38,623 bases of DNA from a virus (Duplodnaviria; Caudoviricetes): IMG/VR virus record IMGVR_UViG_3300001726_000074, positions 1 through 38,623 of that record. The stretch is one strand, 5' to 3'. A model generated the notes under the pieces. It ran no database searches and was not told the DNA's origin. It worked only from the letters and a program-made list of their open reading frames with translations. This document shows positions 1 to 38,623 of this stretch, one piece after another. Position 1 is the stretch's first letter; every line of letters begins with the position of its first letter. The translations under genes were made by a program, and so were the position numbers.

Positions 1-381
1 ATGAGTGAAGTAACCGGCCCAATCTCCACACTTCCAGGCGACGTACATAGAACTCCAACAGGAACGATGTGCGACATGCACCCAACCATACCATCTGTGG
101 CACGTATCCAAGGTGAGACGGACTCTTTCGGCTGCGAAATGATTGATATGTGCCAAACGTGTCTGGACAAACACCGAGAGTATTTGCGCGAAGAACGGAA
201 CCGTCTTCGAACCTGCGATTGGTGCAAAGCGGAAAATGTGAAAGTCCGAGAACAAAGGGATCACGACGAAGGGATGTATGGCCCTGTCTATCGTGTCTGC
301 AACGACTGCATCAAAAAGCAAAACGACGCCATCGATGCAGAGTTAGATCACTACGCCGAAAGATACGGCTATTTCGACTAA
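1..381 (+). CDS. Hypothetical phage protein with Cys/His metal-binding motifs
   Basis: 126-aa ORF with CDMH, CQTC, CDWC and CNDC motifs; same strand as the early operon at the window end. Confidence 0.75.
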   Translation: MSEVTGPISTLPGDVHRTPTGTMCDMHPTIPSVARIQGETDSFGCEMIDMCQTCLDKHREYLREERNRLRTCDWCKAENVKVREQRDHDEGMYGPVYRVCNDCIKKQNDAIDAELDHYAERYGYFD

Positions 382-423
382 TAGACGCGACACAGACCCC
401 ACACCCAACAAGGAGTAAGTGAT

Positions 424-747
424 ATGAGCGAATGGACCCTAACGATGTCATTAAGGGGGCCTTATGGTGAGCAAGTGCAATATTCACTGCCTCTTGACCA
501 TAGCGTGGCACGAGAGATTTGGAAGATCGACCCGCCGTCTTTTCTAGAATTTGTGCCAGGGGAAAGTGCCTTGGGCGTAGTTGCAACGAAAATCAAGGCG
601 CGCGAATATCGCAAAGATATGTTCGTCTCTGAGGCAAAAAGGCTCGGTCTTTTGCTTTCTGAGACAATGGAGGACTCGGAGGGATGGCACGATCAGAGCC
701 GTGTTGAGCCTGCCAGACGTGCGCTAAAGCGGCTACCCACCAGATAG
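424..747 (+). CDS. Hypothetical phage protein
   Basis: 107-aa ORF preceded by an AAGGAG RBS. Confidence 0.7.
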   Translation: MSEWTLTMSLRGPYGEQVQYSLPLDHSVAREIWKIDPPSFLEFVPGESALGVVATKIKAREYRKDMFVSEAKRLGLLLSETMEDSEGWHDQSRVEPARRALKRLPTR

Positions 748-765
748 CACAGAAAGGAAATAGCC

Positions 766-837
766 ATGGACTACCGCTTTATCTATCTCTGTCTATTTAT
801 GATCGCCGCTGGGTTCGTGCTGCAGGCCGTGCCTTAG
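766..837 (+). CDS. Small hydrophobic single-TM peptide (23 aa, MDYRFIYLCLFMIAAGFVLQAVP)
   Basis: Read directly from the sequence; AGAAAGGA RBS at 751-758; below the ORF-track cutoff. Confidence 0.5.
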   Translation: MDYRFIYLCLFMIAAGFVLQAVP

Positions 838-840
838 AAA

Positions 841-980
841 GGGGGTAAAGACAATTGTTTGCTCAGATGCATGTCAACAAAAAACATTATAAAATTTATT
901 ATCTGAATCAATGCATTACGAATATTTACCGGTTAAGATTTGGGGTAAAACTAGAATCTTTACCGGTAAAGATTTGATCC
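841..980. promoter_or_regulatory. AT-rich att-like region between convergent operons, with an IHF consensus and a duplicated 20-bp palindrome
   Basis: AATCAATGCATTA (906-918) matches IHF WATCAANNNNTTR; perfect palindrome AATCTTTACCGGTAAAGATT (955-974) with an imperfect copy at 921-940; repeated GGTAAA. Confidence 0.45.
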
Positions 981-990
981 TGCACCAGAC

Positions 991-1251
991 CTACTCCTGA
1001 GTCCATTCCTTCACCCGGGCCAGACGTGCACGGCAGTCCTCCCCTGCCCCTGCCAGATCGACCAGATACCCTGCCAGATCACGTTGCGTTACCGGCGCGG
1101 TCGGAACCAGCGGCGCAGGCTGACAGGCCAGCAATGACGGCGGGGGCAGAACGCGCTCCACCTTGATTTCGGTGACGACAATGGGCGGCGGCTCATCCCC
1201 CGCGCAGGCTGTTAAGAGTATCGAGCAGCACAGGAGCAATAGGATCGTCAT
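991..1251 (-). CDS. o-spanin (Rz1-like lipoprotein)
   Basis: Signal peptide with lipobox LLTAC, Pro-rich mature part, overlaps the 3' end of the i-spanin gene. Confidence 0.85.
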   Translation of the reverse strand: MTILLLLCCSILLTACAGDEPPPIVVTEIKVERVLPPPSLLACQPAPLVPTAPVTQRDLAGYLVDLAGAGEDCRARLARVKEWTQE

Positions 1252-1597
1252 TCCCCGGTGTGCATTCGTTTGATTTGGGTGCATGGCGGATCGCCTCTTT
1301 CAATTTGGAGATATCGGCCTGACGCTTCACCGCGGCGTCTTGCTCCTGAACCAGCAATGCCGCGGCGCGTTCGGCTTCCATCTTCACCCGCTTAACTGCC
1401 GCGGCGTTATTCTCCGCGGCGCGCAGGGCGGTTTGTTCATTTGCCTTTGCGATGGTCGCGCGCAATTCAGCAGCGTCCACGCGGGCATACAGGCCAGAGA
1501 GATAAAGCCACCCACCGACAAGGACGATCAGCGCACCGCCACCGATGAAAAGCCAGCGGGTCATGCCGCCTGAGAACAGCCCAAGGATAGCGCCCAT
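1193..1597 (-). CDS. i-spanin (Rz-like)
   Basis: N-terminal TM helix followed by an Ala-rich coiled coil; directly downstream of the endolysin; start chosen at MGAILG. Confidence 0.8.
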   Translation of the reverse strand: MGAILGLFSGGMTRWLFIGGGALIVLVGGWLYLSGLYARVDAAELRATIAKANEQTALRAAENNAAAVKRVKMEAERAAALLVQEQDAAVKRQADISKLKEAIRHAPKSNECTPGNDDPIAPVLLDTLNSLRGG

Positions 1598-2076
1598 TAT
1601 GACCGTATCTCCAATCCACTGAGACACAGCGCCCGTTCTTCTGCGCGCCGTCTGGTAAGGCCTGGAAGCGTTATTTTCATGCCTGCCAGGGTAGCCTTAT
1701 CCCACATCAAGAGCGCATCGCAGGCACCTTTAACATTACCGGCATTCGCACGGCGCGCCATGCTGGATCCGCAAAACGCCCCAGTCCCGATATTATAGGC
1801 CGCGCTCAGGAATGCAGCATGAACTTCATCCGGCAAGTTAGAGGGTAAGCATCGGTCGATCTTCGCGGAAAACTCCGCAAGCCTATCGCCAAGCATTGCA
1901 TCACATTCCGCCCTGGTCGCTGTGTCGCCCAAACGGACGCCCTCAATTTCGCCATAGCAGATCGTCGGAATGCCTACCGGGTCTTTGTATGCGACGGTAC
2001 GCAAGCCCTCAAAGCCACCGACCAGCGGCACAGCGACCGCCGCAATCTTGGCGTATTTCCCGATCCGTCTTGGCAT
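1597..2076 (-). CDS. Endolysin, GH24 phage lysozyme, probably SAR-type
   Basis: FEGLRTVAYKDPVGIPTICYG catalytic E/D/T motif, AYNIG, GLTRRRAEERALCL; basic and weakly hydrophobic N-terminus. Confidence 0.93.
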   Translation of the reverse strand: MPRRIGKYAKIAAVAVPLVGGFEGLRTVAYKDPVGIPTICYGEIEGVRLGDTATRAECDAMLGDRLAEFSAKIDRCLPSNLPDEVHAAFLSAAYNIGTGAFCGSSMARRANAGNVKGACDALLMWDKATLAGMKITLPGLTRRRAEERALCLSGLEIRS

Positions 2077-2079
2077 GGA

Positions 2080-2292
2080 TCAGTCCTCTTTTGGCTTGGG
2101 GTTCTGCATTTCTTTCCATGCCGCCCGCAAGCGGACCCATGACCAGATCACACCTAAGATGGCTGCAATCATGGCGAAGAATGCGGCCAATAGATTGAAG
2201 CTTTGCGTGGCTGCTTCGATTGATAGCCAGCCCGCGCTAATCGTTACAGCGGGGGCCGCGATGCCGTCTGGAATTTTGTGTGGAAGGTTCAT
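2080..2292 (-). CDS. Holin-like membrane protein
   Basis: Hydrophobic segment(s) plus a charged C-terminus, immediately upstream of the lysozyme; start uncertain (frame is open further upstream). Confidence 0.6.
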   Translation of the reverse strand: MNLPHKIPDGIAAPAVTISAGWLSIEAATQSFNLLAAFFAMIAAILGVIWSWVRLRAAWKEMQNPKPKED

Positions 2293-2404
2293 GACTCGAC
2301 ACCGCCAATTTTTAACCATACCGTCTGCATATTCCTGATCCCTTTGCATTAGGGTTTGGGATAGGCCCTCGGCAATCCTGTAACGACTGTCGGGGGCCGG
2401 TCTT

Positions 2405-2908
2405 TTACTCACACGCCTTGCGCAACGCTTCCATTTGCTCTTTGAACACGCCGGAATAATACCCGCGCGACCGTTTCGCAGATTCAAACTCACTGAGGAT
2501 CTGGCTTACATTCGGGTCAATCCAGACCTTCTGAATACCCAAAATAAAGCCGCCCCCAGCCATAACAAGCATTAGCATTGCAATTACAACCGACTTGGCG
2601 ATTGCGTTCCTGTCGTCTGCGTTCGACTGCATCGACCGCCTCCATATCTTTGAGAAAACAGTGATGCAGTTCGTCTGCAACGACCACTTAGCCCCGACAA
2701 GAGAGTCGAGGTATTTCACGTCGCCCGGTGCCTTTATGCCGGGCTGATCCCCTCCCCTTGCTTGGGAAGCTGGCAATTTCAGAAGGCCACGCCCTCGCTT
2801 AAAGACATACCAGTACTCGCCAATGACAACTGACCGGCTCATAAACCCAAGCCACATCTCCAAGAGAGCGCCAGGCCATGTTTCAGGCGTCTTGTGTACA
2901 AGCCTCAC
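2405..2908 (-). CDS. Hypothetical protein with a C-terminal TM segment; strong internal in-frame start at 2632
   Basis: 167-aa ORF coupled to the upstream gene; GGAGG RBS before the internal MQSNADD. Confidence 0.55.
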   Translation of the reverse strand: MRLVHKTPETWPGALLEMWLGFMSRSVVIGEYWYVFKRGRGLLKLPASQARGGDQPGIKAPGDVKYLDSLVGAKWSLQTNCITVFSKIWRRSMQSNADDRNAIAKSVVIAMLMLVMAGGGFILGIQKVWIDPNVSQILSEFESAKRSRGYYSGVFKEQMEALRKACE

Positions 2909-3372
2909 TCAATTGCAGCGGCAGCCGTAAAGAAGGCGTTCAGGGCGTCTTCATCGGCCTCCGCCTCCGCAGCAACGGCAAGCATCAATGGATCGTCAAT
3001 AACCGCACCAACCAAAGTAAGGGCCTGAACCCGCGCCGCAAACCTGGACTCACTTGGGAGACCGGCAATCACGTCTTCCAAAAGCTGTGGCAATGTGTTG
3101 GTTTCCGCCCACGCCACTGCCTGCGCCTCTGTGATCCATTCGTCTACCGCGCATTGCGTAATAAGCTGGCGTTTGGAGATGCTGCGCGGGACAACCGGGT
3201 CAGGATCAGGGGCCGGGGCCGGAGTATAGACGGAAAGAACCCCGCCGCCCGCAATGTTGTACGGCATATCAGGCGGGAATTTATTGCCAGCAAGGCCAGC
3301 ATGCTCTTGAATGGTGCGCCATGACGACGGACCATGCGTCACTTCTTCATTCTCGGTGATGATATATCTCAT
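2905..3372 (-). CDS. Tail-fibre-associated / assembly-like protein
   Basis: VPRSISKRQL...LNAFFTAAAAI pattern typical of ORFs downstream of tail fibres; position. Confidence 0.6.
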   Translation of the reverse strand: MRYIITENEEVTHGPSSWRTIQEHAGLAGNKFPPDMPYNIAGGGVLSVYTPAPAPDPDPVVPRSISKRQLITQCAVDEWITEAQAVAWAETNTLPQLLEDVIAGLPSESRFAARVQALTLVGAVIDDPLMLAVAAEAEADEDALNAFFTAAAAIE

Positions 3373-3381
3373 GTTGACCTC

Positions 3382-4068
3382 TTATGCTAAGGGGAAGCTG
3401 GCAACAGCCATTGGCGCGGCGCGCACTTCTGTTCCTGAAAAATCAGCGGTCACGGTCAGGGATGTTTCGCCAGAAGCGGACGCCAGAGACGCCCCGGAAG
3501 CGATATCGCCAACCGTCGTATTCCACTGGATGCCATCGACATCCTCTGTCAGTCCTGTCCACGTCCAAGATGGTGGTCCGCCCGTATTAGATCGCACCGC
3601 AACCATGCCGACACACACACCACCGGCTGGGATGTCGATGCTGACGCTTGTTGGTTCGCCGGAGTCCGTCGCTGTGTCTTCAGCCGTTGCAGATGATCCA
3701 TAACCAGCCCAGACAACAATCCCACACCCAGTCGTGGCGTCGTCATGGTCAACGAATATCGTGGCTGTTGTGCCGGATGCCACAGCCAAAGCCCAGATTG
3801 AGACTTCTTCCGCGTTTGGTGATCCTGGCCCTTCTGCTTTGACGATTTGCGTTGCTGACACGCCGCCGATAGTGACATCAACAACAGTCCCCGTGCCGCT
3901 GACTGTTCCGGCTGTTACAGCTACATAAACCACCCGATCTGGGGCAGCGTCTCCTATATCGATGCCGGGGAACGTCCAGTCATTGCCTCCGGTATTCGCG
4001 GCGCTGTCCGTGTATTCCAGTGTCGCTGCGGCTACACCACCGCTCAGGGCGCGCGTGAGGATTAGCAT
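3382..4068 (-). CDS. Tail-fibre / receptor-binding-associated beta-rich protein
   Basis: Gly/Thr/Ala/Val-rich, 228 aa, coupled to the tail fibre gene. Confidence 0.55.
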   Translation of the reverse strand: MLILTRALSGGVAAATLEYTDSAANTGGNDWTFPGIDIGDAAPDRVVYVAVTAGTVSGTGTVVDVTIGGVSATQIVKAEGPGSPNAEEVSIWALAVASGTTATIFVDHDDATTGCGIVVWAGYGSSATAEDTATDSGEPTSVSIDIPAGGVCVGMVAVRSNTGGPPSWTWTGLTEDVDGIQWNTTVGDIASGASLASASGETSLTVTADFSGTEVRAAPMAVASFPLA

Positions 4069-5108
4069 TATGATACCTCATCGATATCAAGAATCGTGGT
4101 GGACCCTACTTTCGTCACGACAAACCGATGCACCTTGTCCGCCGTGTTGTCATACGCACCATTTACAATTGTAAATCCGCTGGTCGTGATGGTGTAGGAG
4201 CCGGTTGCGTCGGTTGTCGCGATAATAACGGCAACCCCGTTCCCACTTGATGGAGGCGCAAGCGTGAAACTGCCGTTGATCGTGAGGGTCTGTAGGCATT
4301 CTTCTGTCAGCGAGACCGTGACCGTTCCCGTTCCGCTGTTCCCAATAGCGTAAACATCGCTGGTAAAGCCTACAGTGAGGTTGTCGGATTCATCCGCGAA
4401 CAGGGTGTCAGCGTTATAGGCCTGGACCTCTGACCCAATAGTTCCCGTTGCGGCGTCACCCAATTCCAGAGTTGTTCTTGCGGCGGCGGCGTCAGCATCA
4501 TCAATAAGGCTTGCGCCGAAGGCTGATACCGTGAAGCCTGGATCATTTAACGGATTAAGTAGCTGCCAGCGTGTATTCGCCAGTTCGTATTGCAGTACCA
4601 GAACATGGCCCGCCCCGACAATATCTCCCGCGACTAAGGCATCTGATCCATTTTTTACAATTGTATAAGCCGTAAGGCCATTTGGGGCGAATGTCGGGGT
4701 TGTCGTGGCATTCGCATCCGTCGCGCGAACATAAAGCGTCATGCCATCAACAAGCGCCGTAATTGCTGGTGAATAGGTGGCTGTTATGGCGTCCGCCGTG
4801 CCCCCCCCAGCGACAAAGTTTGCCGCTCCGTCTTGAACCTGCCCGACAGTGCTTAAATCTGACCGGGCTGTCCCTGTCGCGGCATTTGTATATCTGTTGC
4901 CGCCAAGGTTGAGGTTGCCTGTCGCTGCGTTCGTGCCGTCTTTTTTGAGTGTCGCGTTAATGCCTGCCGCAAGGTCCTGATCGTGCGTGTCATGACGATC
5001 TGTCGTTATCTTTGTGCCTGCGGCCTTGTCTTGGGCCCATGTACTGGACCCTGTATTGACGCCATTAGAGCGCGTGAATTGAGCGTTGGAAGAACCAGAC
5101 CAAGGCAT
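4068..5108 (-). CDS. Tail fibre / tailspike protein
   Basis: Podovirus-type N-terminal attachment region, LIDDADAAAARTTLELG fibre motif, position after the ejection genes. Confidence 0.75.
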   Translation of the reverse strand: MPWSGSSNAQFTRSNGVNTGSSTWAQDKAAGTKITTDRHDTHDQDLAAGINATLKKDGTNAATGNLNLGGNRYTNAATGTARSDLSTVGQVQDGAANFVAGGGTADAITATYSPAITALVDGMTLYVRATDANATTTPTFAPNGLTAYTIVKNGSDALVAGDIVGAGHVLVLQYELANTRWQLLNPLNDPGFTVSAFGASLIDDADAAAARTTLELGDAATGTIGSEVQAYNADTLFADESDNLTVGFTSDVYAIGNSGTGTVTVSLTEECLQTLTINGSFTLAPPSSGNGVAVIIATTDATGSYTITTSGFTIVNGAYDNTADKVHRFVVTKVGSTTILDIDEVS

Positions 5109-5117
5109 AGGACTCTC

Positions 5118-7067
5118 CTATTTTGTGTTTGCGCTTCCGCCCATTAGAGCGGCGGCAAGGCTTGTGTTTCGGTTGGCAACCTGACCCGTCCGGCTGCTTT
5201 CCTTTGAAAGTTCGGCAGCGATGCGTGACATGCGGTCTTTGTTCGTTTCAAACAACATCGTTGCCAATTCGTCGGAGACCTCGTTTCGGGGGCGGCGCAA
5301 AGCAGTGGCAATGGCGTTGATGATGGTGTCTTTAGGGCGCGTTACAGCATCGATGCCAGCGCCTACAGGGTCTTGAGCAAGGTCTGCCATGGCCTCTTGA
5401 CGGAAGGCTGTGCGAGAGTTTCCAAGAACATTGCGGCCCGTATTGGAAAACTCGCGCTCCTGGCGAAGGGTAGACAGGATATCGTCCGCCTTCTCTCCAA
5501 AAATCACACGAAGCTTGTCTTCCTGCATGATAATCTGGCGAGAAGCATCCTCGCCCATTGCCGCGCGCGGGCCGATTTTGTCCTCTATTGCCTGCAACAC
5601 AGATCGCTGAAATGCCCCCTTCTGATCGGGGTTCATACGGTCAAAAACCTGCTTTACATCGCGGGGGTTGCGGTATTGGAAAAAGCGAGATCCGGCTTGG
5701 ACCGCCTCATCCAATTTAAGAGGGCCGGACAACTCTCCAAGCATCTTCCCGTATTCAGGGTTCAACCCCTTCACAATATCCCTGAATTGCGCGCGGGTCT
5801 TCTGCATGTCAGCAAGAAGATTTTTACCGTATGGAGAAGACAGCGCGCCCGTGATTGCATCGCGCTTTGGTTCAAGGGCATCGTCTAAACCCTTCTTTAC
5901 CCAATGCAAAACAGTGGTTTCAACTTCCTTAATGTCTTGCCTGTTTATGATTTCAGCAAGCGGGGGGAGGTCCTGCCCCTGCTCCCGTGCTATTTTCTGG
6001 GCATTCTTCCAGGCGGTTTGAATGGAAGGCCGTGAGGCAAAGCTTTTAAGCTCCGGCGTCAGTGGCACGCGCGTCTGCAGGGATTGCATGAACCGTTGCG
6101 ACATATCCGAAGGCACAACGGATGTTTGCTTTGGAATGACGGATTCAAACGCTTTCAGGATGCGATCCGCCTGCCCTCCTGCCCGTTTATTCAGCATTTC
6201 ATCTGCTGTCGTGAGCGCGGCACCTGGCTTGGCTGCGACAACCTCACCTAATGCGCCGGTGTTCTTGCCGACATCGACCAGCGCCCCGGCTTCGCCCATC
6301 TGGTCTAAACGGGCCATTGCCTGCTCTGGCGTGTATCCGTCGCGATGAAGTGCCTCTAATATTTTTCTCTGGGCAACATCGACAGGCTTACCTTTGATCG
6401 CTGAGACAGTCTGGAAAAAATGCTGCAAGCCTCCCGTTGCTGCACCAACACCAGCGCCCATTAATCCCCCCAGGACAGCGCCCTGAGCCCTTGATCCTGG
6501 CTCAGCGTAGCCAGCCCCCGCAACAGCCCCCTCACCTGTCCCAACAGCGCCGTAACCAACATATCTAGCAGCATTAGGAAATTGATTTGCGAGCGGCACG
6601 CCTTTCATTGCCGTCATGGCCCCTTTCACTATAGGGCCTCCCGTCATGACCCCCCCTGCAACCTGCCCCGGTATAGCAATCATGGGGTCTATCTGATCGG
6701 TTCGCGAGGCTTCGGCCTGATAATTTTCAGCATAAGGCTTGCCATTCAGAAGCGTATTCCCGCCCGCTGCAATTTCGTCAGCAAACCCGAAGGTCATACC
6801 GTTGGCAACAGAGCGCACAGCATCATCAAGATTTCGACCAACACGGCCTATTTCTTGAGACGGAGACTGGTAAATCTGCTCCTGTGTCGGGGCCGATGGG
6901 CCCTGCAACGGGGGGGCAGGAGGCTCTAAGCCTAATTGTGCGTCAAATTCCGCCCGATCCATCTTATCTGCGTAGTGACGGCGATAGATTCCGTCCGCAA
7001 GTGTGGCGTCATCTATCTGCATATAAACGGGGTATTTTTGGCGGTATTGATCAAGGATTTCTGACAT
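5118..7067 (-). CDS. Large internal virion (DNA ejection) protein
   Basis: 649 aa, GMTFGFADEI motif, Gly/Ala-rich hydrophobic stretch, last of three ejection-type genes. Confidence 0.7.
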   Translation of the reverse strand: MSEILDQYRQKYPVYMQIDDATLADGIYRRHYADKMDRAEFDAQLGLEPPAPPLQGPSAPTQEQIYQSPSQEIGRVGRNLDDAVRSVANGMTFGFADEIAAGGNTLLNGKPYAENYQAEASRTDQIDPMIAIPGQVAGGVMTGGPIVKGAMTAMKGVPLANQFPNAARYVGYGAVGTGEGAVAGAGYAEPGSRAQGAVLGGLMGAGVGAATGGLQHFFQTVSAIKGKPVDVAQRKILEALHRDGYTPEQAMARLDQMGEAGALVDVGKNTGALGEVVAAKPGAALTTADEMLNKRAGGQADRILKAFESVIPKQTSVVPSDMSQRFMQSLQTRVPLTPELKSFASRPSIQTAWKNAQKIAREQGQDLPPLAEIINRQDIKEVETTVLHWVKKGLDDALEPKRDAITGALSSPYGKNLLADMQKTRAQFRDIVKGLNPEYGKMLGELSGPLKLDEAVQAGSRFFQYRNPRDVKQVFDRMNPDQKGAFQRSVLQAIEDKIGPRAAMGEDASRQIIMQEDKLRVIFGEKADDILSTLRQEREFSNTGRNVLGNSRTAFRQEAMADLAQDPVGAGIDAVTRPKDTIINAIATALRRPRNEVSDELATMLFETNKDRMSRIAAELSKESSRTGQVANRNTSLAAALMGGSANTK

Positions 7068-7143
7068 TCAGACCCCCAAAGCGATGTAATTTGTTGATGC
7101 TTTTGCATTGGCATTGGACGCAAAGGGCGCTTATATTCACGCC

Positions 7144-7449
7144 ATGCAGGAATTTATCGTTAATCTCGCTATTGCCTTCGTCATACACTTCTTCCCAGTA
7201 GACGCTGCGAAGGAGCCTCCGAAACAATGGCAGTACACGCCCAGCCTTGAAGTGCCGCCGGGGCCGATCCCGCGCGATCGATGCATCCGGGCTGTCTATC
7301 TCTCGCAAGAACTTAAAGATTCCCGCAAAGCCAATACCGGCGAATGGTGGGAGCCACCAATTGATGATCAACTTGCAACCTGGCTTGAATGGCACCGTGC
7401 CTATGGCGATTTAACGCTAACGTTCTGTGACCACGGCGGGGACGCCTAA
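7144..7449 (+). CDS. Opposite-strand moron encoding a putative exported protein
   Basis: MQEFIVNLAIAFVIHFFPVDA signal-like N-terminus; fills the gap between two minus-strand virion genes; TGGCAT-N17-TATATT just upstream. Confidence 0.6.
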   Translation: MQEFIVNLAIAFVIHFFPVDAAKEPPKQWQYTPSLEVPPGPIPRDRCIRAVYLSQELKDSRKANTGEWWEPPIDDQLATWLEWHRAYGDLTLTFCDHGGDA

Positions 7450-8903
7450 AACTGACTTCCTTGACGCGGGGTTCCTTGGGGCAATTTCAGCCCAAGCGGA
7501 TTATCCGGCGTAGGCTCCACAAAATCAGACACACTGGGGGCTTGTGGTTGTTCAACGCGAACCTTGCGGCTTTCAAACTCTGGAGGCACCGGCAGCCCTG
7601 CTTTTTCATATGTGCGCGCAGCGGCCCGCTTAAGAACCTCTTTCAAATCTTCCGCAGCCTGTCGATACGCTCCTTCTGACTGTCCGGTCATTGAGAGGCG
7701 CGACATTGCTTCCGTTGCTTTCCGGCCCTCTGTTTCCGTGATCTGTCCGCCGCCCTTCAACCCTTCAAACGCTTGCAAGAATTGCTGTCCACCGATCTGA
7801 TCAAGGCGGGCTTGGAAATCAGCTTCTTTGGATCCTCGCGGATAACTTCCCGTAACCATTCCAACTGTGCCTGAGAGACTGTTCGGCATACCCACAACAC
7901 CTGACATGCCAGGGTGACTTACCAAATCATCCACCATCTGAATCATGTTGGCGGTTTCGTCTCGCACCTTTGGAATACTGTCTCTTGCCTCGATCACCGC
8001 TTTCGGTGGCGAGACCATAGATGCGCCCGCCGGAAGGCTCTGCGCGGGTGGCTGTGCCGCTGCTTGTTGCGGCATAGCCTGTGCGGGTTGAGGCTGACCA
8101 GAGACCGGCTGCTGCTGTCCCCCATAGGGATCGGCGAAGGCTGACAGGTCCATCGCCGGAATCATCACCGTAGACCCATCAGGCATTGTCTGGATGCGAT
8201 CCTTGCTGTTTTTCTCATAAGCCCATTGCGCCATCATGCGCAAATCTTGCGGGACCGGCTGCCCGGACTGAGTCAATTGAGTGTATTTGATCAAGGCGTT
8301 GGCCTCTTGTGCAGGCATCCCACTACCAGCAAAACCAGACTGCGGCGCATCAGGGGTTTTATAGTCGCCACCGATCACATAGCCACGCTCCAGCGCCTGC
8401 GTGAATTGCTCGCTGCCCTCTGCGGCAGAAACAGGCGTAGCGTTAGGATTTCGTGGGTCATAAAGGGTCACATACTTTTGGCTCCCTTGTTTCTGGGGAA
8501 CACCCTTACCAACGGCATCTTGTGCGGTGCCGTAAATCTGTGCTCCATCATCGCCCATAACAGGCACCAGATCAGACGCTTTGAGCGGGTCCTTGCCCTT
8601 TAACTGCTGTGCAAGCATGACGCTCTGAATCTCTGGTCCAAGCTGTGCCGCGCCGCTCATATCGCCCGATAGCGCCTTTTGCAGTGCAGCGCTATAATTT
8701 GCCTGACGCTGGTTATAGTCGGAATCAAGTTGCTTTCCCTTGTCGCCAGCAACATAGCCCTGAAACGCCCGCGCTATAGCCTGTAGTGGGTGCTGTACGG
8801 GGGATGTATCACTTGCCGACTGCGAAAGCGCATCGATCATCCGACGGCGGCTATCAGTGTTGTAGGACTGCCGAAGATGCGGGGGAAGTGTCGAGAAATC
8901 CAT
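7446..8903 (-). CDS. Internal virion (DNA ejection) protein
   Basis: 485 aa, Gln/Pro/Ala-rich, C-terminal LKGGGQITETEG motif; synteny. Confidence 0.7.
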   Translation of the reverse strand: MDFSTLPPHLRQSYNTDSRRRMIDALSQSASDTSPVQHPLQAIARAFQGYVAGDKGKQLDSDYNQRQANYSAALQKALSGDMSGAAQLGPEIQSVMLAQQLKGKDPLKASDLVPVMGDDGAQIYGTAQDAVGKGVPQKQGSQKYVTLYDPRNPNATPVSAAEGSEQFTQALERGYVIGGDYKTPDAPQSGFAGSGMPAQEANALIKYTQLTQSGQPVPQDLRMMAQWAYEKNSKDRIQTMPDGSTVMIPAMDLSAFADPYGGQQQPVSGQPQPAQAMPQQAAAQPPAQSLPAGASMVSPPKAVIEARDSIPKVRDETANMIQMVDDLVSHPGMSGVVGMPNSLSGTVGMVTGSYPRGSKEADFQARLDQIGGQQFLQAFEGLKGGGQITETEGRKATEAMSRLSMTGQSEGAYRQAAEDLKEVLKRAAARTYEKAGLPVPPEFESRKVRVEQPQAPSVSDFVEPTPDNPLGLKLPQGTPRQGSQF

Positions 8904-9868
8904 CAGAAATACCCTCCTGCCAAAGCGCCACCCGCAAGGCCAGCCAAGCCACCAAATGCCGCATTCTGGCTCTGTTTCTGCTGGTTATAGGCGTTCTGCT
9001 GTGATGCCTGCGACAACCCATAGGCACCGCCAACATCCGGCGCACCAACATTGACCTGACCGCCGTTCTGAGCCTGTGGCATGCCGATAGCCTGCTGACC
9101 CTGCAAGAGCGCCGCGAGTTCGTTTAGTCCTTGCGTGCGAGTCAGTAGTTGGTCATTGATCTGCTGTGACCGCCCTTGATTGGCGAAGTTTGCCGCGTTG
9201 TACTGTTCCGAAAGACCCTGTTGGCGACCAGTAAGGGAATCCGCCAAAAGAGAAGACCGCAACGCTGCCCCCTGAGTAATCGCGTTCGTCTCTGCTCCCT
9301 GGTAAGCATCGTTCCGACCGTAGCTGAAATCCTTCATGGCGGCAGAATAGGCGTCCGACCCCTCTGTTACACCCTGATTGGCTAGACGGGCGCGCAAGGC
9401 GTCCTCACCACGCCCAAACTGATCATTCAGGCGCGTTGCGCTGCGATTGTAGATATTGCTTTCGGCGCCCTTGGCATACGCATCAAGGCTGGACTGATCC
9501 GGCATCGCCATCAGGCCACTTGTATCGATGGAGGACTGGTACGGATCTACACCATCCAAGGTAAATGCCGAATTATCCAGGTTATTCAACCGGGATTGCG
9601 CCGCACTGTTAACACCCTGACCAATATTGATTTGCTGGTCCAAAAGGGTCTGCATTCCCGGCGAAAGCGTTTGTTGACTTTGCCAGCGGTCGTTGCCCAG
9701 GTCCTGAAACGTGACAGACCCAAACGGCGTGTAAGTGTCGGAACGGTTCAAATTAGCATTAAGCCGCGCCGTGTCCGCATTTGCCGATGTCTGCGCCGAT
9801 ATCACCGCATTGGGATTCGGGGACGCGGGCGCGCTGGGGCTTGAGAAGATGTCGCTGATGAAGCTCAT
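8903..9868 (-). CDS. Pilot / DNA ejection protein
   Basis: Gln/Asn/Ala-rich with a C-terminal GGLAGLAGGALAGG tail; ATGA overlap with the upstream gene at MSFISD. Confidence 0.7.
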   Translation of the reverse strand: MSFISDIFSSPSAPASPNPNAVISAQTSANADTARLNANLNRSDTYTPFGSVTFQDLGNDRWQSQQTLSPGMQTLLDQQINIGQGVNSAAQSRLNNLDNSAFTLDGVDPYQSSIDTSGLMAMPDQSSLDAYAKGAESNIYNRSATRLNDQFGRGEDALRARLANQGVTEGSDAYSAAMKDFSYGRNDAYQGAETNAITQGAALRSSLLADSLTGRQQGLSEQYNAANFANQGRSQQINDQLLTRTQGLNELAALLQGQQAIGMPQAQNGGQVNVGAPDVGGAYGLSQASQQNAYNQQKQSQNAAFGGLAGLAGGALAGGYF

Positions 9869-10194
9869 AGCGGTTTCCTTAAAATGACTGCGACCTTCTG
9901 ATATCCCGGCAAGGCTCGTCGCCAATCCCTACCGACAATCTCTAATTGCTCAAAACCCTGCATGCGAGCGAACGCCTCTATCTGCCGTTCGATCTGCTGG
10001 CATTCACTCAGTTCGCCACCGGCTAGGCCGATGCGAAGCTTTTTCCCTTTGAGAAAGGCAACAGCCGCTGATTTCCCGTATGTAAACAGGCAGGCCGCGC
10101 CACTTTGAATTTGTAATTCAATCCACGAACGTCCTAGCCCCTCATCTGCACTTTCCAGACAGGGATCAAGGACGCTCCATTCATCATCTGTCAT
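9865..10194 (-). CDS. GNAT-like small virion-assembly protein
   Basis: LAGG...IEAFARMQGFEQLEIVGRDWRRAL pattern; typical position between nozzle and ejection genes. Confidence 0.55.
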   Translation of the reverse strand: MTDDEWSVLDPCLESADEGLGRSWIELQIQSGAACLFTYGKSAAVAFLKGKKLRIGLAGGELSECQQIERQIEAFARMQGFEQLEIVGRDWRRALPGYQKVAVILRKPL

Positions 10195-11738
10195 AAGCCG
10201 GAGACGATCTTCCAACGCACATCGGTGCCTCGCCAAATAACACTCTGTGCTTGTGTTTGGGTTCTTAGCCTAAAAGCGATATTATATCCGTGCCGTCCAA
10301 CTACTCGCCATTGTTGCACGGGCCCCTGATCTGATGCCCACTCTGCGTCATCCCACTCTGCATCATCCCACGTTGACCCGACTGCCGTGACCGTTGACGG
10401 CGTGTAAGTTGTAGGGTTGTTTGAGAAATCTGTATCAAACCCAAAAGAAACAGGCAGATCGCCATCGGAAGAAATAACCGGGCGCGCGGTCACAAAGTTT
10501 TTCTGAACGCCACGAGTTCCAAAATATTGAAATGCGGTCTTCCCATCAGCATCAATAGTACCGCCATCATCATCAAGGCCATCATCAGCGAGATAAACCG
10601 TGCCTTCACCACCGAAGTAAAGCCGCCCATTATGAACGGTCCAGGAATACCCATTTTGTCCAGTAAAGCGACACCATGCCCCGGTATTGAGGTTCACAAC
10701 ATGTTGCTCAAAATCGCCGGCTGTGGATGTCGGAACATTGATAAAACCATAGCCACCAGCGGAATAAATCATCCCCTGCCAGCCGAAAGTGTCCATAAAC
10801 TGGCGTGCGCGGGACTTTACAGCCCCGGAAATCTTGTCGTTGACCGCAGCATTCGGCGCAGACCCCGCCGCCGGGAGATACCGGGACAGTGGGATATACC
10901 CCATTTCCGACACCATCACCAAATCGGCACCGACCTTGAACAAGCACCGTTTCCCTATAGGACGCGCGCCCTCAAACACCCCGACCAATTCCCACGTTGA
11001 CGCGGAGCCAGGATCAATACCGGCGTAAATAGCCACCTCACCATTCGATGTTACAAAGACGCATAAATCGTCCTGGCCTGATCCGCCGTCCTTCGTCCAT
11101 GACCCAATGGCGACAATCTCACCACCCTTTTTGAAAAGCGCCTTGAGCGGAAACACGCTAACTGTTCCGGCAATAGCATTAACGCCAAGATAACCGAAAT
11201 TCAGGCTGTCATTGAACGTAAAAAACAGGCGCGTCTTGTGCAAAGCGACGTTCGATATCGTCGATGCTGTCACACCACTGAGCGTGGGTGTGGCCCAGGA
11301 CGAACCGTCAAAGTGTCGAGGCGCATCAGCCCCATTCACGATGAACATGTAATGCCCACCGCTGGTACCGATATTCACGCTTTCAAACCGGGCATTCGAC
11401 AGTGACGACACCGCAGCAGACCCGACCGCTCCCGTACTTGTCACATCGTAGATATCCGTGCCAGCCGCCGCAAAAAGCTTCTTTGTTGCCTGCGAGTCGT
11501 AGGACATAACGCTTTCGACCGCGCTTCCAAGCCCGGTGGCTTGAGACGAAAAACCCCTTCGCAATTCGACACTCGTTTCATTTGGAAACCAGTTATCTAG
11601 AACAATCGCATCGGTCGGCTGCATAAGGTCTTCGGCGTCACGCCTATTCCATCCGCCAATAGGCGCAGGGATGGTTGTTGGCGTCACTTGGGGGCCGCGC
11701 ACGCCCTGAGATGGAGCGGGGGACCTCATGGGTTCCAA
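10191..11738 (-). CDS. Tail tubular protein B / nozzle (P22 gp10- or T7 gp12-like)
   Basis: 515 aa, beta-rich, PAPIGGWN N-terminal motif; synteny. Confidence 0.75.
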   Translation of the reverse strand: MEPMRSPAPSQGVRGPQVTPTTIPAPIGGWNRRDAEDLMQPTDAIVLDNWFPNETSVELRRGFSSQATGLGSAVESVMSYDSQATKKLFAAAGTDIYDVTSTGAVGSAAVSSLSNARFESVNIGTSGGHYMFIVNGADAPRHFDGSSWATPTLSGVTASTISNVALHKTRLFFTFNDSLNFGYLGVNAIAGTVSVFPLKALFKKGGEIVAIGSWTKDGGSGQDDLCVFVTSNGEVAIYAGIDPGSASTWELVGVFEGARPIGKRCLFKVGADLVMVSEMGYIPLSRYLPAAGSAPNAAVNDKISGAVKSRARQFMDTFGWQGMIYSAGGYGFINVPTSTAGDFEQHVVNLNTGAWCRFTGQNGYSWTVHNGRLYFGGEGTVYLADDGLDDDGGTIDADGKTAFQYFGTRGVQKNFVTARPVISSDGDLPVSFGFDTDFSNNPTTYTPSTVTAVGSTWDDAEWDDAEWASDQGPVQQWRVVGRHGYNIAFRLRTQTQAQSVIWRGTDVRWKIVSGL

Positions 11739-12457
11739 TTCCCCTCAGGAACGAAGACGCCGGGACGATTGGATGAAGACGAGCGCCCAAGATCTAAGGT
11801 GCGCGCCGATCCTGACCGAGAGATGGCATTTGCCACTTCCTGCTCGTAAGTCTGAAAATCCTCAGCATACCCCTCTCCTATGGACTTTTTGAACCGCCAA
11901 ACGACACCCAGAATCATTAACTCTGGGTCTAAAACGGTCGTGTTCGTGTCCGCCTGCCAGGAGTCCGCCTCCCCAACCCCATCCCCATCGGTGTCCACCC
12001 AATATTTAGACACATACTCAAAGGCGACGGTATTCCCCGCTGTGGGATCTGGATACGAAAGGATGCTATCCCCCCGGATGCGGAACGACCAATACGGCCC
12101 CGATGTTGTAGAGGATTTCAGGGTTTGAAACTCTTGTGGCGTCAAGGGCCCATATATCCGGATATTCTCTGTCCGGTCCCAAATCGTATTAGGGATAATG
12201 AAATTGAGGTCGGAGTAATCCGCCGAGCCCGACCCCAAGGACGAATAGGCGCCCTGGTTCTCTTGTGCCACAGTGACAAACGTCGCCTCCTTCGTTAGCT
12301 CTTGCCAACTTGTGCGCTTTGCCAAGGCCCGCCCCTCACGATTTGCAATTGCTAGTAGACGGATGCTCGTCTCATCGGTCGTTCCAACAATAGAAGCAGG
12401 TTGAGGGAATCCAACATCCCCCGCAACCGCTTGGCAAATCTCAAGAAGGGTCGTCAT
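11726..12457 (-). CDS. Tail tubular protein A / head-tail adaptor
   Basis: MTTLLEICQAVA N-terminus and LDPELMILGVVWRFK motif; precedes the nozzle. Confidence 0.7.
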   Translation of the reverse strand: MTTLLEICQAVAGDVGFPQPASIVGTTDETSIRLLAIANREGRALAKRTSWQELTKEATFVTVAQENQGAYSSLGSGSADYSDLNFIIPNTIWDRTENIRIYGPLTPQEFQTLKSSTTSGPYWSFRIRGDSILSYPDPTAGNTVAFEYVSKYWVDTDGDGVGEADSWQADTNTTVLDPELMILGVVWRFKKSIGEGYAEDFQTYEQEVANAISRSGSARTLDLGRSSSSNRPGVFVPEGNWNP

Positions 12458-13050
12458 TATTCATCGTCCTTCTTCCGCCGAGGGCTTTTCTGAACGCCTT
12501 GCGATGCCTCAAGAGCCGCAATTTTGGCTTTCATCGTTTCAATCGTTTCGTTTTGCTCTTCTGTCCGAACCCTCAGGGCTTGTAGCTCTTCTGCCGATTT
12601 CCCCGTATTGTTGGCGGAATCAAGCCACGCCTGCGCCTTCTGCTTAAGCGCTCTTCCGCCCATGCCGATACGGGCCAGCATGCCTTCGTTGGCTGCCGCC
12701 AAGTCTTCAACGCTCAGACAATTTGCATATTTTAACTGATCAACTTGCGCAGGAGTGATTGAAGGCCAGTCTTGAATGCGCGTTCCGTCTACCGGCGCAT
12801 CATTGCCAGCTTTCCAGGCCTCATAAATTTTTTCATAGTGTTCTGCGTTTTCATCGCCACGCTTGTTCAGGTCAGCCAGCCAAGGCGTGACCTCACGATC
12901 AACCACAAGGTTGCCACCCTGCGGCGTGATGACGGCATAGGCGACATCTTTAAACACTACATGTCCCGCTTCGATTGACTTCTCGCGATCCTCTACCGAC
13001 CGAAGCTCAAACTTCACGTAGCTTGGACGTGCTTTCATTTCCGAAATCAT
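12457..13050 (-). CDS. Hypothetical head-module protein
   Basis: 197 aa, HhH-like SVEDLAA...IGMGG segment and a C-terminal coiled coil; GGAGG RBS. Confidence 0.65.
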   Translation of the reverse strand: MISEMKARPSYVKFELRSVEDREKSIEAGHVVFKDVAYAVITPQGGNLVVDREVTPWLADLNKRGDENAEHYEKIYEAWKAGNDAPVDGTRIQDWPSITPAQVDQLKYANCLSVEDLAAANEGMLARIGMGGRALKQKAQAWLDSANNTGKSAEELQALRVRTEEQNETIETMKAKIAALEASQGVQKSPRRKKDDE

Positions 13051-13059
13051 AACTGCCTC

Positions 13060-13905
13060 CTAAACTGTTAGTATCCCGTTTGCGTGTGCATAGGCCGGGA
13101 TCAAGCCTTCTCCATGGACGACCAACCGAAATGCCGTGCCGTCCCGTTCCTCAATTTCTCCATAGGCTCGCACTTGCGCGACGAGGTCCTTTGCATGCTG
13201 CACCCAATGGTGACAGGTTCGGTAAGTCTCACCGTTCAGCCAAACGGTAAAGTTTTGCCCTGGCTGTTCTGCATGCTGGTATGCATGGGACCTTTCCGAA
13301 TAAGACCCATCGCATCCAAACAAATGGAATTTTCGAAAACCCATGGCCCGCCCGATTTCGAATGACCGCAGCGCGTGAGACGTCCCACCGGCGATCATCA
13401 CCGGTTTGTTTTCAAAACGGTCGATAATCTCGCGCTCGCCTACATCATCGAGGCAATGCCATAAAATGATTTCACGGCCCCTTAGATGCGCGAACCAGTC
13501 AGGGTGCGCCCTGGATGCTATCAAATACCGGATTTCGGGCCGTTCTTGCGTAACCCGACACCACCCGCTGGTGGATGTTTCCCACAAAACGCAGGCCCAG
13601 ACGTTAATCCCATGATCCAGCAAATAAGGGGCCGCATCGTTCATCGCGACAATTCGGTTGTCGATTTTGTCAAGCGCTCGGATCTGTTCAAGGCGATTTG
13701 CGATTGAGGGACCGCCCCCCACAATGACAAACGACCCGTCGTTTTCCGGCTCAACTCCCAGAAATGAATGCTCCCCCCTTGACACTCGCCTGCAGTTAAT
13801 CTCAACAGAAGCCAGCATCTCGGTAATCTGCGACGTATCCTGCCGCGTGATAATCTCTGTCTGAACGAATCCGGGGGGCACTTGGCCCCCCTTTTCCGTA
13901 CGCAT
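13060..13905 (-). CDS. DUF115 / Maf / MptE-like (glycosyltransferase-related) protein
   Basis: IVGGGPS, VAMNDA, GGTS and MGFRKFHLFGCDGSY motifs. Confidence 0.7.
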   Translation of the reverse strand: MRTEKGGQVPPGFVQTEIITRQDTSQITEMLASVEINCRRVSRGEHSFLGVEPENDGSFVIVGGGPSIANRLEQIRALDKIDNRIVAMNDAAPYLLDHGINVWACVLWETSTSGWCRVTQERPEIRYLIASRAHPDWFAHLRGREIILWHCLDDVGEREIIDRFENKPVMIAGGTSHALRSFEIGRAMGFRKFHLFGCDGSYSERSHAYQHAEQPGQNFTVWLNGETYRTCHHWVQHAKDLVAQVRAYGEIEERDGTAFRLVVHGEGLIPAYAHANGILTV

Positions 13906-14360
13906 CAGAAACCCGCCGACCGTGGGAAGGTCAACAAAACCTCCACATTGGCAACAGATGTCGTTGTGTTGGCTGCAACAGCGACAACACCTTCGATTTT
14001 GGTTTGTGACGTGGTCTCGTCATCCAAAATACCACCCGTACCCGTGGTGTAGAGAGCAACATCAGCCGCGCATGAGGCAGCAACACGAGCCGTCACATTT
14101 GCACCCTGAGTCAACACCCACCCATAATCATCGTTGGCAAAAGCAACCTGAGCGAATCCGACCATATGGCCATCATCTGCTGCGCCTTTTGTGCCAGCGA
14201 GGGCAGCGTAGTTTTCATCAATGGAGACCCAATCATACTGAGTGATTGCGCCACCGGCCTGGACGTAGACGAACGAACGCCCGTCTTCATCCTTAAAACA
14301 GTCACCCAAACCGAATTTTGCATCAGTCGTGGTGCCGTCGAGATATGCTCCAATAGTCAT
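13905..14360 (-). CDS. Capsid decoration / cement protein
   Basis: 151 aa directly after the MCP; DGRSFVYVQAG and YGWV motifs. Confidence 0.65.
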   Translation of the reverse strand: MTIGAYLDGTTTDAKFGLGDCFKDEDGRSFVYVQAGGAITQYDWVSIDENYAALAGTKGAADDGHMVGFAQVAFANDDYGWVLTQGANVTARVAASCAADVALYTTGTGGILDDETTSQTKIEGVVAVAANTTTSVANVEVLLTFPRSAGF

Positions 14361-14374
14361 TTTCTGAGCCCTCC

Positions 14375-15340
14375 TTAGGCCTTTACGACGCCTTGCAGCG
14401 AACGGTTAGAGACGGTCATATTGCCCTGCCAGATAATCGGCATAACAACGGCGTCCTGATTGATGGCGCGCATCTCCGGCACTTCCGTAAGGTTTGCATC
14501 CTTATGAACAGCGAGCTTGAGATAGTCCGTGTTCAGGAAGTACATATGCGCGTCTGGGCAGCCGTCGTCATAGATCACGTCGGCGTTTTTGTATTTCAGG
14601 CTCGTGAACCCGCCCTGGCCTTCATCGGAAGACGTGTAACGCTTCAAATCGGTCAGGGATTCTTCGTAGAACGTGAAATACGTATCATCGGCAATAAGCA
14701 GGTCCGGCTTGTCGGAACCCCGCGTCAGTTGCAGCCACAAGGGCAGCATTAGACTTTGGATCGTCGAACTCGACGGCGTGATGGCGCCGCCACCTTGGAT
14801 CGGAGCTGCAGCGGACTGCAGTCCAGATTGCCAGAAAGCATAGGTAGAGGAATTGATCCCCCCGACGGTCCCGGTTCCTGCATCAGAAACCAAAGCCTGC
14901 AAGCCGTTGATCTGGTTTGCAGCGGTCCCGTCTGAATAAATGTCCGTAGACATGTTATTCTTAAAGGTCCGCATCGCATTGGTCATGCGGGCTTTCGCCA
15001 ACTTGATGATCTGGTTCTTGCCGCTGTTGTTGCGGAGTTCCAGGCCGTTTGCCGTGACATGCACCGCCGCTTGCTTCCAATCGAACTTCGCAGCCGAGAG
15101 GACGTCAGAGGCTTGGACATTCAGGGTGTCATACCCGGAATAACGCTGGTAAGTGCTGTTTTCTGCATAATCCAGGGGCTCAACAATTTCATAACCCCCA
15201 TCCAGCACATCAATATTGCCGCGTTTCGTAAGACGCTGATACAAGGCATTGTGATTGCTGATATTGTCGGCAAACTTCTTCTTATGTTCGCGGAGGGTCG
15301 TCGAGACCATCTCCGTAAAGGTTGCGTTCGGGGACGCCAT
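14375..15340 (-). CDS. Major capsid protein
   Basis: 321 aa after the scaffold; DNISNHNAL, YFLNTDYL and GNMTVSNRSLQGV motifs; AGGAG RBS. Confidence 0.88.
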   Translation of the reverse strand: MASPNATFTEMVSTTLREHKKKFADNISNHNALYQRLTKRGNIDVLDGGYEIVEPLDYAENSTYQRYSGYDTLNVQASDVLSAAKFDWKQAAVHVTANGLELRNNSGKNQIIKLAKARMTNAMRTFKNNMSTDIYSDGTAANQINGLQALVSDAGTGTVGGINSSTYAFWQSGLQSAAAPIQGGGAITPSSSTIQSLMLPLWLQLTRGSDKPDLLIADDTYFTFYEESLTDLKRYTSSDEGQGGFTSLKYKNADVIYDDGCPDAHMYFLNTDYLKLAVHKDANLTEVPEMRAINQDAVVMPIIWQGNMTVSNRSLQGVVKA

Positions 15341-15367
15341 AGCCTTTCTCCTTTAGAGAGTGAGGCC

Positions 15368-16393
15368 CTACCCGTTCATTTTGTCGAATACTTCGCTGAG
15401 CGTGTCATCAATCGTGGCGGGCTTGGCGCGCATGTCGCCCCCGGCCTTTCCACGTACATTCACAGCATTCGCCTGTCGCGCCTTTTCCACCGTCTTGGAG
15501 TTTGCCTCCTTTCGTGTGGCTTCCTGCGCTGCCAGCATCTTCTCCCGTGTTGCTGGATTCGCCCAAACAGCCTGATCATAGGCGGCCTGGAGAATATCCC
15601 TCGGGGATTTTTCTGGGTTGCGTTGGCGAATTGCGCTCACAAGCGGGGCCAAATCATCCTGCAGGTCCGACCAGTGCGGACGGAGCGCTTGGCCCGTCGC
15701 GTCTTTTTCGGAGGCAAATGATTCAATCTCGCCAATGGTTCGATCTTGCGATTCCTTAATGCGGTCCCGTTCGATCTGCTGCTGTAAAGTTTGAAGATTC
15801 TGCTCCAGCATCCGCACACGATCCGATGACGGGTCGGGCTGCTGATCGGTTAAACCTGCTTCGGAGAGGTCAACCCCGGCACGCTTCGCAAGGTAAGCAA
15901 TGGCCTCACGCGGCTTAGTCTGCAACATGCGATCAGCTTCAATGAGTGTCCCGATATACTGGGCATCACTGACTCCGGCGCGCTGCAAATTCTGCCGCAA
16001 AGGGTTGATTACCTGGTTAAGGGCCTGGATAGACTTGCGCTCTTCTGCAAGCTCCATTGTCTTCTGAGTAACTGCCTTTTCGCTTTCCTTTTCGCGGGCC
16101 AAGATCATCTCTTGAGCGTCTCGGGGCAGTGCGGAAAACTTGGCCTTGAACTCTTCCGACCAGCGAGGATGCGGCTCTACCTGGGCCTCTTCGGCGGGCT
16201 TCGTCTCTTCCGTCGCGGTCTCTTCTTCGGGAGTTTTCCCTTCATCCGTCTCGGCGGGATATTCATCCAGGGCCGGTTCGGGTGTCTCTTGTGCTGAGTC
16301 CTCATTAAGCTTATCGAATGCTGCGCCCATCGTATCCTCGATAGACACAGAAACTTCCTCATCGCCACCTGCGATGTTCATATCATCAGACAT
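15368..16393 (-). CDS. Scaffolding protein
   Basis: Acidic N-terminus, coiled coil, AYDQAVWANP motif; between portal and MCP. Confidence 0.75.
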   Translation of the reverse strand: MSDDMNIAGGDEEVSVSIEDTMGAAFDKLNEDSAQETPEPALDEYPAETDEGKTPEEETATEETKPAEEAQVEPHPRWSEEFKAKFSALPRDAQEMILAREKESEKAVTQKTMELAEERKSIQALNQVINPLRQNLQRAGVSDAQYIGTLIEADRMLQTKPREAIAYLAKRAGVDLSEAGLTDQQPDPSSDRVRMLEQNLQTLQQQIERDRIKESQDRTIGEIESFASEKDATGQALRPHWSDLQDDLAPLVSAIRQRNPEKSPRDILQAAYDQAVWANPATREKMLAAQEATRKEANSKTVEKARQANAVNVRGKAGGDMRAKPATIDDTLSEVFDKMNG

Positions 16394-16402
16394 TTTGCCT
16401 CA

Positions 16403-16684
16403 CTATTTCAGGATTTCGCGAAGTCCCGCTTCGAAGCTCTCTTCTTGCCTCTTGGCGGCTGTCCGGGTCTCTCCCGGCTCCAGTAGACGGCAACCCTGCC
16501 GCTTTAGGTTCTCTCTATGGGCTGTGCGCCCTTCAATCATGGTGCCGGTAACGGGGCAATCATACGCTTGGTAATCCGACGCGATTCGAGGGGCGGCGAA
16601 GGCAGCCCTTTTTGATGGATGCTGCGGAGGGCACGCCCCCGGCTCCACCAACTTTTCACCGTCCCAAATCCATCGCTTGCCCAT
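16403..16684 (-). CDS. Small hypothetical head-module protein
   Basis: 93 aa, YDCPVTGTMIEGRTAHRENLKRQGC motif; GAGG RBS. Confidence 0.65.
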   Translation of the reverse strand: MGKRWIWDGEKLVEPGACPPQHPSKRAAFAAPRIASDYQAYDCPVTGTMIEGRTAHRENLKRQGCRLLEPGETRTAAKRQEESFEAGLREILK

Positions 16685-16752
16685 TTTTCACCTCATATAG
16701 ACGCAGCGCTGCAAGCCGTGGCGAGGCGACCTCGACGAGCGCTGCTACCCTC

Positions 16753-18906
16753 TTACGAGGGGTCCTTGTTGTTGGACTCTGCCATTTCGTGCTGTGCATG
16801 AACCTTCGCCGCCAACATCTCCATCTCAGCCTGATGTTTTTGCGCGGCAGCCATCATATCCATTTTCATTTTCTCGATGTCCGCCTGCAGCTTTTGCACG
16901 TCAAACTGATGCTCTTGCTGCTTGAACTGCGCATCTTGCGCGGCTCCCTGCATCCCCAATTCAGTTTTCTTAATGTCCGCCTGAGCTTTGGCTTGTGTTG
17001 CTTGAGCCTTCACTTGCTCCGTCTGGGCCTTTAGCTGTTCCGTCGGGTCTGGCTGTCCCTGCGCTTGCTGTTTTTTGCCCATCGCGGCAATAGCCTTATC
17101 CATCGACTCCTCAATAGAAGACTCCAAAGCCCTCCCGTCTTTGAATCCGCGGATGGTAAAGAGCAACGTTTCTTTGATAAGTGGCGCTAACTCCGGCGCC
17201 GCAGAGACAATCTGCAAACCCCCAGCGAGGGATTGCGTGATGGCACTCACAAGCTCAATGCGGGCCTCTTTGTCCGCCTGCTCATCTGCCTCGATGGTGG
17301 AGTCCGTCTCGATATCGACGCGGTACCCACGCAACACATCGGATTTAAGGACCTTCGAGATTTTCTCCCATGATGGACCGCTCAAAACCTTCTGAGATTC
17401 CTGTTTTGCCTGCTGAATGACCTGCTGTGCGGCTTGCTGTGCCTTTTGGGGGTCCTGCCCCTGCGCCATCTGCTGAGCTTGCACCATCGCCTGTTGCTGT
17501 ATCTGCTGCGCCTGCGCCTGTAGCTCGGCCTCCATAGGCACTTGAACGCCCGTCATCCTCTTGAGGGTGTCGACCTGGAAACGTTCGGCGATAATCTCCA
17601 CAGCAATACGAATTAAGTCTCTGGCATAGCGCTGTACGTCGCGCTGTGCCTTCTGCATGCGGATCGACCCCCACTGTGCCTTGATCCCTTGCGCAGTGGC
17701 GGTCTCTCCAGCGTCACTCGCCCCCCTCAGAATGTCTGATATGCCGGAAATCTCGTAAATCGTCTGTTTGACCGCATCACGCGCAACATAAAGCTCTCTC
17801 AGGACCGTGATCATCTTCTCAAGCGGTAGAATCCATATGGCGTTCTCAATGCCTCCCCCAGCAAGGAACTGCGTCACATCTTCCGCCGGGACGAACTCGC
17901 CGTCTTCTAGGTTCTCAGTATTCCAAAGCTCTGCAATGCGAGAATCCGCGATGCCTCGGAATTTTAGCACCTCAATCAGCTTGGCAATCCGCTGTGTCAG
18001 GCGGTCCAATTCTTCGGCTTGGTCCCGATACATACGGAACTCTTCCACCGGGACCAAGCTACGCGAATCCTCAATCGCATAGAGAGGCTTTGGAATGGGA
18101 AAGAACCCCTTCAATCCCAGCGGGTCGCTGATTTCCTTTAATGGCTCAGATTCATGCTTGAGCGCGATGAAGAGTACCTTTTTTTCTTCTTTATCCCAAA
18201 TCTCCCACACCTCTACACGCTTGAACGTGTCGCTATCGGGCCCGCTGTCGTCCTCACCCTCAGGGTGCGCGTCGGCCTCTACGTCCCGGAAGCCCTCGCC
18301 AAACTCTTTCACGCCGCCATCAATCGTCATCCAGTGTCGGAATGCCACCCACGGCACATCCTCCCAACGACGCGCTGGCCCTCGCCGGAAATCTTCCCAA
18401 GGCCAAGGCTCATAGGTGATTGCCTCATCCAGCAATTCTCCGTCTTGCCCCTCGCCACCCTCAGAGATCGACGGAACATACCGAACGCGCGTGACCGCCC
18501 GCCCTGGCAAACAGCGATCAAACACAGCGGCGAACATCGCTTGGTCAAATACACCATCGTCAAGCGTGAATTCGACCGAGCGCTCCAATACCTCCGATGC
18601 GACCTTGCCCACCGGGTCATTATCCCGATAACGGCGGCGAATATCAGGCGCTGGCGTCTTGCCATACAGCGCAGGAATCATTGTAGAGGTGTTAGAATAC
18701 AGCACATTGAATTTAGGCGTGCCATCCGTTCTGGTCTTGTTGTTCTTCTCGTCTCGATATCGATCCAGGGTGTCTTTGCCGCGCTTACGCCAGTCCTTTT
18801 CCACCTTATCCGATAACTCTAACTCAAGCTTCCATCGATGAACAACACCAGACGCACCTTTCCCGGCGTCTTCCTTTGTCTCAAGTGCGCCGGTTTCTTC
18901 GGTCAT
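16753..18906 (-). CDS. Portal protein
   Basis: 717 aa after TerL; YEISGISDILRG...ETATAQ motif; Gln-rich C-terminal barrel. Confidence 0.88.
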   Translation of the reverse strand: MTEETGALETKEDAGKGASGVVHRWKLELELSDKVEKDWRKRGKDTLDRYRDEKNNKTRTDGTPKFNVLYSNTSTMIPALYGKTPAPDIRRRYRDNDPVGKVASEVLERSVEFTLDDGVFDQAMFAAVFDRCLPGRAVTRVRYVPSISEGGEGQDGELLDEAITYEPWPWEDFRRGPARRWEDVPWVAFRHWMTIDGGVKEFGEGFRDVEADAHPEGEDDSGPDSDTFKRVEVWEIWDKEEKKVLFIALKHESEPLKEISDPLGLKGFFPIPKPLYAIEDSRSLVPVEEFRMYRDQAEELDRLTQRIAKLIEVLKFRGIADSRIAELWNTENLEDGEFVPAEDVTQFLAGGGIENAIWILPLEKMITVLRELYVARDAVKQTIYEISGISDILRGASDAGETATAQGIKAQWGSIRMQKAQRDVQRYARDLIRIAVEIIAERFQVDTLKRMTGVQVPMEAELQAQAQQIQQQAMVQAQQMAQGQDPQKAQQAAQQVIQQAKQESQKVLSGPSWEKISKVLKSDVLRGYRVDIETDSTIEADEQADKEARIELVSAITQSLAGGLQIVSAAPELAPLIKETLLFTIRGFKDGRALESSIEESMDKAIAAMGKKQQAQGQPDPTEQLKAQTEQVKAQATQAKAQADIKKTELGMQGAAQDAQFKQQEHQFDVQKLQADIEKMKMDMMAAAQKHQAEMEMLAAKVHAQHEMAESNNKDPS

Positions 18907-20261
18907 ATGCCATACCCCGGCGCACCGCGTTTCTGGGAGCGCGCCTTGATGATTTCGTTAATGTTCCGTTCAATTGGAAACTTCGCGGGTGCTGGAGGCC
19001 TCTGCGCCTTCTGTGCCTCACGCCATGACAGACCCAAATACCGCCACGCGGAACCGATGTGCTCCGCCCAATCCTTCACGGGGTTTTCCCGAAAAGTCTT
19101 TAGTTCGTCATCCCATTCTCGCCGATAGTTTCGCAGCCCCTCGACACCCAACTCACAGCGCCCCAGATCAAACCGCGCCACCTTGATCGTCTCTCGACCG
19201 GCATGGATGCCCTCTGCAACAGAAACCTTCTGGACTGGCATGGGCTTGCGCCCGAAATCCTGCAACATCTGCTGCCGTGTTCGTTTTGCACCCCAGTTGG
19301 CGATCATTGCGTCATGGGGAACGTAGTCCGTCCCGTGATATCCCTTGTCATCCAACCATCGACACCAATCTTCCAAGTCGTCTGATTCAGGACGGTAAAA
19401 GTCTACAATGTGAGGGATGCCGTTAATAACCTGAAAGCACCATATCGGGTTGTTGACCGCCTTACCCAAATCCCACGCCGTATGAACAGGCTGCGTCTCA
19501 TCGATGGGAACGGAGCATAACCGCCCGTCCCTCTCAGCGGCGTTCATTTCCCCGCCCCAATACGCCCCTATCATCGCACCCGAAAACGAGCAGTAATACT
19601 CTTGCTCAAATAGGGCCCGCCCCATTTCGGCCCCATACAAATCCTGATATTCTGCCAGGCTCTCTGCCAACTGTTCCGCTGATAACGCCTGCGTGTCATC
19701 GATAGTCGAGAGTTCCGCGAACCAGTTCTCGTTCCCCACAGCCCGGTCATACATCGACTTGGCGTGATTGTTCCCGCGGGGCGTCGTGATGAACGCCGCG
19801 ACCCCGTTCGACTCCTCTATCATTGGCTTGTGATAAGCCCAGGCGCTCGGATTACACAGCGCCCACTCTGAGTACGCTATCCCCACTGGACCAGACCCGA
19901 CCGTTGCGTCGTATCGATCAGATCCTAAAAGCTGCCATGTTGACCCCCACACGGTCTCAATGAACATATCGTTGTCATTGACGCGCTTGCGTATCTCAGG
20001 CGGGAATGCCTCGTCGATACGACGCTTGCCTGTGTGCCCGTTGATCCCGTTCCAGATTGCCTTGCGCGCCTGAGCATACTCTGGAAAGCAATGCCAGTAT
20101 GTCCCGACCCGCTTCTGAGACAACTCCCTAAACCCGTTCAGTACGATGTCATCCTTGCCCCATCGCCTATGGGCAATCTCGATCAACCGTCTCGTCTTCT
20201 GCCCAACCAGCGCCTCGTGAAAAGGCCGCTGATACCAGCGCACCCGATATTGAAAGTCCAT
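18903..20261 (-). CDS. terL: Terminase large subunit
   Basis: HRRWGKD Walker A, YSEWA Walker B variant, ITTPRG motif, WDLG nuclease motif; start at MDFQY overlapping the terS stop. Confidence 0.93.
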   Translation of the reverse strand: MDFQYRVRWYQRPFHEALVGQKTRRLIEIAHRRWGKDDIVLNGFRELSQKRVGTYWHCFPEYAQARKAIWNGINGHTGKRRIDEAFPPEIRKRVNDNDMFIETVWGSTWQLLGSDRYDATVGSGPVGIAYSEWALCNPSAWAYHKPMIEESNGVAAFITTPRGNNHAKSMYDRAVGNENWFAELSTIDDTQALSAEQLAESLAEYQDLYGAEMGRALFEQEYYCSFSGAMIGAYWGGEMNAAERDGRLCSVPIDETQPVHTAWDLGKAVNNPIWCFQVINGIPHIVDFYRPESDDLEDWCRWLDDKGYHGTDYVPHDAMIANWGAKRTRQQMLQDFGRKPMPVQKVSVAEGIHAGRETIKVARFDLGRCELGVEGLRNYRREWDDELKTFRENPVKDWAEHIGSAWRYLGLSWREAQKAQRPPAPAKFPIERNINEIIKARSQKRGAPGYGI

Positions 20262-20620
20262 CAGTCTGGCTTGGACTCGTAAACAGTCGTGAAGTTCACA
20301 GAAACGGCCCCGCTGTGTTCGCGCTCTGTCTTGTCTCTCCACTCCTCTGGATCGGCGTTCTTAAGCGCAAAAATATGACTTGTGACGCGCGGTCCGGTCT
20401 CGCCATCAATCAGCCGTTGCTCCAGAAAAAGCACCCTTGCGGCCTCCGCCCGTTTTACCGCGCCTAAAAATTCAGGGTTTTCCTTTGACCAATTCATGAT
20501 GGTTTCGCGACAAACACCAATCTCTCCAGCGAAAGCTGTCTTGCTTAAACCCCGCCCCATGCACTCAACAATCTTATCGCAGTACTCGGGGAGATACGTT
20601 GTCGGGCGTCCGGCTGTCAT
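20261..20620 (-). CDS. terS: Terminase small subunit
   Basis: GRPTTY N-terminus, HTH (AGEIGVCRETIMNW), IFALKN...WRDK motif. Confidence 0.85.
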   Translation of the reverse strand: MTAGRPTTYLPEYCDKIVECMGRGLSKTAFAGEIGVCRETIMNWSKENPEFLGAVKRAEAARVLFLEQRLIDGETGPRVTSHIFALKNADPEEWRDKTEREHSGAVSVNFTTVYESKPD

Positions 20621-21330
20621 AGGTAAACCACCCCCTGCCCTGCCCGCGTGAACCCCGTCGGACCCATTGCGAACGCTTTGCGTGGCGTGCCCTTTAGAGC
20701 CTGAGCGAGGGCGCTGTTGTAATCGTCCAGGCTCTTTTGCTGTTGACGCCTGGTTTCCTCTTGGGATGCTTTTAACGCGACGGCACGAACATCCTCTGAG
20801 ACACCACCGTCATCTCCGCCCGTTCCGTCTCCCATGCTTCCGTCTGGATTGTTGTCATGGGTTGCCCCCAACATATTACCCAGCGCACCAAACATACCAA
20901 CCGGGCTTAATGCTGATATCTGAGAGGCCAAACCAAATGTTGCAGCGGCAGCAAGGTTGTCGGCGTCATACGCGCGCTCGGCTGCCGAGAACAGGCCGCG
21001 TGCTTTCACCGGCTTGTCCATGTCATACATGCTGGGATGGGTCTCAGTCGGACTCCGCGCCACACCGCCAAAGCTGGCATTGTCGGCGGAGAATTGTGAA
21101 TCATGCGCCATTGCGGATCGCATCGACTGTAAATCCCGGAGACTGCTTACGCCCGCGTTGGACCCGACCCCGTTCGCACCCATTGCACCGGCATTGGCGA
21201 CACCGCGTGAATTGTTTTCTGCTTCTGCGTCCTGCTGGCCCTGCGTTGCGCCTTGAGCACCGCCCTGCCCGCCGTCCCCGGCATCAAAACACACCTGCGG
21301 CCCCTGGTGAGTATAATCAAAAGGATTCAT
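20617..21330 (-). CDS. Gly/Ala-rich hypothetical protein
   Basis: Start MNPFDY overlaps the acyltransferase stop (ATGA) with a GGAGG RBS; hydrophobic central segment. Confidence 0.65.
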   Translation of the reverse strand: MNPFDYTHQGPQVCFDAGDGGQGGAQGATQGQQDAEAENNSRGVANAGAMGANGVGSNAGVSSLRDLQSMRSAMAHDSQFSADNASFGGVARSPTETHPSMYDMDKPVKARGLFSAAERAYDADNLAAAATFGLASQISALSPVGMFGALGNMLGATHDNNPDGSMGDGTGGDDGGVSEDVRAVALKASQEETRRQQQKSLDDYNSALAQALKGTPRKAFAMGPTGFTRAGQGVVYL

Positions 21331-21770
21331 GCCCTCACCTCCGCTAAATGTTTGATTGTGCCAGTCCCGTGGGTTCGTAACCATCGGGCGCTCTTGAATG
21401 CCTTGAAAGGGCCGCGCCGCAATTGTCGCGCAGCCTGCATCACCCCACCATCGGGAAACACAGCATCGACGATCCAAAGATTGTCGCCGCTGCGCCAATT
21501 GTGCGGATCTGATAAATCCAATGAAAGGCTCGCCATCTTGTCCGCGTCACCGCTTGACAACAGAGCGTAGGTCACAAAGCCTATCGGGTTATTGAAGAAA
21601 GCATACTGCCCCAACTCTACAGGGGTCTTTAGAAGCGTCACCACCCGACCGAGCGAGTAACCTTTGTGTACTTCTGACAACCCAGCAAGGCCAAGCATGC
21701 AGACATAATCAAAGGAGGCAGCCACCCATCCGGCCCTTTGCTGCGATGTCTTGCATGGTTGTACCCCCAA
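21327..21770 (-). CDS. HlyC-family (RTX toxin-activating) lysine acyltransferase-like protein
   Basis: S..H motif (LSEVH), PVELGQY, PIGFVTYA and WRSGDNLWIVDAVFPDG; true start may be GTG at 21725. Confidence 0.8.
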   Translation of the reverse strand: MGVQPCKTSQQRAGWVAASFDYVCMLGLAGLSEVHKGYSLGRVVTLLKTPVELGQYAFFNNPIGFVTYALLSSGDADKMASLSLDLSDPHNWRSGDNLWIVDAVFPDGGVMQAARQLRRGPFKAFKSARWLRTHGTGTIKHLAEVRA

Positions 21771-21797
21771 AGGAAAAGGCCACCCCGAAGGATGGCC
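21769..21797 (-). terminator. Intrinsic terminator in the late leader
   Basis: Minus strand GGCCATCC-TTCG-GGGTGGCC followed by TTTTCCTTT. Confidence 0.7.
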
Positions 21798-21802
21798 ACA
21801 GC

Positions 21803-21815
21803 TAACTAATTGATA
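21803..21815 (-). promoter_or_regulatory. IHF consensus site
   Basis: TATCAATTAGTTA matches WATCAANNNNTTR, in an AT-rich patch upstream of the packaging genes. Confidence 0.4.
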
Positions 21816-21894
21816 TGTAATATATGTCCTGCATAATTACGGGATTTTCCCGCAATTGATGGCCAGGCGCGACCCGTTATATCGGGTGTGTGGG

Positions 21895-22128
21895 TTAGAT
21901 TGCGGAACCGCCGTCGAGGCTTCCACCACCGCCGCCAGGGGCGTCGGTGTTGCTGCAATCTTTCTTGTGTAACTGCTTTTGGTCTAAATCACTACAAACT
22001 TGACCAGAGCCTAACGACCGAGCAAACACAGGATCGGTCCCGCCTACTAATCGCCCGGACCCAACATGCTGATATGGTATGCCGTTAATTTTCACAATTT
22101 CATTATCCTCAAGGCCAAATGAGTGCAT
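21895..22128 (-). CDS. Small hypothetical protein
   Basis: 77 aa with a GGAGG RBS. Confidence 0.5.
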   Translation of the reverse strand: MHSFGLEDNEIVKINGIPYQHVGSGRLVGGTDPVFARSLGSGQVCSDLDQKQLHKKDCSNTDAPGGGGGSLDGGSAI

Positions 22129-22200
22129 GGTGCGCCTCCTAGGTTACCGGCTGTCGTATCCCCGTGGGGATCTGTGCCGCGCTATGGAGCGCTGGCGAAT

Positions 22201-22277
22201 TGGTCTAGCTGGATGGATTCGAACCACCGACATTCTGGTCCCAAACCAGACGCGCTACCAGACTGCGCTACAGCCAG
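22201..22277 (-). tRNA. tRNA-Pro(TGG) with encoded CCA
   Basis: CTGGCTGTAGCGCAGTCTGGTAGCGCG-TCTGG-TTTGGGA-CCAGA...GGTGGTTCGAATCCATC-CAGCTAG-ACCA folds as a full cloverleaf. Confidence 0.93.
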
Positions 22278-22440
22278 AAGATAACCCGCCGGGTGCGCAT
22301 CGTGGAGAGGCGTGGCGGGTCTGTTGAAAGGGCCATGGCACCGATTGCCGCCGGTCCATGGCATGTTTACTCAAACTTTTTGAAAACCGCCCTAAAGGCG
22401 ACATTGCTTCAGGCGCAAATACGCACACTGAATACATTGC

Positions 22441-22468
22441 ATTTTACATTGTTCGCTCACCGCGTCAA
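22441..22468 (-). promoter_or_regulatory. Putative late promoter (PR'-like)
   Basis: TTGACG-N16-TAAAAT at the end of the Q-like gene, pointing into the tRNA and late genes. Confidence 0.5.
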
Positions 22469-22930
22469 CCCGAAATGTAGCGCTAAATTGCATAATCCGC
22501 GTCTTAGGCACACAACATCGTGAATCACTTCGTCCAGCAATATCGCCCGCACAAGTCGTCTCTCTGCATTCCCACCAATCGCCACGAATGCCGCATCATA
22601 AGCCTTGCGCACTTTATCAAATTCTTCCGGGTCGTCTATACCTTCCCGCCCGCTTGGATGTCCGACTGTCTCGCGTGGGACCGTCAGCAAGGCGCGATAC
22701 CGTGACACCAGCGCCCCAAACTTCCGGCCCGCTTCTCGTTCCTCCGCTGTGATTTGCTTTGTCAGCATGAGCGCATGGAGTATCGATTTGTCCCAGACCT
22801 TAACGTTATCCAACCCGACAACCCGCGCGCATCTGTCCCGGTACTCTGGTGTCATTTCGACGCGATACCGCACTGGCTGACCATTGGGCTGGCGTCGCGT
22901 CAGTTTGCGTTTGCGTCCGGTGCGGGCCAT
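22457..22930 (-). CDS. Putative late-gene regulator (Q / antiterminator position)
   Basis: Basic MARTGRKRK N-terminus, ITAEEREAGRKF and LRRGLCNLALHFG motifs; last gene before the late promoter. Confidence 0.55.
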   Translation of the reverse strand: MARTGRKRKLTRRQPNGQPVRYRVEMTPEYRDRCARVVGLDNVKVWDKSILHALMLTKQITAEEREAGRKFGALVSRYRALLTVPRETVGHPSGREGIDDPEEFDKVRKAYDAAFVAIGGNAERRLVRAILLDEVIHDVVCLRRGLCNLALHFGLTR

Positions 22931-23223
22931 GCTGCGCTCCTATGGGTTACTTGGGGGTCAGTCTCGTTTAGTGCTGCGTCGATCATGGCCTGCCACCAAT
23001 CAATGTGACACTTGTCCGGGCCCGTCAGCAGTTCACAACCATCAAAGCCCTCCATACTTCCAGCACCTTCAAGCATCGCCTCTGTAGGCTCTCGCATCGC
23101 AGATAAGACCAAGGCAGCCACCTTCATGCTTTTGTAGTCGTCAGCAGGGTTCATCCCGCGTGTTTTGTCTCCAAACTCTCGAAAAATCACCCAAGCCACG
23201 CGCTCTATCATGCTGTCACTCAT
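22900..23223 (-). CDS. Hypothetical phage protein
   Basis: MIERVA...MREPTEAML...WQAMIDAAL motif common in phage nin regions. Confidence 0.65.
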   Translation of the reverse strand: MSDSMIERVAWVIFREFGDKTRGMNPADDYKSMKVAALVLSAMREPTEAMLEGAGSMEGFDGCELLTGPDKCHIDWWQAMIDAALNETDPQVTHRSAAWPAPDANAN

Positions 23224-23551
23224 CGGTTGGGTCCACTTCGCGCATGCGGGTGAACTTATGGATTGGCGCAATTGCAGCAGCCTCATCCATTGAAGCGAAC
23301 GCAGAAACTCGCCCTTCTAAATGAAAGACTGCCCAGCACTCGCGAGGTTTTGGCTTCGGATGTCGTGCGTTGCGGAACCAGTAGGGATTCAAAAATAGCA
23401 CGGTTTCATGCATCTTTTCCGGCATACAGGCGACACTACCATATTCGTCCAACACTGGCTGACCATCTGCATCCTTTAAAAACGCTTTAACGGGCAACCA
23501 ATTCCCAGCGATTTTTACCTCAACGGGCTTAGTCCAATCGATATCACTCAT
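23216..23551 (-). CDS. Hypothetical protein (paralog of 23973-24311)
   Basis: IDWTKPVEV N-terminus. Confidence 0.65.
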   Translation of the reverse strand: MSDIDWTKPVEVKIAGNWLPVKAFLKDADGQPVLDEYGSVACMPEKMHETVLFLNPYWFRNARHPKPKPRECWAVFHLEGRVSAFASMDEAAAIAPIHKFTRMREVDPTDE

Positions 23552-23565
23552 TCGCTTGATCCCCC

Positions 23566-23976
23566 TCAAATCCGTGCGTTAAGTCCCACGACCGAATGGT
23601 CACGGCCTGGACCGCGCCACCCGTCACCACCCTTGCAGGATGGACACACCCTGTTGCCCTCCCACTCACTCTCGAAAGACAGCCCACACGGACCGAGGCA
23701 CTTGCGCCGCGCCCGCTTGTATTCGCGATCCGATGCAGGCTTTGCCGCAAACCCCTTCGCATTCTTTGTCTTGGGCGGCAGCCGTCCCTGGACCACGTAG
23801 TCAGACACCAGCACGCGGAATGGTTCGCCAGCATCGATCATACCCTTGAGACGCAGGTGTTTCAGGCTGCGCGATATATCCGCCCTGCGCAGGCCCGTCG
23901 CTGCCAGCTTATCCACCGTGTCGTGACCGGCCTGGATCAGGCGCATGTATTTGTCTTGCGTGAATGTCAGCATCAT
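23566..23976 (-). CDS. wHTH plus C-terminal zinc-finger protein
   Basis: LAATGLRRADISRSLKHLRLKGMI HTH; CLGPC...CPSC. Confidence 0.65.
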   Translation of the reverse strand: MMLTFTQDKYMRLIQAGHDTVDKLAATGLRRADISRSLKHLRLKGMIDAGEPFRVLVSDYVVQGRLPPKTKNAKGFAAKPASDREYKRARRKCLGPCGLSFESEWEGNRVCPSCKGGDGWRGPGRDHSVVGLNARI

Positions 23977-24311
23977 TGGTCTGGTGCCTCCACCATGCGG
24001 GCGCGGCGGATGCGGTTTTCGCTAGCGCCTTTATCCGCGGCATCTTTACTTTTGTAAACGCCCAACGCAGGACCCTCTGGATAAACATTCAACCAAACCT
24101 CAAGCGGTTCTGGCTTGTTGCGGATGTTGTGGTGGTCAGCCCACACGTTAAAATTCAGCCCCCAAACACGAACGTCACCGTCATCATCAACGTACAAAGA
24201 CCCGTCATTATTCCGCACTGAGTGCGTAATCTCACGCCAATCTCCCCCATGAAACACTTCGACAGGCTTGCTCCAATCAATCTCAGGCATTTCGTGTTTC
24301 GTGTCAGTCAT
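23973..24311 (-). CDS. Hypothetical protein (paralog of 23216-23551)
   Basis: IDWSKPVEV N-terminus; GGAGG RBS. Confidence 0.65.
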   Translation of the reverse strand: MTDTKHEMPEIDWSKPVEVFHGGDWREITHSVRNNDGSLYVDDDGDVRVWGLNFNVWADHHNIRNKPEPLEVWLNVYPEGPALGVYKSKDAADKGASENRIRRARMVEAPDQ

Positions 24312-24314
24312 GAT

Positions 24315-25649
24315 CTATCCTCCTATGTTCCGAAAGTGCGGGCCGACCCGCTTGTCAAAAGCCATCTTCGGGTAATTCTCATCACCCACGTCCTGAGCCG
24401 GCCCATACCGATGGGCCAAACATTCCAGATAAGCCCCAGGCTCGACGCTGGGCAGGCTTTCCTCTTTGCTGGTGACTGTCAGGGCGAATGCAGCGTCACA
24501 CGCCAGCAGAAGCCCCTCCCCGTGCCGGATACCGCCCTCAGAATTGATCTGTGCAGCGACGACAACCCAAATCCCATAGTTTACCGCTGCCTCAGCCAAG
24601 GTCTGTGCAACCTGTTCGTAGTGGACAGTCAGGCTATCCCCGCGCTGTTGACCAGTGACCAGTTGCAGATAATCCACAATCACGCCCCGGTACTTCTTCG
24701 ACATGCCGATCTGCGCCAGGGTTGCTTTGAGGTCGTGCAGCGTCATACGAGGCTTGCGACGGACAACCAACGGTGTCTTGTCTAGCCACTCACTGGCGCG
24801 CTGTGCTGACTCCATGAAGGCAGGCTCACACCGTCTCCGCTGATCCTGAAACACCATTGCATTGCGGCTCATCTTACGGGCAAGGAACCGCTCTACCAGT
24901 TGCTCCGCCCCAGATTCCAGCGTCAGGTAAACGTGAGAAACACCGGCCTCTGCGAGATTGTAGGACATGCTGGAAAGCAGAAACGACTTCCCACCCTTGA
25001 ACCGACCGCCAAACCCGTAAAATCGGCCCGTGTGAAGCCCGCCCATCAAAACATCATCCAGGCCATCGATGCCTGTAAGGTCCGCATCAATGGGCTTGTC
25101 CAGATTGGTCACAACCCGCTTTGCAACAGATCCCGCGCTTTCAAACGTGGCTGAAACACTGGCGATGTCCGACAGTTCCCCATTGAACGCGCCAATCATG
25201 TCATCCGGGGATTCATCCACCGTCAGGTCTTCGGCCCGCTCTTTGATTTCCTGCGCCAAGCCAATCAGCGACCGGCGCTGCGCCATTGCGCGGATGGTGT
25301 GCCCATAGTGCGCCACATTCGCAGGCGTCACCGTGATGATGTTTTCAGATAGCGCGTAAAGGAATTCAACATCCAGTTCGGTCCGGGCCTCAAACTCAGC
25401 TTTGAGCGAGGCAGGCGTCAGGTTCCGACCTTCCCGGCGCGTAATAATCCCATAAAGTTCGATATGCTCTGGAACCCAAAAGTGTCCCGGCTCTAAAATC
25501 CCCGCCACTTCGGCATACAGCCCCGGCACCCGCAGCATCGCCCCAAGCAACGCCTGCTCGACTTCGATGTTGCGAGGCGCGCGGTCCTGGTCACGCCTCG
25601 CAGCTGCCAGCCGCTCCGCTTTGGCCTCAATGTTCGATATCGCATTCAT
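24315..25649 (-). CDS. dnaB: Replicative DNA helicase, DnaB-like
   Basis: PRNIEVEQALLGAML N-domain, GGRFKGGKS Walker A, YLTLE, IVDYLQL and AAQIN motifs. Confidence 0.9.
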   Translation of the reverse strand: MNAISNIEAKAERLAAARRDQDRAPRNIEVEQALLGAMLRVPGLYAEVAGILEPGHFWVPEHIELYGIITRREGRNLTPASLKAEFEARTELDVEFLYALSENIITVTPANVAHYGHTIRAMAQRRSLIGLAQEIKERAEDLTVDESPDDMIGAFNGELSDIASVSATFESAGSVAKRVVTNLDKPIDADLTGIDGLDDVLMGGLHTGRFYGFGGRFKGGKSFLLSSMSYNLAEAGVSHVYLTLESGAEQLVERFLARKMSRNAMVFQDQRRRCEPAFMESAQRASEWLDKTPLVVRRKPRMTLHDLKATLAQIGMSKKYRGVIVDYLQLVTGQQRGDSLTVHYEQVAQTLAEAAVNYGIWVVVAAQINSEGGIRHGEGLLLACDAAFALTVTSKEESLPSVEPGAYLECLAHRYGPAQDVGDENYPKMAFDKRVGPHFRNIGG

Positions 25650-26356
25650 CCCTGCTCTCCCATCAGCGCGTCAACCGCCGCCCTGTCCATTTTTCCCGGT
25701 GCTGATTGCTTGTGAGGGGATTGTTTTTCGATTGCCCGCTCGTTCGACCGCTTGAGCCAGTTGCTCGCGGCAAAGAACCATTTCCCGTCCTTCGGCGGGT
25801 TATCGACGTAGTAGGCATCCGCTGCCGTGAGTTCTGGAATCAGATCAACCTTTGGAAAGTTCCGCCGCCAAGCGTCAGCTTGGGAATGGTCGATCCTGAT
25901 GATTTTACCCTCGAAGGCATAATCTTTGGATTTTTTGCCAGCCCCTACTTCCTTCCTTTCCTCTCCTATACCTTCCTCTCCCTTACTATCCGCCGACGAG
26001 TATTCGTCGAACGTTCGACGATCAGGGTTAGAAGGAGGCGGTATTTTTGATTGCTGTGGACGATCAATCTTCTGATTGTGCCATCCATTTATTTGTAGAT
26101 ATTCTTTATTATCAACAACATAAAGCGTAACAAGACCATTCGACGATAATTCGTCGATCCATCCACGAATGTTCGTCTCGTCAATTTGGTCTGCCGGAAA
26201 AATCTTTGCCTTGATTTGTTTGTCCGATGCGCGCAAGCGACCGGCGTCATCAGCAAAATTCCACAACCCAATAAACATCAGACGAGCGTTCGGCGAACAC
26301 TCCATGACATCTTCGTCAGTCCAAAACTCAGGTTTAATCGTCCTGATACGCGCCAT
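25646..26356 (-). CDS. Replication initiator protein (O-like)
   Basis: MARIRTIKPEFW N-terminus, GLWNFADDAGR; upstream of the helicase; contains iterons. Confidence 0.85.
   Translation of the reverse strand: MARIRTIKPEFWTDEDVMECSPNARLMFIGLWNFADDAGRLRASDKQIKAKIFPADQIDETNIRGWIDELSSNGLVTLYVVDNKEYLQINGWHNQKIDRPQQSKIPPPSNPDRRTFDEYSSADSKGEEGIGEERKEVGAGKKSKDYAFEGKIIRIDHSQADAWRRNFPKVDLIPELTAADAYYVDNPPKDGKWFFAASNWLKRSNERAIEKQSPHKQSAPGKMDRAAVDALMGEQG
25994..26180. repeat. Putative replication origin: palindromic iterons inside the initiator gene
   Basis: CGACGAGTATTCGTCG (25994-26009), TCGACGATAATTCGTCGA (26140-26157), GTCGAACGTTCGAC and ACGAATGTTCGT around an AT-rich tract. Confidence 0.6.
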
Positions 26357-26654
26357 TTAACTTCTCCATAAACCGCGCGATTGGCGCGCTGATATGTTCG
26401 GGCTTCTGAATCTTCACGCATCCGCGCACACACAGCCGGTTGGTGCAGTGACCACCGGCCTGGAAGCAGTCCCGACCAAGGCTCTTGCCGTTATCGATGC
26501 AGCGCATCGCCTCCAAGCATCGACCACGGCGCACACAGGTCGCGCCCTTTACTCTGGCAGGGCACACCCAACCGGGCGGCTTGCATATCTCAGCAAGGGC
26601 AAAGCATGCCTCTGTGTAGCTATCGTGGCAGTCCTTGGCGGTGTCGTGGGTCAC
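26334..26654 (-). CDS. Cys-rich hypothetical protein
   Basis: Multiple Cys clusters; probable GTG start overlapping the upstream stop. Confidence 0.55.
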   Translation of the reverse strand: MTHDTAKDCHDSYTEACFALAEICKPPGWVCPARVKGATCVRRGRCLEAMRCIDNGKSLGRDCFQAGGHCTNRLCVRGCVKIQKPEHISAPIARFMEKLNGAYQDD

Positions 26655-26839
26655 AGCAGCTTCTCCAATGCCATCACGCGAGTGGTTGCGTCTCGGAGTA
26701 CCTTCTCGCACTTAGAGCGCGCCTGCGTGCTGTTGATGAGGACAGCGCGGTCGTAAGCTGCCTTTGCCTGGGATTGGGCCTTGATGGCACCGTGCAGCGC
26801 TATACGAGCCTGTACTGAGGGGTGGAGTAGGTCAGTCAT
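26651..26839 (-). CDS. Small helical hypothetical protein
   Basis: 62 aa, coupled on both sides by 4-nt overlaps. Confidence 0.6.
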   Translation of the reverse strand: MTDLLHPSVQARIALHGAIKAQSQAKAAYDRAVLINSTQARSKCEKVLRDATTRVMALEKLL

Positions 26840-27285
26840 AGACCACCTGCCCGCAAGCGCTTCATTTTATCAGCATGGTCGATTGCCAAGAGGATGATAG
26901 CTGGTGTCTCAAACTGATCACCACACTGCATCACCTTCGTTTGCGCCAACAGATCGGCGGAAATAATGCGCCAATCAGAGTTCGGTATTTTGACGCGCAA
27001 ATGATGGATGTATAGCAGTCTATCAACGACATCATCGCCGGAGCGTTTCCGCATCCAATCCTCAAATTCAACAGGACGGCTTCCAAGATATGCGTGGCAT
27101 CCGTAGCAGTGCGCGACTGCATTCTGGTGGTGCCAGCGGGTCGATGTAGAGCCGCGACCATAAAAATGGGAACAGTCCAGCGCGCCTGTGTTGTGACCGT
27201 GATACTTGCCGCAGCGCTCACACGTCCAGTTGGCCCGCATGCGAACCAACCTTGAAAAATGCTTGTCTGCTGCGACTATCTTCAT
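26836..27285 (-). CDS. ninG: NinG/Rap-like HNH-type endonuclease
   Basis: ADKHFSRLVRMR, CERCG, DCSHF...STRW...NAVAHCYGCH motifs; ATG overlaps the tas stop (ATGA). Confidence 0.8.
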   Translation of the reverse strand: MKIVAADKHFSRLVRMRANWTCERCGKYHGHNTGALDCSHFYGRGSTSTRWHHQNAVAHCYGCHAYLGSRPVEFEDWMRKRSGDDVVDRLLYIHHLRVKIPNSDWRIISADLLAQTKVMQCGDQFETPAIILLAIDHADKMKRLRAGGL

Positions 27286-28100
27286 GCCGCCACCTGTAAG
27301 TTGGAACCAGCCAAGGGCCGAGTGGCTTGCACTGATAGGGTGGGCTGGTTCCACGCGACCCAAAGGTCACGAACGAGAGCCTTGGTCATAACGCGCATCG
27401 CATCATTGTGAGAGTGGCCTTTGGACCAGTCTGGATGCGTTACAGCGGTATGCTCCCTACGCGCGGTGTAGACCACGCCGTAGCGGCTTTTTTTCTTGTG
27501 TTGGATCATGGGGGCGGTGACGTTCCCAAACACACGCCCTAGACGACTTGGCGCATATCCCAGTGCCGTCCATTCATCCTTGGACAGACCGCCTTCCCGT
27601 CGCCATTGGCTTGCCGCCTTCCCGTTCAAGGGCGCAAGACCTAAGCGCTTCCAGACGTGGCGATGGTTTGGGTAGTCAGACAGGCCGCCGCCATTCTCGC
27701 CAAGACCGACTTCTGCAATCAGGCAAGCAAGGCCCTTCTCTCCCAAACCCGGAACGTCCTTCATGAATTGATAGACAGGGAGTGTCCGAACGAGCGGGAT
27801 AATTTCCTGCTTGTCGATTTCCTTCATGGTGTCAACCAAGGGCTTTTGAAGCATAAGCAGGGGAACAATGAACAGCGCGGCTTGGCTTTCCTGTACACCG
27901 GACTCGCCTTTGCGAACCCGTGCCGCAAGGGTCTGGGCTTTCTTTGCCTGCGCCTCTCCCTCTAGGTCAGGGAAAAACTGCCGACACGTCGCAGCGATGC
28001 GATTGTCCAGAGCAACCTTTTCCTTTTCCCAGACACAGCGACGACGCCAGTGAAACACCAGTTCGTGCAATGTCAGATCAATGTCACCGTCTCTTGGCAT
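27282..28100 (-). CDS. IS110-related Nop-domain RNA-guided DNA-binding protein without a nuclease domain (TIGR-associated, TasA-like)
   Basis: Coiled coil (KVALDNRI), then VPGLGEKGLACLIAEVG, WKRLGLAP, Y..Y..RR and HSHNDAMRVMTKALVRDLW; no RuvC/DEDD or HNH N-domain; no IS110 catalytic SG after GLAP; AAGGAG RBS; adjacent guide array. Confidence 0.85.
   Translation of the reverse strand: MPRDGDIDLTLHELVFHWRRRCVWEKEKVALDNRIAATCRQFFPDLEGEAQAKKAQTLAARVRKGESGVQESQAALFIVPLLMLQKPLVDTMKEIDKQEIIPLVRTLPVYQFMKDVPGLGEKGLACLIAEVGLGENGGGLSDYPNHRHVWKRLGLAPLNGKAASQWRREGGLSKDEWTALGYAPSRLGRVFGNVTAPMIQHKKKSRYGVVYTARREHTAVTHPDWSKGHSHNDAMRVMTKALVRDLWVAWNQPTLSVQATRPLAGSNLQVAA
27302..27353 (-). ncRNA. Fourth TIGR-like guide unit embedded in the tas 3' coding end
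   Basis: Minus strand TGGAACCA-GCCCA-ccctatcag-TGCAAGCCA-ctcggccct-TGGC-TGGTTCCA; same geometry as the array. Confidence 0.8.
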
Positions 28101-28116
28101 CGTCTTCTCCTTTTAT

Positions 28117-28305
28117 CGCGGCCAATGGGGATGTGGCTTTCATTTCTGCGATGGGCCGCGCCGCCGTAGCGGAATGTTTGGGGTGCCAAATACTGGATGG
28201 CTTTCACTCCCAAGCTGGGCACCCCATCCCTTTCGGGAAATTCGACCTGCCATTCTTAGGCTGGCTTTCAAACATTTTCTGGGCAGGTCAGCACATTTCG
28301 GTGCT
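28117..28305 (-). repeat. TIGR-like stem-loop guide RNA array, 3 units, 64-nt period
   Basis: Units at 28244-28289, 28179-28226 and 28117-28160, each stem-GCCCA-N9-TGAAAGCCA-N9-TGGC-stem with unique spacers and covarying stems. Confidence 0.9.
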
Positions 28306-28819
28306 ATTCGGTTTCAACCTTCTGTTTAAGTTCTTCCAACTGAGCCTCGTTGTAGCGAGTGCCCACTGTGTCATTGTCCTGCATGCCGCCTGCGATCAGA
28401 CCCAACCACTTCTCACGGATCGAATAGGTCTTGGCATAGACGCGGTAATAATCTGCCGCCCCAAGAACGTCGGATTTCGTGGCTGATTGAAGTTCGCGCC
28501 CAGTGTTGGGCAGGCGGCTTTCCAGCAATTGGAAGCGCTTAACAGCCCCTTCATGCACACGTTGCAGGTTCATCTTTTGCTTGGATGGTTCGGCAGATGT
28601 TGCGCCGCTGGGCCATGCTGGATCTCTCCTGTCATTGCCGAAACACCTCCGCACAAGGGCAGAAGCGATGCTCGGGAGATGGGTGTTGATCAATTCATCC
28701 ATAAGGGATTGTTCTGCCTTCAACCGCGCGATAAGGGCATCGCGGGCGACTTCAATAGAATCCGATCCATCGGCGCACTCTCTCGCTGCTTTCAACAATG
28801 CTGATTGTCTATCTGACAT
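28304..28819 (-). CDS. Hypothetical helical protein immediately upstream of the guide array (candidate accessory factor)
   Basis: 171 aa, AGGAG RBS, stop codon abuts the first hairpin of the array. Confidence 0.75.
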   Translation of the reverse strand: MSDRQSALLKAARECADGSDSIEVARDALIARLKAEQSLMDELINTHLPSIASALVRRCFGNDRRDPAWPSGATSAEPSKQKMNLQRVHEGAVKRFQLLESRLPNTGRELQSATKSDVLGAADYYRVYAKTYSIREKWLGLIAGGMQDNDTVGTRYNEAQLEELKQKVETE

Positions 28820-28830
28820 ATCAAACTCCT

Positions 28831-28995
28831 AAAAAAGCGCCGGGGACATTTGCGCCCCCGGCAGTTTCAGGGAGGAAACGCCCGATAGGGCCTCGGTACA
28901 GGCCGGAGCCTGAATAGGTGGGAGCGCGCATCTGGCAGGATGACGGGACCGCGCTCCCGACGCGCGGAGAACAGGGAATTACCCGCGCGTGTCTC
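28831..28995 (-). ncRNA. Structured intergenic RNA with an anti-SD CCUCCC hairpin, ending in an intrinsic terminator
   Basis: GC-rich hairpins, GTTTCCTCCCTGAAAC (28864-28879), then GCCGGGG...CCCCGGC-GC-TTTTTT. Confidence 0.55.
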
Positions 28996-28996
28996 A

Positions 28997-29485
28997 TTAG
29001 ATTTTCCCTTCGCAAACGAGGGTGACGCAGCCTTGCTTTGCCGCCTCGCGTACATGCTTGATTTCATCCATAAGGGACCGGCACGACTTCTCTATGTCGT
29101 CCAGTTCATACCGGGTGATCGTCGCGCCACCCGGCCCTTCTGGATGCAATGCGCTTTTGACCGCATCGACCACGCGACCAAGGGCAGCGGGCAGATCCAT
29201 GATTTCATCATGCAAGGGACCAACAGCGGGAGGCGGCGCAATCATCGCCCGCGTCATCATCATCGCCGCAAGTGGCGTGTCGCCCTTAACCTGATAATAC
29301 AGCCGATCTAGGACAGCGGCCTGCGATACGGTCGGCAGATGCTTCCGATCAGGGTCCATCCAGGCGTAAACCGATGAGGCGCTGACCTCTACATGGGCCG
29401 CGATGTATTCGACCCTCACAACGTCGGCAATCCGCGTCACGACGCTGGCGAAAGTCTCAGGAGGCCGGGGCTTGATCGTTGTCAT
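28997..29485 (-). CDS. CII-like regulatory protein
   Basis: N-terminal HTH (IAAHVEVSASSVYAWMDPD), helical C-terminus (ITRYELDDIEK); position after cro. Confidence 0.65.
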   Translation of the reverse strand: MTTIKPRPPETFASVVTRIADVVRVEYIAAHVEVSASSVYAWMDPDRKHLPTVSQAAVLDRLYYQVKGDTPLAAMMMTRAMIAPPPAVGPLHDEIMDLPAALGRVVDAVKSALHPEGPGGATITRYELDDIEKSCRSLMDEIKHVREAAKQGCVTLVCEGKI

Positions 29486-29588
29486 CGTGTAAATTTCCCT
29501 ATTCGTTGTACTGGCGTTGCCTTTTGATCGGCGTCATCTTGAGGCCATGAAAAGACCTGTTCACATATCGACGCCACTGAAGGCTGTG

Positions 29589-29780
29589 CTACGCCGCCTC
29601 TTGCGCATCCAATCGCGCAAGTTGCTCAAACGTAAAGTCAGAGGACCTAACGATGATCGCCCAATGCTTTGAGGGAACGCCGTTCTGTCGCCACTTGCGA
29701 ACAGCGGATGCTTTAATGCCGCATAACGCAGCCGCAGCATCGACGCCACCAAGGGCCATGATTATTGTGTTTGCATCCAT
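29589..29780 (-). CDS. cro: Cro-like repressor
   Basis: IIMALGGVDAAAALCGIKASAVRKWRQNGVP HTH; divergent from cI. Confidence 0.8.
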   Translation of the reverse strand: MDANTIIMALGGVDAAAALCGIKASAVRKWRQNGVPSKHWAIIVRSSDFTFEQLARLDAQEAA

Positions 29781-29782
29781 AA

Positions 29783-29832
29783 ATGCGAATTTAATGGAAT
29801 TTGTTTCGCGTTTCAAGCAAAATAATTCGCGC
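29783..29832. promoter_or_regulatory. OR operators and PR promoter
   Basis: Three GCGAA(T/A)-type sites; minus strand TTGAAA-N17-TAAATT ending 7 nt before the cro ATG. Confidence 0.7.
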
Positions 29833-29867
29833 GCATTCTTGGCAGATATGTGATGAATATCCGCCCC

Positions 29868-30554
29868 ATGAACACATGGCACCTAAGACTCGTGGATAAA
29901 ATGACTGAAAAGGGCTGGTCTGCCGTTGATATGGCGACCCGAACCGGCATTCAGGCCACGCTTATCCGCAAGTACATGGCGGGAGAAGTAGATTCACCGC
30001 GAGGTGACACTATTCCCAAGCTGGCGGATGCCTTGAAAGTGTCGGAAATATGGCTCAGGCATGGGGTTGAACAGGGATTGTTAGAGGGTGTGCGCCCTAA
30101 TCGCGCCCCTACATTGCCTCAACAAGAGCAAGAAATAGATCCGAAACAATGGCCCAAAGATATTCCTGTAGCAGGAACCGCAGCCGGTTCCTCTGAGGGC
30201 TCGTTCCAGTTTACAGACAGCACCATTGAACATTTGCGCAGACCGCCAACACTCATGGGGAAGGCCGTGTACGCTCTATATATTGAAAACGACAGTATGG
30301 CTCCGAGATACTTTCCAGGTGAGGTCGTGTTTGTTGACCAGAACCGCCCGCCCCGCCCCGGTGACTATGTAATAGTGCAGACCAAGGCCAGCGAGACGGA
30401 AGATGCGCGGGCGCTCTGCAAACGGCTTGTACGTCGCACCGAACGCGCCCTTATCCTGCAACAACACAACCCCGAATCTGAAATTGAAATAGACACAAGC
30501 CACGTGCTTTGTATTCACCGAGTTATTCCGTGGGAAGAAGTGCATAGTTTCTAG
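29868..30554 (+). CDS. cI: CI-like repressor (HTH plus S24 autopeptidase)
   Basis: N-terminal HTH, AAG cleavage site, NDSMAP catalytic Ser, CKRL catalytic Lys; start could be 29850-29868. Confidence 0.92.
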   Translation: MNTWHLRLVDKMTEKGWSAVDMATRTGIQATLIRKYMAGEVDSPRGDTIPKLADALKVSEIWLRHGVEQGLLEGVRPNRAPTLPQQEQEIDPKQWPKDIPVAGTAAGSSEGSFQFTDSTIEHLRRPPTLMGKAVYALYIENDSMAPRYFPGEVVFVDQNRPPRPGDYVIVQTKASETEDARALCKRLVRRTERALILQQHNPESEIEIDTSHVLCIHRVIPWEEVHSF

Positions 30555-30576
30555 GCTAAAAAATTTTGCCTGCATA

Positions 30577-30620
30577 TGCGAATTTTATTCTTGTAAATTC
30601 TCTAAACGCGAATTATATTC
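30577..30620 (+). promoter_or_regulatory. OL operators and PL promoter
   Basis: GCGAATTTTATTC and GCGAATTATATTC; TTGTAA-N17-TATATT (30591-30619). Confidence 0.7.
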
Positions 30621-30628
30621 TCTCTATC

Positions 30629-30808
30629 AACACATGGAGAGAGACATGCAAAACGCTTATTTCGCAAAACGCAAAGCCCGCAAAGAACGCCTTCAGGAAA
30701 TCTTCCGGTGGCGCGAGTTAGGAATGATCGGTGATGCGGAATATCACCGTCTTGTTGTCTCTACCCTCTCATAACCCCCATCGCCCGAACACATGGAGAG
30801 AGACATGC
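30629..30808 (+). repeat. 21-bp direct repeat AACACATGGAGAGAGACATGC
   Basis: Exact copies at 30629-30649 and 30788-30808, each holding the RBS and ATG of a small ORF. Confidence 0.85.
30646..30774 (+). CDS. Small Arg/Lys-rich protein, first gene of the PL operon
   Basis: 42 aa, MQNAYFAKRKARKERLQEIF...; GGAG RBS. Confidence 0.6.
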   Translation: MQNAYFAKRKARKERLQEIFRWRELGMIGDAEYHRLVVSTLS

Positions 30809-31035
30809 CTAAGTTAAAGCAGCCTTGGTGTAACAGCGTTGTAATGCATGACGATTGGGGAAACTCAATTCAGGTCAGTGAGTGCGATACACCAGACGAA
30901 GCGCGCAAGGTCGCAAGATCGATGGCGCGGGATGTCGCAGCCGCAAAATGTAACGAGGGCCGCGCCGTTCAGTTTGTGGCGTTACATTGCGGTCGGCCTA
31001 TTGCCAAATTCCCGGTGATTTTTGCGACCATCTAA
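30805..31035 (+). CDS. Small hypothetical protein
   Basis: 76 aa from MPKLKQ; GGAG RBS in the repeat. Confidence 0.6.
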   Translation: MPKLKQPWCNSVVMHDDWGNSIQVSECDTPDEARKVARSMARDVAAAKCNEGRAVQFVALHCGRPIAKFPVIFATI

Positions 31036-31097
31036 CCCCCACCCCATCGGCCTGTAGGCCCCATTGCCTCGGCTCTCTGAGTGGCGGGGCTTTCGGG

Positions 31098-31253
31098 GTG
31101 CAAGAGCGGCGTGGAAAGCAGACACGCAGGATAGAGGGTTGCTCCTTTATTTAGGCCGAAGGACGACGGATTGGCCGCAAAAAGCCAAGACCTATGGAGA
31201 GTGGTGCACACACCCATAGAAAGCCAGCCGGAGTAGCGACCGGCCTCTTGCAC
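31098..31253 (+). ncRNA. tRNA-like structured RNA with a long internal insertion
   Basis: 9-bp closing stem GTGCAAGAG/CTCTTGCAC; D-like arm GCGTG..CACGC; T-like arm GCCGG-AGTAGCGA-CCGGC. Confidence 0.55.
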
Positions 31254-31326
31254 TGGGATTTATCCCCCACTCCCCGGCGCTGGCAACAGTGGGCCGGGGT
31301 TTCGGGTGAAACATAGGAGACGCGAT

Positions 31327-31653
31327 ATGTCAGACACAACATTCAACTTCGCATACCCGATCAAGCACGGCGATTGGATTCTCGCGGAACTCGACTGCAC
31401 GTATGTCTCGCAAGGCAAGCACGACGAGCCGTACTTCCAAATATTCTGCGGAAAATACGAGCCGACCGGGTTTCTGCAGAAGCGGTACGTTACTGGCGAC
31501 ATGGATCTGAACGAAGGCGATTGGTACGAACGCATCAAGGCTTATGTTGAAACAGAACATGGCTTTGAATGCGCCCAGGCTGACAGCGCTTGGGAGGCCA
31601 GTGCGAACATTCAGGCCCGCCGCGATGCTGTTGAACTGAGGGCAGCCGAATGA
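31327..31653 (+). CDS. Hypothetical protein
   Basis: Start MSDTTF with an AGGAG RBS. Confidence 0.65.
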   Translation: MSDTTFNFAYPIKHGDWILAELDCTYVSQGKHDEPYFQIFCGKYEPTGFLQKRYVTGDMDLNEGDWYERIKAYVETEHGFECAQADSAWEASANIQARRDAVELRAAE

Positions 31654-31775
31654 AGCGCGACACCATCGACACCATCATGGATGCGCTGGTCATGGTCCTT
31701 ATGTGCGCTCTGCTGGTCGTGCTGCTGCACCTTGAGCCGTACATGACAGAAGCAATCATCGAATGGAAGGAATAG
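31650..31775 (+). CDS. Small single-TM protein
   Basis: 41 aa, ALVMVLMCALLVVLLHL; ATGA overlap. Confidence 0.5.
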   Translation: MKRDTIDTIMDALVMVLMCALLVVLLHLEPYMTEAIIEWKE

Positions 31776-31815
31776 CAATGACTGATACGAAAGAGACGCT
31801 GGAGGGAGAGCAATC

Positions 31816-32511
31816 ATGGCGATTTTAGAAACAAAATATTCAGTGGGAGATGTGGTGTATTTTGCAACCACGATTTCAACTAAAAAACGCCATTCGTGCC
31901 CGGATTGCTTGGGAACTGGAAAATGGTCCGCGAAGTCACCCGCAGGTGGGGATTTTGAGTTCCGGTGCCCGCGCTGCTCACGGTCTTATATGCAAAATGC
32001 AGAACTATCCTTAGACTATACCTCGTTTGAGCCGATGGTTGAAGTGCGAACCATTGGCAGCGTTCGGGTTGATACAGCACACGGAGAGCACGACTCTCGC
32101 GCCAGCTATATGTGTTTAGAGACTGGAGTCGGAAGCGGCACCGTCTACAACGAGGATCGTCTGATTGAGACAGAGGATGATGCCTTTATTAAGGCTAAAA
32201 CACTTGCTCAGTCACAGAACGAGAAAATCACTTGGGTCGCGGAGCGTTACAACCAAACCCTTGATATCAGTGATTACCAGCTTGAAAGCGCCACATTAAA
32301 GCTATCAGGCGAAATGGTTTCGCGTGCGCGGTCTCGTCTATGGAACCTGAACTATCTTTTCGAAAACATTCGTGAGGCCGACAGCAAGGAAGCAATCCTT
32401 GAGTATGTCGAATGGTTCTCTGAGCATGATTGGGAACAAGACAAAGCGAAGTTCCTAGAGGAATTCCCCGAATCCGCAATCGCAAGGGCGGAGGGTAAGG
32501 CATATGACTGA
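31816..32511 (+). CDS. Hypothetical protein with a DnaJ-type zinc finger
   Basis: TKYSVGDVVY, CPDCLGTG...CPRC. Confidence 0.7.
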   Translation: MAILETKYSVGDVVYFATTISTKKRHSCPDCLGTGKWSAKSPAGGDFEFRCPRCSRSYMQNAELSLDYTSFEPMVEVRTIGSVRVDTAHGEHDSRASYMCLETGVGSGTVYNEDRLIETEDDAFIKAKTLAQSQNEKITWVAERYNQTLDISDYQLESATLKLSGEMVSRARSRLWNLNYLFENIREADSKEAILEYVEWFSEHDWEQDKAKFLEEFPESAIARAEGKAYD

Positions 32512-32872
32512 CACGAAACACACGTTACCAAAAGGCGTATGGATAGAGCATACGCCGGGAGAATGCCCGGTGCCAGATGATACGATGGTGCTAATTGAGT
32601 TAAGGGACGGCTATGCCACCTCTTATTATCACGACGCATCAGGGTGGGTTTGGGGGGAAGATTATGAAGGCACAATAGTGCGTTACATGATTGAGCCCGA
32701 CGACGACGCCCCCGACGAACTCACCCGCCTGCGCGCCCAGAATGCCGCGCTGGTGGATTTCGCAACAATGTTCCTTGGGTGGCGTGAATATAGCTCACAC
32801 GGCGAGTTTCCGTTTATCTGGCTTGCCGAAGCCGCCCGCGCAGCACTCGCACAAGCGGAGTCCGACCAATGA
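32504..32872 (+). CDS. Hypothetical protein
   Basis: WIEHTPGECPV...IELRDG...IVRY motif; ARAALAQAE tail. Confidence 0.65.
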   Translation: MTDTKHTLPKGVWIEHTPGECPVPDDTMVLIELRDGYATSYYHDASGWVWGEDYEGTIVRYMIEPDDDAPDELTRLRAQNAALVDFATMFLGWREYSSHGEFPFIWLAEAARAALAQAESDQ

Positions 32873-33081
32873 CCCAATACCATGGCTGCACATACCGAAA
32901 TGAAGGGACTGACAGCCATCCAATATGGCGTGTTCGAGACAAGCACCGGTCGCATGTTTGCACATGTTGGAGCGAGGTCGAAGCCGCTTTCATGGTTGGG
33001 CTTCTGGATATCGCAACCGAAGAACAGATCAACGCCGCGCGGGATTACTGTCTCGCTGCGTATAGAAAGGAAGTCGCATGA
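32869..33081 (+). CDS. Hypothetical protein
   Basis: 70 aa, ATGA-coupled on both sides. Confidence 0.55.
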   Translation: MTQYHGCTYRNEGTDSHPIWRVRDKHRSHVCTCWSEVEAAFMVGLLDIATEEQINAARDYCLAAYRKEVA

Positions 33082-33794
33082 GCAATATCGGACATAATAA
33101 CCCACCAGCATCGCCGTTTGAACTGGCGACCGAAAGCGTGGATCTGATTTATCTTGAGGCCAAGAACTGGATGGACGGCGAGGCTATCGAGAACCAAGCA
33201 CAGGCCGATGCGGTATCAACGATCCTGGACCAGTTGCGGCAGGTGAAAAAGGGCGTTGATGAAGCCCGCGTGACTGAGAAAAAACCATTCGATGACGCAG
33301 CAAAGGAAGTGCAGGAACGATACAAACCATTGCTGACAAAGTGCGACACGGCGGCGTCTGCCTGTAAATCGACCCTGACGCCCTGGCTGGAAAAGCTGGA
33401 CGCGGAGAAGCGCGCGAAAGAGGCGGCAGCCAAGGCAGAGGCAGAGCGTCTTGCTAAAGAGGCTCAGGACGCCATCGACGCAGCGCGGGGCGGTAATGAC
33501 CTCGAAGCCCTTGAACAGCGTGAAGCAGCTATTGAGGCGGCGAAGAAAGCCGAAGCCAACGCCAGCCGTGCGTCTAAGGACAAAGCCCATGCGTCTGGTG
33601 GTGGCCGTGCTATCGGCCTGCGCACCCGGAAATTCTGCCGCATGACGGATCGGCGCGAAGCCGCACGGTATTTCTGGGAAAAGCACCAGGACCGTTTCGA
33701 CGCGCTGTTGCTGGAGATGGCAGAAGAAGAGCGTAAGTCCGGCAAGTCCGTGATTCCCGGCTTTGTGATTGAGGAAGAAAGGACTGCGGCATGA
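33078..33794 (+). CDS. Coiled-coil recombination-module protein (Gam/gp157-like position)
   Basis: IGHNNPP start, long coiled coil, IPGFVIEEE end; upstream of the annealase. Confidence 0.6.
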   Translation: MSNIGHNNPPASPFELATESVDLIYLEAKNWMDGEAIENQAQADAVSTILDQLRQVKKGVDEARVTEKKPFDDAAKEVQERYKPLLTKCDTAASACKSTLTPWLEKLDAEKRAKEAAAKAEAERLAKEAQDAIDAARGGNDLEALEQREAAIEAAKKAEANASRASKDKAHASGGGRAIGLRTRKFCRMTDRREAARYFWEKHQDRFDALLLEMAEEERKSGKSVIPGFVIEEERTAA

Positions 33795-34444
33795 ACATTG
33801 ACGCACTCAAAGAACACTTCCCAAAAGAAGCTGTTTCCTGGCGCTCCCAAACGATCAGCAGCAACGGTTCCGCTTTGGCGCTGGCGTACATTGACGCTAG
33901 AGACGTGATGAACCGTCTGGATGATGTCTGCGGCCCTGAAAACTGGCAGGACGAATACGACTGCATCAATGGTCGTACTATCTGCAAGATTGGCCTTTTC
34001 ATCAATGATCGATGGGTCTGGAAGTCAGACGGTGCCGGAGATACCCAGGTGGAAGCCGAAAAAGGCGGAATATCTGATGCGTTCAAGCGCGCCGCCGTGA
34101 AGTGGGGTGTCGGGCGATATCTGTATGACCTGCCTGCCGTATGGGTTCCATGCGAGACATACGAAAAGGGCGGAAAGAAACACTTCAAGGCATTCAAGCA
34201 GGATCCGTGGGATTTTGTGAAATCATCTCCTGCGCCGCCCAAGGTGGAGCCGACAAGGGTTGCCGCTGGGCTTGTTGCTGAAATCGGCAGGTGCAACAGC
34301 CAGGAAGAATTGAAAACCTTGCTTGGTCAGGACGCATTCAAATCAGCATTCAACAGCCTTCCGAAAGACCAAAAACAGCGTGTCCTGACAGAGAAGGACC
34401 GGCGCAAGGAACAGGTCGCGACGACCGAAACAATCAACGCATAG
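33791..34444 (+). CDS. sak: Rad52/Rad22-family single-strand annealing protein (Sak)
   Basis: LAYIDARDVMNRLDDVCGPENW, EKGGISDAFKRAAVKWGVGRYLY. Confidence 0.9.
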   Translation: MNIDALKEHFPKEAVSWRSQTISSNGSALALAYIDARDVMNRLDDVCGPENWQDEYDCINGRTICKIGLFINDRWVWKSDGAGDTQVEAEKGGISDAFKRAAVKWGVGRYLYDLPAVWVPCETYEKGGKKHFKAFKQDPWDFVKSSPAPPKVEPTRVAAGLVAEIGRCNSQEELKTLLGQDAFKSAFNSLPKDQKQRVLTEKDRRKEQVATTETINA

Positions 34445-34462
34445 CAGCATAAGGAACACACC

Positions 34463-34714
34463 ATGTCATACAATTATGTGAACAGAACCTACGGAACCAC
34501 CTTTAAGGCTGGGCAGCGCGTCAAATTCACTGAGGACGGACGCTTGGGCACAATCAAAAGCAGGCGCACCGATGACCAGTATGTCGAGGTCAAGTTTGAC
34601 AGCGGCGGTGAAGGCCCGTGCCACCCTGATAGCGTTGATTTGTTGATCGACCAGGAGGCAGAGAATCGAGCAGCAGACCGTCTTGGGGACGCCCTAAGTT
34701 CTATGTTTCGATAG
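34463..34714 (+). CDS. Small SH3/KOW-like hypothetical protein
   Basis: GQRVKF...GTI...YVEVKFD...CHP; AAGGA RBS. Confidence 0.6.
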   Translation: MSYNYVNRTYGTTFKAGQRVKFTEDGRLGTIKSRRTDDQYVEVKFDSGGEGPCHPDSVDLLIDQEAENRAADRLGDALSSMFR

Positions 34715-34723
34715 GAGGCTCAC

Positions 34724-35191
34724 ATGTCAGGCAGTTTGAACAAAGTCATCATCGTTGGGAATTTGGGCCAGGACCCCGATGTTCGCTCAATGCAGAACGG
34801 GGACAAGGTAGCCAGCCTCTCCGTCGCCACGTCGGAATCTTGGAAAGATCAATCCGGGCAAAAGCAGGAGCGCACCGAATGGCACCGTGTCGTGATTTTC
34901 GGCAAGGTCGCTGAGGTTGCAGAGCGCTATCTCAAGAAGGGCTCCAAGGTTCTGATCGAAGGCCAGTTGCAGACCCGCAAATGGGAGAAGGACGGCAAGA
35001 CGAACTACACGACTGAAATCGTGGTGCGCGGTTTTAGCGGCAATATGACCATGCTGGATACACGCGAAGGATCGGGCGGCGGTGAGTCCCGAGGCGATAC
35101 CTACGACAGCGACCGTGGATATACCGACAAGGGCGGCAATTCTGGTGGGCGCGATTATAGCGCAGATTTGGACGACGAGATTCAATTTTAG
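34724..35191 (+). CDS. ssb: Single-stranded DNA-binding protein
   Basis: [22 protein letters not shown], acidic DLDDEIQF tail. Confidence 0.96.
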
Positions 35192-35234
35192 GGTGCAATT
35201 TCAACGCTTTATGTGCTATAATCTAGCATGAAAT

Positions 35235-35726
35235 GTGAAGGGAAACAAGGGGATGACCGTATATCGTAGGTGCAGGTTTTGCGACCTTAACGATGGGTGC
35301 GCTCACAAGGATATGTTGCGCAAGGCATTGGCTGGCTTGAATGTCACTTCCGTTTTGCACACCTGCTCGAAATTTACGCCGGTTTACACTCCCGGAGAGG
35401 CAATTATTTATGATGCCGTGATAGCCGGTGGCGCTGACGAGTTTGGCCTTCCATACGAATATGAGTTTTCTGGGCACTTCGTTAAACAGACCGGTGTGCG
35501 TGCTCTTATATACATAGAGCCAAACAAGATGGATCGGTTTGGGGAAGCTGAGTTTCCTGCCCGATCAGAAGGATATTGCAAGGTTTCCTTTTCTCGCATC
35601 CGCAAAGACCAAGACGGCACATCAATAGATATTTGTGATCTGTGTGGTGTGCCATCCGTAAGCTGCTTCGAGTATTGCTCGGATATACGCTGCGAGACCA
35701 GACAAACATCCCAAGCAAAGGACTAA
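35235..35726 (+). CDS. Cys-rich hypothetical protein
   Basis: CRFC and CDLC motifs; ATG start likely at 35253. Confidence 0.6.
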   Translation: MKGNKGMTVYRRCRFCDLNDGCAHKDMLRKALAGLNVTSVLHTCSKFTPVYTPGEAIIYDAVIAGGADEFGLPYEYEFSGHFVKQTGVRALIYIEPNKMDRFGEAEFPARSEGYCKVSFSRIRKDQDGTSIDICDLCGVPSVSCFEYCSDIRCETRQTSQAKD

Positions 35727-35730
35727 CCCC

Positions 35731-35889
35731 ATGCAGATAAAGACATATCACGAAAGGCCCCCGATCCCGACGCGAACTTTTGATTGGGTCGCACTAGACG
35801 ACAACCTTGGAGAAGATTCCCCCGTTGGGCATGGCGCAACGGAACAAGAGGCTATTGCTGATCTTCTAGGGCAAATCGAGAAGGACTAG
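35731..35889 (+). CDS. Small hypothetical protein
   Basis: 52 aa, PPIPTRTFDW...GHGATEQEAIADL; AAGGA RBS. Confidence 0.6.
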   Translation: MQIKTYHERPPIPTRTFDWVALDDNLGEDSPVGHGATEQEAIADLLGQIEKD

Positions 35890-35892
35890 CCC

Positions 35893-36012
35893 ATGCTGTA
35901 CATCGCATGCTTCCTCGCTGGCTTCATCACCTTCCCGATAATCGGTTGGGTCGTGCTGTGGTGTCTGTTTGCCGATGTGGATTACTTCTTCGATGAGGAG
36001 CGCGACCTGTGA
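35893..36012 (+). CDS. Small single-TM protein
   Basis: 39 aa, hydrophobic N-terminus and acidic tail; AAGGA RBS. Confidence 0.5.
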   Translation: MLYIACFLAGFITFPIIGWVVLWCLFADVDYFFDEERDL

Positions 36013-36419
36013 CCGGGCAGACCATCATCCTAAGCACACCACGCCAGCGCCAATTGGCTCACGGGCTGATAGAGCGCGCGCCGCTTGGGGTGGTCGTCAC
36101 AATCAAAGAGGCCAGCCGCACGCCGGATCAAAATGCCAGGATGTGGGCCATGCTGTCGGATATCTCCAGAGCCAAGCCAGAGGGCCGTGTGTGGCCTACG
36201 GAAGTATGGAAGGCCGGGTTTATGTCTATGCTCGAGCATGAATATTTATGGCAGCCAGGACTAGACGGAGGAATGTCCTTTCCTGCTGGCTTTCGGTCGT
36301 CGCGCCTCAACAAGGCACAGATGGCGGATTTAATCACGTGTATTCAGGAATACGGAGACCGGCACGGCGTTACGTGGTCGGATTCGTCCGGCAATTGCAC
36401 AGAGAAGGATCAGGCATGA
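36009..36419 (+). CDS. ninB: NinB/Orf-family recombination protein
   Basis: RTPDQNARMWAMLSDISR, RSSRLNKAQMADLITCIQEYG. Confidence 0.85.
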   Translation: MTGQTIILSTPRQRQLAHGLIERAPLGVVVTIKEASRTPDQNARMWAMLSDISRAKPEGRVWPTEVWKAGFMSMLEHEYLWQPGLDGGMSFPAGFRSSRLNKAQMADLITCIQEYGDRHGVTWSDSSGNCTEKDQA

Positions 36420-37165
36420 GTAGGGTTGTTTCATGGTTCTCTTGTGGTGCCGCGAGCGCGGTTGCAACAATGCTCTCAAAGCCAGACGTCATCGCCTACT
36501 GCGACACAGGCGCAGAGCATGAAGATAACTCGCGCTTTATGGCCGACTGCGAAAAGTGGTTTGGTCAATCGGTCACAATTTTAAAGAACCCAGATTATAA
36601 AGATACTTGGGATGTCTTTGAAAAGAGACGGTTCCTATCTGGCATTGATGGAGCGCCTTGCACCGGTGAATTGAAGATTGCGCCGCGCCTGGAGTTTCAG
36701 CGGCCCGACGACATCCATGTTTTTGGGTATACAGCAGATGGACGTGACGTTAAGCGCGCCGAAGCCATGCGCGAACATTGGCCAGAGTTGACGGTTGTTA
36801 CACCTCTGATTGAGCGCGGGATTACCAAAGCGGCTTGCTTGGCAATGATCCAAAGTGCGGGGCTGAAAGAGCCTGTTACCTATGCGATGGGGTTTCCGAA
36901 CGCCAATTGCATCCCCTGCGTTAAGGCTACTAGCCCGGATTACTGGTCTTTAGTCCGAAAGGAGTTCCCCGGCCAGTTTGCGCGCATGGTGGAATTGTCG
37001 CGCCGCCTCAATGTGCGCCTCACGCGAATCAATAGCGAGCGCATCTTTATCGATGAAATACCAGCCGACTGGCCGACGACCAATCCAATCGCGCCTGAGT
37101 GCGATTTCCTTTGCCATTTGGCTGAACAAGATATGTCCGTCAACAGTGCGGAAGGAAAAGAATGA
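36416..37165 (+). CDS. PAPS-reductase-like adenine nucleotide alpha-hydrolase
   Basis: VVSWFSCGAASA PP-loop variant, APCTGELK, YAMGFPNANCIPCVK. Confidence 0.75.
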   Translation: MSRVVSWFSCGAASAVATMLSKPDVIAYCDTGAEHEDNSRFMADCEKWFGQSVTILKNPDYKDTWDVFEKRRFLSGIDGAPCTGELKIAPRLEFQRPDDIHVFGYTADGRDVKRAEAMREHWPELTVVTPLIERGITKAACLAMIQSAGLKEPVTYAMGFPNANCIPCVKATSPDYWSLVRKEFPGQFARMVELSRRLNVRLTRINSERIFIDEIPADWPTTNPIAPECDFLCHLAEQDMSVNSAEGKE

Positions 37166-37515
37166 TGGGGAATGTTGCTTCAAAGTATGATGTTCGCTTT
37201 GTCGCCGATGTGGACGGTGAGGTGTCGGAGATGAAGTTCACCGCGCTCGATCCAGAAGACGTGAAGGGTCTCGTGAGCGCCCTAGCCGCATACTATTCTG
37301 GCGACCCTTGCCGGTGTTTCATTAACGGTCAAGAGGCGGTCCTAGAAAACGATTGGGGCCTCGCGGAACTGTCCCCCAACAGTGCATCGGACCAGAATGA
37401 ACCCTCTATTTGTCCAAACTGCGATACACCTGTTCCGCCTGGATGCGGCGGGCTGTTTGTCGAAGATGGGTCCGTCTGCATCATGTCGTCCGACAAATGC
37501 ACGGAAGAAAAATGA
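37162..37515 (+). CDS. Hypothetical protein with a C-terminal Cys cluster
   Basis: 117 aa, CPNC...C...C. Confidence 0.55.
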   Translation: MMGNVASKYDVRFVADVDGEVSEMKFTALDPEDVKGLVSALAAYYSGDPCRCFINGQEAVLENDWGLAELSPNSASDQNEPSICPNCDTPVPPGCGGLFVEDGSVCIMSSDKCTEEK

Positions 37516-38168
37516 ACATGGTCGCGGCTCTCTTTGTCCAGACAAACGGTTGCTATTTCGGCCTGCCGAATGTGGACCCGTGGGATGAACAGCGAGACGC
37601 TCGGCTGTACGACGGTCCCTACCCGGTTGTCGCGCATCCGCCATGCCAAAGATGGGGCAAGTTATGGGCCGGTCAGCCTCTGCACATCAAACGCACCGGA
37701 CAGCGCAAGAAAAAGGGTGATGATGCTGGATGCTTCGAGGCAGCGCTCGCCTCTGTAAGAAAATGGGGTGGAGTGATCGAGCACCCGGATCAATCTCACG
37801 CATGGAGCCATTTCGGGCTGAACAGGCCACCCCGCGAAGGGCGCTGGATTACGGCGGATTTTTACGGCGGATGGACCTGTTGTGTAGAACAAGGGCGCTA
37901 CGGTCACTATGCGCGAAAGCCAACATGGCTGCTGGCCTACCACGTTGATCTGCCTGATCTGGATTGGGGCAAAGGCCCGCCCAGGCTGGACCCAGCCATG
38001 ATTGAACGCATGGGGTTGGCCAGGGCTAAACGCCTTGGAGAGGTTGGCGCGCGGGGCGGCGGAAGGGACAGCACGCCCCGAATAGGAACGCCAAAGCGGT
38101 TTCAGGATTTGCTGATTTCGATAGCAGTAACCGCGTCCGTTGAACGCACAGGAGGCGATGGTGATTAG
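37512..38168 (+). CDS. C5-cytosine methyltransferase-like protein (atypical)
   Basis: VAHPPCQ catalytic-type motif, IEHP, Q..YGH.ARKPTWL; no FxGxG SAM motif seen. Confidence 0.6.
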   Translation: MNMVAALFVQTNGCYFGLPNVDPWDEQRDARLYDGPYPVVAHPPCQRWGKLWAGQPLHIKRTGQRKKKGDDAGCFEAALASVRKWGGVIEHPDQSHAWSHFGLNRPPREGRWITADFYGGWTCCVEQGRYGHYARKPTWLLAYHVDLPDLDWGKGPPRLDPAMIERMGLARAKRLGEVGARGGGRDSTPRIGTPKRFQDLLISIAVTASVERTGGDGD

Positions 38169-38442
38169 ACGTTGGCTAAATCAGATAAAGCAGGACCGTC
38201 GAGACGCGGAGAGATACCGCAGGCTTCGAATTATGATGAGTGACGCCCACCGTTGGCTTGGTGGCTACGATTTAGCCCAAGCAGAGGCTGTCATTGAATG
38301 GCTTCAACAGGGTGATGATTATCACTTCGGGGTTCCGATCCTAACATCAAAAAGCAAGCCAAGGTGGTCGCAGGACATCAGCATCTTTCGTGATGAACTG
38401 CGGAAAATCTACCCCAATCGTATGGAAAACAGCGATGGATAA
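38158..38442 (+). CDS. Hypothetical protein
   Basis: DAERYRRLR motif; GGAGG RBS. Confidence 0.6.
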   Translation: MVIRRWLNQIKQDRRDAERYRRLRIMMSDAHRWLGGYDLAQAEAVIEWLQQGDDYHFGVPILTSKSKPRWSQDISIFRDELRKIYPNRMENSDG

Positions 38443-38623
38443 GCCGCATTATATCAGCGTCGATATGGCGTCAGGACCGGATCACTCCGTCAAATTTATC
38501 TACCGTCCAGGTCTTGGAAACAGTGTGGTTTGTGAACCTGTGACCGATCTGAATGTGATCGATACGATCACCGAAGCAAAACGCCCCGGCGCTATGCCAG
38601 GGCAGAAACGTGTGGAGAATTGA
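38435..38623 (+). CDS. Small hypothetical protein
   Basis: MDKPHY... ORF ending at the last base of the window. Confidence 0.5.
   Translation: MDKPHYISVDMASGPDHSVKFIYRPGLGNSVVCEPVTDLNVIDTITEAKRPGAMPGQKRVEN

Follow-up and report, generated by a model that had tools for sequence, protein, structure and literature searches.

A stem-loop guide unit in the last codons of a phage tas gene and its recurrent register among TasA relatives

Described TIGR-Tas systems and the phage locus

Guide units located inside tas genes, including at their 3′ end, have already been reported for BlTasA and MbTasA (Xu et al., bioRxiv 10.64898/2026.09.09.750476), so the basic phenomenon of in-gene guides is already in print. 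As far as the text of that preprint goes, the intragenic BlTasA tigRNA was recovered by small-RNA sequencing, transcription is repressed by TasA, a link of tigRNA maturation to Tas translation was proposed, and the extended C-terminal region of TasA was put forward as a possible alternative processing module. The maturation of stem-loop tigRNAs is left open there, as is whether the intragenic ones derive from the tas message or from promoters of their own. The string ‘autoregulat’ does not occur in the text of the preprint, and a literature search on intragenic tigRNA and TIGR autoregulation returned no other paper on the point. The intragenic units described by Xu et al. typically map to disordered regions, and their tested case lies in the wedge loop. 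In contrast, in the stretch of DNA analysed here (the window, a whole virus record of 38.6 kb), the 5′ arm of the unit begins at the last conserved residue of the helix, with the register fixed at +7, and the helix codons also carry a covarying linker hairpin. Neither this register nor the helix hairpin was found in the text of Xu et al., whose Fig. 1d or supplement may already show a 3′ peak; relative to that text, the constancy of the register and the double use of the codons of a structured helix are new.

Among the other characterised systems, the stem-loop TIGR of PlTasA (Faure et al., PMC12045711; Guan et al., bioRxiv 10.64898/2026.08.11.744272) resembles the window in its TasA protein and its stem-loop units, each of which is processed to one hairpin RNA. 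The PlTasA array comprises 13 units in three sub-arrays, and its description, in the text available, mentions neither a unit inside the coding sequence nor abutting linker hairpins. The dual-repeat TIGR-TasR/TasH systems (PDB 9MTY, 9W03) share the Nop-domain fold, the C/D boxes and the dual 9-nt spacers, whereas they differ in having a nuclease domain and edge repeats in place of stems; additionally, their C-terminal Tyr/His processing loop sits where the window Tas has the guide read-through. The IS110/IS1111 transposases, which use a bridge RNA, have a related RNA-binding C-terminal fold, but the window Tas model is without their N-terminal RuvC-like domain and the RNA units of the window have TIGR anatomy.

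The window has a lambdoid organisation, with genes for a repressor carrying HTH and S24 domains, a cII-like protein, a replication initiator and a DnaB-like helicase, as well as terminase, portal and head genes. The replication initiator gene contains five imperfect 28-nt direct repeats (25994-26307), partly self-complementary, which are likely origin iterons. The TIGR-Tas locus lies in the early operon on the minus strand, with a ninG/Rap-like gene on one side and a 171-aa gene without known family on the other, and consists of the following features:

28244-28305, minus strand: upstream unit 1, with its core at 28251-28282 and an abutting hairpin at 28290-28305
28179-28238, minus strand: upstream unit 2, with its core at 28187-28218 and an abutting hairpin
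28117-28172, minus strand: upstream unit 3, with its core at 28123-28154 and an abutting hairpin
27282-28100, minus strand: tas gene, 272 aa, coiled coil and Nop domain without nuclease domain, TasA type
27302-27353, minus strand: unit 4, the fourth stem-loop TIGR unit, in frame over codons W250-N267 of ORF 27282-28100
27283-27295, minus strand: Shine-Dalgarno-like AGGTGG and start codon of ninG, 6 nt after the unit 4 stem
26836-27285, minus strand: ninG/Rap-like gene, 149 aa (PF05766, E 0.0016, below the cut-off; phrog_5034, E 2e-21)

Unit 3 ends 16 nt 5′ of the tas ATG and leaves the tas ribosome-binding site AGGAG free. The 171-aa gene (28304-28819, minus strand) lies directly upstream of the array, and distant homologues of it (E 1e-5 to 1e-9) were found upstream of tas in L058, L059, L060, L072, L073, L089, L054 and their duplicates, which makes it a possible Tas-associated gene. 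Further upstream, an Rfam suhB/mmgR match (28824-28898, minus strand; 41.2 bits against a gathering score of 41) matches the position of a terminator-like hairpin (28838-28863) in the stretch that separates the cII-like gene from the gene preceding the array, and antitermination may be needed for transcription into the TIGR array. In run X18, contigs of a related phage match both flanks of the locus (26018-27050 and 28638-29500), with none across 27051-28637; the tas module may therefore vary between strains, low depth in X18 being the other possible explanation.

The window Tas is a nuclease-free stem-loop TasA. Its AlphaFold model (mean pLDDT 90) is almost wholly helical, without any strand of at least 3 residues, and ends in a final helix of residues 227-251. 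A search of its homologue profile against the PDB retrieved TaTasR (9MTY, E 5e-10) and TasH (E 0.007) and no others, and TasR/TasH chains occupied ranks 1-10 in Foldseek (E 2e-4 to 4e-3, TM about 0.55). No Pfam match was obtained for the protein, and no RuvC or HNH domain was seen. PHROG matches labelled ‘transposase’ and weak Foldseek matches to IS110-type transposases were also recorded; in the model, residues 4-40 form one long helix without beta sheet in place of the N-terminal RuvC-like catalytic domain of IS110. The four units all show stem-loop TasA anatomy (C/D boxes, two 9-nt spacers and a stem of at least 5 bp), their stem sequences all differ from one another, unlike the edge repeats of dual-repeat TIGR, and a small hairpin lies directly 5′ of each. 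A box pattern with a loop of 2-6 nt matched four times on both strands of the window, always at the TIGR locus, and a looser box-only pattern (loop 2-12, stem not demanded) matched six times, against 0.89 in 200 shuffles (maximum 4). The Rfam search returned no match at the TIGR units. No sigma-70-like promoter was found near unit 4; the two sites retrieved in that search, near 29760-29816, were at chance level.

Anatomy of unit 4 and its register among homologous loci

The initial annotation had described a complete guide unit on the last tas codons, and its box pattern, spacers and stem were indeed found there, in frame, with the following parts:

27354-27371, minus strand: linker hairpin of 7 bp, abutting unit 4 and formed by codons R244-A249 (R-D-L-W-V-A) in the last conserved helix
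27353-27344, minus strand: 5′ arm
27343-27341, minus strand: first box C, CCA
27332-27340, minus strand: spacer A, 9 nt
27325-27323, minus strand: second box C, CCA
27314-27322, minus strand: spacer B, 9 nt
27313-27312, minus strand: second box D, TG
27311-27302, minus strand: 3′ arm

Between spacer A and the second box C stand a box D (TG) and the loop CAAG, which differs from the AAAG of the three upstream units by the single change that had been noted. The stem had been given as 8 bp; a stem is present, but its perfect length is 10 bp, the longest of the four units, with no deviation in any of the 10 box bases or 10 stem pairs. The preceding mini-hairpin is also as described, abutting the unit 4 stem in the manner of the hairpins of units 1-3. 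Box C begins 7 nt past the W250 codon, and unit 4 agrees with the TIGRFinder criteria. A contig of DNA run X16 spans 27273-27454 with zero differences from the window, and unit 4 is therefore not an assembly error. The hairpin and unit 4 together fold better than expected (z = -4.0; 0 of 200 shuffles as good), and a slightly wider stretch does so less markedly (z = -2.1; 6 of 200 shuffles as good). When the CUU motif of TasA stem bases was looked for, the trinucleotide CTT was seen 1 nt 3′ of the unit 4 stem but not after units 1-3.

For the comparison, a search found 134 relatives of the protein; of the 120 listed, 118 were aligned and two short ones left out. The 195 loci comprised 3 from a single-protein scan, all 34 genomic matches, and the best 80 each of the viral (114) and metagenomic (128) matches; 192 of the 195 could be aligned at the W250 column and fell into 136 groups on clustering at 90% identity, from which 133 representative loci with Trp at this column and at least 80 nt downstream were retained. 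A strict unit was defined by at most one deviation in boxes or spacer length and a stem of at least 6 bp. In 14 of the 133 loci such a unit begins at an offset of +7 nt from the last conserved Trp codon, against 0.13 expected under synonymous recoding, a treatment that the window's own unit 4 survives in 1.6% of trials. A further 17 units are spread over ten other offsets between +5 and +28, none of which has more than 4, and no strict unit was found from -150 to +4 of the Trp codon in these loci. The 14 loci belong to 14 separate 70% clusters, with pairwise core identities of 29-67%. As a non-circular counterpart to this pattern-based choice, loci were selected by the stem alone, which gave 24 of 133 against 0.79 expected; at least 8 of 10 box bases were then found in register in 17 of these 24, versus none of the remaining 109, and 3 of the 24 are units at neighbouring offsets.

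The feature is far from universal: over the initial 30 nt of their tails, 95 of the 133 loci contain neither a unit nor a Trp-arm stem, and the feature is therefore not needed for Tas function. A further unit lies 70-107 nt past the Trp codon in 6 of the 14 loci, so that the +7 unit often heads a 3′ sub-array, whereas the window's unit stands alone. In a quick tree, 11 of the 14 loci fall into one 41-row group (SH-aLRT 91) together with the window's Tas; 9 changes account for the +7 label, compared with 11.7 for shuffled labels (35 of 500 shuffles reached as low a value), and strongly supported branches force at least 2. The +7 unit may thus be an old feature with losses or the result of repeated gains at a favourable site. 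Strict units were found inside 30 of the 58 tails of at least 20 aa versus 3 of the 75 shorter ones, long tails having more room by construction. Several other arrangements were observed, including 3-6 consecutive guide units read in frame by tas in L137, L138, L094, L015 and L032 (tails of 84-138 aa), a second recurring register at +17 after the Trp codon in one well-supported clade (L063, L065, L070, L188), and, in L160, a first tail unit at offset +6 whose box D forms the tas stop codon. Three of the 14 loci (L001, L017, L080) have the CTT mentioned above no more than 5 nt away from the stem.

Comparison of the sequences gives strong support to the view that selection acts here on the RNA and not on the protein. 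Across the 14 loci, the spacers are on average only 25% and 28% identical; the pattern that had been named as refuting the guide reading, conservation of amino acids instead of nucleotide boxes, was looked for and was not observed. Box C falls on an NCC codon (Ala in 9, Ser in 3, otherwise Pro or Thr) and box D on an NTG codon (Leu, Val or Met), tail residues 4-16 are not conserved, tail lengths range from 10 to 137 aa, and in L017 the tas stop codon lies within spacer B. In 11 ungapped loci with a 4-nt loop (9 strict, 2 degenerate), which were selected for the stem and compared with kinship ignored, both partners vary at 7 of the 10 stem pairs, and pairing is kept in 99% of cells, against 31-51% in slid controls. 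The tail after the final helix has no secondary structure in the AlphaFold model (pLDDT 61-67). Together with the retention of RNA boxes over amino acids, this bears out the earlier proposal that the protein tail is a by-product of reading through a guide.

The codons of the last helix are also constrained. A hairpin of at least 6 bp on the D-L-W codons is present in 10 of the 14 +7 loci (2.2 expected under recoding), compared with 11 of the 102 loci without a tail unit (4.4 expected). In all 19 loci with the motif x-D-L-W-S, the wobble base of the x codon pairs with that of the Ser codon (CG 13, GC 3, TA 1, AT 1, TG 1); 18 of these are Watson-Crick pairs of four types (p 5e-5 by shuffling, kinship ignored), while 39 control positions at equal spacing gave 0-11 Watson-Crick pairs of 19. 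Trp-arm stems are found in 14 of these 19 loci versus 10 of the other 114. The window's own linker hairpin has the 4-nt-loop register R-D-L-W-V, in which GTC is the codon in 5 of 9 loci, and survives synonymous recoding in 12% of trials (p 0.12); the hairpin evidence is weaker in this register, the strong covariation coming from the x-D-L-W-S loci. Abutting hairpins precede 9 of the 20 other perfect units of the 14 loci (1 in shuffles), compared with 47 of 436 units overall (20 in shuffles), and the linker is therefore typical of the window's group.

Targets, regulation and rival explanations

As described in PMC12045711, in the text available, spacers A and B pair with opposite strands, and the cleaved ends carry 3′ overhangs; the target layout given in the initial annotation would fit this geometry. 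The target search that it called for came back empty for unit 4 in the window (no match at up to 3 mismatches), in the provirus records G001 and G002 (none at up to 2 mismatches) and in the viral contigs and 222 loci (no exact match). A trimmed 16-base pattern (gap 0-2) gave 8 matches in unrelated sequences of 30-68% GC, which were taken as chance, the best ungapped matches agreeing at 17 of 18 bases. Targets of units 1-3 were matched 1, 1 and 17 times, and these matches were rejected; none of the matched sequences has a protein in common with the window, and at least 15 of the 17 unit 3 matches are homologous AT-rich stretches with a 1-nt gap and hence one event. When self-targets of unit 4 were sought in the window in both geometries, the best matches carried 4 mismatches, and a unit 3 self-target at 15 of 18 proved to be its own template. 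The tail guides of the homologues gave 5 near matches against all loci, about the number expected by chance on a rough estimate. Metatranscriptome contigs (RNA runs X19 and X20) cover only 27582-27821 and 29010-29272.

Downstream of the unit, the ninG start overlaps the tas stop (ATGA), an arrangement through which ninG may be translationally coupled to tas. The general link to ninG that had been suggested was not supported: among the 192 loci searched, a ninG homologue occurs only in L001, L002 and L116, all copies of the window's phage, and the next genes of the other scanned loci are unrelated. In 6 of the 14 +7 loci, more array units follow instead of a gene. The unit 4 stem was kept in 4 of 5 folded stretches at a probability of 0.96-1.0, falling to 0.08 in the fifth; most of the ninG ribosome-binding site and start is predicted to be paired, in folds that vary with the stretch taken. 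Pairing of the 5′ arm of unit 4 with ninG codons was seen in 1 of the 5 stretches and was rejected. An alternative fold of 27275-27380 (minus strand), weak and present in 3 of the 5, extends the stem and pairs the 5′ arm of the linker hairpin with the ninG ribosome-binding site.

Taken together, unit 4 is conserved as an RNA structure in distant relatives and is probably excised from the tas message to guide a nuclease-free Tas dimer, which would repress an 18-bp DNA site. By analogy with the characterised systems, the early operon transcript would fold into hairpin-plus-unit modules, Tas would bind the C/D boxes, a host RNase would trim at the stem base, and the complex would bind DNA consisting of spacer A followed by the reverse complement of spacer B. 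As to its origin, the first member of a 3′ sub-array may have moved up to the end of the Nop domain, its 5′ arm taking over the Trp codon and the next two codons, with a sole 3′ unit left here. A 5′ cut at the Trp codon would deprive the processed message of its stop codon and, in the window's phage, of ninG coupling, while ninG would keep its ribosome-binding site within a 16-nt leader. Because such a cut costs the message its stop codon, feedback on Tas is a possible consequence, and the autoregulation of tas by unit 4 that had been proposed is geometrically possible; that such feedback is physiologically real seems to us doubtful.

Whether this feedback is itself selected, with binding or processing of the unit by Tas destroying or stalling the tas message, uncoupling ninG and matching Tas to the guide supply, can be weighed against the comparative data. 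Proteins of 29-67% identity share a register anchored at the last conserved residue, which places the 5′ cut always before the stop codon, and the hairpin is maintained within helix codons. The overlap is also avoidable, since L048 and L061 place the unit just beyond a short tail, and the predicted pairing of the ninG start would make ninG depend on ribosomes finishing tas. On the other hand, the message could be translated before being processed, the overlap is absent in most homologues, the next gene varies and is ninG only in the window's phage, the next ORF overlaps the tas stop in only 3 of the 14 +7 loci, and the predicted folds depend on the stretch chosen. A selected switch of this kind is therefore put forward tentatively, as an unlikely rather than a favoured outcome. 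Equally tentative is its extension to a widespread set of phage TasA proteins with built-in self-limitation, in which guide and processing hairpin are fixed on the last Nop helix codons and Tas-dependent excision of the guide would cut the tas message at the final conserved Trp, leaving a non-stop message.

Two further explanations would deprive the unit of a role as a guide. It could be a fossil in the tail, decayed or silenced by translating ribosomes that block folding and loading, as suggested by relatives that keep the Trp-arm stem with degenerate boxes (L013, L055, L082, L145), by the missing target of unit 4 and by RNA contigs that do not reach it; but the window's boxes and its stem, the longest of the four, are perfect, and the intragenic BlTasA unit is expressed (bioRxiv 10.64898/2026.09.09.750476, in the text available), which leaves decay or silence improbable. 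Far less credible still is that the unit is a chance by-product of protein coding and the tail a functional peptide, for instance a protease tag or a loop that processes guides. In 19 of 133 loci, conserved codons lying 50 nt upstream of the Trp codon do produce a half-unit pattern, and the window tail ends in Ala-Ala, AA or AAx ending 46 of the 103 tails of at least 8 aa; such an end presumably resembles ClpXP tags. However, 14 units were seen where 0.13 were expected, residues 4-16 of the tail are unconserved, and the codons for Ala-Ala coincide here with the ninG ribosome-binding site and start overlap. The 22-aa tail of the window Tas contains neither Tyr nor His, and none of the 14 +7 tails has both within its first 30 residues. 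Stem-only selection, recoding, hairpin pairing and stem covariation largely refute this explanation. Probable excision and use of unit 4 as a guide thus remains the preferred reading.

Implications for stem-loop TasA

The window and its 13 relatives offer a clean test of tigRNA maturation, the unit boundary being placed on a fixed codon. The linker hairpin can be broken and restored by synonymous changes alone, which makes the feedback idea easy to test. These findings suggest that translation of a guide often accounts for a long C-terminal tail in stem-loop TasA proteins, a point relevant to the idea of the extended region as an alternative processing module; if the self-limiting arrangement were true, the extended C-terminal region of TasA would be mostly guide read-through and not a processing module.
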